The notes under the pieces were generated by a model. The model was not told the origin of the DNA. It worked only from the letters and a program-made list of their open reading frames with translations, and did not search any database. A stretch of 64,000 nucleotides of DNA from Nitrososphaerales archaeon (lineage in GTDB: Archaea > Thermoproteota > Nitrososphaeria > Nitrososphaerales > UBA213), in NCBI GenBank assembly GCA_965197925.1, contig CBDAOC010000020.1:384001-448000 (forward strand). Direction: 5' to 3'. Of this stretch, positions 1-64,000 are shown piece after piece. The stretch's first letter is position 1; every line of letters starts with the position of its first letter. A program made the translations under genes and the position numbers.

Positions 1-175
1 GACAACAGAAAGCATCACTAGGAATGATTCTGGTTACACGAATGGCTTACCTTACTTCATTCATTCTTGCAAATTCGCCAGGCCATGAATCTATGAAATC
101 CATATCAAGAAGTATCTGTCTCCTTTTTACCAGTAGATCGTACCCTTTCCAGTTCCTATCAGGTATGAATCTCAA
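1..175 (-). pseudogene. IS5-family transposase N-terminal remnant (runs off window edge)
   Basis: Minus strand reads LRFIPDRNWKGYDLLVKRRQILLDMDFIDSW..., then a frameshift to GKPFV*PESF. Resembles the RNW..Y...LV.RG.ILLD...W start of archaeal IS5 transposases; contains a stop and a frameshift. Confidence 0.65.
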
Positions 176-294
176 TGATAATAACTAATCAAAATCTCAT
201 TCTATCAAATATTCACGAACTTCTGGTTAATTATTCGGCACAGCAAGATATAGGATATAATATAAATATGACTTGTCTCTGATTTTTGATATAA

Positions 295-600
295 ATGAAA
301 TATAAGCAAAGTGAATTATTGTTTGCTTTAATATCAATATCGATTTTAAGTATGGTAACTCCTCAAAGCTATGGACAAGGAACTAATAACATGCCCGGAG
401 AACAGTTCATTGCTGCTGGCTTGGCATTTGGTTTGGCAGCACTTGGTGCTGGTATAGGTTTAGCATATGTTGGCGCCGCGGGTGTGGCTGCTATAAGCGA
501 GAATCCAAAAATGCAGTCAAGAGTCTTCATCTTTATGGGAATGGTAGAATCCATAGCTATCTACGGAATAGTTATGATGTTCATTATACTAGGACAATGA
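295..600 (+). CDS. atpK: A/V-type ATP synthase proteolipid subunit K (c)
   Basis: Signal-like N-terminus, then one helical hairpin with a G/A-rich helix (AAGLAFGLAALGAGIG) and the ion-binding Glu in MVESIAIYG. Confidence 0.95.
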   Translation: MKYKQSELLFALISISILSMVTPQSYGQGTNNMPGEQFIAAGLAFGLAALGAGIGLAYVGAAGVAAISENPKMQSRVFIFMGMVESIAIYGIVMMFIILGQ

Positions 601-707
601 TAGTAAATATTTAGAATAATTCTTACCTTATGTGATTTATTGGAATTATAATTATGAAAGATTATTTTTAAAGAAAGATTTAAACTCCGATAATCCATTC
701 AACTGAT

Positions 708-2822
708 GTGGCTATAGCCAAGTTATTGAAGGCAACGTTGATTCTTCCCAGAACTGAAGTTGTGCAGGCAGCGAGTAGCCTCACCGAGCTAGATTTGTTT
801 CATGCTTTGCCAAAAGGTTCTGATTACATTAACGTAGAACTCGACAACTTGTTGTTAAGAGCCCAGAAGTTATTTCAGTCAATCGATGAAGTTGTAAGTG
901 CACTTAACATTCCTCTAGAAAGTGGTGTGATAGCTACTTTGTTTCAGGGAGTACAGAAGACTAAAACTCAGTATATTGTAGAAGATATTGGAAATCTTGT
1001 TTCCGATATTGAATCCAAATCGAAAACAATAGTGGAAGAGGCCAGAACAATTCTAAACGAATATGGTTCTGTCAAAAGGTCGCTAGAGGAGGATGGAACA
1101 TACCTAGAAGTATTCAGAATTTCATCAAGCCTAAGCATTGAACTTTCAAAAATCAACAGGTTGAAGAGGTTCGACATTAACATGTTTATGGTAAATGCTG
1201 AGGATGTACAGGAAATAGAAAGAACTCTCCACGATCTGGTAATAATAAAGATGCGCTTGAACGAAATGAAGATTGCATTAGTCATAATTGGAACCAAGGA
1301 TGAGTCTGAGAGGATAGGTAAAGTTCTGAGAAGTTTCGATGTACACCCGTTTGTCATCCCCCCGCATTTACCTCAAAACCCTAACCTTGCTTATAGACAC
1401 TTAGAGCAGAAGTTCAAGGAAATGAAAATAAAGAAAAGTGAATTGGAAGGAAGTATTAAAGAGCTTAGGCTAAATTTATCGACAAAACTTTTATCCTTTC
1501 GTGAAGGCTTGAGAGTTGCGAAGGATATTTTAGAAACAATGAGAAAACCTGATGGTACCAGAAATTTTGCGATATTTCAAGGCTATATACCAAGCACACT
1601 GGAAAACAAGATGAAGGAGTTAGCAAAAGATTGGGTGTGCATAATAGACGAGGCGAAGGAAAATGATGAAGGGGGTCCTCAAGAGGAACTACCTTCCCTC
1701 CTTATAAACAGTCGATATGTAAAAACCTTTGAAGTTATAACAACAACCCAAGGTGTACCAAGATATACAGAGACAGATCCCACACCTATGATTGCGTTTG
1801 TCTGGCCACTTTTTTATGGGCTAATGTTTGGCGACCTTGGTCATGGTTTGCTGCTTTTTGGGTTTGGTATGTTACTTAGAAATCGAGGAGTTGGAAGCGT
1901 CAGAACGTGGGGCACATTACTATCGGCAAGTGGTGCGGCTGCAAGTATTGCTGGTCTGATAACAGGAGAATTCTTTGGCTGGCACATACATGAGGTTGTA
2001 GTTCTAGACATATTGAGCGCTATACCATTCATAGGAATTCTGCGAGTTTCCGAACTTTCTTTTGATCAGGTGATATTACTTCTTAAAATCTCTATTGCCA
2101 TTGGTATAATTCACCTTATCAGTGCCTTCTTTTTGAATATACTTAGAAATCTCAGACAAGGTAGGAAAATTGAGGTTTATCTGTATAACGTACCAATACT
2201 GGTTATGTACTGTACTGTTATCGCGCTAATACTTGCGGCTATAGGATCTGGATACGATATAATCGGAATGTTTGGCGTGACCGACCGTACACATGATGAA
2301 GCAGTGCCATGGATAACGTTCGTTGTTGGGTCATGGGCAACGGTAGAGATCATTGCAAAAATTTCAGTACCGGTATTGTTTGGATGCATGACATTAATAG
2401 TAATAGGTCATATGATTGAAGAAAAGCGGCGGAAAGCACATGGGTTAGGAACAGAATCTGCTGGCATTATGGGTGTTGTAATCGAATTATTAATGGTAAG
2501 AACCATGGAGCTACTCTCACACACGATAAGCTACAGCAGATTGGGTATAATGCTACTTGTACATGTAGCGCTATTGGTTACCATCAATGATGCATATAAA
2601 TACAGTATAATTAAGGGCGATTTTGGTATTGCACTGGCTCTACTCATTGGTGGAAATATTGGAATCATAATGATCGAGGGTCTTATAGTCTATATACAGG
2701 CAATAAGGTTACACCTTTATGAATGGTTCCCCAAGTGGTATGAGGGAAGTGGTATAGACTTCAAAAAGATCGTACCACAAATGGTATATTCAAGTATTCT
2801 TTGGAAGAGGCAGAAGAAATAG
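708..2822 (+). CDS. atpI: A/V-type ATP synthase subunit I (a)
   Basis: Soluble N-half and multi-TM C-half; motifs DPTP, FYGLMFGDLGHG, SHTISYSRL, IQAIRLHLYEWF. Confidence 0.95.
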   Translation: MAIAKLLKATLILPRTEVVQAASSLTELDLFHALPKGSDYINVELDNLLLRAQKLFQSIDEVVSALNIPLESGVIATLFQGVQKTKTQYIVEDIGNLVSDIESKSKTIVEEARTILNEYGSVKRSLEEDGTYLEVFRISSSLSIELSKINRLKRFDINMFMVNAEDVQEIERTLHDLVIIKMRLNEMKIALVIIGTKDESERIGKVLRSFDVHPFVIPPHLPQNPNLAYRHLEQKFKEMKIKKSELEGSIKELRLNLSTKLLSFREGLRVAKDILETMRKPDGTRNFAIFQGYIPSTLENKMKELAKDWVCIIDEAKENDEGGPQEELPSLLINSRYVKTFEVITTTQGVPRYTETDPTPMIAFVWPLFYGLMFGDLGHGLLLFGFGMLLRNRGVGSVRTWGTLLSASGAAASIAGLITGEFFGWHIHEVVVLDILSAIPFIGILRVSELSFDQVILLLKISIAIGIIHLISAFFLNILRNLRQGRKIEVYLYNVPILVMYCTVIALILAAIGSGYDIIGMFGVTDRTHDEAVPWITFVVGSWATVEIIAKISVPVLFGCMTLIVIGHMIEEKRRKAHGLGTESAGIMGVVIELLMVRTMELLSHTISYSRLGIMLLVHVALLVTINDAYKYSIIKGDFGIALALLIGGNIGIIMIEGLIVYIQAIRLHLYEWFPKWYEGSGIDFKKIVPQMVYSSILWKRQKK

Positions 2823-2826
2823 AATT

Positions 2827-3876
2827 TTATTCTGGCAGCAAAAGTATTGACATTGTAATATCCGTAGATACTTTCTGTTCAATGGCGGATGTGATTGATG
2901 CAAGGTTCCTTACTTCTATCATTTTTAGCTTTACAGCAGAGATCATAGTGCTATAACTAAACATCATTCTGAATGCCCTTAAATATCTTCTTAATAACAC
3001 CCTATCAAAGGACCTTTCAAGTAGTGCAATTGTTTCTATATCATTAGTAAAATGTGGTAATATGTCTTTATAAACGGTATTTCGAAGTTCGGATATAGCG
3101 TCGCTAACATTTCCAGCATTTATCATCTTCTGAATTATGTCTTCAGTAACTGTAGAAGTAGCTTCAACTACAATCTCCCTTATCTGCTGTTCATTGAGAC
3201 CCCAGAACTTGGATCGTAGAACGCTCAAAATATTATAACGATCTATTTCTGGTATTACTATTGCCTTCACACCGGTTTCTTTGCCCGAAGTTGCAAGCCC
3301 CTTTACAAGTCGCTTATAAAATACGTAATCAAGCAATGTATCGAATATCTGCACATCTCCTTTTTCTTTGAAAATTTTAGTAGCTTTTTGTGCAATTTCA
3401 CCAAATTCACTGTCAGCCAATGTGGATGACGCTTCTTCAAGATCTTTTGCAACCAATGCCTTAACAACTATATCGCGCCTACCTAATAGTTCCTCTGCAC
3501 GCAGGTTTATGTGCCTTAAGATCTCCTCGTATAGCTTATTTGATGCCTTGCCTTTTAAAATAATTTTAAGATTCCATATGATATAACGCATGAAATATGC
3601 GTGTGTCACGTCTGAACCTCCAGTTATTTTAGCCATACCAGCATGGAAGTTAACAAGGTCTTCTTTCAGAAGGTTTTCTACACTTTCTGATGTATATGGT
3701 TTTTGTAATTTGGAGACAGTGTTGAGGTAAATTGTGTTCTTTATCCTGGTAACAAATTCGTCCATATCCCTAGATTCTGCTAACATCTGCAGGGTATCTC
3801 TGGAAAGTATATTACCCTTGGCAGTGAAGGATTTCACTGATCCAAATATTTTATGGGGCATACTCACACGTGTCAA
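2827..3876 (-). CDS. atpC: A/V-type ATP synthase subunit C (d)
   Basis: 349 aa, helical; motifs WNLKIILKGK, DRYNILSVLRSK, EVRNL; converges on atpI. Confidence 0.85.
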   Translation of the reverse strand: MTRVSMPHKIFGSVKSFTAKGNILSRDTLQMLAESRDMDEFVTRIKNTIYLNTVSKLQKPYTSESVENLLKEDLVNFHAGMAKITGGSDVTHAYFMRYIIWNLKIILKGKASNKLYEEILRHINLRAEELLGRRDIVVKALVAKDLEEASSTLADSEFGEIAQKATKIFKEKGDVQIFDTLLDYVFYKRLVKGLATSGKETGVKAIVIPEIDRYNILSVLRSKFWGLNEQQIREIVVEATSTVTEDIIQKMINAGNVSDAISELRNTVYKDILPHFTNDIETIALLERSFDRVLLRRYLRAFRMMFSYSTMISAVKLKMIEVRNLASITSAIEQKVSTDITMSILLLPE

Positions 3877-4371
3877 TGCAATTAACCAGTCCGTTTAGAG
3901 TATAAAATTTCCGCGTTATTATAATAAATTAGGCTTGCTTGAAAACTCACTTGAAAAGTTTCCATTGCTTTGCTTATGTTGTGAAGCAAACCTCGCATAA
4001 TGAATAGAAAATGTTTCAAATACTTCATCATAGGTATTTGTCTACATCTATTCTTGTAGATTCGATAGTTATATTAAGATATTGTATAATAATATCGGAT
4101 CTTTAGGATGTTCTCCTGTAATTCAACTGATGGTGAAGATTCTTCTAGTTAGCTAGTAGTATATGGGTTATCCAACTTTCAGCAATTATGATATTTATCC
4201 CAAAGAAAATGGGGAGTGGATCTCCTATGAGTGAAAAAGATAAGGCGGAACCAGTGAGACACAACTTCGCCGGTTAGAATATTGTGTTAGGTTCTACTAA
4301 TGAACCCCTAATGCAACATACATGAAGTATAGTGACAATGAATTATCTCGATCTTAGGGGCTTATCTAATG

Positions 4372-4830
4372 CTAGTAGATCAATTTAGTAATATCTAAAG
4401 TTCTTGTGCAATACCTACACCTTAATAATGGATTTGCCTCATCTGTGACATCTATTATAGGTTTGATCTCTTCCTTGCTGTTAGTAATACATCTTGGGTT
4501 CAAACATCTGAAAATGTCTATGAATGCTGCTGGGAGCTTGACCTTTCTCTTTTCTATAACCTTGTAATCCCGTATTATGTTAATGGTAGCTTCTGGAGCC
4601 AGCAACGCTAGCTTATTGGTCTCTCCAGGTTCAAGGAGCTTATTCTCAACTTTAATTATATCCTTGGTCTCAAGTTTACTGCTCGGTACATTCAAGGCTG
4701 CTGTAATAACATTACCCTCTTTCCCAGTAATATTCAGGGCTTTAAGAACAACGAAAGCCATTCCAGGCTTTATGTGGTCTATGACAGTGCCTCCTTTAAT
4801 TCTCCGGACGAGAAGTTGAGCCTCAGACAT
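4372..4830 (-). CDS. pyrI: Aspartate carbamoyltransferase regulatory subunit
   Basis: GTVIDHI, KDIIKVE, Zn ligands CLNPRC...CRYC. Confidence 0.97.
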   Translation of the reverse strand: MSEAQLLVRRIKGGTVIDHIKPGMAFVVLKALNITGKEGNVITAALNVPSSKLETKDIIKVENKLLEPGETNKLALLAPEATINIIRDYKVIEKRKVKLPAAFIDIFRCLNPRCITNSKEEIKPIIDVTDEANPLLRCRYCTRTLDITKLIY

Positions 4831-4877
4831 GAGAATACTTTGTATATGTCCGTTTATAATGATATTGTCGTGGTTAA

Positions 4878-5807
4878 ATGAACAATCGATTTTATGGCGT
4901 GGATATAGTTTCGATAAAGGATTTTAGCAAGAAAGAGCTTGACTTCTTGTTCAAATCTACAAATAAAATACAAAATATGCATCAAAACGAAAAAAGAGAG
5001 CTTGCTAGAGGAAGAATATTGGGTTATCTTTTCTTTGAGCCAAGTACAAGAACAAGATTGAGCTTCGAAGCAGCGATGGCGAGTATAGGTGGTAGTTCCA
5101 TTGGAATTACGGACGCAAAATCATCATCCATAGAAAAGGGAGAAAGTTTAACCGACACTGTTAGAGTAATTGATCAATATTCAGATGTAATTGTGCTAAG
5201 GAATCCATTGGATGGATCAAGTAGATATGCTGCGGAGATTGCAGAAAAACCTGTTATAAATGCAGGAAGTGGAACGGAGGAGCATCCAACTCAAGCAATG
5301 CTTGATCTCTATACAATATGGAAAGAAAAGGAAGGAATAGATGGATTAAAAATCGGAATTGTAGGAGATCTAAAATATGGTAGAACTGTATACTCGCTGA
5401 TTTACGGTTTATCTAATTACAAAGTTGAAATTTATCTGATTGCGCCATCATTGTTAAGGATAAGGGCAGAATTGATCCAAGAAATGAAACATAAGATCAG
5501 AATAGAGGAACATGGTGTTTTGAATGATGTTTTGAAGAACCTTGATGTTGTGTATGTTACGAGGATACAAAAGGAGCGGTTCCCTGATATTCTGGAGTAT
5601 GAAAAGGTTAGAGGAAGTTATACCATTAATGCCAAAATACTAGAAGGTGCAAAGAGTGATGTTATCGTGATGCATCCTTTGCCTCGGTTAGAAGAAGTAG
5701 ATCGTGATATTGATTATACTTTAAAGGCTAAATATTTTAAGCAGGTGAATTACGGAAAGGATTTAAGGGCAGCATTGCTTACATTAATCCTAAACAAAGG
5801 ATTTTAA
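4878..5807 (+). CDS. pyrB: Aspartate carbamoyltransferase catalytic subunit
   Basis: FFEPSTRTRLSF, HPTQ, HPLPR. Confidence 0.98.
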   Translation: MNNRFYGVDIVSIKDFSKKELDFLFKSTNKIQNMHQNEKRELARGRILGYLFFEPSTRTRLSFEAAMASIGGSSIGITDAKSSSIEKGESLTDTVRVIDQYSDVIVLRNPLDGSSRYAAEIAEKPVINAGSGTEEHPTQAMLDLYTIWKEKEGIDGLKIGIVGDLKYGRTVYSLIYGLSNYKVEIYLIAPSLLRIRAELIQEMKHKIRIEEHGVLNDVLKNLDVVYVTRIQKERFPDILEYEKVRGSYTINAKILEGAKSDVIVMHPLPRLEEVDRDIDYTLKAKYFKQVNYGKDLRAALLTLILNKGF

Positions 5808-5832
5808 AGGAAAAGGTAGGAATTTTTATATA

Positions 5833-8487
5833 TTAACCAGAAACGCAGCTACTCCAGCCGCATTCTATACAACAGTTGCACCCTTCCAGAAACACCATTC
5901 TGCCATCGCAAACAGGACAGGGATCTTTTTCGGTTTGCTTGTGTGGAATCAAAGGATGGGCTGGATCGTCACGTTCGCTCTTTGGTCTAATTATTTTTAC
6001 AACCTCGCCGTATACGAACTCGTCCTTGATGTTATTCGTTACATAATTGACAACGTATTCGCTTGGTAAGACCTCGAAATTCTTTTCCTTTGAGTCGCTA
6101 GTTATGTGCAAAACTTGCTCGTGCCTAGAACCATCTCTGTACACAGTTACACCTTTCAAGTCTAATTCATGTGCGAGTAAGTAGGAACATTTTACATCCT
6201 CTGCCGTCACATCATCTGGCATATTTATCGTCTTGGCAATTGCGTTGCTTATCCATCTTTGCCACACAGCTTGGGCCATCAGATGATCTGCCCAGTGCAT
6301 ATCCATAGCAGTAACAAAGATGTTTTGCATCCAATCAGGAATTCCATCAAGACCCTTTATAGATCCATAATTGGCAGATATTTTCTCAAGGAGTTCGTCA
6401 CTGTACAGTCCATGCTCCCTTAGTGTATTTTCAAATATCTTGTTGGTGTAGAAGAATCTACCAACTGTTACCCTCTTCTCGAATACCAGCGCAAACATTG
6501 GCTCAACACCATTTGAGCAATTGGCAATCATTGAAAGCGTTCCCGTTGGTGCAATAGTAGTAGTCTGTGAGTTTCTAATTCCAAAACGCATTATTTTGTC
6601 AATTAGTGAATCCCAATCGTATGAATGTTGATTCTTTGACAATTCGTAATAGCCTGAAATAGGTAACTTGCCATACACGTAGTCCGAATCGTTGAACATT
6701 GGAAATGACCCACGATTTCTTGCTATCTCAACACTCTCCTCCATACTGTAGTATGACAACGCTTCAGCAAGTCTTGCAGAAAATTCATATCCTTCTTTAG
6801 AATTGTATGGAATCTTTAGTTTAAACAGAAGATCTGCAAGCCCCATTATACCCAAACCAATTCTCCTAGAAAGTTTAGAAGCAATGTCAATCTCAGTTAC
6901 CGGATATTTGTTTGCATCTATTATGTTGTCAAGAAACCTTGTAGACAACCTCACCACTTGTTCATACCTTTGCCAGTCGAATTCAAATTCTCCATCTGCT
7001 CTTCGCTTTGCAAGATTTGCTAGATTAATCGAGCCAAGGTTGCATGATTCGTAGGGGTAAAGACTTTGTTCACCGCATGGATTTGTAGCTCTGATAAATC
7101 CTTGTGCCCTAGTCATCACGTTGTACTTATTCATATTGTCGAAGAACAGAATGCCTGGTTCTGCGCTTTTCCATGCACTTAATGCAATAAGATCAATCAT
7201 ATGATTAGCGTCAATGTGTTTTACAATGGAACCAGTTCTCGGATTTCTTAACGGATATTTCGTCTTGTTTTTCATTGCGTCCCAGAAATCCTCCCAAATG
7301 CCAATACTGACATTAAAGTTCTCAAAGACCCCAGGTGTAGTCTTAGAAGTAACGAATTTTTCAATGTCAGGATGCCATACTTCTAGTATTCCCATGTTAG
7401 CACCCCTCCTTTTACCTCCTTGCTTCACAACATCTGTTACGGTATCGATTATACGCATAAACGATGTTGGTCCGGATGCAACTCCTGACGTGGAAGCAAC
7501 ATTATCGCCCTCTGGTCTCAGATCTGAATAATTAATCCCTACTCCTCCACCAGATTTAAAAATCAATGCTGCGTCAGTAGATGATTTCATTATGTTGAAC
7601 ATATCATCCTTCATCTCAAGCACAAAGCAGGCTGAGAGCTGTCCCAACCTAGCACCTGCATTCATCATTGTTGGAGAATTAGGTAGGAAGTTCTTATCAA
7701 TCATCAACTCAATGTAGTCGTCGATGTGCTCTGCATACTCATCGAATTTACCATCTTCGAGCATCTGCAACAATTCTAGGATTGTTACTTTCATCTGACC
7801 ATGCGCTGATAGAACCTTGTAGATCATTAGCAAAGATTCGACATGCCATTTATTCAAAATATAGGATCCAATCTTGTACTTATTATCTAAATCATTTATT
7901 TGCTGCAGGTGCTCGGTGATCTCATCAATATTCTGCTTTATGCCTGAATTAAGACCAAATATTCTTTGATCCCGCATCATGTCTGGGAGTGCAACAATGA
8001 TGGCAACACGTTCAAACAGCTTTTTAGGTCCTTCTACGAATCTTCCATTTTCATCCTTTAATAAGTATCTGGATGCGAGCACACGCAGGGAGTTTACATC
8101 AAGAACCTTGTCAACATCGTCCAGTGAAGTTCGCTCAAGAACCTTCATCTTCTCCTCTCTTATCTTGCGCCTTTCATGCCTGTAAAGGATAAATGCCTTA
8201 GCTGTTTCAGATAGGCCTTGCTCTATTAGCACAGATTCTACCATATCTTGGATATCTTCTACGCTGGGTGAATTATTTTCATCACATCCTTGCTTTGCCA
8301 ACTTTTGCAATACTTTAACAACCAACTTTTCCGCCAACGGATAATCGGCTCTATTGGTAGCGACCAATGCTTTGTAAATTGCGCTTGAAATTTTTGAACT
8401 CTGAAAATCTACAATCCTACCATCTCGTTTCTTAATTTTACTAATTAAACTAGATAAATCATTTGAAATATCCGCAGTTCCCGCCAT
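5833..8487 (-). CDS. nrdJ: Adenosylcobalamin-dependent (class II) ribonucleotide reductase with N-terminal ATP-cone
   Basis: ATP-cone (IKKRDGRIVDF); PNSPTMMNAG, QLSACFV, TNPCGEQ, ESCNLGS, IAPTGT; C-terminal Cys cluster. Confidence 0.95.
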   Translation of the reverse strand: MAGTADISNDLSSLISKIKKRDGRIVDFQSSKISSAIYKALVATNRADYPLAEKLVVKVLQKLAKQGCDENNSPSVEDIQDMVESVLIEQGLSETAKAFILYRHERRKIREEKMKVLERTSLDDVDKVLDVNSLRVLASRYLLKDENGRFVEGPKKLFERVAIIVALPDMMRDQRIFGLNSGIKQNIDEITEHLQQINDLDNKYKIGSYILNKWHVESLLMIYKVLSAHGQMKVTILELLQMLEDGKFDEYAEHIDDYIELMIDKNFLPNSPTMMNAGARLGQLSACFVLEMKDDMFNIMKSSTDAALIFKSGGGVGINYSDLRPEGDNVASTSGVASGPTSFMRIIDTVTDVVKQGGKRRGANMGILEVWHPDIEKFVTSKTTPGVFENFNVSIGIWEDFWDAMKNKTKYPLRNPRTGSIVKHIDANHMIDLIALSAWKSAEPGILFFDNMNKYNVMTRAQGFIRATNPCGEQSLYPYESCNLGSINLANLAKRRADGEFEFDWQRYEQVVRLSTRFLDNIIDANKYPVTEIDIASKLSRRIGLGIMGLADLLFKLKIPYNSKEGYEFSARLAEALSYYSMEESVEIARNRGSFPMFNDSDYVYGKLPISGYYELSKNQHSYDWDSLIDKIMRFGIRNSQTTTIAPTGTLSMIANCSNGVEPMFALVFEKRVTVGRFFYTNKIFENTLREHGLYSDELLEKISANYGSIKGLDGIPDWMQNIFVTAMDMHWADHLMAQAVWQRWISNAIAKTINMPDDVTAEDVKCSYLLAHELDLKGVTVYRDGSRHEQVLHITSDSKEKNFEVLPSEYVVNYVTNNIKDEFVYGEVVKIIRPKSERDDPAHPLIPHKQTEKDPCPVCDGRMVFLEGCNCCIECGWSSCVSG

Positions 8488-8580
8488 CCCCTCTTACTTC
8501 GAAGAGCTGGTAATATTAAATCTTGCTAGTTCTCATGCGTCCTTAATAGTTAAGAAAAATTGTTGTTCTCTTTGGAAAAC

Positions 8581-10683
8581 TTACTGCGTTCGAAACACAT
8601 GTGGCGATTTGCACGCGATACATCTGTTAATTATGTCCATACTTTTTTGTCCGCAGTTACCACAAATATACACATTCACCCTTGGTCTGAAAAATGTTAG
8701 CAAATCCGCCCCACTTTCAATAGCAGCCTTTACATCAATATCATTCATAGAATTGTTTATATCCATAATTACAGAAATGCCGCCGGTGAAGAGTTTTTCC
8801 ATTAGATTGCATTCCATTATTACCGCTGATTCCTTCTCCATTTTGAGGACATCGTCGGCAGAAATAACTATTCCCTGCGAATATAGGCTTTCGATATTGG
8901 TCTGAGAAGTCTTTCCGTACCTTTCTATGTCCAAAGCTGCAAACCTTGAGCCGCTGTCATCTGTAATCATCGATACCCCTACGTCATCCCCACTTTGTTT
9001 ACCCTTTTCAAATGCAACGTCTACTGATGTTTTAATGACCTTCTGAAGGACATCGATGTAAGTGTTGTCTTCGTGACGCAGAATCTTTGCAACAGACCCT
9101 TGTAAACCGGTCAAGTTTACAAACAGATTTGTGCTACCCCTCTGCATAAACTGTGTGCTATTTGCTATTGCCGGTATCAATCCTTTCCTAGTGAGATCAG
9201 TCAGTGCCTTTTTGCGAATGGAAAGCGCTGTAACCGTAGGCCTAATCAGAAGAGCAAGTCTTGCCCTAAAATAAGTTTCATCCTTATTTGAATCGTATGC
9301 TAGTCTGGGTAGATTGATCGTTAACGATTGTAGACAAATAATAGTGCTTGACGTTGGTCCTTTAAGATTCTTGGAAATTCCAGTACAGTTCCTAACATGA
9401 TTTGAATCACCTGTTAGTGTTATCAAACCCCCCGTCCGAACTATGGAAGCTATTCTATCTGCATAGTCATTTACGGTACTATTGCTATATGATAAATTTA
9501 GTCCAATTCTTGGTATTGGGGTTGCATAAACATAAGTTTCATATCCTTCAAGTAATGCATCGACCTGTTTTTTATCCGCATCATCAATCGCAAGATTCAA
9601 TGATGTGATTGGGTGTCTTTGGGTATAGGAAGTAGTGCTAGAGCCAATTAATAGAGCCTTTGCAAACTTGTTCGCTAGTGAGCCATCAAATTCGTACTTC
9701 CCAAGTAGAGGTATTATTCCATCTACGCATATTTCAGTGGAAATTTCCCTGCTTAGCAAATGATTCAATATTACAAAAGAATTACAAAAGTCATCTACAC
9801 TCTTAACAGAACCTATCCTCGATACGCCCAGATATTTGCCATTCAGGCTAATTCCCTCCTCTACAAGTTCATTGAACTCAATGAATATAGAATCAGGTAT
9901 TAGCCCCCACATGCCAGGGTTGGAAATATTTATGTCACCGGAGAGATGCGAGTCTGCAATATCCTTAGGTAGTACGTTGAAAATCAAGTATTCTGAAAAC
10001 AAATTCTGTGCAGTCTTCACAACCAGACTTTCGATGCCGTTGTTGAGCTCATCCACGTTATTTATCATCTGTATCACATCAAACACTGGCATGCCTATAC
10101 GTGCAAGTTTATTTCTATACTCGTCATGCCCGTGTTCAGTCAGAACTGAATTAACCATCTCCCTTATCAGAGGCGTAGTCAAATATGCAGTCTGGAACTT
10201 GTAGATCTTGTTTTCGACCTCTTCAGTTATCTTTTGCGCAAGTTCCAATGGAACATTGGCTTCCCTTACTAAAGACTGAATAATCTTATGAGAATTAAAT
10301 TCTTCAATAGACTGATTAGTGGTTCTAACATACATCTTTCCACTCTCAATTATGGAGCGTTCCTCGATCTGCCTAGCAAGGCTAAGAACCAATTTTCCCA
10401 AATTGGTTATTGTATAACGCCTTTCAGCCTTATTCAAGGCAACTAAAGACTGTCGAAGCAATTTGCGTAAATGATAAGCAAACTTTCCACTCTCCTTCTT
10501 TGACTTGAAACCTGCTAATGCCTTTAATTCCGAATAGGTCAGAGGACCCTTGGAATTTAATATGCGTAATATGTCAATCCTATTCGGACTTGCCATTACA
10601 GAAAAGATCATTCTTACCCGTTTGGAAGCTGAATGGAGAACATCTCCCTTCTTCGACTCTACGTAATCACTACTCATTACCAT
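8581..10683 (-). CDS. ArsR-type wHTH + ATP-cone + degenerate class III RNR (NrdD)-like fusion protein
   Basis: wHTH (SPNRIDILRIL..TYSEL..SGKFAYHLRKL); ATP-cone (VRTT..IEEF..KIIQSL..LIREMVNSVL); NrdD-like DAHLSGDI-type and TINLPRLA segments; C-terminal CGNC..CIAC with no RxxGY after it. Confidence 0.8.
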   Translation of the reverse strand: MVMSSDYVESKKGDVLHSASKRVRMIFSVMASPNRIDILRILNSKGPLTYSELKALAGFKSKKESGKFAYHLRKLLRQSLVALNKAERRYTITNLGKLVLSLARQIEERSIIESGKMYVRTTNQSIEEFNSHKIIQSLVREANVPLELAQKITEEVENKIYKFQTAYLTTPLIREMVNSVLTEHGHDEYRNKLARIGMPVFDVIQMINNVDELNNGIESLVVKTAQNLFSEYLIFNVLPKDIADSHLSGDINISNPGMWGLIPDSIFIEFNELVEEGISLNGKYLGVSRIGSVKSVDDFCNSFVILNHLLSREISTEICVDGIIPLLGKYEFDGSLANKFAKALLIGSSTTSYTQRHPITSLNLAIDDADKKQVDALLEGYETYVYATPIPRIGLNLSYSNSTVNDYADRIASIVRTGGLITLTGDSNHVRNCTGISKNLKGPTSSTIICLQSLTINLPRLAYDSNKDETYFRARLALLIRPTVTALSIRKKALTDLTRKGLIPAIANSTQFMQRGSTNLFVNLTGLQGSVAKILRHEDNTYIDVLQKVIKTSVDVAFEKGKQSGDDVGVSMITDDSGSRFAALDIERYGKTSQTNIESLYSQGIVISADDVLKMEKESAVIMECNLMEKLFTGGISVIMDINNSMNDIDVKAAIESGADLLTFFRPRVNVYICGNCGQKSMDIINRCIACKSPHVFRTQ

Positions 10684-10815
10684 TTATCCTCTTTATTATT
10701 TTTCTTTGATTAAAGTCACTTTGTAAAAAATCTTTAGCTATATTGGATAATAAGTTTATCTGTTTCAAGATTAAACGCGGCGAGCATCCATAATTTCTAA
10801 TAAATGAATAAAAAA

Positions 10816-11379
10816 CTACTCGTTTACAAGCATTATTTTCTCTTGTCTGATTCTCGATAGTGTAGGAATTTTTTCCATGCGTACCTCCAGGACTCTGATA
10901 TCCTCTTCCAGTATCTCTAAAATTGTGTCAGTAACGATTTTTTCACTAATTTCTTTTTCTATATTAAGTTCTGAAAGGGTGCCTGAGAGGGTATTAGATA
11001 AATTGGCAAATACCAATTTGGCAATAGGCATAATCTTACGAAGATCATGCTTAACATCATTTAAACTTCTGACTGTTGACTTCAAGGTAGTGTAAGATTC
11101 CTCATAATCCTTCAGAGTATCTATTCTTTGAGAAAGAGTTTCAAAAATGACCTTAAGATCTCTCAACATTCTACAGACTTTTCTGATGACCGTCAGCTCC
11201 TTTGTGAGTGTGTTTACATGAGTCCAGTTACCCCTGAACAGGTCTACCAATATCTGTTCCTGTAGATGCTCCTCAACTTCATTTAGCCTTACTTCTATAG
11301 ATAAAAGCTTGAGAGTCTTTTTGCGTATTGTATTACCCGCTTTCCTTAAACCATGATTGAAATATTGTTCGTCTCTGCA
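10816..11379 (-). CDS. Divergent Snf7/ESCRT-III (CdvB-like) protein; start uncertain, possibly frameshifted
   Basis: KELTVIRKVCRML..FETLSQRIDTL...TTL...MP follows the CdvB/Snf7 core pattern. The frame stays open upstream of the TTG at 11250 to 11379 with no in-frame ATG/GTG/TTG. Confidence 0.55.
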   Translation of the reverse strand, partial: CRDEQYFNHGLRKAGNTIRKKTLKLLSIEVRLNEVEEHLQEQILVDLFRGNWTHVNTLTKELTVIRKVCRMLRDLKVIFETLSQRIDTLKDYEESYTTLKSTVRSLNDVKHDLRKIMPIAKLVFANLSNTLSGTLSELNIEKEISEKIVTDTILEILEEDIRVLEVRMEKIPTLSRIRQEKIMLVNE

Positions 11380-11473
11380 TTATAAGAAAATGGAACATGT
11401 TTATGGTAAGGTTGATAGCTTGCTTTCGTCTACAATTAACTACATTTGATTTACCCGCGTAAATATAAGTGTA

Positions 11474-11635
11474 TTAGATCCTCTTAACAGAGACGCTGAG
11501 GTTTGTAGCAGAAAGGGTCTTACCGCAAAATGGACATTTGTTGTTATTACTTCTTAGTACATCCTTTACAGGTTTCAGAATGCGCATTGTATGAATAAGA
11601 GCATTACATTTTCCACATGTCAATTCTAAAGTCAT
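11474..11635 (-). CDS. Small Zn-ribbon protein (53 aa)
   Basis: CGKC...CPFC pair; ATG at 11635 gives MTLELTCGKC. Confidence 0.7.
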   Translation of the reverse strand: MTLELTCGKCNALIHTMRILKPVKDVLRSNNNKCPFCGKTLSATNLSVSVKRI

Positions 11636-12297
11636 GTTTGCTCTTTTATTGTGAACCAATAAAAAGTTAGATTTGAATTATATTTGATTAAAATGATAAA
11701 ATGAACAAACTTGACTATTATCAATTTGTCATTGGACAAAATGAGGTAATTAGCCTAGAATAATGAAAATAAACTTCTCGATTGAATTTTAGGAAACAGG
11801 AAGAATGACAGTACGAGAAGAAATTGATTTAGGAAATATTGAACATTTTTGATAAATAAGAACATCATGTGATTTGCTCAACAAAATGGCGAAGTCATTA
11901 GTATTTATGACAAGATGATTTCTACCTATCGGTCAGTAAAGACATAGCCAATGTAAATCTAATTTAAGGAACCACTTCAAACATGTTCCGAAAATGACGT
12001 TTTCCTTACGAGTTCAGTTAAAAAGTAAACATGGTGATGAAATATTGAATCTTGATGGTTAAGCATGGGTTATGTAAACAGGGTCCTAAATATTCTATCG
12101 CAAACTCTAACATACACTTGGGATGTGGTTTCCATCCGAATGACTCGTCTCAAGCGAACTAAGTTCCTAGTATAATAAATACCCAAATCATTTTAATCAA
12201 AATTCTCTTAGTAAGGAAATTTAATAGTCAACTTTAGTAACCTAACTAATCGACAAATTAAAAAATATTTATAACTAGATATTTGGGCCAGTATATT

Positions 12298-12768
12298 ATG
12301 AAAGTTCTTAATGCAAGTCCAGGTTTTGGGTCTCCTATGACCGAAGACCAAGTAGAGCATTTTCTGTCAACTAGCAAATTGAATTTGATATTAGGTACTT
12401 TGGACGAGAAGGGCGATCCAAATTTGCATCCTACTTGGTATTATTATGATAAAAACAAGATCTACGTTGAGACAAGTAAAATTTCCAAAAAGGTGCAGAA
12501 TATGAAAAAGAAGAGCATTGTTTATTTTTGTATTGACGACGAGACGATTCCGTACAAGGGAGTTCGTGGTAAAGGCAAGGTTAGAATTTCTGAGGATGTA
12601 ATGAGCAACATACCGATTGCTGAGAAGATAATGATCAAGTATACAGGAAGTCTTGATAATAAAGTAGCAAAGTTTCTTATGAACGCCGTAAATGATGGGT
12701 TCTCAGTGATACTGGAAATAACACCAATTTACTATTCAACGTGGGATTATAGTCTGATGGATATTTGA
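12298..12768 (+). CDS. Pyridoxamine 5'-phosphate oxidase-like (FMN/F420-binding split barrel) protein
   Basis: LGTLD..G.P.LHPTWY, SKKVQNM, YKGVRGKG; likely start ATG 12298. Confidence 0.85.
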   Translation: MKVLNASPGFGSPMTEDQVEHFLSTSKLNLILGTLDEKGDPNLHPTWYYYDKNKIYVETSKISKKVQNMKKKSIVYFCIDDETIPYKGVRGKGKVRISEDVMSNIPIAEKIMIKYTGSLDNKVAKFLMNAVNDGFSVILEITPIYYSTWDYSLMDI

Positions 12769-13459
12769 GTAGCCTCTTTATCCTGCGAATGATTTCTTAT
12801 ACCATTGTTATTAATATTTTCTAATGTAATAGGCATACTTTGTGTTAATCAAAAATTTAGAAGATTTTTTGGTAATATTGGTAAATTGTCTTTTACCACA
12901 ATTTCCTATTTTATTGTCCTTATACTTGATTAAAAGAATTACTGATTATCAATATTTTCAAAGAATTCAACACTTGCTTACCACTATACTAAATATTCAT
13001 GTCGAGGGATTCAAAGTATGACTATGTCTAGACCAAGTCATGTCGGTAATAATTTACTAAAAAAATGAAGTATAAAAATGAACTGTTAAATGAGTATGGA
13101 ATAGTGAGACCAACTTATTTTTTTCCCTTGCAATCCTAACAAAGGTTGTCTAGACTAATTCAACTATTAGATTCGATAATTATCAAAACATGCATCGAGC
13201 ATAATGTACTTTCATAGATAATTTGTTTAACTGAACCAGATGCACAATGAGAATAAATCATAAATTAGATAAAAGTTGCATTGGCCAGTTGAAGTAGATC
13301 CTAAGAATCGCAAAATAACTAAAAATGTGAGGTATGTATTGCAACAAGTCTTTCTTATTCGATAAAACTAGGTATATTATTTCTATTCTCATCCATTCTA
13401 GAACTTACAAATTAAGAGGTATTGAAGCGCACATATTGACATTACTTACATTTACTATA

Positions 13460-13822
13460 TTACGGAAGGGAAAGTACAATTCCCCTTTCATCATAGTTGA
13501 CCACAATCACTTTTGTGTTAATTGGTAAATTCTTCGGAGAATCTATTCCAGGTAAGAGACCAGAAATATTGAAGCCTGCATCCAATTTTACTACTACCCA
13601 AGCATACGGTTTGTATTTTTCATATTCTTCCGGAGCAACATTCTGTATCGAATATGTGATTATCTTCCCCTCACCTTTCACCTGTGTAGCGTCTAGTTCC
13701 TGTGAGCTACATTTGTTACAGAAGATAGTTGTTGCTATTTGCAAGTTACTACATCTCTTGCATTTATAAGCTAGGACCTTTCCGTTCCTCAATTCTGCCA
13801 CAAACCGTTCCCTATTGATCAA
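13460..13822 (-). CDS. DUF35-type Zn-ribbon/OB-fold thiolase partner
   Basis: CKRC..CNKC followed by OB-fold G.G.I.TYS; directly downstream of the thiolase. Confidence 0.9.
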   Translation of the reverse strand: MINRERFVAELRNGKVLAYKCKRCSNLQIATTIFCNKCSSQELDATQVKGEGKIITYSIQNVAPEEYEKYKPYAWVVVKLDAGFNISGLLPGIDSPKNLPINTKVIVVNYDERGIVLSLP

Positions 13823-13825
13823 TTC

Positions 13826-14983
13826 TTAGACCCTGCTGAATATGTGAACAGCGCAGCTAGCACCGGTTGCACCAAAGTTATGTGTCATTCCAATTTCGGG
13901 CTTCATAATTTGTCTTCTGCCAGCTCTTCCAAGTAATTGTTCATACACTTCAACTACTTGGCCAATGCCGGTTGCGCCTATTGGGTGACCCTTTGACTTG
14001 AGACCTCCAGATGGGTTTATAGTAACCTCGCCTTGGTTCAATTTCGTTAAGCCTTCTCTAACGGCCATCGCCGCAGACCCCTTTTCAAAGAATCCAAGAT
14101 CTTCTATATTAATCAACTCCGCAATAGTGAAACAATCATGAACTTCTGCAAAATCAATATCTTTCGGAGTAATGTTTGCTTGTTTGTATGCTTCTTGCAC
14201 GGCAGCTCTAGTGCTAGGAATTGTTGTAAGGTCCTCTCTTCCCTGAAGAGCAGCGGGAGAAGCTCCCCTCCCAGAACCGATTACATTTACAAAATCTGCC
14301 TTGTTCTTCTTTGCAAAATCTTCCGTACAAAGTAAAACTGCACTAGCTCCGTCTGAAAACGGGCAACAGTCAAGTAATTTTAGGGGGCTTGCTACTACTG
14401 GGGAGTTCATTACATCATCAACCGAGAGCTTTTTCTGTATGTGAGCTTTTGGATTCAAAACCCCATGATCATGATTCTTCACTGCGACCATTGCCAGATC
14501 TTCTTCAGTTGCCTTGAACTTCGTCAAATAGGCTCTTGCTATAGATGCAAATAATCCTGGGAATGACACGCCGCTCCCTCCTTCATATAAAAAGTCAGAA
14601 CAGTATGAAAATAACGTCGTTGACCTTCCCGTTCCAGTATGTGTTACCTTTTCTACGCCTACAGCTAAAACAACATCGTAAAACCCAGCTGCAACGTTAG
14701 CGTAAGCCTCTCTAAAGGCAATCGATCCACTCCCACATGCTGATTCTATGGTCAAACCAGGGACATAAGGTATGCCCAAATTGCTCATCACCATAGGAGC
14801 CAAGTGTACCTGATTGTCTGCCACGCCAAAAACGTTTGAGATGAAGCCATAATGAATATCCTTAGGTTCGATGTTTGCACTCTTGATAGCATCGTTGGCA
14901 GCATTTACAGCAAGATCAACAACATTTTCTTTCAATTTACCATACATTGTGCTACCAGCACCCATAACACAAACTTTGTTCAT
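13826..14983 (-). CDS. Thiolase (acetyl-CoA C-acetyltransferase, archaeal/SCP2-type)
   Basis: ESACGSG, EVHDCFT, NPSGGLKSKGHPIGATG. Confidence 0.95.
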   Translation of the reverse strand: MNKVCVMGAGSTMYGKLKENVVDLAVNAANDAIKSANIEPKDIHYGFISNVFGVADNQVHLAPMVMSNLGIPYVPGLTIESACGSGSIAFREAYANVAAGFYDVVLAVGVEKVTHTGTGRSTTLFSYCSDFLYEGGSGVSFPGLFASIARAYLTKFKATEEDLAMVAVKNHDHGVLNPKAHIQKKLSVDDVMNSPVVASPLKLLDCCPFSDGASAVLLCTEDFAKKNKADFVNVIGSGRGASPAALQGREDLTTIPSTRAAVQEAYKQANITPKDIDFAEVHDCFTIAELINIEDLGFFEKGSAAMAVREGLTKLNQGEVTINPSGGLKSKGHPIGATGIGQVVEVYEQLLGRAGRRQIMKPEIGMTHNFGATGASCAVHIFSRV

Positions 14984-15075
14984 GACGATGCGGTTTTTGA
15001 AGCCACATAAAAATGTAGAGAGTAATTTATCTTGTAGTCTAAAACTCTATTAATCGTAGTCTGAAGAAAATAAGC

Positions 15076-17133
15076 ATGTTAGGAATGAAGAATTATACCC
15101 TTACCATATGCGAGAAACCGTCAACGGCAAGAAAGATTGCAAAGGCAATTGCTGAAGATGATTTTAGGGAGGTGTGGATAGAGGGTATACGAGTGTATAT
15201 TGCAAAGAAAAAGGGAAAAACTTTTCTCATTTGTTATTCGTTTGGGCATCTATTCAAACTAAATGATCCTACAAGAAATAGACATGTTTATCCTATATTC
15301 GAAGTAGAATGGGTGCCTTTAGAAAAAATAAAGATTAAAAAGATAATTACAGTGATAAGGAAGCTTGCTAATTACGCTTCGGAATTTGTTAATGCATGTG
15401 ATTTTGATCAGGAAGGCGAAGTAATTGGTTATAATATTCTAAAGAATGTTTGTGGTAACAAACATGAAAAAGCATACAGGGCAAAGTTTGCAACACTCAC
15501 AGAAGAGGACATCAAAAATGCATTTAAAAGAATGAGGGTAGTGAACAGTGTTGGATTAGCTAATGCTGGAAGGACAAGGCATGTACTTGACTACATTTAT
15601 GGGATCAACCTATCAAGAGCACTTTCTGAATCCATATACAGTACTAAAAAACAGTTCAGAAATTTATCCATTGGGAGAGTACAGGGACCAACACTCTCAT
15701 TTGTTTTTGAAAAGGAGATGAAGATTAGGACATACGTTCCAATACCGTACTGGCAGGTAAAATCGAAATTTAAGGAAGAAGGTAAGGAATTTGATATACA
15801 CTATAAAAAGGAAAAGATTATGAAGATTGAAGAAGCAAGAAAGATCGTATCCGAATGTAAGGGGCAAAATGGTAAAGTTACTGAGATCAGACATAAAAAA
15901 ACAGAACAACAATCCCCTGTACCTTTCAATCTTGGTGATTTACAGAAAGAAGCTTACAGATTATTTGGATTTAGTCCTAGTTTAACGTCATCGATTTCGG
16001 AACGATTGTATTTGGATGCGTTGATTTCTTATCCTAGAACTTCTAGCCAAAAGCTTCCAAGATCAGTAAATTGCAAAACGATAATCGAGAAATTGAGGAG
16101 GATAGACCTTTATACAGAATTATCAACAAGAATTTTGAAGGGAAAGTTAATCCCTCACGAAGGAGCCAAGGACGATTCGGCTCATCCTGCAATATACCCA
16201 ACTGGAGAAGGGGATATACGAAAGTTGGAGAGTGAAGAATGGAAAATATACGATCTGATAGTGAAAAGATTTTTTGCTACTTTTGGTAGCCCAGCATTAA
16301 GAGAAAATACAAGGATTGTGATAAACGTAGACGGTTACAAATTCATAGCAAAGGGTAGAACAACAACTCATTTAGGTTGGACGTCATATTACAAACCATA
16401 TTTTAACCTAGTAGATATTGAGTTACCACGAATGAATATAAATGATATTGTTAGAATGTTGGGAATTAAAAATGTGGAAAAACATATTCCGCCTCCAATT
16501 CGTTTCAACCAAGCAAGCTTGGTAGAGAAGATGGAGGAAGAGGGAATAGGGACTAAAGGAACTAGGGCTCAAATTGTTAGCACACTAATTGAACGAGGAT
16601 ATGTTAAAGGAAAGAATATTGAGATTACAGACTTGGGTTTTGTAGTGATAGAAGTAATGCAAATTTACATGCCTTATATCATAGGAACAGAACTTACTAG
16701 AACTATTGAGAGACAGCTTGAAAATATATCGCAAGATAAAATTGATGAAAAAAAAGTAATCCAGGATACGATTAGATTGTTGACCAACTCATTAGACGTT
16801 TTTAGATCTAACGAAAGAAAAATTGGAAAAGAAATCAGTGATGTAATTGCAAACACAAGTTATGCACAAAAGCAATTAGATTCCTGTCCACTATGTACTG
16901 ATGGTGTATTGCATATAATAAGGTCACGGCAAACCGGAAAAAGATTCATTGGTTGTTCAAACTATGAAAAAGGATGTAGGGCCTCAATGCCTTTGCCACA
17001 ATCTGGAATTATAGGCTTTACAATGAACAAATGTTATTTATGCAAATGGCCTGTATTACTTGTAAAAATAAAAAACAGTTATGTATGGAAAATGTGTGTG
17101 AATATACACTGTCATACTAAAAAGATAGGATAG
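15076..17133 (+). CDS. topA: DNA topoisomerase IA
   Basis: TOPRIM CEKPS..ACDFDQEGE, GRVQGPTL, catalytic ISYPRT, AHPAIYPT, C-terminal Zn ribbons. Confidence 0.95.
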   Translation: MLGMKNYTLTICEKPSTARKIAKAIAEDDFREVWIEGIRVYIAKKKGKTFLICYSFGHLFKLNDPTRNRHVYPIFEVEWVPLEKIKIKKIITVIRKLANYASEFVNACDFDQEGEVIGYNILKNVCGNKHEKAYRAKFATLTEEDIKNAFKRMRVVNSVGLANAGRTRHVLDYIYGINLSRALSESIYSTKKQFRNLSIGRVQGPTLSFVFEKEMKIRTYVPIPYWQVKSKFKEEGKEFDIHYKKEKIMKIEEARKIVSECKGQNGKVTEIRHKKTEQQSPVPFNLGDLQKEAYRLFGFSPSLTSSISERLYLDALISYPRTSSQKLPRSVNCKTIIEKLRRIDLYTELSTRILKGKLIPHEGAKDDSAHPAIYPTGEGDIRKLESEEWKIYDLIVKRFFATFGSPALRENTRIVINVDGYKFIAKGRTTTHLGWTSYYKPYFNLVDIELPRMNINDIVRMLGIKNVEKHIPPPIRFNQASLVEKMEEEGIGTKGTRAQIVSTLIERGYVKGKNIEITDLGFVVIEVMQIYMPYIIGTELTRTIERQLENISQDKIDEKKVIQDTIRLLTNSLDVFRSNERKIGKEISDVIANTSYAQKQLDSCPLCTDGVLHIIRSRQTGKRFIGCSNYEKGCRASMPLPQSGIIGFTMNKCYLCKWPVLLVKIKNSYVWKMCVNIHCHTKKIG

Positions 17134-17153
17134 ATGTCGTTTGGTGAATTATT

Positions 17154-17966
17154 TCATTTCTTGAGATATTTGGAATAAATGTCATTACGTCTATTTTTTA
17201 ATAATGGTAATTTTTTCCTAACAATGTTAGTTAGATTATTATCCAACTTTACAACTTCCATTCCCTCTCTTTCCTCCATATCCAAAATTATTCTTCCAAA
17301 TGGATCTACCACCATACTGTGTCCTACATAGGTGTTACCTATTTGGTTTGGCGCTACCACATAGCATCCATTTTCTATTGCCCTTGCTTTTAGCATTGTT
17401 TCCCAATGTGAGATTTTCATGTCCCCTTCCACCCATGCAGATGGCATTACTAGAACATTTGCGCCCATCAAAGTTAGAAGCCTTGCCATTTCAGGAAAAC
17501 GAACGTCGTAACATATCATGATACCAACAATACCTATGTTGGTTCTAATTGGTTTTACCAGTTCCTTTCCCGGAACAATTTTGGCAGATTCCCTGAAGCC
17601 CAGCGCATCATAAAGATGCAATTTTCTATAGATAGTAGAAATTTTGCCATTTTTGTCAATCAACAATGCGGTGTCGTAAACTCTGTCTTTTGTTCTACTT
17701 TTTTCATAGATAGTAGCTATAACACTTATAACATTCTCTTTCGCTTCTTTTTTCAATGTTGACACAAAGTCTCCATTGATAGTTTCCGCTATTAATGCAA
17801 GTTCATTAGCACCTTGACTCGATGGAGAGTATGCCATTAAAAACTCAGGGAAAGCAATAAGTTCGGCCTTATTAGCTCTCGCTTCTCTTATGAATTTGAT
17901 TACAAATTTCTGATTTTCATTCTTTTGCTTAGATGCCTTCAGCTGTACAAGTGCTACTCTACTCAC
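17154..17966 (-). CDS. Carbon-nitrogen hydrolase (nitrilase superfamily, Nit1-like)
   Basis: FPE, YRKLHLYD, ICYDVRFPE triad; likely start GTG 17966 (VSRVALVQL). Confidence 0.9.
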   Translation of the reverse strand: MSRVALVQLKASKQKNENQKFVIKFIREARANKAELIAFPEFLMAYSPSSQGANELALIAETINGDFVSTLKKEAKENVISVIATIYEKSRTKDRVYDTALLIDKNGKISTIYRKLHLYDALGFRESAKIVPGKELVKPIRTNIGIVGIMICYDVRFPEMARLLTLMGANVLVMPSAWVEGDMKISHWETMLKARAIENGCYVVAPNQIGNTYVGHSMVVDPFGRIILDMEEREGMEVVKLDNNLTNIVRKKLPLLKNRRNDIYSKYLKK

Positions 17967-18035
17967 ATAACAATAAAGTTTGAATTTAGATAAAAAGTTT
18001 TGAAAAGTTTCAAATAAAAAGAAAGAGATTAAAGG

Positions 18036-18470
18036 TTGGAAAAGTATGAATGGGTAGTGAGAGATCTCCAAGAATTAGTGAAGCTTCTTAAGGAAAAGGC
18101 TGAAGCAAATCTTGTCCTACTAATTGCATATGACAGTATTCATCTTAATTCGAAGAATGGGCAAAACACAATTTACGTTCTAGAAGTTGATAGTATTAGT
18201 CACGCTAGCGGAGGGAGAGTGGGAGGTTTTGGCCAAAGAAAATTCAAGAAAGTTTATGGTTTTAATTACCAAAACGGAATATGTGAGAAAATTCTTGAAA
18301 CTACTGAAAATCTAGACGATCTTAACCCTGGTTATGTAGTTAGATTGCCAATCGAGTTGCCTGATGGAGAGGAGTTGATGGCATCCTGTTCCATTGATTC
18401 ATTGTTAGTAGAGGAATGCAATAAAAAGTTTGAAAAAATATTATCAAAAAATGCTTTAAAAAAATGTTAG
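18036..18470 (+). CDS. Hypothetical protein
   Basis: 144-aa ORF with protein-like composition, divergent from the nitrilase gene. Confidence 0.7.
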   Translation: MEKYEWVVRDLQELVKLLKEKAEANLVLLIAYDSIHLNSKNGQNTIYVLEVDSISHASGGRVGGFGQRKFKKVYGFNYQNGICEKILETTENLDDLNPGYVVRLPIELPDGEELMASCSIDSLLVEECNKKFEKILSKNALKKC

Positions 18471-18657
18471 GGGAAAATTCAAATTATGTTAGATGTGGGA
18501 TTGAGAGTTACTTTATATGCGATAGATATACAAAACCCAAAAAAATGGAAGAACTTGAGGAAATAGATTTTTGGTGTATAATCAACAATTCGTTTGAACA
18601 TACAGATATTAATGTTATTCTCAATGAAATCTGACCATTTTAATTTAATATCGGCTC

Positions 18658-19604
18658 ATCTCTATAGAAACCATGGATTTTAGCCCCATTGTATATAGAA
18701 TTGTACCATTAGATCAAATGCGTTACTGGCCATACATTCTTACATGAAAGAGTCGTGATACGGTAAACTTGGAAAAACAATACTTGATGTCTTGATAAGG
18801 GCTAGAGTACTGGTCTACATACCACGGGAAGAGCAACCACATCTACACTGTATGACAGCAAACGATCCTGTTAACATTAAGACAGTATGAAGGAAAGAGC
18901 TAAAGAAGGTTAGTATAATGACTCCATGAAGCATACTCTCTTAGAATGTATCTAAAGTTAGAGTCCCACATTATACAACCCTTCAGAAATTTGCTGCAGG
19001 ATAGATGGCAACATACCATACAGAATAATTTCTTCATTCATACTTTTCACCAAGATTAGGATTTTGTTCGTAGGATAGATGTATATGGATTCAGATCCAG
19101 CAATACAACAACATACTATACGGATAGAGCAGGAATAAGGAAGAAGTGCATCGAACTATCGATAGGTGCTGAATTAAGAGAGCAAACAGCATGTTCATTG
19201 AAGATCAGGGTGCTCCTAAACACTATACTATAGATTTCAAACCCATTATGGAAAGAACCTCAAAATAATGCCCCACTCTATTGTAGCAAACAAAGGCTAT
19301 GATAGAGAAGCAAATCATGAATTTAAGGGGCATCTAGATTCTGTGAGCACAATCCCTGCTACGTATGGTATTGTTCTAGTATGGAGGACGCATGGAAGAT
19401 GCATGAAGAAGATGAAGAGGAGATTCTATACACGTCTATACCATCAAAGAAACAAGAATCAAATATGCTGTCTGTGGTAAAGAGCATGTTGGGTGAGCAT
19501 ATAGCATCAAGACTGATATGATGAAGAATAAGGAACTGATGTTCATAGTGATAGCCTACAACTGCATAGATTGACTGTATTTTTGGCATGGTTTCTACAG
19601 AGCC
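18658..19604 (+). mobile_element. Heavily decayed IS5-family element (same family as 49625-50587)
   Basis: Ends ATCTCTATAGAAACCATGG / CATGGTTTCTACAGAGCC; fragments NKGYDREANHEF, YHQRNKN; many stops and frameshifts; flanks ATCGGCTC / AATGGCTC look like a decayed 8-bp TSD. Confidence 0.9.
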
Positions 19605-20006
19605 AATGGCTCCGTTATGCCTAATATTAGGGCGTGCTACAATCCATCCCTTTAGTTTTATCAGCAAGAGTATTTGCCGGTTTTGTATGGTCATAAGAAA
19701 TTAGGAATTCAAGGGATTAAACTTAACTTAACAAATGCTAACATATTATGACTTGCTCATTTAGTTATTCTTTCACCCTCTTGATCAATCAGTTTGTAAT
19801 AGATCAAATTGAATGGTTGATGGGGTCATTTCAGAAATAATAGGTTCTGGATATTTTATAGCAACATATTTGGGATTCCCTATTCTTTCTTTGAAATAGG
19901 TAACTGCCAATTATAAATATTCCATTATGCTTGATATCTTATACAAGATATTTGATCTCTAAAAATTGGGATATTTTCGACCTAACATGTGTGGACATAA
20001 TTCTTC

Positions 20007-20026
20007 TGGTTGGATGTGGTTGGATG
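20007..20026. repeat. Exact 10-bp tandem duplication
   Basis: TGGTTGGATG x2. Confidence 0.85.
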
Positions 20027-20067
20027 TATTAGAATTAGTTATCAGTCAATAATCTACAAATATAAAA

Positions 20068-20247
20068 TTATGTTAATTTGTTACCTGCAACATACCAGTT
20101 TTCTTTAGGTGTGTCTTGATACATTACTATAATATGTTCCTTTTTAGAACCTAACACTTTTTCTACCACATCTGTAATTGCCTTGGCAAGTTCTTCTTTC
20201 TTCTCAGATGTCCTACCGGGCCAGAGAGAAATAGTTACTAGAGGCAT
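20068..20247 (-). CDS. 4-oxalocrotonate tautomerase family protein (59 aa, absent from ORF track)
   Basis: MPLVTISLWPGRTSEKKEELAKAITDVVEKVLG...ENWYVAG; catalytic Pro1 and GR motif. Confidence 0.9.
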   Translation of the reverse strand: MPLVTISLWPGRTSEKKEELAKAITDVVEKVLGSKKEHIIVMYQDTPKENWYVAGNKLT

Positions 20248-20298
20248 AGTAAATTGTAATGTAATACCATATTTAAATGATGGAGTGTAATGTGATTT

Positions 20299-21294
20299 AT
20301 GTTCCCACTGTACGACGAGAACCCAAGATCTAGTAGACCTTATGTAAACTATGTACTAATAGCTATAAATTTTGTGGTCTTTATTTGGGAGGTCATAGCG
20401 ACGGGGTTCTTTACAAATGAACAAGCGGCGAATAGAATGTTCCTTGATTATGGTTTTGTCCCTGCGAGGTTCCTTGAAATGGGACTACGGATTGAGAGCT
20501 TTTGGTCAATATTAAGCTCGATATTCATGCACGGAGGCATTATGCACTTACTCGGAAACATGCTTTTTCTATGGATATTTGGTGATAACATAGAAGATAG
20601 GTTTGGGCATCGAAAGTATCTAGTAATTTATCTTTTTTGGGGTTTCGTTGCCAGCATGGCACATCTAGCATGGGCCATGGGCGTTGGTGGGAATCAATTG
20701 CTCATACCGGCAGTAGGTGCCTCTGGTTCAATATCAGGTGTTTTGGGTGCTTATTTGCTGATGTTCCCCAGAGCAAAGGTCGTTACTTTGATATTTTTCT
20801 TTTTCATAACCACAACGAGAATACCTGCCTATGCCTACCTATTAATGTGGATTGTCTTTCAGGTATTTTCAGCTTCATTCAATGTCGGGGGCGGTGTCGC
20901 ATATTTGGCACATATTGGTGGTTTTGTAGTTGGAGCAGTTTTTGGACTTGGATACAGAGCATTAGGGAAAATGCTATTGAAACCCGTATTCATATCTACT
21001 AAAAGAAAAGAAAAATCTCAGGAACCAAGGGATGTAAAGCAAATGATTAGGCCGTTAAGAATGGAAGGTATCACTACAGAAAGGTATGTAGAGATTTTAG
21101 TGGAAATGCCAGGAGTAAAAGAAGAAGCTATAGCGATCCAAATTTCGGATAATACATTATTAATAAATGCTGTTACTGAAGATGGCTACAAAATATATCG
21201 AGGAAAGGCTATTTTGAGAGTGAAGGTGGAAAATGAACCAGAATTTATTCATTATCTTAATGGAATATTGCGTATAAGAATAAGTCGTATATGA
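20299..21294 (+). CDS. Rhomboid intramembrane serine protease with C-terminal Hsp20-like domain
   Basis: FMHGG..HLLGNM, GASG catalytic Ser, AHIGG catalytic His; C-terminal VEMPGV...YLNGILRIRI. Confidence 0.9.
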   Translation: MFPLYDENPRSSRPYVNYVLIAINFVVFIWEVIATGFFTNEQAANRMFLDYGFVPARFLEMGLRIESFWSILSSIFMHGGIMHLLGNMLFLWIFGDNIEDRFGHRKYLVIYLFWGFVASMAHLAWAMGVGGNQLLIPAVGASGSISGVLGAYLLMFPRAKVVTLIFFFFITTTRIPAYAYLLMWIVFQVFSASFNVGGGVAYLAHIGGFVVGAVFGLGYRALGKMLLKPVFISTKRKEKSQEPRDVKQMIRPLRMEGITTERYVEILVEMPGVKEEAIAIQISDNTLLINAVTEDGYKIYRGKAILRVKVENEPEFIHYLNGILRIRISRI

Positions 21295-21338
21295 GCTCAT
21301 AGAGTCTGCTTTAAGACGATAAAGTTTGATTTCATTTA

Positions 21339-22379
21339 GAGCTTATCCTAAAATTAACATCATAGCCTAATTGTTTATACCGAAACAGATCTAGAACCGT
21401 TATCTCTAGCTAAATTTGTGAGAAAATCAAAGAAAAAGAGCATGCCGACCATATGGCATATACCAGACGATCTATGGGAAGAGTTCAAACTAGTGTTGCC
21501 GCCAAGGAAACCAGCAAGAACAGTTGGAAGGCCAGCTGTGCCATTTAGAAAAGTATTGAATGGAGTACTGTACGTATTAAGAACTGGATGCCAGTGGAAG
21601 AAGGTGCCGAAAGAATTTGGTTCTGGCTCAACTTGCCATGCAAGATTTCAGGAATGGATTGGGATAGGAGTATTCAAGAAGGTATGGAAGAGGCTGCTGG
21701 AAATATATGATGAATTGAAGGGTATAGGATGGGACTGGCAATCCATGGATAGCGTACCGAAGGCCCCATTAGGGGGAAAACGGCCGAGCAAACCCAACGG
21801 ATAGAGGCAAGCTAGGTACCAAACGTCACATGCTGGTTGATAGAAGAGGTATTCCTCTCTCATCTGTAATTACTGGAGCAAACAAGCACGATATGAAATC
21901 AGCCTTTCCTACAATAGATAGCATTGTTGTTGATAGGCCCAAAGTTAAACAGAACATATGCATGAATAGGATATGATTTCCCTGAGATAGAGTATGGAGT
22001 TAGGAAGGGGATATGTGGATCACATTCGTCATAAGGGTGAAGTGTTGAAAAAGAATTTGTACAAAGCAAAGAGATGGGTTGTAGAAAGAACCGCATCTTG
22101 GCATAACAGGTTCAGAAAGTTATTGGTAAGGTTCGAGAAGAGAGAGGAAAATTATCAGGCGCTAGTAGAATTTGCTAACTGCCTAATAGTGTATAGAGCG
22201 ATATATTGGTAGTGTCATAAACACGTTAATGCAACTGTTTCTAGTATCTATTATCTACAATACTAATAAAATCAATAGTAAGAAAACTAAACCTGACAGT
22301 ATGAACTAATATTCTTGCATTCTAAATGTTATCATTTCTACCAATCATTAACTATCAGCTAGAATTTTAGGATAGGCTC
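21339..22379 (+). mobile_element. IS5-family element (IS427/IS1031-like), defective transposase at about 21442-22212
   Basis: 17-bp TIRs GAGCTTATCCTAAAATT / AATTTTAGGATAGGCTC flanked by TA; transposase motifs VLRTGCQW, NPTDRGKLGTKRH, RWVVERT; GGGGGAAAA site plus additional frameshifts. Confidence 0.92.
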
Positions 22380-22431
22380 TAAGATAAATCCGATTTATAT
22401 TGTCTGTATAGGAAATGCCAATAAACTAGGA

Positions 22432-23223
22432 TTATACTTTTACTTCTTTGTTTATCAAAGAATACTTTGACTTGTATCCTCGTGGGTTTATCATCAATCC
22501 ATTATACATAAAGGTTGAAGAATTTCCTATTATGACAGTGCTCAGCATACCAAGACTGTCTACATGCTCTAGTACATGTTCCAGATCTGTCATTATGATC
22601 TTCTGATTCTCTCTGTACGCAGCCTTTACTATTGCCACTGGAGTACTTGGTTCTCTATACTTAAGTAGTAAATCCCTAGTGTCACGTAACTGGTGCACGC
22701 GCTTCTTACTTTGTGGATTGTATATTACAACGACATAATCACCCTTCGCTGCTGCTTCAACTCTTTGTATAATAATATGCCATGGAACAAGTAGATCGCT
22801 CATGCTTACCACCGCAAAATCGGTCATTAGTGGGGAACCTAACAAAGCAGCGCATGAGTTTAGCGCTGATACACCAGGAATTATTTCCACATAAATTCCA
22901 TCTTCTCGGTTCCAGCCTTTCTCTGCAAGTACCTCGTAAACCAGACCAGCCATCCCGTATATTCCAGCATCTCCACTCGATATTAGAGAAACTATTTTTT
23001 CACTCTCTGCAAGCTCTATTGCTTGATTTGCCCTTTCCACTTCTTGGGTCATAGCATAGGAATGAACTTCCTTTCCCTTCAGAAGTGGCTCAACCAATGC
23101 CAAGTAAGTCTGGTAACCTATGATAACATTGCTCTCTTGGATACACTGTTTTGCCCTAGGAGTCATGTGTTCTTCGTAACCCGGCCCTATACCTACCACG
23201 TACAACTTACCTTTTTTCATCAT
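22432..23223 (-). CDS. cbiH: Precorrin-3B C17-methyltransferase
   Basis: VVGIGPG, SSGDAGIYGMAG, SMSDLLVPW, YNPQS, NPRGY. Confidence 0.95.
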   Translation of the reverse strand: MMKKGKLYVVGIGPGYEEHMTPRAKQCIQESNVIIGYQTYLALVEPLLKGKEVHSYAMTQEVERANQAIELAESEKIVSLISSGDAGIYGMAGLVYEVLAEKGWNREDGIYVEIIPGVSALNSCAALLGSPLMTDFAVVSMSDLLVPWHIIIQRVEAAAKGDYVVVIYNPQSKKRVHQLRDTRDLLLKYREPSTPVAIVKAAYRENQKIIMTDLEHVLEHVDSLGMLSTVIIGNSSTFMYNGLMINPRGYKSKYSLINKEVKV

Positions 23224-23267
23224 GAATTTACGATACTGATTGCCTTTAATTCTTTTCTATGTTGGGA

Positions 23268-24671
23268 TTAACTAATCTTGTTAAGTTCAAACTCCTGGTG
23301 TAGTGCACGAATTGCCTCCTCGCAATCCCTGTCGCTTACCACAAATGCTAAATTAAGTTCAGAAGAGCCTTGAGCAATCATTATAACGTTTACGTCATTC
23401 TTTGCGACGGCACCGAAAATTCTTGAAGCTACTCCTTTGATTCCTCGCATCCCAGAACCAACTACTGCAATAATTGCGACATTGTCAGTAACATTTAAGG
23501 TCTTTATCACCTTGCCAAGCAAATTCAACTCTAGTGAATTAACTGCTCTATCCAGATCATTCTTACGAACTACCATGGATATACTTGACTCAGAAGGGCT
23601 TTGAGATATCATCATTATGTTGACCTTGTTTTTGCCCATAATATCAAATATTTTGCCTGCTGTACCAGGAACGCCTACCATGCTGCCACCTCTCACATCT
23701 ACAAGTGCTGTGTTTCTAATAACAGTGATAGATTTAACTATGTGACTTGAACCGGTCTTGGGGTTTTTGATCACAAAAGTACCCCTATTTTCTGGCTTCA
23801 ATACATTCCTTATTCGCATAGGTATTCCTTTGTCTAGTATAGGTTCAAGAGCTCTTGGATGCATATACTTCGCACCGAAGAGAACCATCTCCATTGCTTC
23901 TGCATATGATACTTCATTCAAAACTCTTGCATTCTTAACCATCCTTGGGTCTGCCGTCATTAGACCATCTACGTCTGTCCATAACCACACCTCGTCTGCG
24001 TTTATGCAGGATGCTAATATAGTAGCAGTGTAATCCGAACCTCCTCTACCAAGTGTTGTAAGATTTCCATATTGATCGGCTGCAACAAATCCAGTTACAA
24101 CTGGCAAAATACCATTTTTCAACATTGGAAGGATTTTGTTGGAAACTCTTAATTTTGTAGTGTCCATAAGCGGTTTTGCTTCACCAAAGTAAGAATCTGT
24201 AATTATGCCAGCATCCTTTCCAGTAAGAAACTCGGATTTGACTCCTATATCTTTCAGTGCATAGCAGAGTATAGGGGTCGCAAGTCTTTCACCAAATGAA
24301 AGCAAATAATCCTGTGATCTTGCCGATATTTCACCAAGTAAAACTATGCCATTCAAAACATCTTCCAACTCGTTTATCATTACTTCCAATGCCTTTCGAA
24401 GTCCATTCTTTGATTTCATTTTGGTAATAGAATCTTTTGCTAAATCCATATGGATCTTTTCAATTCTGTTAATGAAATTCTCCACTTCAGTTTTATTACC
24501 TTTTTTTATGCTTTCAGAAACTTGCAACAGATCATCGGTCACTCCCTTAACTGCAGAAGCTACTGTGACAATTTTGTTTGCTTTTGAATATGATTTGATA
24601 AGTTGTGCTACCTGCTTCACTCTATCTGCACTGGCAACTGATGTGCCCCCAAACTTCATTACAATCTTCAA
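23268..24671 (-). CDS. lysC: Aspartate kinase
   Basis: MKFGGTSV, LGRGGSDYTA, WTDVDG, two ACT domains. Confidence 0.96.
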   Translation of the reverse strand: MKIVMKFGGTSVASADRVKQVAQLIKSYSKANKIVTVASAVKGVTDDLLQVSESIKKGNKTEVENFINRIEKIHMDLAKDSITKMKSKNGLRKALEVMINELEDVLNGIVLLGEISARSQDYLLSFGERLATPILCYALKDIGVKSEFLTGKDAGIITDSYFGEAKPLMDTTKLRVSNKILPMLKNGILPVVTGFVAADQYGNLTTLGRGGSDYTATILASCINADEVWLWTDVDGLMTADPRMVKNARVLNEVSYAEAMEMVLFGAKYMHPRALEPILDKGIPMRIRNVLKPENRGTFVIKNPKTGSSHIVKSITVIRNTALVDVRGGSMVGVPGTAGKIFDIMGKNKVNIMMISQSPSESSISMVVRKNDLDRAVNSLELNLLGKVIKTLNVTDNVAIIAVVGSGMRGIKGVASRIFGAVAKNDVNVIMIAQGSSELNLAFVVSDRDCEEAIRALHQEFELNKIS

Positions 24672-24723
24672 TTCTCAGCATTGCTAACTATGCTTGCTTT
24701 AAATTCTTTCTTAACCTGCGTGA

Positions 24724-24745
24724 GATCCATGAATGATCCATGAAT
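24724..24745. repeat. Exact 11-bp tandem duplication
   Basis: GATCCATGAAT x2. Confidence 0.9.
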
Positions 24746-24757
24746 GAATGAGGGGAC

Positions 24758-25510
24758 CTAGCCTTCTACTCTCGGCGCAAGGAAGAATTGGATCCTGCCT
24801 ACGTTCGAGACCTTGAACTCCAATCTCATCGGCATCTTGCTAGAATACTCGCATATTACACCGCCTGAACCTGTTCCTATTGCTTTTGCTATGCTACTCA
24901 AATATTCCAAACTGTAAGTAGCCTTACTCACTTCCTTGACATTCAATTCGTCTAATCCTTCACTCCCAGATTCCAGTGTAATAACCGCCTCACCAGCATC
25001 TCCCCTTCCTGAAAAGATGGCTTTATCGGTGTTGGATTCTATAGATACGTAATCTGAAACAACCTGAATATCAGTCAGTATTTTATCAAACGTTGAGGTA
25101 GTCAACGCAATCTTTGCGTTAAAACTTATCTTTGGTAGTGGTGTTGAACCGACTGTACTTTCTATCAATTTCATTTTATACTCCTTCTTATAGCCATTTG
25201 ATATCTTTACAACTAGCAAATTCTCCTCCGTTACATTCAGTTCAATGTCATCTCCTTTGTTAGCCCGCTTGATCAATTTCGAAAATTCGTCTACTCTTAC
25301 ACCAAACTTTATAGCACTGTCACACTCGAACCTTTCAAAAGCAGAATTGGGCCATAGTAAATCTATTAGAGCAACGTGACTCGGGTCCATACCCCTAAAA
25401 GAAATGCTTTCGCTAGTAGCCTCAAAGGTAGCTTCTTCAACAAGAGTTGAGATGGCAGAAGTTATTGCCTTCCACTCATCTGGACCTTTGGTTTTTGCCA
25501 ATAGAGCCAA
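24758..25510 (-). CDS. pcn: DNA sliding clamp PCNA
   Basis: MDPSHVALI, YSLEYL, C-terminal FLAPRVE. Confidence 0.97.
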   Translation of the reverse strand: MALLAKTKGPDEWKAITSAISTLVEEATFEATSESISFRGMDPSHVALIDLLWPNSAFERFECDSAIKFGVRVDEFSKLIKRANKGDDIELNVTEENLLVVKISNGYKKEYKMKLIESTVGSTPLPKISFNAKIALTTSTFDKILTDIQVVSDYVSIESNTDKAIFSGRGDAGEAVITLESGSEGLDELNVKEVSKATYSLEYLSSIAKAIGTGSGGVICEYSSKMPMRLEFKVSNVGRIQFFLAPRVEG

Positions 25511-25545
25511 AGCAGATATGCAATGTTACAGTTGATATTAAACCT

Positions 25546-25893
25546 TTATGTGTAATTACGCCAGGTGTGATTGCAACTAGTGCATCTGTAGAATTGAGTC
25601 GTAGGTTCGTCTGCACTCCTAGTCTGCAGCATCCACCATACGGCTTCCTTGTTATCGCATTTTGGGCAGTCAACGTTTGTTGTAGGAAGTGCTTTGATAT
25701 CATTTCCTTCCTCTAAAACCTTAATTGATGGATCCTCTTTTGTGTCGAGTTTCTTTTTTGATTTGATCTCTGGCGTCGAATCCCCTAACTGAGCCGTCGA
25801 GTAACCGCACCTCGGGCAAGTCATTTTTACCATTGTTTCTTGTCCTTCCTGCTTTGACTTTAGTCTAGTATTACATGTGGGACAGAATTGCAT
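25546..25893 (-). CDS. tfs: Transcription factor S (TFS/RpoM)
   Basis: MQFCPTC, CPKC, QTRSADEP acidic loop; likely start 25893. Confidence 0.95.
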   Translation of the reverse strand: MQFCPTCNTRLKSKQEGQETMVKMTCPRCGYSTAQLGDSTPEIKSKKKLDTKEDPSIKVLEEGNDIKALPTTNVDCPKCDNKEAVWWMLQTRSADEPTTQFYRCTSCNHTWRNYT

Positions 25894-25900
25894 TACCTTA

Positions 25901-26173
25901 TCACTTCGCTTTATTGAAGACTTGGAGTATGTCTTCGATGTGTTCAACTGCTGTCTTGGTAGATTGCAGCAATGCATCCAACGGATTTCCGCTTTCGGTT
26001 ACGATTCTAAACTCATATTCCTTCGTCAGGAGATGTTTAAGTGTGACACCGGCAAATTCTATCTTCTTGTTTTGAAGAAGTTCGTACTGCAAAACGTACA
26101 TGATCGAAATATCCTCTTCCTTTACTTTTAGGTCGACTTCGTTATCGGCAAAATCTATAACTGTTGCATCCAT
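25901..26173 (-). CDS. rpoL: RNA polymerase subunit L (Rpo11)
   Basis: 90 aa RpoL-like (IEFAGVTLKHLL); rpoL-tfs-pcn order. Confidence 0.85.
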   Translation of the reverse strand: MDATVIDFADNEVDLKVKEEDISIMYVLQYELLQNKKIEFAGVTLKHLLTKEYEFRIVTESGNPLDALLQSTKTAVEHIEDILQVFNKAK

Positions 26174-26205
26174 ATTCTAGCATCACTCCTGCATGGTGAT
26201 ATAAA

Positions 26206-26233
26206 TTATGTGCCCAAGGTTATGTGCCCAAGG
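26206..26233. repeat. Exact 14-bp tandem duplication
   Basis: TTATGTGCCCAAGG x2. Confidence 0.9.
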
Positions 26234-26237
26234 GAGT

Positions 26238-26257
26238 AAAGATATATTTGATATAAT
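26238..26257 (+). promoter_or_regulatory. BRE/TATA-like motif, copy 1
   Basis: AAAGATATATTTGATATAAT, identical to 26817-26836, just upstream of a CDS. Confidence 0.6.
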
Positions 26258-26262
26258 CTTTT

Positions 26263-26811
26263 GTGGCAAAGGTGTTAGTAGATAGTTACATAAGAGATGT
26301 GAGACTACTTTCTTCAGCCCGCACATTGAAACTTGAACAGCCATTAAGGCTCGACCTTAGGTTCAAAGTTGAGGGTCAGATAAGGAAAGCCCTCCATCAG
26401 GAAAATTGGACCCTTGCTTATGACAAACATGATACCACTTTCTTGATCAAATACGTAATCACGATTCAAAGTGGCATTTTGAAGAGGTATGGAGTTCTTG
26501 AACCTGTGAAGTTTGTTAGAAAGGCATCATTTTACTGGAGTAGAAATCCTAAACTCCCTCCAAATCCACCAAACAAGAAGATCTGGGTAATGATATTGAT
26601 GGATGATTTGCCTAATTTGCCTGACACTGCTGAAGATGCAAGATCATTATTACTTGACGTAAGACGTACTGTGGAACTGATGGGCTATAATATTGGTAAG
26701 GGAAGGCATAAGTTAGTTGCTCATGTAAGCGCATCCTGGGGCAGGCATGAATACATTAAATCAGATAAGATAGATGCTAGATCGAACGAAGTAGAGATAA
26801 TTTGTATGTAA
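26263..26811 (+). CDS. Hypothetical protein
   Basis: 182-aa ORF; alternative GTG start at 26272. Confidence 0.75.
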   Translation: MAKVLVDSYIRDVRLLSSARTLKLEQPLRLDLRFKVEGQIRKALHQENWTLAYDKHDTTFLIKYVITIQSGILKRYGVLEPVKFVRKASFYWSRNPKLPPNPPNKKIWVMILMDDLPNLPDTAEDARSLLLDVRRTVELMGYNIGKGRHKLVAHVSASWGRHEYIKSDKIDARSNEVEIICM

Positions 26812-26816
26812 CCGTC

Positions 26817-26836
26817 AAAGATATATTTGATATAAT
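26817..26836 (+). promoter_or_regulatory. BRE/TATA-like motif, copy 2
   Basis: Same 20-mer; ATATATTT lies 22-29 nt before ATG 26850, a leaderless-promoter spacing. Confidence 0.65.
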
Positions 26837-26849
26837 ATTACTTGTTATC

Positions 26850-27125
26850 ATGGCGAAGTATGATGGAATTTGTGGTCAGGAGTTGATGGAAGTAGAGGAA
26901 AAGGGAAATGAAATTACATTAATCTTCAAAGACAACAGATATTTGTTTGTTAAAGTACTGGATGGCAGGTTTTTAGTGGATCATGAAAAATATCTTGAAA
27001 TAAAGGGAAAGGAATTGGTTCAAGTAGAAGAAAAGGAGAAGGAGCTCATACTGATCTTCACTGAGGGGAAGTTCCCGATCGGGGTAGAGAGCGGAAAGTT
27101 AGTTACTCACGTAGTACCAGAATGA
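26850..27125 (+). CDS. Small hypothetical protein with internal tandem duplication
   Basis: KYDGICGQELMEVEEKGNEITLIFKD... repeated as KYLEIKGKELVQVEEKEKELILIFTE... Confidence 0.75.
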   Translation: MAKYDGICGQELMEVEEKGNEITLIFKDNRYLFVKVLDGRFLVDHEKYLEIKGKELVQVEEKEKELILIFTEGKFPIGVESGKLVTHVVPE

Positions 27126-27626
27126 CTATAGTTTACTTTTCAAATATTTTTCAAAAAGAGATAATGCTATCTCCTGTGAGCTACTTTCTATGGATCCAGG
27201 TCGCATATTCCTTATTCTTTGTACGGCATTCTTTGGACCCATCCCGTTGAACTTTATCATATAAGCTGCGAGTATTGTGCCAGCACGACCTTTGCCAGCC
27301 GCACAATGAACCATAGTTGATTTGTTGTTTTTCAAATTTTTATCTATGAAGTCTACTGCTCTGTCAATATCTTGTATGTCCGGTGCTGCTCCATCAACTG
27401 TTGGCATATGCAGGTAATCAATATCACTTAACCACTCTCTTTTCAACGGTTTCTCCGTTAAGGTAATAATAGCTTTGATGCCATTCTCCCTCACCCAATC
27501 GAGCTCTTCCCTAGAAGTAGGAATTCCACTGCCTGCAAGGGCGCTATCTATTAGCCAAGAGAAGTTTGAAGGTTTCTTTGCAATTGCTCCATAGATCTTG
27601 CGCCAGAAATTTCCAATAATGCTCAA
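27126..27626 (-). CDS. Dual-specificity protein phosphatase
   Basis: HCAAGKGR (CX5R) P-loop, NFSWL, RPGSIE. Confidence 0.92.
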   Translation of the reverse strand: MSIIGNFWRKIYGAIAKKPSNFSWLIDSALAGSGIPTSREELDWVRENGIKAIITLTEKPLKREWLSDIDYLHMPTVDGAAPDIQDIDRAVDFIDKNLKNNKSTMVHCAAGKGRAGTILAAYMIKFNGMGPKNAVQRIRNMRPGSIESSSQEIALSLFEKYLKSKL

Positions 27627-28147
27627 TGACTTTCGCTTATCCTAAGTACAATCGCCATTATCAATGCGTTTGTAATAAGTTCATTTCTGCTAATGATTCC
27701 TTTCGTCATTAGTTCAATTATCCCTCCCTTCTCGCGAACACCCTTAATACCGTATAAAAATTGCACGGCTTTATCAACTTCCATCCTTTCTATTAAAACT
27801 AACCTCGTGACATCGCTTGGAAGCTGGAAGCCAGGACTTGATCCTAAAGTAATTTTTCCTACTCTATCAATTATTGCTGCAAATTGAACGTTAAGGTATG
27901 TCTTAAGGTCTGGTACCTCCATTAGTCCTGCTTCTATCCCAACTCCAAGTTCTGCATCATTCAATTTTTGTAGGGCAATTTTCGCCCTCGCCACCGCACC
28001 GTTGACAGTCCCACATAGTGTGACGGGTTGTGGTAGTAGGCTATTGACGCTAATATTGATTATCCTTACATTGTTGTAAAACTTACAAAACGCTTCCTTG
28101 ACAGCATTAACCTTTATAATATTAGAGGTTCCCACTGCTATTAGCAT
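27623..28147 (-). CDS. yjjX: Inosine/xanthosine triphosphatase (YjjX-like)
   Basis: AVGTSN..KVNAV, GAVARA, GVGIEAGL, GIIELMT...SR. Confidence 0.85.
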   Translation of the reverse strand: MLIAVGTSNIIKVNAVKEAFCKFYNNVRIINISVNSLLPQPVTLCGTVNGAVARAKIALQKLNDAELGVGIEAGLMEVPDLKTYLNVQFAAIIDRVGKITLGSSPGFQLPSDVTRLVLIERMEVDKAVQFLYGIKGVREKGGIIELMTKGIISRNELITNALIMAIVLRISESH

Positions 28148-28221
28148 AGACTACCTTGTTTATGCATATATAAAATTGGTTTTGATCAAAACATATATTA
28201 CAAATTGAGGAGATTATTATT

Positions 28222-28432
28222 ATGCAGGATCTTTTGGGTAAAGAAGCGATTCTGTATGAGCAAGATGTAGATAGGGTAAAGTGTACTGCATGCGCAAGAT
28301 ATTGCTCTATACCAAGGAAAATTGGATTATGTGGTATAAGGGGAAATGTTAACGGCAAGTTACGGTTATTCGTTTACGGCAAGGTGATTGCAGGGCAAAT
28401 AGATCCTATCGAGAAGAAGCCAGTAATACATT
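28222..28432 (+). pseudogene. amrS: N-terminal fragment of AmmeMemoRadiSam radical SAM enzyme, truncated by an IS
   Basis: VKCTACARYC...GLCGIRGN..GKL...YG...DPIEKKP; frame is interrupted at the IS end at 28433. Confidence 0.85.
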
Positions 28433-29304
28433 CAACTCATCTCAAAACCCTACAATACATCAAAAATGATGCAGGATTAACAAATGCCAGGTAGTTTTCT
28501 GCCGTTCTTTCATATCTGATTCTTGTTCTGTGAAATCCATTCTTGAGCCATGCAAGGAATCTCTCAACTACAAATCTTGTCTTGCTGTAATGTTTGCAAT
28601 CATTATTTTGCAAGATGAACTTGGAATTTATTTTGTATGGGATGCAACATGCAATATTTCTATCCCACAAATACATTCTGATGTATTTTGCATCATTTTG
28701 TCTGCATAAACTGATTCTATCTGTTGTATTGAATCATCATCAAGATAGTCTGAAATTGATCCTGTAACATCCATGCATTTTGTACTGTCATGTTCATTTG
28801 CCGGACTCAGCAGTATGGATATTGGAAATCCGTTACTCTCTACTGCGGCATGTATTTTTGTACCTGTTATTCTCTTGAATCCATTATATCCAGTTACATT
28901 GCCCCTTTTTTATTAGGAATGGATGGAGTCAACTGATATTTTTTGTAGATTAATTTTGCCAGATTTATGTGCTGAGTGAATAGTACGTGATAGAATCTTT
29001 TTCCAGATTCCTTTTTGTTGCCATTTGTTTAACCTTCTGTTTGCAGTAGAATCATCACCATATCTTTTTGGCATATCGTCCCATCGGCATCCAGTAGTTA
29101 GAACATGGATTATTCCGTTAATGATTTTTCTATCATCATCCCTAGGCCTGCCAGTTTTTGCATGTGGTGGTATGTGTGATTCCATCATACTCCACTGTTT
29201 GTCTGATAATTCTTGGAATTTCATAAAATAATTTTAGATGTCGCTATTCATGGATCTAAATGGCCGCTAAAAATTGTCTAAATGGTTAGTTTTGAGATGA
29301 GTTG
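28433..29304 (-). mobile_element. IS5-family element, copy A (872 bp, defective)
   Basis: TIRs CAACTCATCTCAAAAC / GTTTTGAGATGAGTTG; LTTGCRW, GTKIHAAV, RFVVER; near-identical to 41231-42110; flanks ATT/AAC do not match. Confidence 0.95.
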
Positions 29305-29582
29305 AACATAGAGAATATGATTTGAGTTTATTAAGATTTTGGAGTTCAAGAATTGATCCCATATCATTTCCTTTTCGTTTTTGACCTATTTCATACCATG
29401 CTACCTTGTGCCCTACAACACTCTTTTTTAGTCACTTTACGCTTCAGTTCGTCAAGCTCCTGTTAAATAGATACCATGTCGAAATCTCTAAATTTTGTCG
29501 GTTTTCATCAAGAAATTGGGATTATATGATCAATGTAAAAAATTGCAAAATTAATGTTTAATTTCTCAACATGTATATCTAT

Positions 29583-29774
29583 TTACTTCATAAATATGAT
29601 GAGAAATATCATCGGGATAGAGACAACTATCGTTATTATTATCAACGCTTGATTTGATTGAGGGCTTGGATCAATTCCGAATAAGGGGAGGAATGGTATG
29701 GGAAACAATATGAATGCCCACAATGCACCGAAAGCTACTAACCTCCTCCACTTCTTGCGCAAGTTGATCTGCAT
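29583..29774 (-). CDS. Small two-TM membrane protein
   Basis: Basic N-terminus plus two hydrophobic helices; TATA-like TTATAAAT upstream. Confidence 0.55.
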   Translation of the reverse strand: MQINLRKKWRRLVAFGALWAFILFPIPFLPLFGIDPSPQSNQALIIITIVVSIPMIFLIIFMK

Positions 29775-29977
29775 GCAGCTATTTATAATACAATTCTATT
29801 TATTCCTTAACAGAACTTCTACGAACAAAGATAGAAGGAAACCAACAGTTCTTATTATCCACTGCTCAATTTTTCATTAAAATTTTATTCACTTCAAGTT
29901 TACACATGATATTTTTTGCACTTATTTGAGGTATGGGCATAATTCCATAACAAAAATAACTTGATGCATCTAATTGA

Positions 29978-30345
29978 TTAACTTCCAAGCATGTGCTCCA
30001 ATGCCCTTAATGGATTTCGTGTAGATGATTGTAGTACTATTACCTGATACAATAATACAGATAACAATACAATGCTCCTTACCTTATCGAACCCTCTAAC
30101 TGGCAATGGATCTATGGCAAACACATCCTTCATGTGCTCTATCAATGGTTCAACTCTTATACTTCTCCGAGAATATACATACTGTCCGTACAGTTATAGA
30201 ACTGCAGCGATGCTAGTCTATTATTATCTGTAGTATGCTTGTACCTTTCCAATGGGAATACTAGTAGATGCCCTCTATACCTGCTGAAATCAAATAACTC
30301 ATGATCATCATATCCCTCATCTCCCACAATGTATCTAATCCCTTT
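29978..30345 (-). pseudogene. DDE transposase C-terminal remnant (IS4/IS5-type)
   Basis: Minus strand fragments IRYIVGDEGYDDHELF, RRSIRVEPLIEHMKDVFAIDPLPVRG..LLSVLLYQ..EHMLGS*, with frameshifts. Confidence 0.8.
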
Positions 30346-30616
30346 CTGGTACTGATGCTGTTAGTATCATAGTAGCTAGATATGGGGTTGTTCCACTATC
30401 TCACCGAAAATCTATCTTAGCTTCGGAATTAGGTTAGTGGTTGCAATGCTCATTTTGGTGACCGAATAAATGTCTAATATTCTCGGCAAAACCTAAAGCT
30501 TTTGAATGTTTTACATTCTTCGTTTTAGATTAGTAGCAAAAGTACAAAAATTAGTTTGCTCGTCAAAGAATAAACTGGTTTGTCCTTACGTTTTATCCCA
30601 GACGTCACTCATAGAG

Positions 30617-31663
30617 TTAAACTATTCCTGTTGATTTTGCTAACTCCAAGGCATCGTGAACTTTCAAACTTGTTTTAGTCAGTATAGTATACCTATCAGG
30701 TCTCAATGTTGAGGCTATTAACAATGCTTTAATTATAGAATCCGCATCAATGCCTAACTCTCTCGCGGTGGTAGGTGCACCTATGTATTTCAAAGTACTA
30801 GATATCTTTTCCCATTCAATTTCATGAAGTTTAGCCATCATTATGGTCCCCAAACCACACTTTTCCCCATGCAGTCCCTTGTTTGGAACAATGAAGTCAA
30901 GAGCGTGACTAAACAAGTGCTCCGCACCAGAGCAAGGTCTGCTACTCCCTGCAATACATGTAGCAACACCACAACTAATAAGAGCTTCAACTACTGTTCT
31001 TACACCAGCACCATTGCCGATTCCTATTGATCTAGATTCTTCCATAACTATCTTTGCACTCATGAACGCAAGACTCGATGAGTATTTGCCAAAATATTCA
31101 CCTTTTTCATCTCTCGCAAGTTCCCAGTCCTTTACAGCCGTAATCTTTGCTATGAGATCACCGCAGCCAGCTACTAACAATCTTCTTGGTGCATGAGTAA
31201 TTATATCTGTATCTACCAATACACCTATAGGAGCTTTAGTTTTAATTGAATGAGGTTTGTCATGACCTTTGATAGATGAGAATGGACTAGATATTCCGTC
31301 ATGAGATGCAGAAGTGGGTACGCTAACAAATGGCTTACCCAAATTATAAGCCACGGTTTTTGCGACATCTACACTTTTGCCTCCACCAAAACCTATTATT
31401 GCCTCACTGCCATTCCTTACAATTTCTTTCTGAATTGCATCAACAACCTCCGTGTTAGCTGCAGTAGCGATAAACCAAGCGTCCTTTATGTCAGACGAAC
31501 TAAGAGATAAGTGGCAGTGTTCACCAATCCGTTCCTTTACAACGGCGCCACTTATTACACCAACCTTTTTCACGCCAAGATCAGTTACAAAATTGCCAAG
31601 ATCCTTGATAACACCATCTCCAATTAGAATATTCCTGGGCAACTCCATTAAGTGAGTTGACAA
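30617..31663 (-). CDS. egsA: sn-glycerol-1-phosphate dehydrogenase
   Basis: GGGKSVDVAK, PTSASHDGISSP, SRPCSGAEHLFSH, HGE. Confidence 0.96.
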   Translation of the reverse strand: MSTHLMELPRNILIGDGVIKDLGNFVTDLGVKKVGVISGAVVKERIGEHCHLSLSSSDIKDAWFIATAANTEVVDAIQKEIVRNGSEAIIGFGGGKSVDVAKTVAYNLGKPFVSVPTSASHDGISSPFSSIKGHDKPHSIKTKAPIGVLVDTDIITHAPRRLLVAGCGDLIAKITAVKDWELARDEKGEYFGKYSSSLAFMSAKIVMEESRSIGIGNGAGVRTVVEALISCGVATCIAGSSRPCSGAEHLFSHALDFIVPNKGLHGEKCGLGTIMMAKLHEIEWEKISSTLKYIGAPTTARELGIDADSIIKALLIASTLRPDRYTILTKTSLKVHDALELAKSTGIV

Positions 31664-31762
31664 TTTCTACAATATGACATTCCCTATTATTTAATTCTGC
31701 GGATGATCGAAACCTTATTTAAGTGGTAGAATCTTATTTGCCTTGTTTCTGAGGGATTCTCT

Positions 31763-32404
31763 TTGTCAGATTATGTAAACAAGAATAGATTACACGGGAC
31801 TACAACTGTTGGGATAACATGTTCTGATGGTGTAGTATTAGCTACGGACACTAGGGCAACTGCTGGTTTTCTTTACATAGCGCACAGGCATGTCAAGAAG
31901 GTTCACAAAATAGATGATCATGTAGCAATGACAATTGCTGGTAGTGTAGCAGATGCCCAGAACGTGGTAGATATACTACGCTACCATGCAAATATCTATA
32001 AACTAGAAAATAGGACTCCGATGCCTTTGAAATCGTGTGCTAGATTAGCTTCAAATTTGTTCTTTTCACAGCGATACCCTGTACCATACATAGTTGAAAT
32101 TTTGGTTGGAGGATTTGATATGGAAGGATCTGTGGTATTTAACATAGATCTCTTTGGTTCGCTGAACAAAGAGAAGTTTGTTTCTACTGGAAGTGGCTCC
32201 CCAGTAGCCTATGGTATTCTTGAAAGTGAATTTAGGGATGATTTGACTCTAGAAGAGGGGGCAGAAGTTGGTGCTAGAGCTATAGCGGCTGCTATCAGGA
32301 GAAACGCGGGAACTGGTGATGGAATAGACGTTGTAATAATTGACAAGAATGGATACCGTGAGCTTGCAAGACAGGAGATTCAATCATTCTCCTTTAGTGG
32401 TTAA
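31763..32404 (+). CDS. psmB: Proteasome beta subunit
   Basis: Propeptide then G|TTTVG; STGSGS. Confidence 0.96.
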   Translation: MSDYVNKNRLHGTTTVGITCSDGVVLATDTRATAGFLYIAHRHVKKVHKIDDHVAMTIAGSVADAQNVVDILRYHANIYKLENRTPMPLKSCARLASNLFFSQRYPVPYIVEILVGGFDMEGSVVFNIDLFGSLNKEKFVSTGSGSPVAYGILESEFRDDLTLEEGAEVGARAIAAAIRRNAGTGDGIDVVIIDKNGYRELARQEIQSFSFSG

Positions 32405-32406
32405 TA

Positions 32407-34338
32407 ATGCAGGAAAAGACGAATTGGCAAGGGCAAAACATAATGTCCATTATACTACAGAATATTCCTAGCGATGCCTCTGTAACTAAAATACAGTATG
32501 AAGGCCCAAGGATTGCGCTCTACACCAAAAATCCAAAGTATTTACTGGAAAATAACCAGATAATTTCAAACATGGTCAATATGATCAAAAAGCGTGTGGT
32601 CATAAGAACCGATGAGTCAATACGTATGAACGAGGAAGAGGCTAGAAACATATTGATGCAGCTGGTGCCAAGAGAATCAGAAGTACAGAGCACTTTCTTT
32701 GATACGGCCTTAGGAGAAATAATCGTAGAGGTAAAGAAACCTTGGATACTACATGCACCTGACTTGGGTGAGGATAATTTTAGTATAATAGAGTTTGTTG
32801 AAAAAACTGGGTGGAAAATGCGTGTAAAGAAAGCATCTCATATTCCATCCGAAATGATGCAGCAGGTAAACTATAGTTTAAAGATGACGGTAAATGAGAG
32901 GATAAAGTTCTACAAGTATGTGGGTGAGCAGATATTCAGGCCAAAATTAGATGAAACTGCAGAGGCTAGTTTGCTTACACTTGGTGGTTTTGGCGAAGTA
33001 GGGCGTTCATGTATGTTATTAACAACTCACGAGAGCAAGATACTACTTGATTGTGGAATAAATCCAGGTGCTAAAGATCCTTTAAACGCATTCCCAAGGC
33101 TTGACTGGGCGAACATCGATCTTAGTGAATTAGATGCAATTGTGTTAAGCCATGCACATCTTGATCATAGTGGTTTCTTGCCTGTATTATTCAAATATGG
33201 TTATCGAGGTCCCATTTACTGCTCAGAACCTACACTCCCCCTGATGACACTTATTCAAACTGATATGATAAAGGTAGCAAAGGTTGAAGGTTCTCTACCA
33301 CTTTACACTGAACGTGATGTCAAGGAAGTTATCAAACATACGATAACACTACCGTTCAGCATGGTTACCGATATTGCGCCTGATGTGAAGTTAGTATTAT
33401 CTAATTCTGGACATATCTTAGGCTCTTCAACTGTGCATCTACACATCGGGAATGGTGATCACAATGTAGTCTATACTGGAGATCTCAAGTATGGAAGAAG
33501 CCAATTGTTAGAGAGTGCATCATGGAATTATCCTAGGGTTGAAACTCTGATCATAGAAAGTACATATGGTGCCAAAGAAGATATTATGCCATCTAGGGAA
33601 GAAGTGGAAATGAACTTTGTTAACACAATTAACAGGACGCTTTCTGAGGGAGGCAAGATCCTAATTCCTGTTCCTGCGGTAGGTAGAGCACAAGAAATAC
33701 TAATGGTTATTGATTCATATATGAAAGCAGGAAAGATGATGGAAGCTCCTGTATTTATTGAGGGAATGATTTCTGAAGCCACAGCAATGCACATAGCTCA
33801 TCCAGAGTATTTGGTAAGAGATCTTAGACAACGTATAATGGAATCTGATGATAATCCTTTCATGTCTGAATACTTTACAATAATAGAGCATATTGATAGA
33901 AGAGAAGAGGCCTTGAAGGATTTACCGGCTATTATAATGGCTACTTCTGGAATGCTTGAAGGTGGTCCAGTGATAGAATATTTTAAAGCAATTTCATCAG
34001 ATGCAAAGAACAAGGTAGTCTTTGTATCATATCAGGTCAATGGAACACTTGGTAGAAGGGTGTTAGACGGTTCCAAGCAGGTTTCAATCATGGGGAGAGA
34101 AAGCAAGATAGAAGTGATTAATATCAATTGTGGTGTGGAGAAGATCGAAGGTTTCAGTGGGCATAGTGATTACAACCAGTTAATATCCTATGTAGGTAAA
34201 CTTCGACCAAAGCTAAGAAGGGTGATAATAGATCATGGGGAGAGACGTAAAGTGGAGAATATGGCAAGTTCCATTGGGAGGATATTTAGGATTCATTCGT
34301 TGCACCCTAGCGTGCAAGAAGCAATTAAGCTAATTTAA
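32407..34338 (+). CDS. fttA: KH-domain beta-CASP ribonuclease aCPSF1 (termination factor)
   Basis: KH N-terminus, EVGRSC, HAHLDH, FSGHSD, HGE; psmB-aCPSF1 pairing. Confidence 0.95.
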   Translation: MQEKTNWQGQNIMSIILQNIPSDASVTKIQYEGPRIALYTKNPKYLLENNQIISNMVNMIKKRVVIRTDESIRMNEEEARNILMQLVPRESEVQSTFFDTALGEIIVEVKKPWILHAPDLGEDNFSIIEFVEKTGWKMRVKKASHIPSEMMQQVNYSLKMTVNERIKFYKYVGEQIFRPKLDETAEASLLTLGGFGEVGRSCMLLTTHESKILLDCGINPGAKDPLNAFPRLDWANIDLSELDAIVLSHAHLDHSGFLPVLFKYGYRGPIYCSEPTLPLMTLIQTDMIKVAKVEGSLPLYTERDVKEVIKHTITLPFSMVTDIAPDVKLVLSNSGHILGSSTVHLHIGNGDHNVVYTGDLKYGRSQLLESASWNYPRVETLIIESTYGAKEDIMPSREEVEMNFVNTINRTLSEGGKILIPVPAVGRAQEILMVIDSYMKAGKMMEAPVFIEGMISEATAMHIAHPEYLVRDLRQRIMESDDNPFMSEYFTIIEHIDRREEALKDLPAIIMATSGMLEGGPVIEYFKAISSDAKNKVVFVSYQVNGTLGRRVLDGSKQVSIMGRESKIEVININCGVEKIEGFSGHSDYNQLISYVGKLRPKLRRVIIDHGERRKVENMASSIGRIFRIHSLHPSVQEAIKLI

Positions 34339-34396
34339 GGCAAAAATAATATTGTAAAATGGATGTATATATTCGGCATTAACTTTTCATATAGCA

Positions 34397-34612
34397 TCAG
34401 TTCTTCGTCTGGGCTGTGGGGACTTCAGTGCTATACCATGTGTACTTGTGCTTTATACCATACCTGGCTAATGCGTTCAGAATTATGTTCTGTACCTCAT
34501 CTACTGAAGCGCTGTGGAAGACACTAATATTTCGAGAAGTCGTCCTCCTATACTTGCCTTTTTCCAACTCGTGAATGACTATTCTTATTCTCTTCTCATT
34601 ATCTTCGCTCAT
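34397..34612 (-). CDS. Small hypothetical protein
   Basis: 71-aa ORF preceded by SD-like GGGGTGA. Confidence 0.6.
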   Translation of the reverse strand: MSEDNEKRIRIVIHELEKGKYRRTTSRNISVFHSASVDEVQNIILNALARYGIKHKYTWYSTEVPTAQTKN

Positions 34613-34809
34613 ATCACCCCATTCTCACTACTGGTATATTGATCTTGTGGTTTAGTTGACTCCCAGAGTAATAACTGAGATCTAGTCTAACAAATTTGTC
34701 GGTTAGGTAACTTCAATCTTGCTTGTTCACTTTTTTATATGAATTCGAAGTAAATAGGGTGCAAAAAGCAACATCTCTGGAGTATTCGAAACAACAAATC
34801 TTTGAAAGT

Positions 34810-35694
34810 ATGAAGCTTGTAGATTACAAAGATTTTCATGAATTCGCAAGGCACCATAAGCAAGTGAGAGTTGGAAATGTGATGATACCAATAGCAAGAG
34901 CAATATCAATCAAGAACTTTACCCCACCTAGTGGTTACAAGCATGAGTCCTTTACGATATGGTCGTTTCCTGATAGAGGAGACTGGTCAACACATGACGG
35001 AAAGTATAGGGGTAACTGGAGCCCATATATACCTCACAATCTGATATGGAAGTATACGGAAGTAGGGGACACGGTTCTTGATCAGATGATGGGTAGTGGT
35101 ACTACAATCGTTGAGTGCAAATTGCTTGGTAGAAATGCAATAGGCGTTGATGTAAATTATAATTCAATAATGGTAGCTTTGGATAGATTGAATTTTGACT
35201 ATGATAGCAATGTTACCCTCAAAACGTATCAAGGCAATGCTTGCAACTTGAATCAAATCAAAGATGATAGTGTTGATTTGATTGCAACCCATCCACCATA
35301 TGCTGCTATAATTCCATATTCAAGAGCGGAGATCAAGGCGGACCTGTCTGCACTATCTATCGATAATTATTTGCGTCAGATGCAATTAGTTGCAGAAGAA
35401 TGTTTCAGGGTTGTCAAGCCTGGGAAGCATTGCGGGATACTTATAGGAGACACTAGAAAGCACAGACATTATGTACCTATTTCACATAACGTACTTCATA
35501 TATTTCTGAATTCAGGTTTCATTCTTAAAGAGGATATTATAAAAGTACAACATAAGACAAAAATGACAAGAGAGGTATGGCGAGGTTCTAACTATGATTT
35601 TTATAAAATAGCACATGAGCATCTATATGTTTTTAGAAAACCGTTAAGGAATGAAAAAACCCAACAGTACAAACACAGCAAGAATTTATTATGA
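34810..35694 (+). CDS. Amino-(N4/N6) nucleic-acid methyltransferase, orphan
   Basis: YRGNWSP, SAM-binding LDQMMGSGTT, catalytic THPPY, HEHLYVFRK; likely start 34810. Confidence 0.85.
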   Translation: MKLVDYKDFHEFARHHKQVRVGNVMIPIARAISIKNFTPPSGYKHESFTIWSFPDRGDWSTHDGKYRGNWSPYIPHNLIWKYTEVGDTVLDQMMGSGTTIVECKLLGRNAIGVDVNYNSIMVALDRLNFDYDSNVTLKTYQGNACNLNQIKDDSVDLIATHPPYAAIIPYSRAEIKADLSALSIDNYLRQMQLVAEECFRVVKPGKHCGILIGDTRKHRHYVPISHNVLHIFLNSGFILKEDIIKVQHKTKMTREVWRGSNYDFYKIAHEHLYVFRKPLRNEKTQQYKHSKNLL

Positions 35695-35769
35695 AAAATT
35701 ATTAGCTTGGTTTCAAATTGTTCGTTAATGAAGTAATATATATAATATAAAAAATATTTTTTATAACAA

Positions 35770-36048
35770 TCACTTCATATCATAAGCTCCTTTCCACACT
35801 TTAACGCCCGGCGGGGTTATCACAATTCTTTCTTCACCAAGCCTTGCAATATCACCTTCTATAGACTGTACGAATTTGTAAAGTTCTTCTATGACTTTTT
35901 TCAATTCGTCAATATTTTTTTGTGCTAACGGAGTAACTCTGATTATAAGCACATTATGTTTTTTCACATCGTGCTTGATTTCATCAAGATCAGTTGAATC
36001 CCGTAAAGTTATTGACTTCACATATGTTGGTTGTTTATGCCCTTGCAT
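35770..36048 (-). CDS. sepF: SepF-family cell division protein
   Basis: LIIRVTPLA..IEGDIARLGEERIVITPPGVK. Confidence 0.85.
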   Translation of the reverse strand: MQGHKQPTYVKSITLRDSTDLDEIKHDVKKHNVLIIRVTPLAQKNIDELKKVIEELYKFVQSIEGDIARLGEERIVITPPGVKVWKGAYDMK

Positions 36049-36117
36049 TAATCAACAACACCTCTTTGAGCAGATATCCTTGCCTATCAACACTGATTAA
36101 CATGAAGCTTAAAGAGA

Positions 36118-37122
36118 CTAAATTCTATATGAATTTAGCTGTTCATCAGCTATTGATGAAACAGTAATTTCCTCTAAGTTGTCACCCCTTTTGATTGTTA
36201 AAAGGCATTTTTCGCCTATAGATGCATCCGAATACCTATTCACTATAGAAGATGCCAGCTCTATTGTCCCGTACTCGCAACCACCTCGAAGTAGGGCTGC
36301 CGGTCCCACGTATTCCTTTACTTCTATCAGCAAGTCATCACGAAGAGCTAATGAACTTATAATATCATTTTCTTGTTTGTTTCTTCCGACGACTAGTTTT
36401 GTATGACTTGTAAGTCTAAAATGCCTTCCAACTTTCAACAATTCAGTATCATTCAGTGTAGGATTAGAGGTATAATCTAAAAGATCCTTTACTCTCTTTG
36501 CAAATTGGGGATCTGTTAACAAACATCCTCCAGCTGAATTAGGATAATCCGTAATACCAAAGTTTTTAGCAAGTTGGATTTGAGTTTTTCTACTTCTCCC
36601 TTTTATACTCAACAGTTGGTCTCTATTTACCAAGCCTCCCTTCTCAGCTTTGGTTTCGGGTAATTGTTTAGCTGATAACGGTCTTAATATCTCTCCTTCC
36701 AACGAACACTCTTGCTCAATGATCTTCAATGCTCTTGGATTCTGGCTCATAGGTCTCTGTTCTAAAACTTCACCTGTAATGATAAATTTAGCATCGATTC
36801 TTTGCATATGATCTTTGGCAACTTTGAACATCATCTCCCTACAATCAATGCAAGGATTCATCCCAGAGCCATAACCATGTTTAGGATTTTTCAGCATCGA
36901 TAAATATTCATCACCAAGATAGAGTGTTTCTAACTTGACATCAAGCATCTCAGCTACTTCTTTAACTCTATATCCACAACCGTGTCCACAATCAAAATCA
37001 CAGAATGGAGTCTTTATTGCAATCGCGTTTACATCTATACCTTGTTCCTTCATTAATTTAACAGCAAGGGTACTGTCCAACCCACCGGAAAGCAATGCCA
37101 CGGCTTTTGGTTTTTCTTCCAT
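36118..37122 (-). CDS. ThiI-like PP-loop tRNA thiolation protein with C-terminal DUF814/NFACT-R-like region
   Basis: LLSGGLDS, NPCIDC, TGEVLEQRPMSQ, AGGCLLT, GRHFR, VGRNKQEN. Confidence 0.85.
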   Translation of the reverse strand: MEEKPKAVALLSGGLDSTLAVKLMKEQGIDVNAIAIKTPFCDFDCGHGCGYRVKEVAEMLDVKLETLYLGDEYLSMLKNPKHGYGSGMNPCIDCREMMFKVAKDHMQRIDAKFIITGEVLEQRPMSQNPRALKIIEQECSLEGEILRPLSAKQLPETKAEKGGLVNRDQLLSIKGRSRKTQIQLAKNFGITDYPNSAGGCLLTDPQFAKRVKDLLDYTSNPTLNDTELLKVGRHFRLTSHTKLVVGRNKQENDIISSLALRDDLLIEVKEYVGPAALLRGGCEYGTIELASSIVNRYSDASIGEKCLLTIKRGDNLEEITVSSIADEQLNSYRI

Positions 37123-37927
37123 TTACAAGTGAACCACATTACCTCTATGTAAATGTTGAGTGTTGAATTATATTTAACAAATCATAAACAAGGTTAATCT
37201 AAAAGAGAGAACTATTTTCAATAGTTATATCAACTACTTACATCATCACCTAAAGATATTTTATGCCTTTTGCCTCTAGGAGAAATTATTGAAGGTGATT
37301 TTATATGCCCGCTCTTTGATCATAAGATTTTTTTCCTTTATAACCGATTGGATCAGCTTAATTTGTGACAACAAAGAATGAAGATTCTATCTATGCGGAT
37401 TATGTTTAATTAATCGAAGTCACCTCATACTTCATACTAATAGCCTCTTATATGACACATTTGCCCTTAGGAATGATCAACCCTAATATTTCTACACAGT
37501 TCCGATTTACAATATATTTAAAGCAGGATGAGTAGATTCGATTATCAAAGAGATCTTTTGACTGATTTGCATAAGAGAGCTCAGTCAATCAACTTGAAAA
37601 ACCTAACATATTTTACACTACTTTCCTAAGTTATTATTCTAACCATTTCCTTGTCTTGGTTATGGACATTCACATTTTGCATTCTTTTATTAATACTATT
37701 TTATCACTGAAACTATATGAGCTAAGCTGTAATCATGCACGAATAGGTGACAAATTTTGTTATTTTTTGAGTTCCCACTTTTTTAGTATAATACCAAATT
37801 AAGAGGAAATTATATGGACAAGAAAGCAAAGGCAAGGATCTAATAAAGATTTTTTATAGAAATATCCAGCCTAATGTTGATACGATTAGTCTAATTGATA
37901 ATTACTTCAAATGAAATTCGGGATTTA

Positions 37928-38353
37928 TCATCTAGTAATTCTTTCTCTTAATTCAGACCGAGTCTTTTCTAAGTGACATGAAATACATAATGTCCATAAA
38001 TTTGATTCATCGAATTCTTTTCCACCCATGAACAATGGCATTATATGATCAACTTGTAGGTTTCTCTTGTTGAACTTGTTTACCTTGATTCTACTCTTTC
38101 TATCTCCGCATTTTTGACATGTGAATTTATCCCTTCTCATTATCTTTATCCTTAGCAGTCGCCAGTTGTTCTTAACGTAAAAATCCCAGGAGCATTTGTT
38201 AGAACAATACTTTGCATCTGATCTTCTTCCTATAACTGGACATCCACAGTTCAAACAAAGCTTATTCTTGTTCCCATCATAACTATTCCTATACCGGCGT
38301 AGGGAAATATGTTTCCGCCTTACGAATTGAATCTTTGCGGTAGCCAATACCAA
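37928..38353 (-). CDS. HNH endonuclease with Zn-binding motifs (start uncertain)
   Basis: CLNC...YCSNKC, RRDKFTCQKCG, QVDHIMP..GG...NLWTLCISCH. Confidence 0.85.
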   Translation of the reverse strand: MVLATAKIQFVRRKHISLRRYRNSYDGNKNKLCLNCGCPVIGRRSDAKYCSNKCSWDFYVKNNWRLLRIKIMRRDKFTCQKCGDRKSRIKVNKFNKRNLQVDHIMPLFMGGKEFDESNLWTLCISCHLEKTRSELRERITR

Positions 38354-38467
38354 TTTGAGTACTATTGTAAATATAAGACGTCAGATGTAATATATCTTAG
38401 TAACTGTGAAAGAAACTTTCGCAACAGGGAAGCAAGACTAAAAAGGATAAGATATAGAATTGATAGT

Positions 38468-39529
38468 ATGTTAAGGAATGATATCCTTCTGAAGGAAGCT
38501 TCGCGAATTAATTGTAACGCGTTAATTGTTTTTGAACCTGAAAACGTTTTTTATGTAACTGGTTTCTGGGGAAACGCCATAGCAGTTGTAAATGAAAATG
38601 GTACGAAACTTATAGTTCCAAAACTTGAAATGGAAAGGGCTAAGAAAAGGAGTAATTATAACAAAGTAATACTTGCAGATTATGACAGCAACATTCTTGA
38701 AACTTTACTTTTAAACCTGGAAAATAATACATTCTGCACAGATTGCAGTAATATTGGAGTGTATGAAAAGATCAAAAGGAAAATTCGAAATAATCTTGTT
38801 TATTCAACAGAGCCATTCTATCAATCTAGAATGGTCAAGGACAGTACCGAGATAAAAATTATGACGATTGCGAATGAAATTGTTGATAAGTTATTTGCCA
38901 CATGTAAGATAGCTATCAGGGTTGGAATTACGGAAATGCATTTGCAAACTATTTTGCTTTACAAAGCTATGAAATTGGGAGCTTTTTCCCCCTCTTACAA
39001 GTACGTGCTATCACCGTTGATAATAGCCTCAGGTATTAATTCTGTACTCCCGCATGCAGAACCTTCTGACAGGAAGATAAAGAGGGGAGATCTTGTCACT
39101 GTAGATCTTACATTAAGATACAAAGGATATATTGCAGACGCAACAAGAACGTTTGCAGTTGGAAGAATTAGTGCTGAGGCAAGGAAAATTTATAGCATAG
39201 TTAAGGATGCGCAGGAAGCCGGGTTAGATGCTGCTAAGACAGGGGCAACTTGTGCTAAAATAGATAATGTCTGCCGTTCTTTGATAGAGAGAAGAGGTCA
39301 AGGAGCGCACTTCATACACTCCACTGGCCATGGCATCGGTTTAGAAGTGCATGAACCACCGTGGATAAGAATGAAAAATGAGCAGGTTTTAGAAAGAAAT
39401 ATGACTATTACTATAGAACCAGGAATATACATTCCGAACAAATTTGGAGTGAGGATAGAGGATAGCCTCGTAGTAGATAAAAAAGCAAAACCATTGAACA
39501 GATATACCAAGGAAATACTGGTACTTTAA
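38468..39529 (+). CDS. Xaa-Pro aminopeptidase (M24B)
   Basis: PH, D..D, HSTGHGIGLEVHE, TIEPG, VRIED; start uncertain. Confidence 0.92.
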   Translation: MLRNDILLKEASRINCNALIVFEPENVFYVTGFWGNAIAVVNENGTKLIVPKLEMERAKKRSNYNKVILADYDSNILETLLLNLENNTFCTDCSNIGVYEKIKRKIRNNLVYSTEPFYQSRMVKDSTEIKIMTIANEIVDKLFATCKIAIRVGITEMHLQTILLYKAMKLGAFSPSYKYVLSPLIIASGINSVLPHAEPSDRKIKRGDLVTVDLTLRYKGYIADATRTFAVGRISAEARKIYSIVKDAQEAGLDAAKTGATCAKIDNVCRSLIERRGQGAHFIHSTGHGIGLEVHEPPWIRMKNEQVLERNMTITIEPGIYIPNKFGVRIEDSLVVDKKAKPLNRYTKEILVL

Positions 39530-40277
39530 AAAATTATATATTATCCATTATTTCCTTTATACTTCTTGAACACTTCTTCAAACTACATTAACCGCCAAAA
39601 TGTTCAAATCTATAGCCATTTCATACACTATTTCCATTTTATTCCTGTTATTTGCAAATGTGATTAGGTTTTCATTGCATTTCAACTAAATGATTCTCAA
39701 TTGTTACTAATTTAAAAAAATGGAAAATATATTTTGGAACATCAGAATTGTGAAAAATGGAAAATGTTATGAGTCAATCCAATGAGGAGGATAAATATAC
39801 TTAATCCACGGAGTGTGATGAACAAATATCATCTCATGTTTTTAATGGGGACTTTATTCATGAAGTAAAATGAGAGTCAAGTATTAATGCTTGTACTTTT
39901 ACACAGAGTAAAAAATTAATGACATTAAGTTATCAACTGCTGAATCCTCGATCCAAAAATACTTGATCAGATCGCGAAAGCATTACGTATTAGCTACTGT
40001 AAATAAAGTAAAGTGTTCATTAAGACTAACAAAGCGATACACTAAATAATGTCCAAACATGAGGGGGGGGAACATTCAAAGCTGAAGGAACCAAGAATTT
40101 TTGATATCTTAAATATACTCACTAACGATAAGGAGACATTTAGGTTTGAATTTTTAGAAAGATGACCTCAATTCACTTAAATGATAATTATACTGTATAA
40201 TTTTGTTGAACAGGTGAATAGTCTTTTACCAACATTGCCATTTAAACCAGTATTATTATTGTGATCAATGATATACA

Positions 40278-40577
40278 TTGAAAGCCTACATGGAAATTAG
40301 GGTCGAGCCAGGAAATGATGTTGAAAAGATTGTTGAGAATATTAAGAGGTCAGAAGGGGTAAGGGAAGTGTGTAGAGTAATTGGACGTGTAGACATAGTA
40401 GTTACAGTTGAGGGACGGGATTTGAAACATTTGTCTGATATATCTCTAGAGAGAATTTCTGCGGTAAGAGGTGTCTCAATAGGTCAAACGCTTGTTTGTG
40501 TTGAACCTGAAACTCTACCACAGTCATCAGTTCCCTCGACATCATCAGAAGAGGTACCGGCAATATCATTTAGCTGA
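40278..40577 (+). CDS. Stand-alone Lrp/AsnC ligand-binding (RAM) domain protein
   Basis: KAYMEI.V..G...GV.EV..V.GR.DIVV.VE; no HTH. Confidence 0.8.
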   Translation: MKAYMEIRVEPGNDVEKIVENIKRSEGVREVCRVIGRVDIVVTVEGRDLKHLSDISLERISAVRGVSIGQTLVCVEPETLPQSSVPSTSSEEVPAISFS

Positions 40578-40598
40578 GGTGAAAACCTCAATTTTTTT
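40575..40598 (+). terminator. Hairpin plus oligo-T terminator-like element
   Basis: TGAGGT-GAAA-ACCTCA followed by A and T7, overlapping the stop codon. Confidence 0.55.
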
Positions 40599-41230
40599 GA
40601 GAATTTGTCCAATATCATCATGATATATTACGTTAGGAGATTCGGAACTAATGGTTTAGGTTTTTGCCACCAATCTCTCCCCTAGAGCTTCTGCCTTTAG
40701 GTTGGTTCTTTCTGATGTAATCGACCTAAATATGGGTTCTAATTCCAATAGACCTACTTACAATTCAATCTCTGACAATATTGGGACTTATAATGTAGAA
40801 GTTTAGGTAAGTATTGTAGTATGGCATATTAGATAGAAAGTTTGTTAAATAGTAATGTGGAATATATCCATTTTTTCATTAAGATAATATTTGAACATGT
40901 CCTAATTAGATTCTCTACGGATGACATTTAATTTCAACCATCAGTTCCACTATATTATGTTGGTTCTAGCATATGTTAGTCAGAAAAACCTTCTCTCGAT
41001 TAATATATTCTAAAAAGGGTTTATTGAGGTTAGAGTAAGGTCAAAAAGGCGTATATCTGACGATGTTAGATTCTAACATTTGAACAGATGTCAGTCAGCA
41101 TTGAATTATATGCGAAGCCTAGATGTAACAGTTTTCTTGTAAAATTGTACCATTCCTGTACTTTGATAAACAATGTTATGAATCTGATATGTAATTTTTC
41201 GGAACCTGCTGATCTGATATAAAATATACT

Positions 41231-42110
41231 CAACTCATCTCAAAACCCTACAATACATCAAAAATGATGCGAGATTAACAAATGCCAGGTAGTTTTCTGC
41301 CGTTCTTTCATACCTGGTTCTTGTTCTGTGAAATCCATTCTTGAGCCATGCAAGGAATCTCTCAACTACAAATCTTGTCTTGCTGTAATGTTTGCAATCA
41401 TTATTTTGCAAGATGAACTTGGAATTTATTTTGTATGGGATGCAACATGCAATATTTCTATTCCACAACCACAAATACATTCTGATGTATTTTGCATCAT
41501 TTTGTCTGCATAAACTGGTTCTATCTGTTGTATTGAATCATCATCAAGATAGTCTGAAATTGATCCTGTAACATCCATGCATTTTGTACTGTCATGTTCA
41601 TTTGCTGGACTCAACAGTATGGATATTGGAAATCCGTTACTCTCTACTGCGGCATGTATTTTTGTACCTGTTATTCTCTTGAATCCATTATATCCAGTTA
41701 CATTGCCCCTTTTTTATCAGGAATGGATGAAGAGTCAACTGATATTTTTTGTAGATTAATTTTGCCAGATTTATGTGCTGAGTGAATAGTACGTGATAGA
41801 ATCTTTTTCCAGATTCCTTTTTGTTGCCATTTGTTTAACCTTCTGTTTGCAGTAGAATCATCACCATATCTTTTTGGCATATCGTCCCATCGGCATCCAG
41901 TAGTTAGAACATGGATTATTCCGTTAATGATTTTTCTATCATAATCCCTAGGCCTGCCAGTTTTTGCATGTGGTGGTATGTGTGATTCCATCATACTCCA
42001 CTGTTTGTCTGATAATTCTTGGAATTTCATAAAATAATTTTAGATGTCGCTATTCATAGATCTAAATGGCCGCTAAAAATTGTCTAAATGGTTAGTTTTG
42101 AGATGAGTTG
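41231..42110 (-). mobile_element. IS5-family element, copy B (880 bp, defective)
   Basis: Same TIRs as copy A; 3-bp TSD ACT/ACT; orfA 41698-42030 ends just after an A6G4 slippery site. Confidence 0.95.
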
Positions 42111-42330
42111 ACTATTGGTCACATTTAGGTAGTTCTGACGATTACAATACTTGCAAAAATGCATTATTGAGAAAAGATATTATGAGCAGAAGGGAATTAC
42201 TTAGGTGGATAAGGTTTTAGAAGATGGGTACACAGTGATTGTATAGATTACTAAGATGCTCTTATCCCCCAGAGAAAAGATGTGTAGTTCTAATTACAAT
42301 GATCGTACCAAATTATTCAATCTATAAAGA

Positions 42331-43569
42331 TTAGAAATATAAAGATAGTTCCTCGAACAGTTTTTTTGCTATGTTTGTCTTATTCTGTAAAGGAATGTGA
42401 ATCACCCTTTTGTCTTTTGAGATCAGGAATACTTCACTGGTATCTGAACCCATTTCTGATCCTTTTCTCCCAACATCATTGGCAGCTATCATGTCAGCAT
42501 CACATTCTTTCATTCGTGAATAGGCTTTATGTACAAGCTGGTCGTTATCAATATTTGAATCAGCCTTGAATGCGATCAAGAAAGTTTTGGGACTAACTTT
42601 CTTGATCTGATCTATAATCTTATTTGAGGTTTTCAAACTAATAGCGATTTGTTGGTTGCTCTTAGATTCCATTTTTTCTATTGAAGGATTTTCAGGTTTG
42701 TAGTCCGAAACTGAAGCAGTCATGACAGTGATGTCATAATTATTGTTTTGCAACTCATTGACTACACTATCCATCATTTCGTCACCTGTCTTAACTTTAA
42801 GCAGTCTCACATTACTTGGCATAACAACAGACCCTTGACCGTAAATCATCGTAACATTAGCACCAAGTCTAATCGCTTCATCAGCAATTGCAGCACCAAA
42901 CTTACCAGAGGCGGGGCTTGTTATCACTCGCACAGGATCTATGTATTCTATCGTAGCACCAGCAGTGATAAGGACGTTTTTGCCCTTAAGTTTCAAATTA
43001 GTGTGGAACTTCTCAAGGACGGCATTCAGAACTACTTCAGGTTCAGCAACCTTAGCCTTACCATTGATAATATTAGGGTCTATGAATTCAACAAAGGCCA
43101 TCAACTTCTCGATATTATCCTTCAGGATTGGATTTTCATACATAGCCTCATGCATGGCAGGCGCTATCATTATGGGAATTCTTGCGCCTAACCCAATACT
43201 TGCCATTGAAGTAATCGGTGTATCGTCAATACCATTAGCTATCTTACTCAAAGTATTACCTGTACACGGATAATATAGAATCAGATCGGACATGTCAAAA
43301 TTTGCGAGTTGTACATGTTCCAATTTCCATGTTAATTCATCGACAATATCATTACCGGTGGCCCACTTCATCAAATCTGGAGTAAGAATCATCTTCGATG
43401 ACTTGCTCATAACGACATGAACTTCAGCTCCATGGCGCATGAGCAATCTTGCCAGATCAACTGCTTTATAAGCAGCCACACTTCCGCTAATACACAGAAC
43501 AATCTTTTTGGTTTTTAGTTCTGTACCATCAGAAGCAATAATGTCTTTTGAAGGATGTTTATGACTCAT
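42331..43569 (-). CDS. coaBC: Phosphopantothenoylcysteine decarboxylase/synthetase
   Basis: SGSVAAYK, PAMH, ITAGAT.E.IDPVR, SVSDY, AANDV. Confidence 0.96.
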   Translation of the reverse strand: MSHKHPSKDIIASDGTELKTKKIVLCISGSVAAYKAVDLARLLMRHGAEVHVVMSKSSKMILTPDLMKWATGNDIVDELTWKLEHVQLANFDMSDLILYYPCTGNTLSKIANGIDDTPITSMASIGLGARIPIMIAPAMHEAMYENPILKDNIEKLMAFVEFIDPNIINGKAKVAEPEVVLNAVLEKFHTNLKLKGKNVLITAGATIEYIDPVRVITSPASGKFGAAIADEAIRLGANVTMIYGQGSVVMPSNVRLLKVKTGDEMMDSVVNELQNNNYDITVMTASVSDYKPENPSIEKMESKSNQQIAISLKTSNKIIDQIKKVSPKTFLIAFKADSNIDNDQLVHKAYSRMKECDADMIAANDVGRKGSEMGSDTSEVFLISKDKRVIHIPLQNKTNIAKKLFEELSLYF

Positions 43570-44425
43570 TTCTTATAGTACCTAACCGTTTCATTAATTT
43601 ATCAAATTCATTACTATCCATATGGAAGGCATTTTCATCTGAAGGAAACCTTTCACTCATCACATCATTTTTGAATGTAGTTAACGCTTGCATAATTTCC
43701 TCTGATAATTCCGCATACCTTTTAACAAATTTTATTTTCTTCTTGTATAGACCTAACAAATCATGAATCACTAGAACCTGTCCATCACAAACGCTGCCTG
43801 AACCAATACCTATTGTTGGTATCTTCAGAGCATCTGTAATTAATTGTGCAACTTCAGTTACAACCTTTTCTAGGACAATGCAGTAGACACCAGCCTTCTC
43901 AAGCGATTTGGCATCTCTAATAAGTTGCAGTGCAGATTCCTTGTCGTTCCCTTGTACCTTATAACCATCCCAAAGCATGGAAGTTTGTGGCTTCAATCCT
44001 ATATGTCCTACAACAGGCACACCTGCCTTTACAATTGCTTTTATTGTGTCGAACACTTCCTCCCCTCCCTCTATCTTGACTGCATCAACGCCTCCTTCTT
44101 TTACAAATATACATGCGTTTCTGACGGCCTCAATAACATCAATTTGATATGACATAAAAGGCATATCGGCTATCACCATTGCCCGTCTGGTTCCTTTTGT
44201 AACCCCCTTGCAAAACAACATCATTTCTTCCATGGTAACAGGTGTTGTTGTATTGTAACCAAGCATTACCATACCTGCACTATCCCCTACCAATAAAATA
44301 TCAATTCCGACATTATCACAGATTTTTGCAGTGGTAAAGTCATATGCAGTCAGCATAATTATCTTCCTCTTTTTCTTCATAGATATGATCTCAGATACAG
44401 TGACTTTCCCTTTTCCGTTTTCCAT
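43559..44425 (-). CDS. panB: Ketopantoate hydroxymethyltransferase
   Basis: LTAYD, LVGDS, ADMPF, VKIEGG, GHIGL, DGQVLV. Confidence 0.97.
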   Translation of the reverse strand: MENGKGKVTVSEIISMKKKRKIIMLTAYDFTTAKICDNVGIDILLVGDSAGMVMLGYNTTTPVTMEEMMLFCKGVTKGTRRAMVIADMPFMSYQIDVIEAVRNACIFVKEGGVDAVKIEGGEEVFDTIKAIVKAGVPVVGHIGLKPQTSMLWDGYKVQGNDKESALQLIRDAKSLEKAGVYCIVLEKVVTEVAQLITDALKIPTIGIGSGSVCDGQVLVIHDLLGLYKKKIKFVKRYAELSEEIMQALTTFKNDVMSERFPSDENAFHMDSNEFDKLMKRLGTIRNES

Positions 44426-45181
44426 TTAATTCATCTTTAATCCCTTAAGAATAAACTGTAAGCTGGTATTACGGTTTTTCTCATTATCAAAAGTATGAAT
44501 AATTCTTTTCAATTTAGTTCTGTTCATTTTTCTTATTCTTTTAGCAAGTTCTACCATCTGGGGAATTGCTCTTACCACATTATCAACTATGGTAACATCT
44601 GCTTCCAGGGCTGTCCTAGACAGGGGATTCAGATCTATCGCAATAACATTCTTGCCCATCTTTATCAGCGCTTCAGTTCTATCTCCATCTTCTAGTGGAA
44701 CAAGGACAACATCAGCTAGGTATATACCTCCAAGGTCCCCTTTTCTCCTGTTGCTCATCAGCTCAGGTATACTTGAAGATTCCTTATTGCTAACACCGAG
44801 AACGTGTTTTGCACCATTTACAATCAATAATTTTTTTAAAGCTTTTTCTCTTTTCAAAGTTCTGTAAAACAGGTTGACCTCTATACTGGCACCTGTCTCT
44901 TCAGCAAGTTCCACAATATCCTTAGAGCATAAACATGCTGTGTTTCCATTTACAGAGACCACTGGTCTTTCTGCCAAAAGCATAAGGGCAACAGCTGATT
45001 TCATAGCTTTGATGGCTTCCTTCGTAGTTCTCTCACCAATTAGATAGTCGAATGCTTCTCCTCTTCCATGTGCGATCAATCCTTCCTCAACGACAATACC
45101 ATTCCTAAAGCCACTTACCAATAGCTCCCGTATCTGCAGAGATCCGGCTCTGGGATGATTACAAGGAATATTTCTCAACAT
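44426..45181 (-). CDS. 4-phosphopantoate-beta-alanine ligase (phosphopantothenate synthetase)
   Basis: HPR..SL..RE, AHGRGEAFDY, VNGN, LEDGDR, DLNPLSRT. Confidence 0.95.
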   Translation of the reverse strand: MLRNIPCNHPRAGSLQIRELLVSGFRNGIVVEEGLIAHGRGEAFDYLIGERTTKEAIKAMKSAVALMLLAERPVVSVNGNTACLCSKDIVELAEETGASIEVNLFYRTLKREKALKKLLIVNGAKHVLGVSNKESSSIPELMSNRRKGDLGGIYLADVVLVPLEDGDRTEALIKMGKNVIAIDLNPLSRTALEADVTIVDNVVRAIPQMVELAKRIRKMNRTKLKRIIHTFDNEKNRNTSLQFILKGLKMN

Positions 45182-46056
45182 AGCCTCGCTCCATCATTAT
45201 CAATATCACAAATCCAAACTCTACCCTCATACTTATCAAGAATTTTCTGAATATTACCAATATCATCATTGTTTATTAGAGAAAATACTGTTTCACCAAA
45301 CATTGCTACAGAACACATGTAACCATTTGCAAAAAGGTCGTCAACAACATCCTTGCATCTGCTACTCATGAAACCAACAGTTCTTGCAAACTGTAAGGAT
45401 AAATGCATAAAGTTACTAACAGTTCTTGTCTTACTTAATGTTGTAAGCATCTTTCCCCCAATTCCGTTTATGGTATGTATTTTATTGGTTAGAAAATCTT
45501 TTGTTGATACTGGACCTATGCAAAATAGAATTACCTTTTTGTTATTTGATGGAATTTTTTCTACTACACCAATTCCCGGTGCTCCCGCAACCGATCGCAT
45601 TTCAAAACCACCGTGAAATTCCGCAAGGACTGTACCGACACCGCATCTGCATGCAATATCAGCCTTATGTGCAATTTTTGCAGCCTCAATACGACTTAAC
45701 GGTGTGTCAAGGGCTTGATTAAGTGCAAGCGATAAACTTAATCCAGCTGCTCCACTGGATCCTAGACCATACCCTATTGGTATTTCCGAAAGATGTTCAA
45801 CAATTATTTTATAATTTTTGTTTAGAATTGCAAGATATTCATCAATTACATAAATTGATACTTCTGCATCAAATACCAATTTTCCATTGATAAGTATAGT
45901 ATGACTATTCTTAGCTGCAGTTTCAAGCTTTACTGTTGTTGTTATTCCTTTGTTTATACAGAAACCCGCGCCTAATGAACCAGTAAGCTGAGAATCTAGT
46001 GTACTAAACTGAACAAATCCTGTTACATGACCTGGAGAAAATGCTTGAGCCTGCAT
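45175..46056 (-). CDS. Pantoate kinase (GHMP family)
   Basis: FSPGHVTGF, GSLGAG, PIGYGLGSSGA, GAPG; first gene of the CoA operon. Confidence 0.92.
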   Translation of the reverse strand: MQAQAFSPGHVTGFVQFSTLDSQLTGSLGAGFCINKGITTTVKLETAAKNSHTILINGKLVFDAEVSIYVIDEYLAILNKNYKIIVEHLSEIPIGYGLGSSGAAGLSLSLALNQALDTPLSRIEAAKIAHKADIACRCGVGTVLAEFHGGFEMRSVAGAPGIGVVEKIPSNNKKVILFCIGPVSTKDFLTNKIHTINGIGGKMLTTLSKTRTVSNFMHLSLQFARTVGFMSSRCKDVVDDLFANGYMCSVAMFGETVFSLINNDDIGNIQKILDKYEGRVWICDIDNDGARLC

Positions 46057-46121
46057 TCATATAAAAGATTACTACGCAAATATATATAAATATTGTATAA
46101 AATATATAAATTACTTTAAAC

Positions 46122-47090
46122 ATGGGAAAGTATTCTAGAAGATTGCAGAAAATAGGCGGGAGTGTTCTCATATCATTACCAAAGGAATGGGTCAAGTACA
46201 ACAGGTTAGATAGAGGGAATACAATTGTCATAGAAGTCAGAAAGGATAATTCAATTATATTATATCCGGCGGGAAGGGAATTGGAAGAAGTAAAAGAATT
46301 TTCAATTCAATATCCATCAAAATACACTGAATCTTTGATAAATGAAATCACAGGTGCATACCTATTGGGTTATGATATCATCAAATTGAAAGGTAATTCG
46401 CAAATTTCGTATGAAGATAGGGAGATGATCAAAGAAATGATAGGAAAGATGGTCGGTATGGAGATAGTTGATGAAGATGGGTATAAAATCACCGCGCAAT
46501 TTTTACTGGACTCTACAACACTTGATCCAGCGAAGATTCTTTTTAGAATGAATTCCATAGTATCCGGAATGTATAAAGATACTTTGGCATCTTTGCTAGA
46601 AAGAGATCCCAATTTTCTGAAGATAATCACTAGAAGGGATGATGAGGTAGACAGACAATACTTCTTGTTGGTGCGATTGATTAGGAGTGCAATTATAGAC
46701 CCCACACTCGCAAGCAAGCATGATCTCACCAACATAGACATACTTGATTATAGAATTGTCGCGAACCTTTTCGAAAGTGCAGGCGATGCTATAGTAGAGC
46801 TCGCAAAGGCCATTTCTAATATTGACCGCTTGCAGAAATCTGAAGATCTCATAAAGGCCGGAGAGCTCATAGAAACAATAAGGGATACTGCGGTGAATGC
46901 ATTCTCAAGGAAAAATAGAGCAGATTCAATTAAAGCGATAAAACAATACTCAAAATGTAATGAACTTCTTGAATTGAAGAAGCGGAATGCCCCAGTGAAT
47001 ACTTTAAATGTTATATATCAAATGGACAGGATCGCAAGATGCTGGATTGATGTTGTAGATTTAGTGAGGCCAGTATCTTCTGCATTATAG
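46122..47090 (+). CDS. AbrB-domain PhoU-family regulator
   Basis: RRLQKIGGSVLISLPKEW, YLLGYD, RDDEVDRQYFL. Confidence 0.9.
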   Translation: MGKYSRRLQKIGGSVLISLPKEWVKYNRLDRGNTIVIEVRKDNSIILYPAGRELEEVKEFSIQYPSKYTESLINEITGAYLLGYDIIKLKGNSQISYEDREMIKEMIGKMVGMEIVDEDGYKITAQFLLDSTTLDPAKILFRMNSIVSGMYKDTLASLLERDPNFLKIITRRDDEVDRQYFLLVRLIRSAIIDPTLASKHDLTNIDILDYRIVANLFESAGDAIVELAKAISNIDRLQKSEDLIKAGELIETIRDTAVNAFSRKNRADSIKAIKQYSKCNELLELKKRNAPVNTLNVIYQMDRIARCWIDVVDLVRPVSSAL

Positions 47091-47092
47091 GT

Positions 47093-49582
47093 CTACCCTC
47101 TCAAATCTCTTTCGAGTTTTTCTATCCGCTGCACCAATTCTAAATTCCGTGACCTTACTTTATCAACTTCTTCTCGCATCTGTGTAATTTCATTTGGCTT
47201 CTGCAAGGACTCTCTTATTGCTAATACACTTTCTTCTGCCACTCTCTGCACTCTTGTATCAATATCGTTCGTAGCTACCCATTCTATGTCAGGAATTGCT
47301 CTCGAATCTTGTGCTTCAACTAATGCCTTTAATGTATTTATCCTTACCTTAAACCAAGGATCTTTCAAAAGATGTTTCAGAGTGTCAATAACTTTATCGT
47401 TATTCGTAACAAATTTTCCAAGTGCGAGTGCAGCTGCTTCCCTCATTTTATGATGTTTTCCAAGCCTTGTATTTTCAATCAATAAGTGTGATGCAATGTC
47501 ATCTTTCAGTTCGCCAAAGCCTGTGAGAGCAGCCGATGCTATGACTTCATTGAAAGAGCTTATTCGTAAAGCCTTCAATAAAGTTGAAAAAACTTCCCTA
47601 GAAGTTGATTTACCCAAAGATATGGCGCTTTCTGCCTGAACAAAATAACTTTCATCATTTTCTAGGATACGCTGTAGTAAGGAAATGTTTTCTTGTTTCT
47701 TGAATTCTCCAATCGCTTTAACAATGGCTCGTCTTACTTTTGGATTTTCAATTCCAACAGAATGAATTAATGCACTGTAAGCAGCGTCAGTCTTGATGTA
47801 TGAAAGTGTTTTTGCACATTGTGCAGATACTCCCCAAAAAGAATCGGTTAGTAAAACTACTTTCAACGCATCTATGACATCTTCCGAGCTGAAATCAGAT
47901 AATGCTTTTATAGCGTAAATCCTCTCTACCATATTTCCTTCCTTCAACTGTTCTATAAGCATATTCTTTGATGCTTTTATTTCCATCTTCTTAAGCAATT
48001 TGTTCTCTGGATCTACGCTAAACCATACAGGTGTGGAATCAAGTGGGATGTGAAATATTGGTTCTTTAGAATCAATTACAAACTTGTACTGTTTCTTGCT
48101 GTTTTCAGTTGTAATATGAATATCGACTGGGAACTTATAGATCGGCGTACCATCATCTGTATTCTGGACTTGGTTTAGCTTAACTGTAGCAATTTTGGAC
48201 TGATGATCAAATTGGAATTCAACCCTCAATTCTAGATGTCCCGGCTTGAAAATGTATTGCTCGAAAAATTGCTGCAAACTCAAGCCAGATACTTCCTCTA
48301 CACATTTCCGAAAATCATCAGTTTCGGCATTCTTATAACTAAACCTCTCGACGTATAACTTGACAGCTTTCCTGAACATACTATCATTAATAATACTCCT
48401 TAACATGTGCAATGTGCATGCACCTTTTTCATAGGTATGACGATCAAATAGATCATCGGGGTGTCGGTATACATTAGTAACTATAGCTCTCTTGTACCTT
48501 TTAGAAGATTCATCGAAGTATTCTTCAGCGAACTGCATTATGTAATAATCGAATTCATTTTCGCCCTTGAGGTGTAACCATGAAAGTGCCTCAAAATAAG
48601 TAGCAAATGACTCATTTAGCCAAATGTGCTGCCAGTCCCTGCATGTGACCAGATCACCAAACCATTGATGAACAAGTTCATGTGAGACCAAATGATCACT
48701 GGTAAAATCCAAATTTGCCTTGTTATCATGTAACGTATCCATCGTCAAAGTTGTTGCACTTACATTTTCCATTCCACCATAGATAAAATCATCCACTGTG
48801 GTTTGTGCATATTTATCATAAGGATACCTTACTCCAATATAGTCTTCAAAAAATTTCATCATGTTTCTAGTATTTGCGAAGGAGAGTGGTGCCTCATCAA
48901 CTTTATCTTTAGGTACATAATACAATAAGTCAATATCATTGTAATTTTCCCTTATTTCTTCATAGTTTCCTATGACTACTGATATAAGATATGCTGATAC
49001 TGGATGTTCCTCCATCCAGTGATACTTTGCATTGTCAGTTTTAGTTAAATTGATTAACTTTCCATTTGATATTGCAACAAATTCATTTGGAACTTCAACA
49101 ATCATTTCAACTGTAAATTTCATATCCGGATGGTCGAAGCATGGAAACCAATGTTTTGATTGCGTCGTTTCCCCCTGCGTCCACGCCTGAATGTGTTTGT
49201 TTGGATAATTGTTATCAGGATTTACGAAATAGAAACCTCTTCTGGGTTTCGCATCATAATTAATTGAAAGTGTGATTGTTTCATTTTCAGATGCAGGTTC
49301 TAGAAGGTCTATCCTTAGTTTATCGTCAAGTGTTTTATATCCCAAGGCCTGTTCGTTTGCGTAGATAGATATAATATTCAGTTCTGCTGCGTCAAGTGTT
49401 ATATGAGCTAATCTATCTTGAATAACGTTTATTGTGAGTTTTTGCTTACATGTGATCCTCTTTCCATCAAAATCAGGCTTTAGTTCAAGTCTAATATGCT
49501 TAATTGTATACTGTTTTTCTGGAATGTAATGGCACTTACTTCCAGCCAGTTCAAATTTCTTAACCATATGCTCAGCCATCAA
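47093..49582 (-). CDS. M1 aminopeptidase with HEAT repeats and C-terminal coiled coil
   Basis: WFPCFD, GGMEN, HELVHQWFG..LNE, YEKG; HEAT-like repeats. Confidence 0.93.
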   Translation of the reverse strand: MMAEHMVKKFELAGSKCHYIPEKQYTIKHIRLELKPDFDGKRITCKQKLTINVIQDRLAHITLDAAELNIISIYANEQALGYKTLDDKLRIDLLEPASENETITLSINYDAKPRRGFYFVNPDNNYPNKHIQAWTQGETTQSKHWFPCFDHPDMKFTVEMIVEVPNEFVAISNGKLINLTKTDNAKYHWMEEHPVSAYLISVVIGNYEEIRENYNDIDLLYYVPKDKVDEAPLSFANTRNMMKFFEDYIGVRYPYDKYAQTTVDDFIYGGMENVSATTLTMDTLHDNKANLDFTSDHLVSHELVHQWFGDLVTCRDWQHIWLNESFATYFEALSWLHLKGENEFDYYIMQFAEEYFDESSKRYKRAIVTNVYRHPDDLFDRHTYEKGACTLHMLRSIINDSMFRKAVKLYVERFSYKNAETDDFRKCVEEVSGLSLQQFFEQYIFKPGHLELRVEFQFDHQSKIATVKLNQVQNTDDGTPIYKFPVDIHITTENSKKQYKFVIDSKEPIFHIPLDSTPVWFSVDPENKLLKKMEIKASKNMLIEQLKEGNMVERIYAIKALSDFSSEDVIDALKVVLLTDSFWGVSAQCAKTLSYIKTDAAYSALIHSVGIENPKVRRAIVKAIGEFKKQENISLLQRILENDESYFVQAESAISLGKSTSREVFSTLLKALRISSFNEVIASAALTGFGELKDDIASHLLIENTRLGKHHKMREAAALALGKFVTNNDKVIDTLKHLLKDPWFKVRINTLKALVEAQDSRAIPDIEWVATNDIDTRVQRVAEESVLAIRESLQKPNEITQMREEVDKVRSRNLELVQRIEKLERDLRG

Positions 49583-49624
49583 CTAGCATTCCCAGTTAAT
49601 ATATAATAAATATTTGGAAAAGAA

Positions 49625-50587
49625 GGCTCTGTAGAAACCATACCATAAATACAGTCAATCTATGCATGTTGTAGGCTATCACTCTGAACATCAGTTCCCT
49701 ATTCTGCATCTTCACCAGTCTTGATGTTATATACTCACCAAACATTCTCTTTACCACAGACAGTATTGTCTCATTCTTATTCCTCTGATAGTAAAGTTGT
49801 TTGTAGAATCTCCTCTTCATTTGCTTTCTGTATCTTCCATGTGTTCTCCATACTGGAACATCTTCATATCTAGCTGGTATGATACTAACAGCATCAAGTT
49901 CTTCTCTTACAAATTCATGATTTGCTTCGCTATCATAGCCCTTGTCTGCTACAACGATAGATAATGGCATTATGTTTGATGCTCTTTCCATAATGGGTTT
50001 GAAATCTACAGTATCATGCTTAGGAGCACGCCTGATCTTCAATGAACATGCTATTTGCTCTCTTAATTCAGCACCCATCGATAGCTTGATGTACTTCTTC
50101 CTTATTCCTGTTCTATCCGTATAGTATGACGATGCGTTGCTCGACCTGAATCCAGAAGCATCTATTCCTACCAACAATTTTCTAATCTTGGTAAGGAGTA
50201 TGAATGAAGATACTATTCTGTACATCAAGGTACTATTGATTCTTGAAGCAAACTTCTGAAGCGTTGTATAATGTGGCACCTTGTCTAACTGCATAAACAT
50301 TCTGAGATAGTATGCTTCATGCAACCATTCCACAAACCTTCTATAGCTCTCTTCCCTTCATACTGCCTAAATGCTAGCAGGATGATATGGTGCCATACCG
50401 TATAGATATGGTTGCTCTTCCTGTGCATGTAGAGCGGTACTCTAGCCTATATCAAGACATCAAGTATTACTTTTGCAAGTTTGGCGTATCGCGATTCTTT
50501 CATGCATAAGCATGCATGGCACGTAACACTTGATCTAATGGTGCAATTCGATATACAACGGGCTAAAATCTATGGTTTCTACGAGCC
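49625..50587 (-). mobile_element. IS5-family element (ISH1-group-like) with 8-bp TSD; transposase pseudogene
   Basis: TIRs GGCTCTGTAGAAACCATA / TATGGTTTCTACGAGCC; perfect TSD GAAAAGAA (49617-24, 50588-95). ATG at 50503, early TAG and a 2-nt AG insertion; DDE motifs IDASG, ADKGYD, NKNET. Confidence 0.95.
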
Positions 50588-50726
50588 GAAAAGAAGTTTT
50601 TAGGAAAGACATATCTTTTCAGTGCATAATCCTATCTTAGTATTGTGTTTAGAAATCTTGTCTATCCAAAAACAGGAATCATTTGGTATTTTACTGCATA
50701 AAATGCAAAAAAGAAAATTGATGAGA

Positions 50727-50797
50727 CGTCAGTCGAGATGCATTTCTTCATATCCTGGGTGTCCATAGGATCAGTGCAGGTTAGTCTCATCAAACAA
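50727..50797 (-). ncRNA. Box C/D guide sRNA candidate
   Basis: Minus strand: TTGATGA (C) + 12-nt GACTAACCTGCA + CTGA (D') + hairpin spacer + ATGAAGA (C') + 12-nt AATGCATCTCGA + CTGA (D). Confidence 0.75.
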
Positions 50798-50820
50798 TGT
50801 ATCTTACTCAAATGTCAAAT

Positions 50821-51350
50821 TTAACCTTTCGACTTGTATGCCAATATTGCATAAGCTGTTTTCGCATCCTGAATCTCGCCATTTAATATCATCTTAATAG
50901 CATCACTAATTTTTATCTTTATGATGGTAATTTGCTCATCTAAATCCATCTTATCACTCCCCGGTCCATTCAATTCGGTTGCGATGAAAAAATGTATCAT
51001 TTCAGTACAATAACCAGGAGTCATGTAACATTTCCCTAGGGGTTCAATCTTTCCAGCTTTGTATCCAGTCTCTTCAAAAAGCTCTCTCTTGTGGCACACT
51101 CTTTGGAACTTTCATCCTTTTCTAACATTCCAGCAGGGATTTCGTATAATTCTCTTCCAATTGCATGTCTGTACTGTTTTTCCATAATTATCATGCTACC
51201 AATTAATGGAAGAACGGCGGCAGATCCACCATGTTCAATAACTTCCCGTGTTGTTTCCCTTCCATTGATCTGCACCTAATCAACTCTAACACTAATTACC
51301 TGGCCATCGTATACGCGCTTGCTTTTAATCAGGTCTTTCCTTCTATCACC
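50821..51350 (-). pseudogene. NUDIX (ADP-ribose pyrophosphatase-like) hydrolase, disrupted
   Basis: EIPAG..E...ECATRE|LFEETG Nudix box split by a 2-nt insertion at about 51085; in-frame TAG at 51276-51278. Confidence 0.85.
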
Positions 51351-51386
51351 ACTATGCTTAAACATATCTGTCAACTCTTCAGAGGT

Positions 51387-51806
51387 ATGACGGTAACAAG
51401 CAAAACTATCAAAGTAGAAACCAAGGGAGAGTTAGAGATGATAAATATTACTAATTGTATTGAAACAGTTGTGAAGGAAAGCAAGATTAATGATGGGATT
51501 GCAACTATTTTCATTCCAGGATCAACTGCCTCTCTAACAACCATAGAATATGAGCCGGGACTACAGAGAGACTTTCCTAATATGCTGGAGAGGATAGCGC
51601 CAACGGATATAACTTATGAACACGAGCAAATATGGCATGATGGTAATGGACATTCTCATGTAAGAGCTTCACTTGTAGGGCCGTCATTAATAGTACCTTT
51701 CAAAGATAAGAAATTAACATTAGGTACATGGCAACAGGTTGTTGTGATTGAACTTGATACTAGAGACAGACATAGAAGTATCGTTGTAACACTTATTGGT
51801 GATTGA
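51387..51806 (+). CDS. yjbQ: YjbQ/UPF0047 family protein
   Basis: GSTASLTTIEYE, NGHSHVRASL, LGTWQ. Confidence 0.93.
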   Translation: MTVTSKTIKVETKGELEMINITNCIETVVKESKINDGIATIFIPGSTASLTTIEYEPGLQRDFPNMLERIAPTDITYEHEQIWHDGNGHSHVRASLVGPSLIVPFKDKKLTLGTWQQVVVIELDTRDRHRSIVVTLIGD

Positions 51807-51927
51807 TATCGACGAAATGAAACCAACTGCGTTAATTTTATGATATCATGGGGCTCAATCCTAATACTAATTGAATCTCATAGGTCGTAGCACCAAAGTT
51901 ATATTACTTCTATAGATACTGAACAAC

Positions 51928-52326
51928 ATGGAAGAAGAGATAGAAGTTCCCAAGTATGTTCGGCCAATAATGATGGAAGACGCTAAAGAAACAATTTTGG
52001 GGGATAGAAGGGGTGCGAGGAAGCAGTATCGTTATGGCAATTTACATATTAGAGAGTACAATGACAAGTATATTGTCCACTTGGATAAGATAGATCCTAG
52101 GAAAGATCCCTTGGGTCACTTGATAATAGATTCTCCAGATAAATTGATTGGAATTGTTTCATGTATTTGGATAGGTAAGAAGGTTGGTAGTGGTGTTTTC
52201 AATAAGAGTAAAGGAAGAAAAAAAAACGTATTGCTGGCAAGTCTACTAATGGGATCTCTGACATCTATAATTTTGGGATCTCTAGGTTACAATATTGGTC
52301 AAAAAATAAAGAAACAAGTGATCTAA
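51928..52326 (+). CDS. Hypothetical membrane protein
   Basis: QYRYGNLHIREY...DPRKDPLGHL, C-terminal hydrophobic helices; abuts the ABC1 kinase gene. Confidence 0.75.
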   Translation: MEEEIEVPKYVRPIMMEDAKETILGDRRGARKQYRYGNLHIREYNDKYIVHLDKIDPRKDPLGHLIIDSPDKLIGIVSCIWIGKKVGSGVFNKSKGRKKNVLLASLLMGSLTSIILGSLGYNIGQKIKKQVI

Positions 52327-53883
52327 ATGCCAAAGGCAGCAAGGAGAAGAGCCGTCAAAGTTGCATTAACTTTACTTCCTATTGCGTTCAATTTCAAACG
52401 AGACAGGAAGGAATGGGTGATAAAGAAAGGGAAGAATATCAACGAAGAAAAGTTTAGGAAGCATGCTAGAAAGGCTGTAAACTCTTTCATTAAACTTGGA
52501 CCATCTTTTGTAAAATTAGGACAGTGGCTTTCAACTAGGTCTGATCTTTTGCCAGAACCATACTTGGATGAGTTTGGGAAATTGCAGGATGACGTTACGC
52601 CAGCCCCCTTCGAGCAGGTAAAAGGAATTATTGAACAGGAAATTGGATCTATAGAAGAAACATTTGATTCGTTCGACACAACTTGTGTTTCTGGTGCAAG
52701 TCTTGGACAGGTATATAGAGCGAGTTACAGGAACAGCGAAATCATTGTAAAGGTGACTAGGCCTAATATTAGAGAAATTGTTGAGAGAGATATAGATGTT
52801 TTAAAGAAATTATTGCCATTGGCAATACGTTTTGTTGATAAAAATATAGCATTTTCTGCAGAATCAATGCTTGCCCAATTCATAGAGACGGTTAATGAGG
52901 AGATGGACTATAAGGTGGAAGCAGAGAACCTTATGAACATAAAGAAAAATCTATCGGATGAGGTGAAGGTAATAATCCCCAATGTATATTCTGATAAAAG
53001 TACCAGCAAGGTTCTGATTTTACAATATATTCCAGGAGTAAAGGTTACAGACACAAAAAAATTGGATCAAATGGGAATAGATAAGTCTAAACTTGTGATC
53101 AGGGTTCATAAACTATTCTTCAAGATGCTTCTTAGACATGATTTATTTCATGCAGACCCTCATCCTGGAAACATTGCTGTTACGGATAATGGTTCGATCG
53201 TACTATATGACTTTGGAATGGTGGGAAAGCTTGACAACGAGACAAGACTGAAACTCGTTCGATTATACCTTTCACTTGTAGAGAAGGAGCCTTCAAGGAC
53301 AGTAAATGTTTTGCTTGACCTTGGTGCACTGTCGCCAGAAGCCAATAGGTATGTTGTTGAAAAAGGAATAAGTTTTGCTATACGAGAGATTCATGGGAAA
53401 AAGATAGATAATATGGAAGTTAAAGCATTAATGGAGCTTGCCAATAAGACACTGACGAGGTTCCCATTTAGGCTACCAAAGCAGCTTGCACTTTATATGA
53501 GGATGGCGTCTATGCTTGAAGGAATTTATGTCACTCTAAAAGTAGAGTTTCAATTTGTTAAGGTATTGAAGTTACTACTTGAGGAAGAGGGTCTTATGAG
53601 GGAAGCTTATATTGAGGAAGTAAAGGATACCTTTACAAGATTTGCAAGAGCGTTTAATGATTCAATGATAGTTGCTCCATTACTAAAATCATACTTAGAG
53701 AATCCTAATATTATGAATGGTAGACATAATAAAAATACATTATTCGCTGGCAGTGTTCTAACATCTTCTGTGATAATAGGTTCATCTATCATAATGCAAA
53801 CAAATCCGATATTGGGCAAGATCGGATTAGTGACGTCAATTGCGATTATTGGAATCTCTATAATATTTAACAGAAGAGGATGA
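52327..53883 (+). CDS. AarF/UbiB/ABC1 atypical kinase
   Basis: LGPSFVKLGQ, ASLGQVY, HADPHPGN, DFGMVG, C-terminal TMs. Confidence 0.95.
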   Translation: MPKAARRRAVKVALTLLPIAFNFKRDRKEWVIKKGKNINEEKFRKHARKAVNSFIKLGPSFVKLGQWLSTRSDLLPEPYLDEFGKLQDDVTPAPFEQVKGIIEQEIGSIEETFDSFDTTCVSGASLGQVYRASYRNSEIIVKVTRPNIREIVERDIDVLKKLLPLAIRFVDKNIAFSAESMLAQFIETVNEEMDYKVEAENLMNIKKNLSDEVKVIIPNVYSDKSTSKVLILQYIPGVKVTDTKKLDQMGIDKSKLVIRVHKLFFKMLLRHDLFHADPHPGNIAVTDNGSIVLYDFGMVGKLDNETRLKLVRLYLSLVEKEPSRTVNVLLDLGALSPEANRYVVEKGISFAIREIHGKKIDNMEVKALMELANKTLTRFPFRLPKQLALYMRMASMLEGIYVTLKVEFQFVKVLKLLLEEEGLMREAYIEEVKDTFTRFARAFNDSMIVAPLLKSYLENPNIMNGRHNKNTLFAGSVLTSSVIIGSSIIMQTNPILGKIGLVTSIAIIGISIIFNRRG

Positions 53884-54270
53884 TTAATGTATTGATATTG
53901 TGCCACTGCCGCTAATCGGTATGCGTATCTCAAGTTCACCATTTTCATACTTTGCTTTCCCAAGAGCTTCATCGCCTTCCTTGATTTTTATAGGTAAATG
54001 TAACTTTTTTTCAATCTTCAGTGGTCTCTGCTGCCAGTGTGAACTTCCTGTATGCTCTACTATATCTCTTGTTGCACTGATAAGAAGTATGTTCCCATTT
54101 ATTTTTAAAGTAATATTCTTCTTATCAAACCCAGCAAGATCAGCAATAATAACCAGTTCATTGCCATCCTCCACAATATCAATAGGCGGAGAGACAAATT
54201 CGAAGAATTCCCTAGACTTGTTGCTTATATCTTTCATGATCTCTTTAACCACGTATCTTCCCAATCCCAT
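53884..54270 (-). CDS. Small heat-shock protein (Hsp20/alpha-crystallin)
   Basis: PPIDIVE, ADLAGF, AKYENGELEIRIP. Confidence 0.92.
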   Translation of the reverse strand: MGLGRYVVKEIMKDISNKSREFFEFVSPPIDIVEDGNELVIIADLAGFDKKNITLKINGNILLISATRDIVEHTGSSHWQQRPLKIEKKLHLPIKIKEGDEALGKAKYENGELEIRIPISGSGTISIH

Positions 54271-54581
54271 AGATTATCTTATTCTTTGCTGCACATACGT
54301 TATAATTTTATCGTTTCCCTCAGGATGAAGAGGTTGAAGCAAAAAAAGCAAGTTGTTGATTCATTTTCAAGGCTTATGGTTTTCTTTCTTAAAGGTTTGT
54401 CTAAGAGTATTGAAATTAACACAGTTTGGACCTGGGAATGATGTCTCCAGGCCCCATTTCTTACATAGTAAATTATATATCATCTTGGTTCGCTAAGATC
54501 AAGAACTGCTAAAGATAGTTAACCTACACTTCTAAACTTTATGACTCGGTATAATTAATACAGTAATGGATACCAAAAGGC

Positions 54582-55064
54582 ATGCGAAGAAAACGATCTA
54601 GAAGAGTGGTAGCAGTTATAGCTATTGCAGTTATTATAGGCATGGTAATGGTATTTTCATATTTTGGTGTGGAAGCTGCAAAGAACGTAGATGTTTCACT
54701 ACAAGATTCTACGGTTTTATCTAAAGATGATCATCATACTATATATGATGTCACTGTTCAATTTAGGAATACCAGTATTATACCCCTAATTGTGGGTGAC
54801 ACAATTTACAACATTAATGTAGATGGAGATGTTCTTGGAAGAGGGATGATAAAATCGTTCATGATCGGATCATACGACACTATTCTGGTAAATTCTGAAT
54901 TCAAGGCTAACAATATCGTTCTAGATCGTTTTAGTGATGATATTGGGTTCGAGGAGACATATCTTATTGGTACAACGAACTACGATTTGTACTTCACTGT
55001 ATTCGATGTATCATTCAACCACAATCCGACTGAGGATCAGTTAAAGAAATTTGTCTACAAGTAG
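54582..55064 (+). CDS. Membrane-anchored LEA_2/WHy-like protein
   Basis: N-terminal TM; F.N.S.IPL.V....Y.I.VDG..LG.G pattern. Confidence 0.65.
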   Translation: MRRKRSRRVVAVIAIAVIIGMVMVFSYFGVEAAKNVDVSLQDSTVLSKDDHHTIYDVTVQFRNTSIIPLIVGDTIYNINVDGDVLGRGMIKSFMIGSYDTILVNSEFKANNIVLDRFSDDIGFEETYLIGTTNYDLYFTVFDVSFNHNPTEDQLKKFVYK

Positions 55065-55096
55065 AAGTTTTTATTTCCCCATAAATTAAAGATCAT

Positions 55097-55956
55097 ATGC
55101 TAAAAGAAATAATCAAAAAATCATACTTAGTGACGGATACGGAATTTTCTTTTTTAATCAAAAATGTGTATTCAACGCAAAGGCGGGAGAAAAGTGAGGG
55201 TCTTATAGGTGATTCAGTAGTGAAGGATGGACTTGTTAGGGTCAAACAGGGACGAAAGTTAATACTTGTGGGCGATCTGCATGGCGATATGCAAACTTTA
55301 GCCGCAATACTGCAGAAGAGCGGTTTTTGAACGATTTTTCAAACAAAATAATATTCTTAGGTGATTATAGAGATAGAGGAGTTGAGTCTGTTGAAGTGTG
55401 TTGTGTAATACTTTTCCTGAAAGAAAAATATCCTGATCGAGTGATTCTCATGCGAGGTAACCATGAAGGTCCATACAGCATGCCATTTCACCCTCACGAT
55501 CTTCCAGATCAGTTCAAGAAGAAATTTGGTAAAACTGGTCAATTGTTGTATAGAGAGCTACACTCTTCGTTTGGCCTAATGTATAATGGGGTTATTCTTG
55601 AGAATTCATATATTATATTACACGGCGGTGTGCCAACGAATTTTAAAACTTTAACTGATGTAGAGACGGCAGACAAGACAAATGAAGAAACGCGGTACTT
55701 GGAAGAAATAGTATGGAATGATCCTAGAGAAATAGAAGGTTCACAGCTCTCTGGTAGGGGATATGGTAAATATTTCGGTAAGGATATAACAGAAAGGGCC
55801 TTGGAAATATTTAATGGGAAGGCGTTAATAAGAGCACATGAGGTATGCAATGGATTTAAGGTCAACCATGAGGGAATGGTCCTTACTATATTTTCAAGCA
55901 AGGCGCCATACAGGAACAAAAATGCCGCTTATCTGGTAATTGACAAGAATAGTTAA
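55097..55956 (+). pseudogene. PPP-family Ser/Thr phosphatase (metallophosphoesterase) split by a frameshift
   Basis: GDLHG in ORF1; GDYRDRG, RGNHE, HGG, WNDP, RAHE in ORF2; junction at a T5 run near 55324-55328. Confidence 0.85.
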
Positions 55957-56025
55957 AACTTTAATGCTGAAGAATTGTAGAAAAAAGCAGAATTAATCTG
56001 AAAGTATTATGGAGGGTTTGGAGAG

Positions 56026-56613
56026 ATGTTGATTGTAATAGAAGGAAGCGATAAAGCTGGGAAAGCTACACAGACACAGTTGCTTAAGGAAGATTTGGAA
56101 ATGCAGGGTATGAGCGTAGGTACCCTCGCATTTCCGGTTTACACTACTAGGATAGGGAAAGAGATTAAAGCGTTTTTGAGTGGTGAGAGAGAATATCAGG
56201 GGCAAATCAAGCATATGCTATTATCCGCAAATAGATGGGAGAAGAAGGTTGAGATAGAAAGAATGTTGAAGGAAAAAAATCATGTCATATTGAACAGGTA
56301 CTATCAGTCGAACTTGGTGTATGGCTTGGCAAGCAGTTTAAGATTGGAATGGTTATTTTCACTGGATGAAGGTTTGCCCAAGGAAGATATTGTCATAGTG
56401 TTAGATGTTGTCGCAGAAGTTTCCAAACGCAGGATAGCACAGAGAGGAGATATTTTTGAGATGGATGACATTATGATGCAGGGTGTATCAACATTATATA
56501 GAGAGCTCGCTGTTAGATATGGATGGATTTTGGTTAATGGTGACAGAGGTAGGGAGGATATTCATAAGGAAATAATGCGAATTGTAGAATATGAAATAAA
56601 ACAAAAACATTAA
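56026..56613 (+). CDS. tmk: Thymidylate kinase
   Basis: VIEGSDKAGKATQ, FP.Y, SANRWE, NRYYQS..YG. Confidence 0.93.
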   Translation: MLIVIEGSDKAGKATQTQLLKEDLEMQGMSVGTLAFPVYTTRIGKEIKAFLSGEREYQGQIKHMLLSANRWEKKVEIERMLKEKNHVILNRYYQSNLVYGLASSLRLEWLFSLDEGLPKEDIVIVLDVVAEVSKRRIAQRGDIFEMDDIMMQGVSTLYRELAVRYGWILVNGDRGREDIHKEIMRIVEYEIKQKH

Positions 56614-56638
56614 GACCATATGTTACTGATTTAATGGT

Positions 56639-57931
56639 ATGGTATTCACTTCTGTAAGTGAAATAAGTGATCCTATTCATGGTTATGTCTATTTATCCGA
56701 AGTTGAGCGCGATGTCATTGATACACGTATTTTTCAGCGTCTACGTAGAATAAGGCAGCTTGCAGGGGCTCACTTAACCTATCCAGCCGCACAGCATTCC
56801 AGATTTGAACATTCATTGGGAACAATGCACCTTGCCGGGCTCGCTGGAAATGTGTTGTTAAACAAAGGATACCTGGGTGAAGATAAGATTCAGATTCTCA
56901 GGCTTGCAGGCTTGTTACATGATGTTGGTCATGGACCCTTCTCACATTTATTCGAAGAAGTGTTGGTAGAAAGCACTAATACAACTCACGAAGATATTGG
57001 AAAGAAAATAGTACGACAAACAGAAATTAGGGACATTCTTGGTAGACATGGTTTTGATGCAAATTCAATCTCCATGCTTTCTTTTGGGGAATCTAAGATA
57101 TCTTTTTTTAACGAAATAATTGCTGGTGGGCTTAGTGCGGATATTATGGACTACCTAAAAAGAGATTCTTACTTTACGGGTACAGAATATGGAAAGATAG
57201 ACGCAGAACGTATAATAAGTGCCTTTGAAGTTCATAATAACAAGTTAGCAATTGATAAAGCCGCTTTATATTCATTTGAGTCAATGATGATATCTAGATA
57301 TGAAATGTTCAAAGCGGTTTACTTTCATAAGACTGTGCGATCAGCAGAAGTAATGATGCTACGTTCCATGATACTCGCGGAAGATGAATTACATCTTACT
57401 GATATTTCGTTGGACAAATATGTTGAACTTACGGATGATGCTACAATGGTTCAATTGATTGCATTGGAATCAAAGGACGGACCGTTGAAGTTTGCAGCGA
57501 AACTAGCCAGAGATTACAGAGATAGGAAATTGTTGAAATGTGTCTACGAAAAAATTTTGCGTAAAAGCGACAACATAGTTAGAAACGTACTAAACAAAAA
57601 ATTGCTGAAGAATATAAGTGAAGAAATTGCGGACAGTGCAGGGGTGGATCCAAACCATGTTTACATTGATGCCTCGAAGACACCCTCTGTACCGTTAACA
57701 CCTACAAAAGAAGAGCCCGATGTGGTAGTGTTAGTAGCCAAAGATGTTAATGGAAAGAAGATTAACCATATCTTACCGATTAACGAAATCCCGTTGATAA
57801 GCTCTATTTCGGGTTTCATGGATATGATAAGAGTTTATACGACAAATGAAAGTAGGGTTAAAGTGGAAGAAGATGTGAAAAAGGTTTTAGGCACAGGTAT
57901 GGAATCATGGTATGAAAAAGTCAGTATGTAA
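56639..57931 (+). CDS. HD-domain phosphohydrolase (dNTP triphosphohydrolase/SAMHD1-like)
   Basis: DPIHG, FQRLRRIRQL, HSRFEHSLG, LLHDVGHGPFSH, DYLKRD, VYFHK. Confidence 0.9.
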   Translation: MVFTSVSEISDPIHGYVYLSEVERDVIDTRIFQRLRRIRQLAGAHLTYPAAQHSRFEHSLGTMHLAGLAGNVLLNKGYLGEDKIQILRLAGLLHDVGHGPFSHLFEEVLVESTNTTHEDIGKKIVRQTEIRDILGRHGFDANSISMLSFGESKISFFNEIIAGGLSADIMDYLKRDSYFTGTEYGKIDAERIISAFEVHNNKLAIDKAALYSFESMMISRYEMFKAVYFHKTVRSAEVMMLRSMILAEDELHLTDISLDKYVELTDDATMVQLIALESKDGPLKFAAKLARDYRDRKLLKCVYEKILRKSDNIVRNVLNKKLLKNISEEIADSAGVDPNHVYIDASKTPSVPLTPTKEEPDVVVLVAKDVNGKKINHILPINEIPLISSISGFMDMIRVYTTNESRVKVEEDVKKVLGTGMESWYEKVSM

Positions 57932-57944
57932 TAGGGTTTTTAGA

Positions 57945-58622
57945 ATGAAAAAGCGCATTGTAATTAAATTAAGTGGGCGTGTATTCAATCAAACTGCAAA
58001 CAAGAAATCATTGGGGAGTTATGCAAGAATGCTGAAATCAGTCAGCAAAAAAATACAGCCTATTGTTATAGCTGGTGGTGGAACTATTGCAAGACACTAT
58101 ATTAATATTGCACGTGAACTAGGTGCCGACGAAGCTAGTTTAGATGAATTAGGTATTGAAGTATCGAGGTTAAACGCACAACTGCTTGTACATGCATTGG
58201 GTAATGCTGCTTATGCACATATTCCGAAAAATTTACATGATGTTCTTGTGGCTGTGGAAACTGGTAAGATAGTGATTGCAGGTGGATTACATCCAGGTCA
58301 GAGTACAAATGCAACATCTGCACAGATAGCTGAGAAGATTGAAGCTAGCATGTTCATCAATGCGACTGATGTGGATGGTATCTATAATACAGACCCCAAC
58401 AAACAAAATGATGCAAAGCTATTCCGGTCAATAACTGTGAATAAATTGCGAAATATAATTGCTGAAGAAAGTACAATGGCCGGAGAATACGATTTAATGG
58501 ATATAGTTGCATTGAAAGTTATTGAAAGATCTAAAATAAATACAAGAGTAGTAAAATCAGAACCAAATGTCATAAAACTTGCCCTTGGAGGAGTGAATGT
58601 TGGTACTAATATAATTACTTGA
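57945..58622 (+). CDS. pyrH: UMP kinase
   Basis: VIKLSG, AGGG..AR.YI, PGQSTN, TDVDGIY..DP. Confidence 0.95.
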   Translation: MKKRIVIKLSGRVFNQTANKKSLGSYARMLKSVSKKIQPIVIAGGGTIARHYINIARELGADEASLDELGIEVSRLNAQLLVHALGNAAYAHIPKNLHDVLVAVETGKIVIAGGLHPGQSTNATSAQIAEKIEASMFINATDVDGIYNTDPNKQNDAKLFRSITVNKLRNIIAEESTMAGEYDLMDIVALKVIERSKINTRVVKSEPNVIKLALGGVNVGTNIIT

Positions 58623-58935
58623 CAGGTTTCATTTTTTCCTTGAATTCCTTGAAACCGTCGTTCAGCATTTTTTCAAAAATTTTCTTTGCACTTTCTGTCT
58701 GTAGTGGTTTTGTTTGTGCTTTAGCATAGCCATCAGAATCACATATTACAACTAGTATATTGCCTTCTTCACCTTCTTCCATAGCTATTAGATCTTCTTC
58801 ACCAACTGGTTCAAACCCATGGGTTACCTCTTTCACTGTTTTTGTGAGGAATGCAAAACCGGAATATTCAAAAAGTTTATGCTGTGCCTTTCTTGCTCTC
58901 TGTTGTCCCATCATCACTGCTTTGTAATATTGCAT
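58615..58935 (-). CDS. Hypothetical protein
   Basis: 106-aa ORF with normal composition, converging on pyrH. Confidence 0.75.
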   Translation of the reverse strand: MQYYKAVMMGQQRARKAQHKLFEYSGFAFLTKTVKEVTHGFEPVGEEDLIAMEEGEEGNILVVICDSDGYAKAQTKPLQTESAKKIFEKMLNDGFKEFKEKMKPVK

Positions 58936-59003
58936 ACGATCAATTCACACCCACTATGTAAAAGCCTTTTTCACATTGCCATGTGAAAACTTTAAAAGGT
59001 AAA

Positions 59004-59546
59004 ATGAAATCTAATCAAAATGTGCTTAACAAGGGCATTATCGTTTCCATAGCTGGTGGTGCGGCTGTTATTATAGTATTTGTGGTGATGATTTACACAG
59101 GTCTATTACATTTGCCTTCTCAAAATCAACAAACTTTTGTAATTAAGGATGTCATATTAGATTTAAGAGGAGTTACCATTGTTTTGGCAGATGAAGAGAA
59201 AATTCTAATCGAGGTAGCTTTTGATGCTTTCAACCCCAATAGAAGCTCTGTTGTTCTGGAGTCAATACAGTATAAATTATATGCAGATGGAATAACAGTA
59301 GCAGGCTCAGAAATAGGTGAAAGAGCAGAAGGTTTCTTAACGGGAACTGGTAAGACTTTTACTATGTACGGTGAGTTTTCCTTCGCTCTTAAGGACAAAG
59401 TTGAAGTAAAAAAAACTGAATTGCTTATCCCGTTATGGAACGATCTTCGAAACAACGATGTTCAATGGCGTGTTAGCGGCACATTCTTCGTTACTGATCC
59501 AATAAGAGTCGGTGGAAAGGATTTAGACTTTGATTTTGTAACGTAA
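59004..59546 (+). CDS. Membrane-anchored LEA_2/WHy-like protein
   Basis: N-terminal TM; F.AFNPN...V.L..I.Y.L.ADG; start uncertain. Confidence 0.7.
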   Translation: MKSNQNVLNKGIIVSIAGGAAVIIVFVVMIYTGLLHLPSQNQQTFVIKDVILDLRGVTIVLADEEKILIEVAFDAFNPNRSSVVLESIQYKLYADGITVAGSEIGERAEGFLTGTGKTFTMYGEFSFALKDKVEVKKTELLIPLWNDLRNNDVQWRVSGTFFVTDPIRVGGKDLDFDFVT

Positions 59547-59550
59547 TTTA

Positions 59551-60204
59551 TTATCTACTCTTCTCGAATCCCAGCAATCTTTCCAGTGTTAAATTAGAGT
59601 ACTTTTTTTGTTCTATGTAGCATCTGCCATAGTACGGACATGTTAGACAGGTTTTTGAGGGTTCAAGTATGGGTATTTTTTCATCCTTAAGAAGTGTGCT
59701 GAATACCCTAGCTCTCCTTAGAGTTTCCTCAAACATCTGCTTGTCCTTAGTGAATGCAAATTCTACCGACTTGCCACCATTAGTTAAATAAACAACTATA
59801 CCCTCCATCTTGTCAAAAATCCAAATAACTGCATTTAAATTCAAAAGATCTTTAGGATAAGGTCTCTTCGGCAATTTACTTACTATCTCAAATATAATTA
59901 CTATATCATCAACAATTGTATCTGCATAGCCCTCCAGTGAAAGGTCTGAATCTATATAATAGTGTGTTTTTACGCCACTTTTGATTGACTTTCGAATACC
60001 ATTATTGATTATTATAGAGACTTTTTGCCTGCTGGTTGGATGAAGGGGGTTCTTTCTATCATAGTACGCCCTGCGAAGGCAAGTTATAACTTCCTTTAAA
60101 TGCAACCTTCCGTAATTGGTTTTATCTATTTGTGAATTAAGATCGTGGTAAATATCATCCATTGTCTGAAGTATTATATCCTTCAGATTCCTGTCTCCTA
60201 GCAT
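59551..60204 (-). CDS. Solo Cas4-like PD-(D/E)xK-fold protein with Fe-S cysteines
   Basis: TCLRRAYY plus C-terminal CLTCPYYGRC; G.AD present; no cas1/cas2 or array nearby. Confidence 0.75.
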   Translation of the reverse strand: MLGDRNLKDIILQTMDDIYHDLNSQIDKTNYGRLHLKEVITCLRRAYYDRKNPLHPTSRQKVSIIINNGIRKSIKSGVKTHYYIDSDLSLEGYADTIVDDIVIIFEIVSKLPKRPYPKDLLNLNAVIWIFDKMEGIVVYLTNGGKSVEFAFTKDKQMFEETLRRARVFSTLLKDEKIPILEPSKTCLTCPYYGRCYIEQKKYSNLTLERLLGFEKSR

Positions 60205-60257
60205 GCTTCCAATATGTGATTTTATTTAATTAATATTGTGCATGCCAGGTTCAGGTC

Positions 60258-60285
60258 AAATATACTTTATGAAATATACTTTATG
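60258..60285. repeat. Exact 14-bp tandem duplication
   Basis: AAATATACTTTATG x2. Confidence 0.9.
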
Positions 60286-60484
60286 ATTAAGAGTTATTAT
60301 GCCTCTAAATTATTTGAGGTGCTGGAGGAACTAAAATTTGCCTTCTAATTGTTAATATTTCATTCTACAAACTTCCTTTCGGGGTAACAAGAGGTTCAAA
60401 GACAGTATAATCCTATCAGAGCATAAAGCTTTCAGAATCCAAAATGTTATCCTTATGATAGATTGAAATTAACAACACTCCGAA

Positions 60485-61117
60485 TCATTCAAACATACGT
60501 CTGACATCGCCCTCAAGAACACCAGTTCCACCATGTATTCGATCTATATGTTTTGAAAGTGCCTCTTTATCATCAAATGGTAAGTTGCAGTATGGACATG
60601 AAAGTTTGGCTTGACTCACATCTTTGACGATTGTAATAGCCTTTGGATTAATTATACAAACAGGGGTTCTACTTATAGCTGTTGCAGCTGCTGAGAGTGT
60701 GGCTCTGTGAATCTGTTCGAATATACTATCTCTAGAAATAATACCTATAACTGAAGAAGCAAAACTAATGACCACTTGCCTAACTACATGTTTATCCATG
60801 ATCACCAACGCTTCACCTACAGTAGATTTTGGAGGGAGTGTTATCACCGGAGATGACATTATTTCTCGGAGCTTAATTTTAGCAGGGTTCTTGGCTTGTG
60901 CCATTACCTTAAACAGTACATCTGTCTTGCTAACTATACCAATGGCCTCACCAGAATGAGTAACCAACACGCTTCTAGCGTGCTTTTCCTTCATTCCAGT
61001 AATTGCATCAGACGCAGTTTTGTCACTCTCTAACATTAGAATATCTGTGCTGAGAATATTTTCTAAGGGATTATTCAATACATCATTTATGTTCATTTGT
61101 TCGTTCATCATAAACAA
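60485..61117 (-). CDS. CBS-pair protein with C-terminal C2H2 zinc finger
   Basis: Two CBS motifs (GIVSKTD, MSSPVIT, GIISRD) plus CPYC..F..KEAL.KH...IH. Confidence 0.88.
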   Translation of the reverse strand: MFMMNEQMNINDVLNNPLENILSTDILMLESDKTASDAITGMKEKHARSVLVTHSGEAIGIVSKTDVLFKVMAQAKNPAKIKLREIMSSPVITLPPKSTVGEALVIMDKHVVRQVVISFASSVIGIISRDSIFEQIHRATLSAAATAISRTPVCIINPKAITIVKDVSQAKLSCPYCNLPFDDKEALSKHIDRIHGGTGVLEGDVRRMFE

Positions 61118-61152
61118 TTAAGCCTCTAGATTATTTAAATTTGATTTTCAAT

Positions 61153-61701
61153 TCATCCATTATCAGACTTAGACATGAGATAGAATGCGTGTGAACTAAT
61201 AACAGCAGCGGATAGAAACATCTTAGTTGCAAAAACAAGACTCCAAGGAGTTTTTGGATTTGGATAAGGAACATTCAAAATATCCATCCGGAATATCCCA
61301 CTTAGTGCATCTACAGTTATTAGAGCATTCCATACGAAAAAATTGTAAAATAGTTCATAGAATGTTATAATTGCAAATGCAAGTGCAATCAGGCGGAGTA
61401 TTGACTTCTTGCCCTTAGAAAGGTTTTCAGTTTTGCTTCTTCCAAGTCTAATTACGCAAAACCAACCAACCACCGATGATACCATAAGATATGAAACTAG
61501 CTTTGCAAAATTAGGCATGGGAAATTCCGTATCCACCAGAACCTCACCTATCACAACTCTCCCAGTAATCAAATATTCTCTTACACTTTCTGCTGAAGCA
61601 TATCCTGTTACAATAATCATTATCGTGGCACAAACATAAAACACAATCTTGTAGACTAGTATGCTGTTTTTTTCATCTCTTTCAACATTGGTTGACTTCA
61701 T
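61153..61701 (-). CDS. Hypothetical four-TM membrane protein
   Basis: Four hydrophobic segments; PYPNP..PWSLVFATK. Confidence 0.8.
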   Translation of the reverse strand: MKSTNVERDEKNSILVYKIVFYVCATIMIIVTGYASAESVREYLITGRVVIGEVLVDTEFPMPNFAKLVSYLMVSSVVGWFCVIRLGRSKTENLSKGKKSILRLIALAFAIITFYELFYNFFVWNALITVDALSGIFRMDILNVPYPNPKTPWSLVFATKMFLSAAVISSHAFYLMSKSDNG

Positions 61702-62412
61702 CCCTTATCAAAGGCCGCTCCAAAATATAAAATTTTCAACACGTTCTCAAGGGAAAGAGATTTAATTTTTTCCTTAAATTACTTGCCGTGAATATATACA
61801 AAATTATTAAATCTCTGGGGTTTCACCTTATTGTAATGATAGAGGTTATCAGTTTCATCATGAGACTATCTATCAACTATTGTTCTTTTAAAAGTTAGAA
61901 ACTGGAAGGAGTTGGGAATTAATGAACATGCGCTTATATCTCATCTTACTGCTAGCTCAGAGACTACATGTCCATTGATGATCCAAGTTCTAACTCAGAC
62001 AAACCAATTCCTAAAGTAGCTCTTGATTAAAACAACCGCTATAACAAAGAAAATACTAAATACCTAAACAATGTTTAGAAAGAATGTATAATAGTATCCG
62101 TAGAAATCTACTGATATTTAATCTCTAATGCTGACAAATTCGTTTGCGATCTAATCGTAAGATATGCAATTGCGAAAGAGCAATATCAGGTAAATGAAGG
62201 AGAAATACCTTTTCCTCAGCAAGGGGGGGAATCGTGGGTCCAGATACTAGCAAGTGATATGTTTATTTTCTTTTTCAAGCCCGTTCGCACGGGAGTTAAT
62301 GAAGACAAAAAACTTCGTAATTGTTAGTAAATTATTCTTGGCAGAGCGCAAAGGTTAACAAAGGCTCTTGTCAATAGGAACCTTGAGCCAATATTGTTGC
62401 TTGGTGATTAGA

Positions 62413-63507
62413 ATGAAAAAGATTCCAATAAACAAACCCTATTTCGACAAAAGAGAGTTAAACGAAGTGAGGAAGGTTATGGAAACAGGTAATCTGACAA
62501 ACGCTACTTTCAAGGGCGGCGTTAGAGTAAGAGAAGTAGAAGCGTTGCTCTACAAGTTTGTTGGTACTAGACATGCCGCGACACTAAATTCAGGCACCGC
62601 CGCATTGCATGCAGCACTTCTTGCTCTAGGAATATGCAAGGGTGACGAGGTTCTCCTCCCATCTTTAACATTTTTAGCTACCGCTAATGCTGTAGTTGCA
62701 ACAGGCGCGACTCCAGTTTTTGTGGATATCAAGAAGGAGGATTACACAATGGATCCAGAAGATCTGGAGGAAAAAATTACCAACAGATCTAAGGCCGTGA
62801 TCCCCGTTCATCTATATGGGCACGTAGTAGATATGAGACGTATAAAAGGTATTTCAAACAAGCATTCATTATATGTTATTGAAGATGCATGCCAATCATT
62901 AGGCTCGACTTTTAAGGGAAAACAAACAGGTTCCCTGGGTGACATCGGCTGCTTCAGCTTCTATGCTGGTAAGGTGATCACAAGCGGTGAAGGTGGTGCA
63001 ATTGCAACAAATAAAGAGGAATTGGCGGTCAGAATAAAAATGATTAGGAATCATGGAATGCTAGAAGGATACGATACAAGGATTTTTGGTCTTAATATGC
63101 GGATGACGGAAATATGTGCGGCAATAGCAAAGGTTCAGATGAGGAAAATCAAAAAAATTCTACAGCTAAGAAGGAAGAATGCCGATTTATTAACAAAATT
63201 ACTTTCAGGCCTAGATATTTATTTACCAAAGGAACGTGATGGTTCAACTTTTAACTGGTACCTCTATACTGTTGGTTTCAAGAACAGAGACGTTATTATG
63301 AAGAAACTTAACTCGATTGGAATTGGAGCAACTGCTTATTATAAGACCCCTATTCATCGAACCCCATTCTATTCAATGTATATCTCGAGCGTACCTAATA
63401 CTGAATGGGCTGCTGATCACGTGCTATCTCTTCCAATCCACCCACTTGTTAGCACAGCTGACCTTATCTATGTTGCAGACAACATACGAAGAATATTCAG
63501 CAAATAA
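62413..63507 (+). CDS. DegT/DnrJ/EryC1/StrS family PLP aminotransferase
   Basis: NSGTAAL, PVHLYG, EDACQSLG, FSFYAGKVITSGEGG, LSLPIHP. Confidence 0.95.
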   Translation: MKKIPINKPYFDKRELNEVRKVMETGNLTNATFKGGVRVREVEALLYKFVGTRHAATLNSGTAALHAALLALGICKGDEVLLPSLTFLATANAVVATGATPVFVDIKKEDYTMDPEDLEEKITNRSKAVIPVHLYGHVVDMRRIKGISNKHSLYVIEDACQSLGSTFKGKQTGSLGDIGCFSFYAGKVITSGEGGAIATNKEELAVRIKMIRNHGMLEGYDTRIFGLNMRMTEICAAIAKVQMRKIKKILQLRRKNADLLTKLLSGLDIYLPKERDGSTFNWYLYTVGFKNRDVIMKKLNSIGIGATAYYKTPIHRTPFYSMYISSVPNTEWAADHVLSLPIHPLVSTADLIYVADNIRRIFSK

Positions 63508-63633
63508 ATATCCTTTAATTCATACAGTAAGAAATTGAATTCTTATTTCACATTGAGGACTTCATATGATCATCAAGACACGTTTACATCGTATACATAA
63601 ACCTTAATAATATCGCTAGCGAGGTATAACTCC

Positions 63634-64000
63634 ATGAGACTAATACTGTACACTGGAAAAGGAGGAACAGGTAAGACCGTTACCTCCTGCGCCACAGCGT
63701 TGAAGTGTGCGAAGAGTCGATATGAGACGTTGATTATATCAGCTGATCCAGCACACACAATTAGCGATGCCTACACTCAAAATATAGGCGATGAAGTTAC
63801 GCATGTACGGGATCATTTAGACGCATTGCAGATAGACCCTGTGAATGAGATGAGCAAGAAATTCCACCAATTGTTATCATACATGGCATCACTCTTTTCG
63901 TCCAAAGGCATTGATGAAACTCTTGCTTACGAAATTGCGATGCTTCCAGGTATGACGCAACTGTTTTCATTACTAAAGATTGAAGAAATTAATGAGATGA
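63634..64000 (+). CDS. ArsA/GET3-family ATPase (partial, runs off window)
   Basis: MRLILYTGKGGTGKT..CATA, ISADPAH.ISD, LPG. Confidence 0.92.
   Translation, partial: MRLILYTGKGGTGKTVTSCATALKCAKSRYETLIISADPAHTISDAYTQNIGDEVTHVRDHLDALQIDPVNEMSKKFHQLLSYMASLFSSKGIDETLAYEIAMLPGMTQLFSLLKIEEINEM

Follow-up and report, generated by a model that had tools for sequence, protein, structure and literature searches.

The window, a stretch of 64,000 nucleotides from a Nitrososphaerales archaeon, contains a gene for a putative regulator (P0001) next to nrdJ, which encodes a class II ribonucleotide reductase (RNR). The features of the locus are given in Table 1. As stated in the preliminary description of this DNA, the two genes are co-oriented and 93 bp apart, and nrdJ is intact (737 bits on TIGR02504, cut-off 400).

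Table 1. Features of the regulator–nrdJ locus (positions in the window)
Feature	Position	Strand	Basis or remark
pyrI	4372-4830	-	End of the cluster regulator–RNR–pyrB–pyrI, conserved synteny
pyrB	4878-5807	+	End of the cluster regulator–RNR–pyrB–pyrI, conserved synteny
nrdJ, class II RNR with ATP-cone, 884 aa; likely target gene	5833-8487	-	
Putative nrdJ BRE and TATA	8514-8527	-	Alignment of nine same-family intergenic regions; assigned by eye
Second conserved element upstream of nrdJ	8528-8537	-	Alignment of the same nine regions
Candidate nrdJ operator, degenerate GT(C/A)AA-N5-TTGAC copy	8549-8563	-	Aligned relatives
Gene for wHTH–ATP-cone–dead NrdD protein (P0001, 700 aa), candidate regulator	8581-10683	-	Domain and fold searches
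NrdD-type Zn ribbon of P0001 (C674, C677, C688, C691)	8611-8664	-	Sequence, alignment
Class III RNR barrel without catalytic residues, P0001 residues 213-670	8674-10047	-	Alignment, fold
S265 codon of P0001, at the beta-A Cys position	9889-9891	-	Alignment
ATP-cone and linker of P0001, residues 117-200	10084-10335	-	PF03477
ArsR-like winged HTH of P0001, residues 26-100, recognition helix GKFAYHL	10384-10608	-	DUF7347, HTH_20
Putative regulator-gene BRE/TATA, abutting the box-like site	10709-10722	-	
Box-like site at the regulator's own promoter	10723-10737	-	Pattern tuned on same-family set

Based on Pfam annotation, residues 26–100 of P0001 match DUF7347 (E 5e-10) and HTH_20 (E 7e-8), residues 117–189 match the ATP-cone PF03477 above its cut-off (E 3e-11), and an NRDD domain is recognized with E 4e-16. 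The NCBIfam NrdD model gave 38.6 bits, far below its cut-off of 326. The winged-HTH (wHTH) fold of the N-terminus is backed by Pfam, by the AlphaFold model and by a profile search, in which it resembled the structures of HlyU, NolR and ArsR (E 1e-4 to 6e-4). This likeness to ArsR/SmtB regulators and DUF7347 is weak: the score on the ArsR/SmtB model NF033788 (23.8 bits, cut-off 55) is too low for assignment, and the HTH of P0001 is joined to a 600-aa sensor body. The AlphaFold model (pLDDT 92.7) had class III RNRs as its best matches, including all top hits with Foldseek and VIA, and the comparison revealed the 10-stranded barrel of that class. The NrdD structures of T4, T. maritima, P. copri and S. 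thermophilus share the fold with Z 25–29.5; on T4 NrdD (1h78), 443 residues were aligned with Z 29.5 and rmsd 3.0. A phmmer search of P0001 against PDB sequences gave no match, whereas profile searches reached NrdD with E 1e-33 to 1e-43. Thus, the preliminary description was right about the order of wHTH, ATP-cone, NrdD-like barrel and Zn ribbon, as well as about the motifs DSHLSGDINI and TINLPRLA.

The same description held that the catalytic apparatus has been lost, and this was borne out. P0001 stops nine residues past the Zn ribbon, before the glycyl-radical loop, and its alignment with T4 NrdD ends at T4 residue 577, right before the radical-bearing Gly580 (PMC2795772). Since PDS of P0001 aligns with PFC of active NrdD, S265 stands in place of the beta-A Cys. 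None of the 146 HTH-bearing homologues has the beta-A Cys, the loop-2 Gln or the NxN flap, and only three keep the second His of HxHD, whereas each of these is present in 48/48 active NrdD. An independent set of 102 sequences had no NxN, no HxHD and a single finger GCR. The two finger Cys columns are occupied in 3/146 and 0/146 homologues; P0001 itself carries C433 in the finger loop, a residue found in only three of the 146. A GC relic of this loop is seen in 16/146 (14/76 Bathyarchaeia and 2/29 other members) and in none of the ammonia-oxidising archaea (AOA). Gly occupies the glycyl-radical column in 5/146 homologues, none of which has an intact loop; two representatives, in which HxHD and the beta-A and finger Cys are all absent, retain a string resembling RxxGY beyond the Zn ribbon. 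The NxN flap, HxHD, loop 2 and phosphate loop, which form the NrdD substrate site according to PMC11226230 and PMC4493059, are invariant in the 48 active NrdD and deleted or degenerate in the regulator family, where the alignment left no invariant set of polar residues at this site. The four Cys columns of the Zn ribbon are retained in 39/41 AOA sequences and 72–73/76 Bathyarchaeia. No NrdG was found in the window, as noted earlier, nor above either cut-off in the whole genome, which is 98.7% complete (best scores 48.6 bits against 131 and 30.2 bits against 126). The regulator gene gave the only NRDD match of the genome, with no intact NrdD above cut-off, and there was no match to the NrdR model TIGR00244. 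From its sequence, P0001 is almost certainly not an active RNR.

The wHTH and the cone are the most strongly conserved parts of the family. Mean identity among the 41 AOA sequences is 0.98 for the wHTH, 0.90 for the cone and 0.59 for the barrel. H71 and Y90 of the wHTH are invariant (102/102), and the cone residues R120, E127, F129 and K/R133 are kept in 99, 95, 100 and 100 of the 102 sequences, respectively. In Bathyarchaeia, cone identity is 0.74 among the regulators, higher than the 0.56 of active NrdD. E127-x-F129-xxx-K133 of P0001 has the same spacing as E56, F58 and K62 of the NrdR cone, as given in PMC9110341. The regulator cone is predicted to bind adenine nucleotides, which is likely. 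The additional reading of individual dNTPs at the RNR specificity site, proposed in the preliminary description, is doubtful: loop 2 is missing, and across classes no stretch is less conserved than the helix A/B region. The active-NrdD columns H205, H212, K215, Q251, Q254 and E259 are not retained in AOA; K294 is kept in 37/41 AOA, 63/76 Bathyarchaeia and 34/102 overall, and an AOA-specific hairpin is conserved (K283 and R289, 41/41).

The family is present in Nitrososphaerales, Bathyarchaeia and Asgard archaea. Its gene often lies immediately upstream of the resident RNR gene, nrdJ or nrdD, in the order regulator–RNR–pyrB–pyrI. The linkage to nrdJ was confirmed at 30/30 loci (L001–L030) and at 22/30 held-out nrdJ loci, where nrdJ is directly downstream. 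Genome scanning was performed with a 24-row Bathyarchaeia-centred alignment, the 102-row alignment being too diverse, and only Bathyarchaeia were among the 80 loci kept of 574 matches. In these 80 loci, nrdD or nrdJ was found at most three genes away in 31, and no RNR gene was nearby in 49, many of the contigs being short. An RNR gene was likewise not nearby at 65/79 loci of a further set and at 26/32 phylum-wide loci. The preliminary description mentioned similar thaumarchaeal genes annotated as anaerobic RNR; the family is far wider than Thaumarchaeota and often not beside an RNR gene.

In a quick unrooted tree of 61 sampled rows (wHTH trimmed; one NrdD row, L055, without its C-terminal motif), a fully supported branch parts the regulators from active archaeal NrdD. 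The Bathyarchaeia regulators are 30–35% identical to the adjacent NrdD over its length. A C-terminal query could not tell the two apart, and the search was redone with the N-terminus; this query did not detect the regulator in 15 Bathyarchaeia genomes (f55/f58), in G312, G341, G400 and G425, or in a further 21 genomes from eight other families.

The region upstream of nrdJ carries a conserved inverted repeat, GT(C/A)AA-N5/6-TTGAC, which presumably differs from the NrdR box. The repeat is degenerate, with a spacer of 5 or 6 depending on the set of promoters, and the copy in the window, which ends 28 nt before the TATA, is among the weakest. The distance from box to TATA is 28–30 nt in 29/41 and 39 nt in 7/41 AOA promoters; the box is missing from 5/41 AOA and 12/20 held-out promoters. 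The palindromic EM score was 94–108 against 28–42 for shuffles. When the 20 promoters of held-out lineages were searched de novo, GGTcAA-N6-TtGAcC emerged at just one of the four widths used (45.8 against 25.9 and 33.8). It should be noted that related promoters have motifs in common by descent, that the patterns were tuned after inspection and that conservation of the box does not identify the binding protein. A sigma-70 scan was uninformative for archaea and was discarded.

In Bathyarchaeia, TGTYAAW occurs on the sense strand of 19/30 regulator–RNR spacers versus 35/406 controls. A stronger, different palindrome, TAYA-N6-TRTA, lies at the nrdD promoters of this group (20/30 versus 9/373) and is absent in Nitrososphaerales; therefore, another factor may act at these promoters. 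Neither element is present in roughly half of the nrdD promoters of regulator-bearing genomes. TGTYAAW was present in 9/19 nrdD promoters of genomes with the regulator and in none of ten genomes without it, a contrast given little weight because the lineages are not independent. At the regulator's own promoter, a box-like site was found in 8/8 same-family, 4/20 held-out (0.54 expected) and 5/33 Nitrosopumilaceae-type regions (1.16 expected), where autoregulation is possible, or merely an extended core promoter.

Based on the above results, we suggest that P0001 is probably a transcription factor that acts as a dimer, senses ATP/dATP and controls the RNR gene, as predicted from sequence and structural models. 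That the family is DNA-binding is very likely, and that its target is the RNR gene is likely, though with somewhat less assurance. This nucleotide-sensing factor would descend from an old duplicate of an archaeal class III RNR that gained an N-terminal wHTH, lost both substrate site and radical chemistry, and retained the barrel as a dimer scaffold. The cones would sit at the dimer interface beside the wHTH domains, so that bound ATP or dATP would set the spacing of the recognition helices, and the dimer on the inverted repeat would tune nrdJ transcription to the dATP/ATP ratio. A homodimer model of residues 12–470 scored 0.66 (best control 0.00), with at least 89% of contacts shared between runs and pLDDT of at least 73; the mark was reached by 20/30 solved pairs and 1/23 single chains, and the pass may reflect likeness because NrdD dimers are solved. 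The cone forms much of the interface in this model. The box precedes the BRE and stays in helical phase, which makes activation at low dATP about as likely as repression or slightly more likely. A more elaborate scenario is unlikely to hold as a whole: an RNR turned factor before the TACK/Asgard split, reading ATP/dATP by its cone together with a remodelled dimer-interface pocket, would activate the RNR operon through the upstream box in helical phase with TFB, repress its own gene through the BRE box and have followed the switch from nrdD to nrdJ.

A nucleotide-sensing factor could also have its main targets elsewhere, either in pyrimidine synthesis (pyrB, pyrI, pyrH) or in a broad regulon that may be linked to replication; the RNR gene would then be one of the targets or a mere neighbour. 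The most persistent neighbour is indeed pyrB (30/80 of the loci kept from 574 matches, and 32/79), also at the Lokiarchaeia-like loci L295–L297, which have no adjacent RNR gene; at L048 and L068, the OTCace neighbour is argF rather than pyrB, the one at L050 is unassigned, and none of the three was counted as pyr. Moreover, pyrH is divergent to the regulator at L031, L033 and L042, dcd lies behind L053, and the wHTH identity of 98% across AOA would exceed the constraint normally needed for one site. However, pyrB is convergent and at the far end of the RNR-gene slot, as expected for residual synteny, and its promoters had no box elements (0/30, 1.0 expected) and no palindrome A (0/69), the de novo search giving a TATA-like motif alone. 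On this evidence, pyrB and pyrI were rejected as box-carrying targets. When 1850 upstream regions of the source genome were scanned with the consensus, five matched (shuffles, 2.6), those of nrdJ and of four unrelated genes. The exact-pattern search of 61 genomes gave mostly noise, with 15 extra sites and no clear regulon. We consider it quite unlikely that the main targets lie elsewhere; weak additional targets may exist.

Still less probable is a pseudo-enzyme that modulates an active RNR or aspartate carbamoyltransferase at the protein level according to nucleotide levels, with the wHTH as a docking module. The whole barrel and Zn ribbon are retained, and at 30–35% identity to the adjacent NrdD, heterodimers of the Bathyarchaeia members are conceivable; but the partner varies between nrdD and nrdJ products, whose dimer interfaces differ (PMC9531940), the recognition helix is nearly invariant while the RNR partner changes, and a conserved DNA box precedes nrdJ. 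Finally, an active anaerobic ribonucleoside-triphosphate reductase, the annotation given in the source records and in most databases, or new chemistry in the old barrel, is close to refuted: the GC relics, the two RxxGY-like strings and C433 speak for it, but they are confined to few members, the substrate site retains no invariant set of polar residues, and no NrdG reached cut-off in the source genome.

To our knowledge, only NrdR has been described as a transcriptional regulator of RNR genes, and our literature search found no description of the present family. NrdR occurs in few archaea, with six RNRdb entries (PMC2795772). According to PMC9110341, NrdR likewise combines a DNA-binding domain with an ATP-cone with the conserved E-x-F-xxx-K, and its genes lie next to RNR genes that have inverted-repeat boxes upstream. 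The same source describes NrdR as 140–220 aa long, with a Zn ribbon at the N-terminus for DNA binding and boxes that overlap the start site, whereas the regulator family has 545–800 aa, a wHTH, a box upstream of BRE/TATA and a whole dead NrdD barrel, which NrdR does not have. The best reading is that the regulator works like NrdR yet is not NrdR. The earlier idea of an NrdR analogue built from a repurposed RNR is partly supported: its core withstood the comparative checks (homologues without an intact glycyl loop, no nrdG in the source genome, conserved linkage to nrdJ) and gained a candidate operator, whereas the position of the box fits activation better than NrdR-like repression. With NrdD, the regulator model shares the ATP-cone, the Zn ribbon and the helix A/B dimer contacts; it differs in the added wHTH and in the missing glycyl loop, beta-A Cys, finger Cys, NxN, HxHD, loop 2 and phosphate loop. 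A further parallel is the Nudix-related NrtR, in which, according to PMC2330246, an enzyme-like domain annotated as an enzyme is fused to an HTH, reused as effector sensor and controls a nucleotide pathway; NrtR is bacterial, of unrelated fold, binds ADP-ribose, acts on the NAD pathway and has a C-terminal HTH.

The family is probably an archaeal switch for DNA-precursor supply, and it provides a candidate RNR-gene regulator for ammonia-oxidising archaea, Bathyarchaeia and Asgard archaea. If this is true, a catalytic subunit of RNR has come to serve as the sensor for its own gene. With the protein named and both its ligand residues and a site of 15–16 bp predicted, the question is directly testable. 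In addition, "anaerobic RNR" matches in these genomes should not be equated with anaerobic DNA synthesis. RNA contigs gave no coverage of the intergenic region or of pyrB/pyrI, which proves nothing; parts of the regulator gene are covered in 4/4 RNA runs of one study, with DNA carry-over possible, and RNA contigs also cover nrdJ.

Judging from its sequence, the 700-aa protein (a candidate regulator, below 'the regulator') is not an enzyme. Its NRDD match is weak and scores far under all NrdD cut-offs, and class III RNRs are the best matches to its predicted structure (pLDDT 92.7). Superposition on T4 NrdD (Z 29.5, rmsd 3.0, 443 residues) stops at residue 577, before the radical glycine, given as Gly580 (PMC2795772), which agrees with the lack of a glycyl-radical loop pointed out in the preliminary description. 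The alignment set comprised 146 HTH-bearing homologues, of which 41 were from ammonia-oxidising archaea (AOA), 76 from Bathyarchaeia and 29 from elsewhere, plus 48 active archaeal NrdD proteins; the NrdD motifs were located via solved structures and published accounts (PMC11226230, PMC4493059). The beta-A Cys and the loop-2 Gln occur in none of the 146 homologues, the second His of HxHD in three and the phosphate-loop Glu in eight, vs 48/48 NrdD in each case; the NxN flap, kept in 48/48 NrdD, is deleted in 146/146. A relic of the finger-loop GC motif was seen in 16/146, and an RxxGY-like string in 2/101 representatives, the latter two missing the other catalytic residues. The Zn ribbon is retained in most HTH-bearing homologues. 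Short members of 545–600 aa named Aigarchaeota (L048, L050, L068, P0104 and P0115) have no Zn ribbon, and their group is neighboured by argF and NAC genes, not by RNR genes.

Coordinates of the regulator, its neighbours and associated elements
Feature	Position	Strand	Remark
Regulator ORF, 700 aa	8581-10683	-	
Winged HTH (wHTH) of the regulator	residues 26-100		
ATP-cone of the regulator	residues 117-189		
nrdJ, 884 aa	5833-8487	-	
Candidate nrdJ box, window copy	8549-8563		degenerate, yet in register
Element related to ATGAA-N-TTCAT	8528-8537		adjoins BRE
Helical ORF, 144 aa	10816-11250	-	upstream of the regulator
ORF with two CxxC motifs, 53 aa	11474-11635	-	motifs read by eye
Thiolase and ChsH2/DUF35 pair	13460-14983	-	
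Class II-like RNR, 590 aa	L070:6843-8615		same genome, contig C16
NrdD, short frame	L055:8889-10931		3' of the regulator

Both the regulator gene and nrdJ lie on the minus strand, 93 bp apart, as described earlier. The regulator is the sole NRDD match in the whole genome (98.7% complete). NrdG, noted earlier as absent from the window, did not exceed the cut-off anywhere in the genome, and NrdR was not found. The second, class II-like RNR has no ATP-cone, its top matches in a phage collection are phage/halovirus RNRs (30–38%), and it represents either a provirus or bin contamination (5.4%). The RNA runs containing the stretch are four sponge metatranscriptomes, whose contigs cover parts of the regulator gene and nrdJ, which suggests that both are transcribed.

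In a quick, unrooted tree, 46 regulator rows were separated from 15 NrdD rows with support of 100, and Bathyarchaeia members are 30–35% identical to NrdD along its length; on this basis, the sequences fit a single old duplication. All 43 genomes from the large AOA family gave a match, as did 8/8 from the window's family, and the phylum tally was 228/301 genomes, the weak matches among which may be NrdD. The named sources of members are Bathyarchaeia, Aigarchaeota, Lokiarchaeia, Odinarchaeia, Baldrarchaeia and Atabeyarchaeia; a Nanobdellota Atlas cluster (score 0.87) is a lead only. Searches with an N-terminal query did not find the regulator in two Bathyarchaeia families (15 genomes) or in eight other families (21 genomes). 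The family, labelled in databases as anaerobic RNR, ArsR regulator or HTH protein, is real, widespread and apparently undescribed. No description was found in the open literature, and subscription papers or supplements could hold a mention; the available text of two RNR family surveys mentions no HTH (PMC9531940, PMC9669993), and that of RNRdb does not mention Nitrosopumilus (PMC2795772). The family belongs neither to NrdD nor to NrdR, its mode of action would be NrdR-like, and it is built in the same manner as NrtR (PMC2330246).

Mean identity among AOA was 0.98 for the wHTH, 0.90 for the cone, 0.58 for helices A/B and 0.59 for the remaining barrel, vs 0.33, 0.56, 0.16 and 0.19 between AOA and Bathyarchaeia. 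Cone identity is higher in the Bathyarchaeia regulators (0.74) than in active NrdD (0.56). R120, E127, F129 and K/R133, each present in 95–100 of 102 representatives, are spaced like K50, E56, F58 and K62, the reported nucleotide contacts of NrdR (PMC9110341). The dNTP specificity site looks decayed from the alignment: one lysine is often retained, six residues near-invariant in NrdD are lost and loop 2 is gone. The original suggestion that individual dNTPs are possibly read there finds little support. AOA members have a hairpin of their own with invariant K283 and R289, and a remodelled effector pocket may exist.

The predicted homodimer scored 0.66 (best control 0.00), with 89% contact agreement between runs and a pLDDT of 73; the homodimer mark was reached by 20/30 solved pairs and 1/23 single chains. 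Among the parts at the modelled interface are the cone, helices A/B and R190-P199, an invariant stretch. The pass may reflect likeness to known dimers, since NrdD dimers have already been solved.

In AOA, nrdJ is preceded by a shared sequence, GT(C/A)AA-N5-TTGAC (the box), an imperfect inverted repeat for which EM on 25 of 41 regions scored 86–108 vs 25–42 for shuffles. The distance from box end to TATA is 28–30 nt in 29/41 regions, and in 7/41 it is longer by one turn, at 39 nt, under spacing patterns tuned after inspection of these regions; the box is missing in 5/41. A fresh search in 20 held-out promoters from other Nitrososphaerales families returned, at one of four widths, GGTcAA-N6-TtGAcC (45.8 vs 25.9 and 33.8), and the consensus pattern matched 8/20 (0.72 expected). 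In Bathyarchaeia, TGTYAAW occurs in 19/30 regulator-RNR spacers vs 35/406 controls, 22–24 nt before a different palindrome. This palindrome, TAYA-N6-TRTA, is strong, spans 16 bp, lies 8–9 nt before BRE in 20/30 Bathyarchaeia regulator-nrdD spacers (L110-L189) and is absent from Nitrososphaerales. A box-like site abutting the BRE of the regulator gene itself (8/8 same-family, 4/20 held-out and 5/33 other regions) may be core promoter. Many Nitrosopumilaceae-type nrdJ promoters (L017-L019, L023-L030) carry, just 5' of the box, the palindrome ATGAA-N-TTCAT, possibly the site of a second factor; a related element occurs in the window's family.

The most likely reading, which we hold with fair confidence, is that the dead barrel would keep two subunits joined, that the geometry of both wHTH domains would be set by ATP or dATP bound in the cones, and that the dimer would bind the candidate repeat and so tune nrdJ. 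Activation of nrdJ at low dATP is favoured very slightly over repression, because the box lies upstream of BRE, where archaeal activators such as CopR (PMC7830388) and TFB-RF1 (PMC5937170) act.

The preliminary observation of linkage to nrdJ holds across loci: nrdJ is immediately 3' of the regulator in 30/30 loci (L001-L030) and 22/30 held-out nrdJ loci. In Bathyarchaeia, this slot is occupied by grx-nrdD. The order regulator-RNR-pyrB-pyrI is common to Bathyarchaeia and the window, with nrdJ in place of nrdD in the window; there, pyrB is convergent and pyrI divergent. Among 80 Bathyarchaeia loci kept of 574 matches, an RNR lay within three genes in 31, pyr genes were found in 30 and either in 51; a second locus set gave 14/79, 32/79 and 44/79, and a phylum-wide sample had an adjacent RNR in only 6/32 loci. 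A pyrimidine or wider regulon as the regulator's role is rather unlikely; the box and the Bathyarchaeia spacer elements are missing from pyrB promoters. A modulator acting at the protein level is less probable again, readings outside all of these have a slight chance, and an active enzyme is scarcely credible given the residues lost.

In four loci of one AOA genus (L225, L226, L278 and L288), pyrB stands immediately behind nrdJ in the same direction and so may share its transcript. The short frame of the L055 NrdD ends before the glycyl motif, through a frameshift or an assembly error. The Zn ribbon is the DNA-binding part of NrdR, which lends interest to the 53-aa ORF; a similar gene lies directly 5' of the regulator in Nitrosopumilaceae-type loci. 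Matches of the 144-aa ORF to CdvB (ESCRT-III) are weak, none of them reaching the cut-off. In distant lineages (L046, L058, L060, L066, L067, L301, L302 and L304), the regulator is likewise preceded by the thiolase and ChsH2/DUF35 pair.
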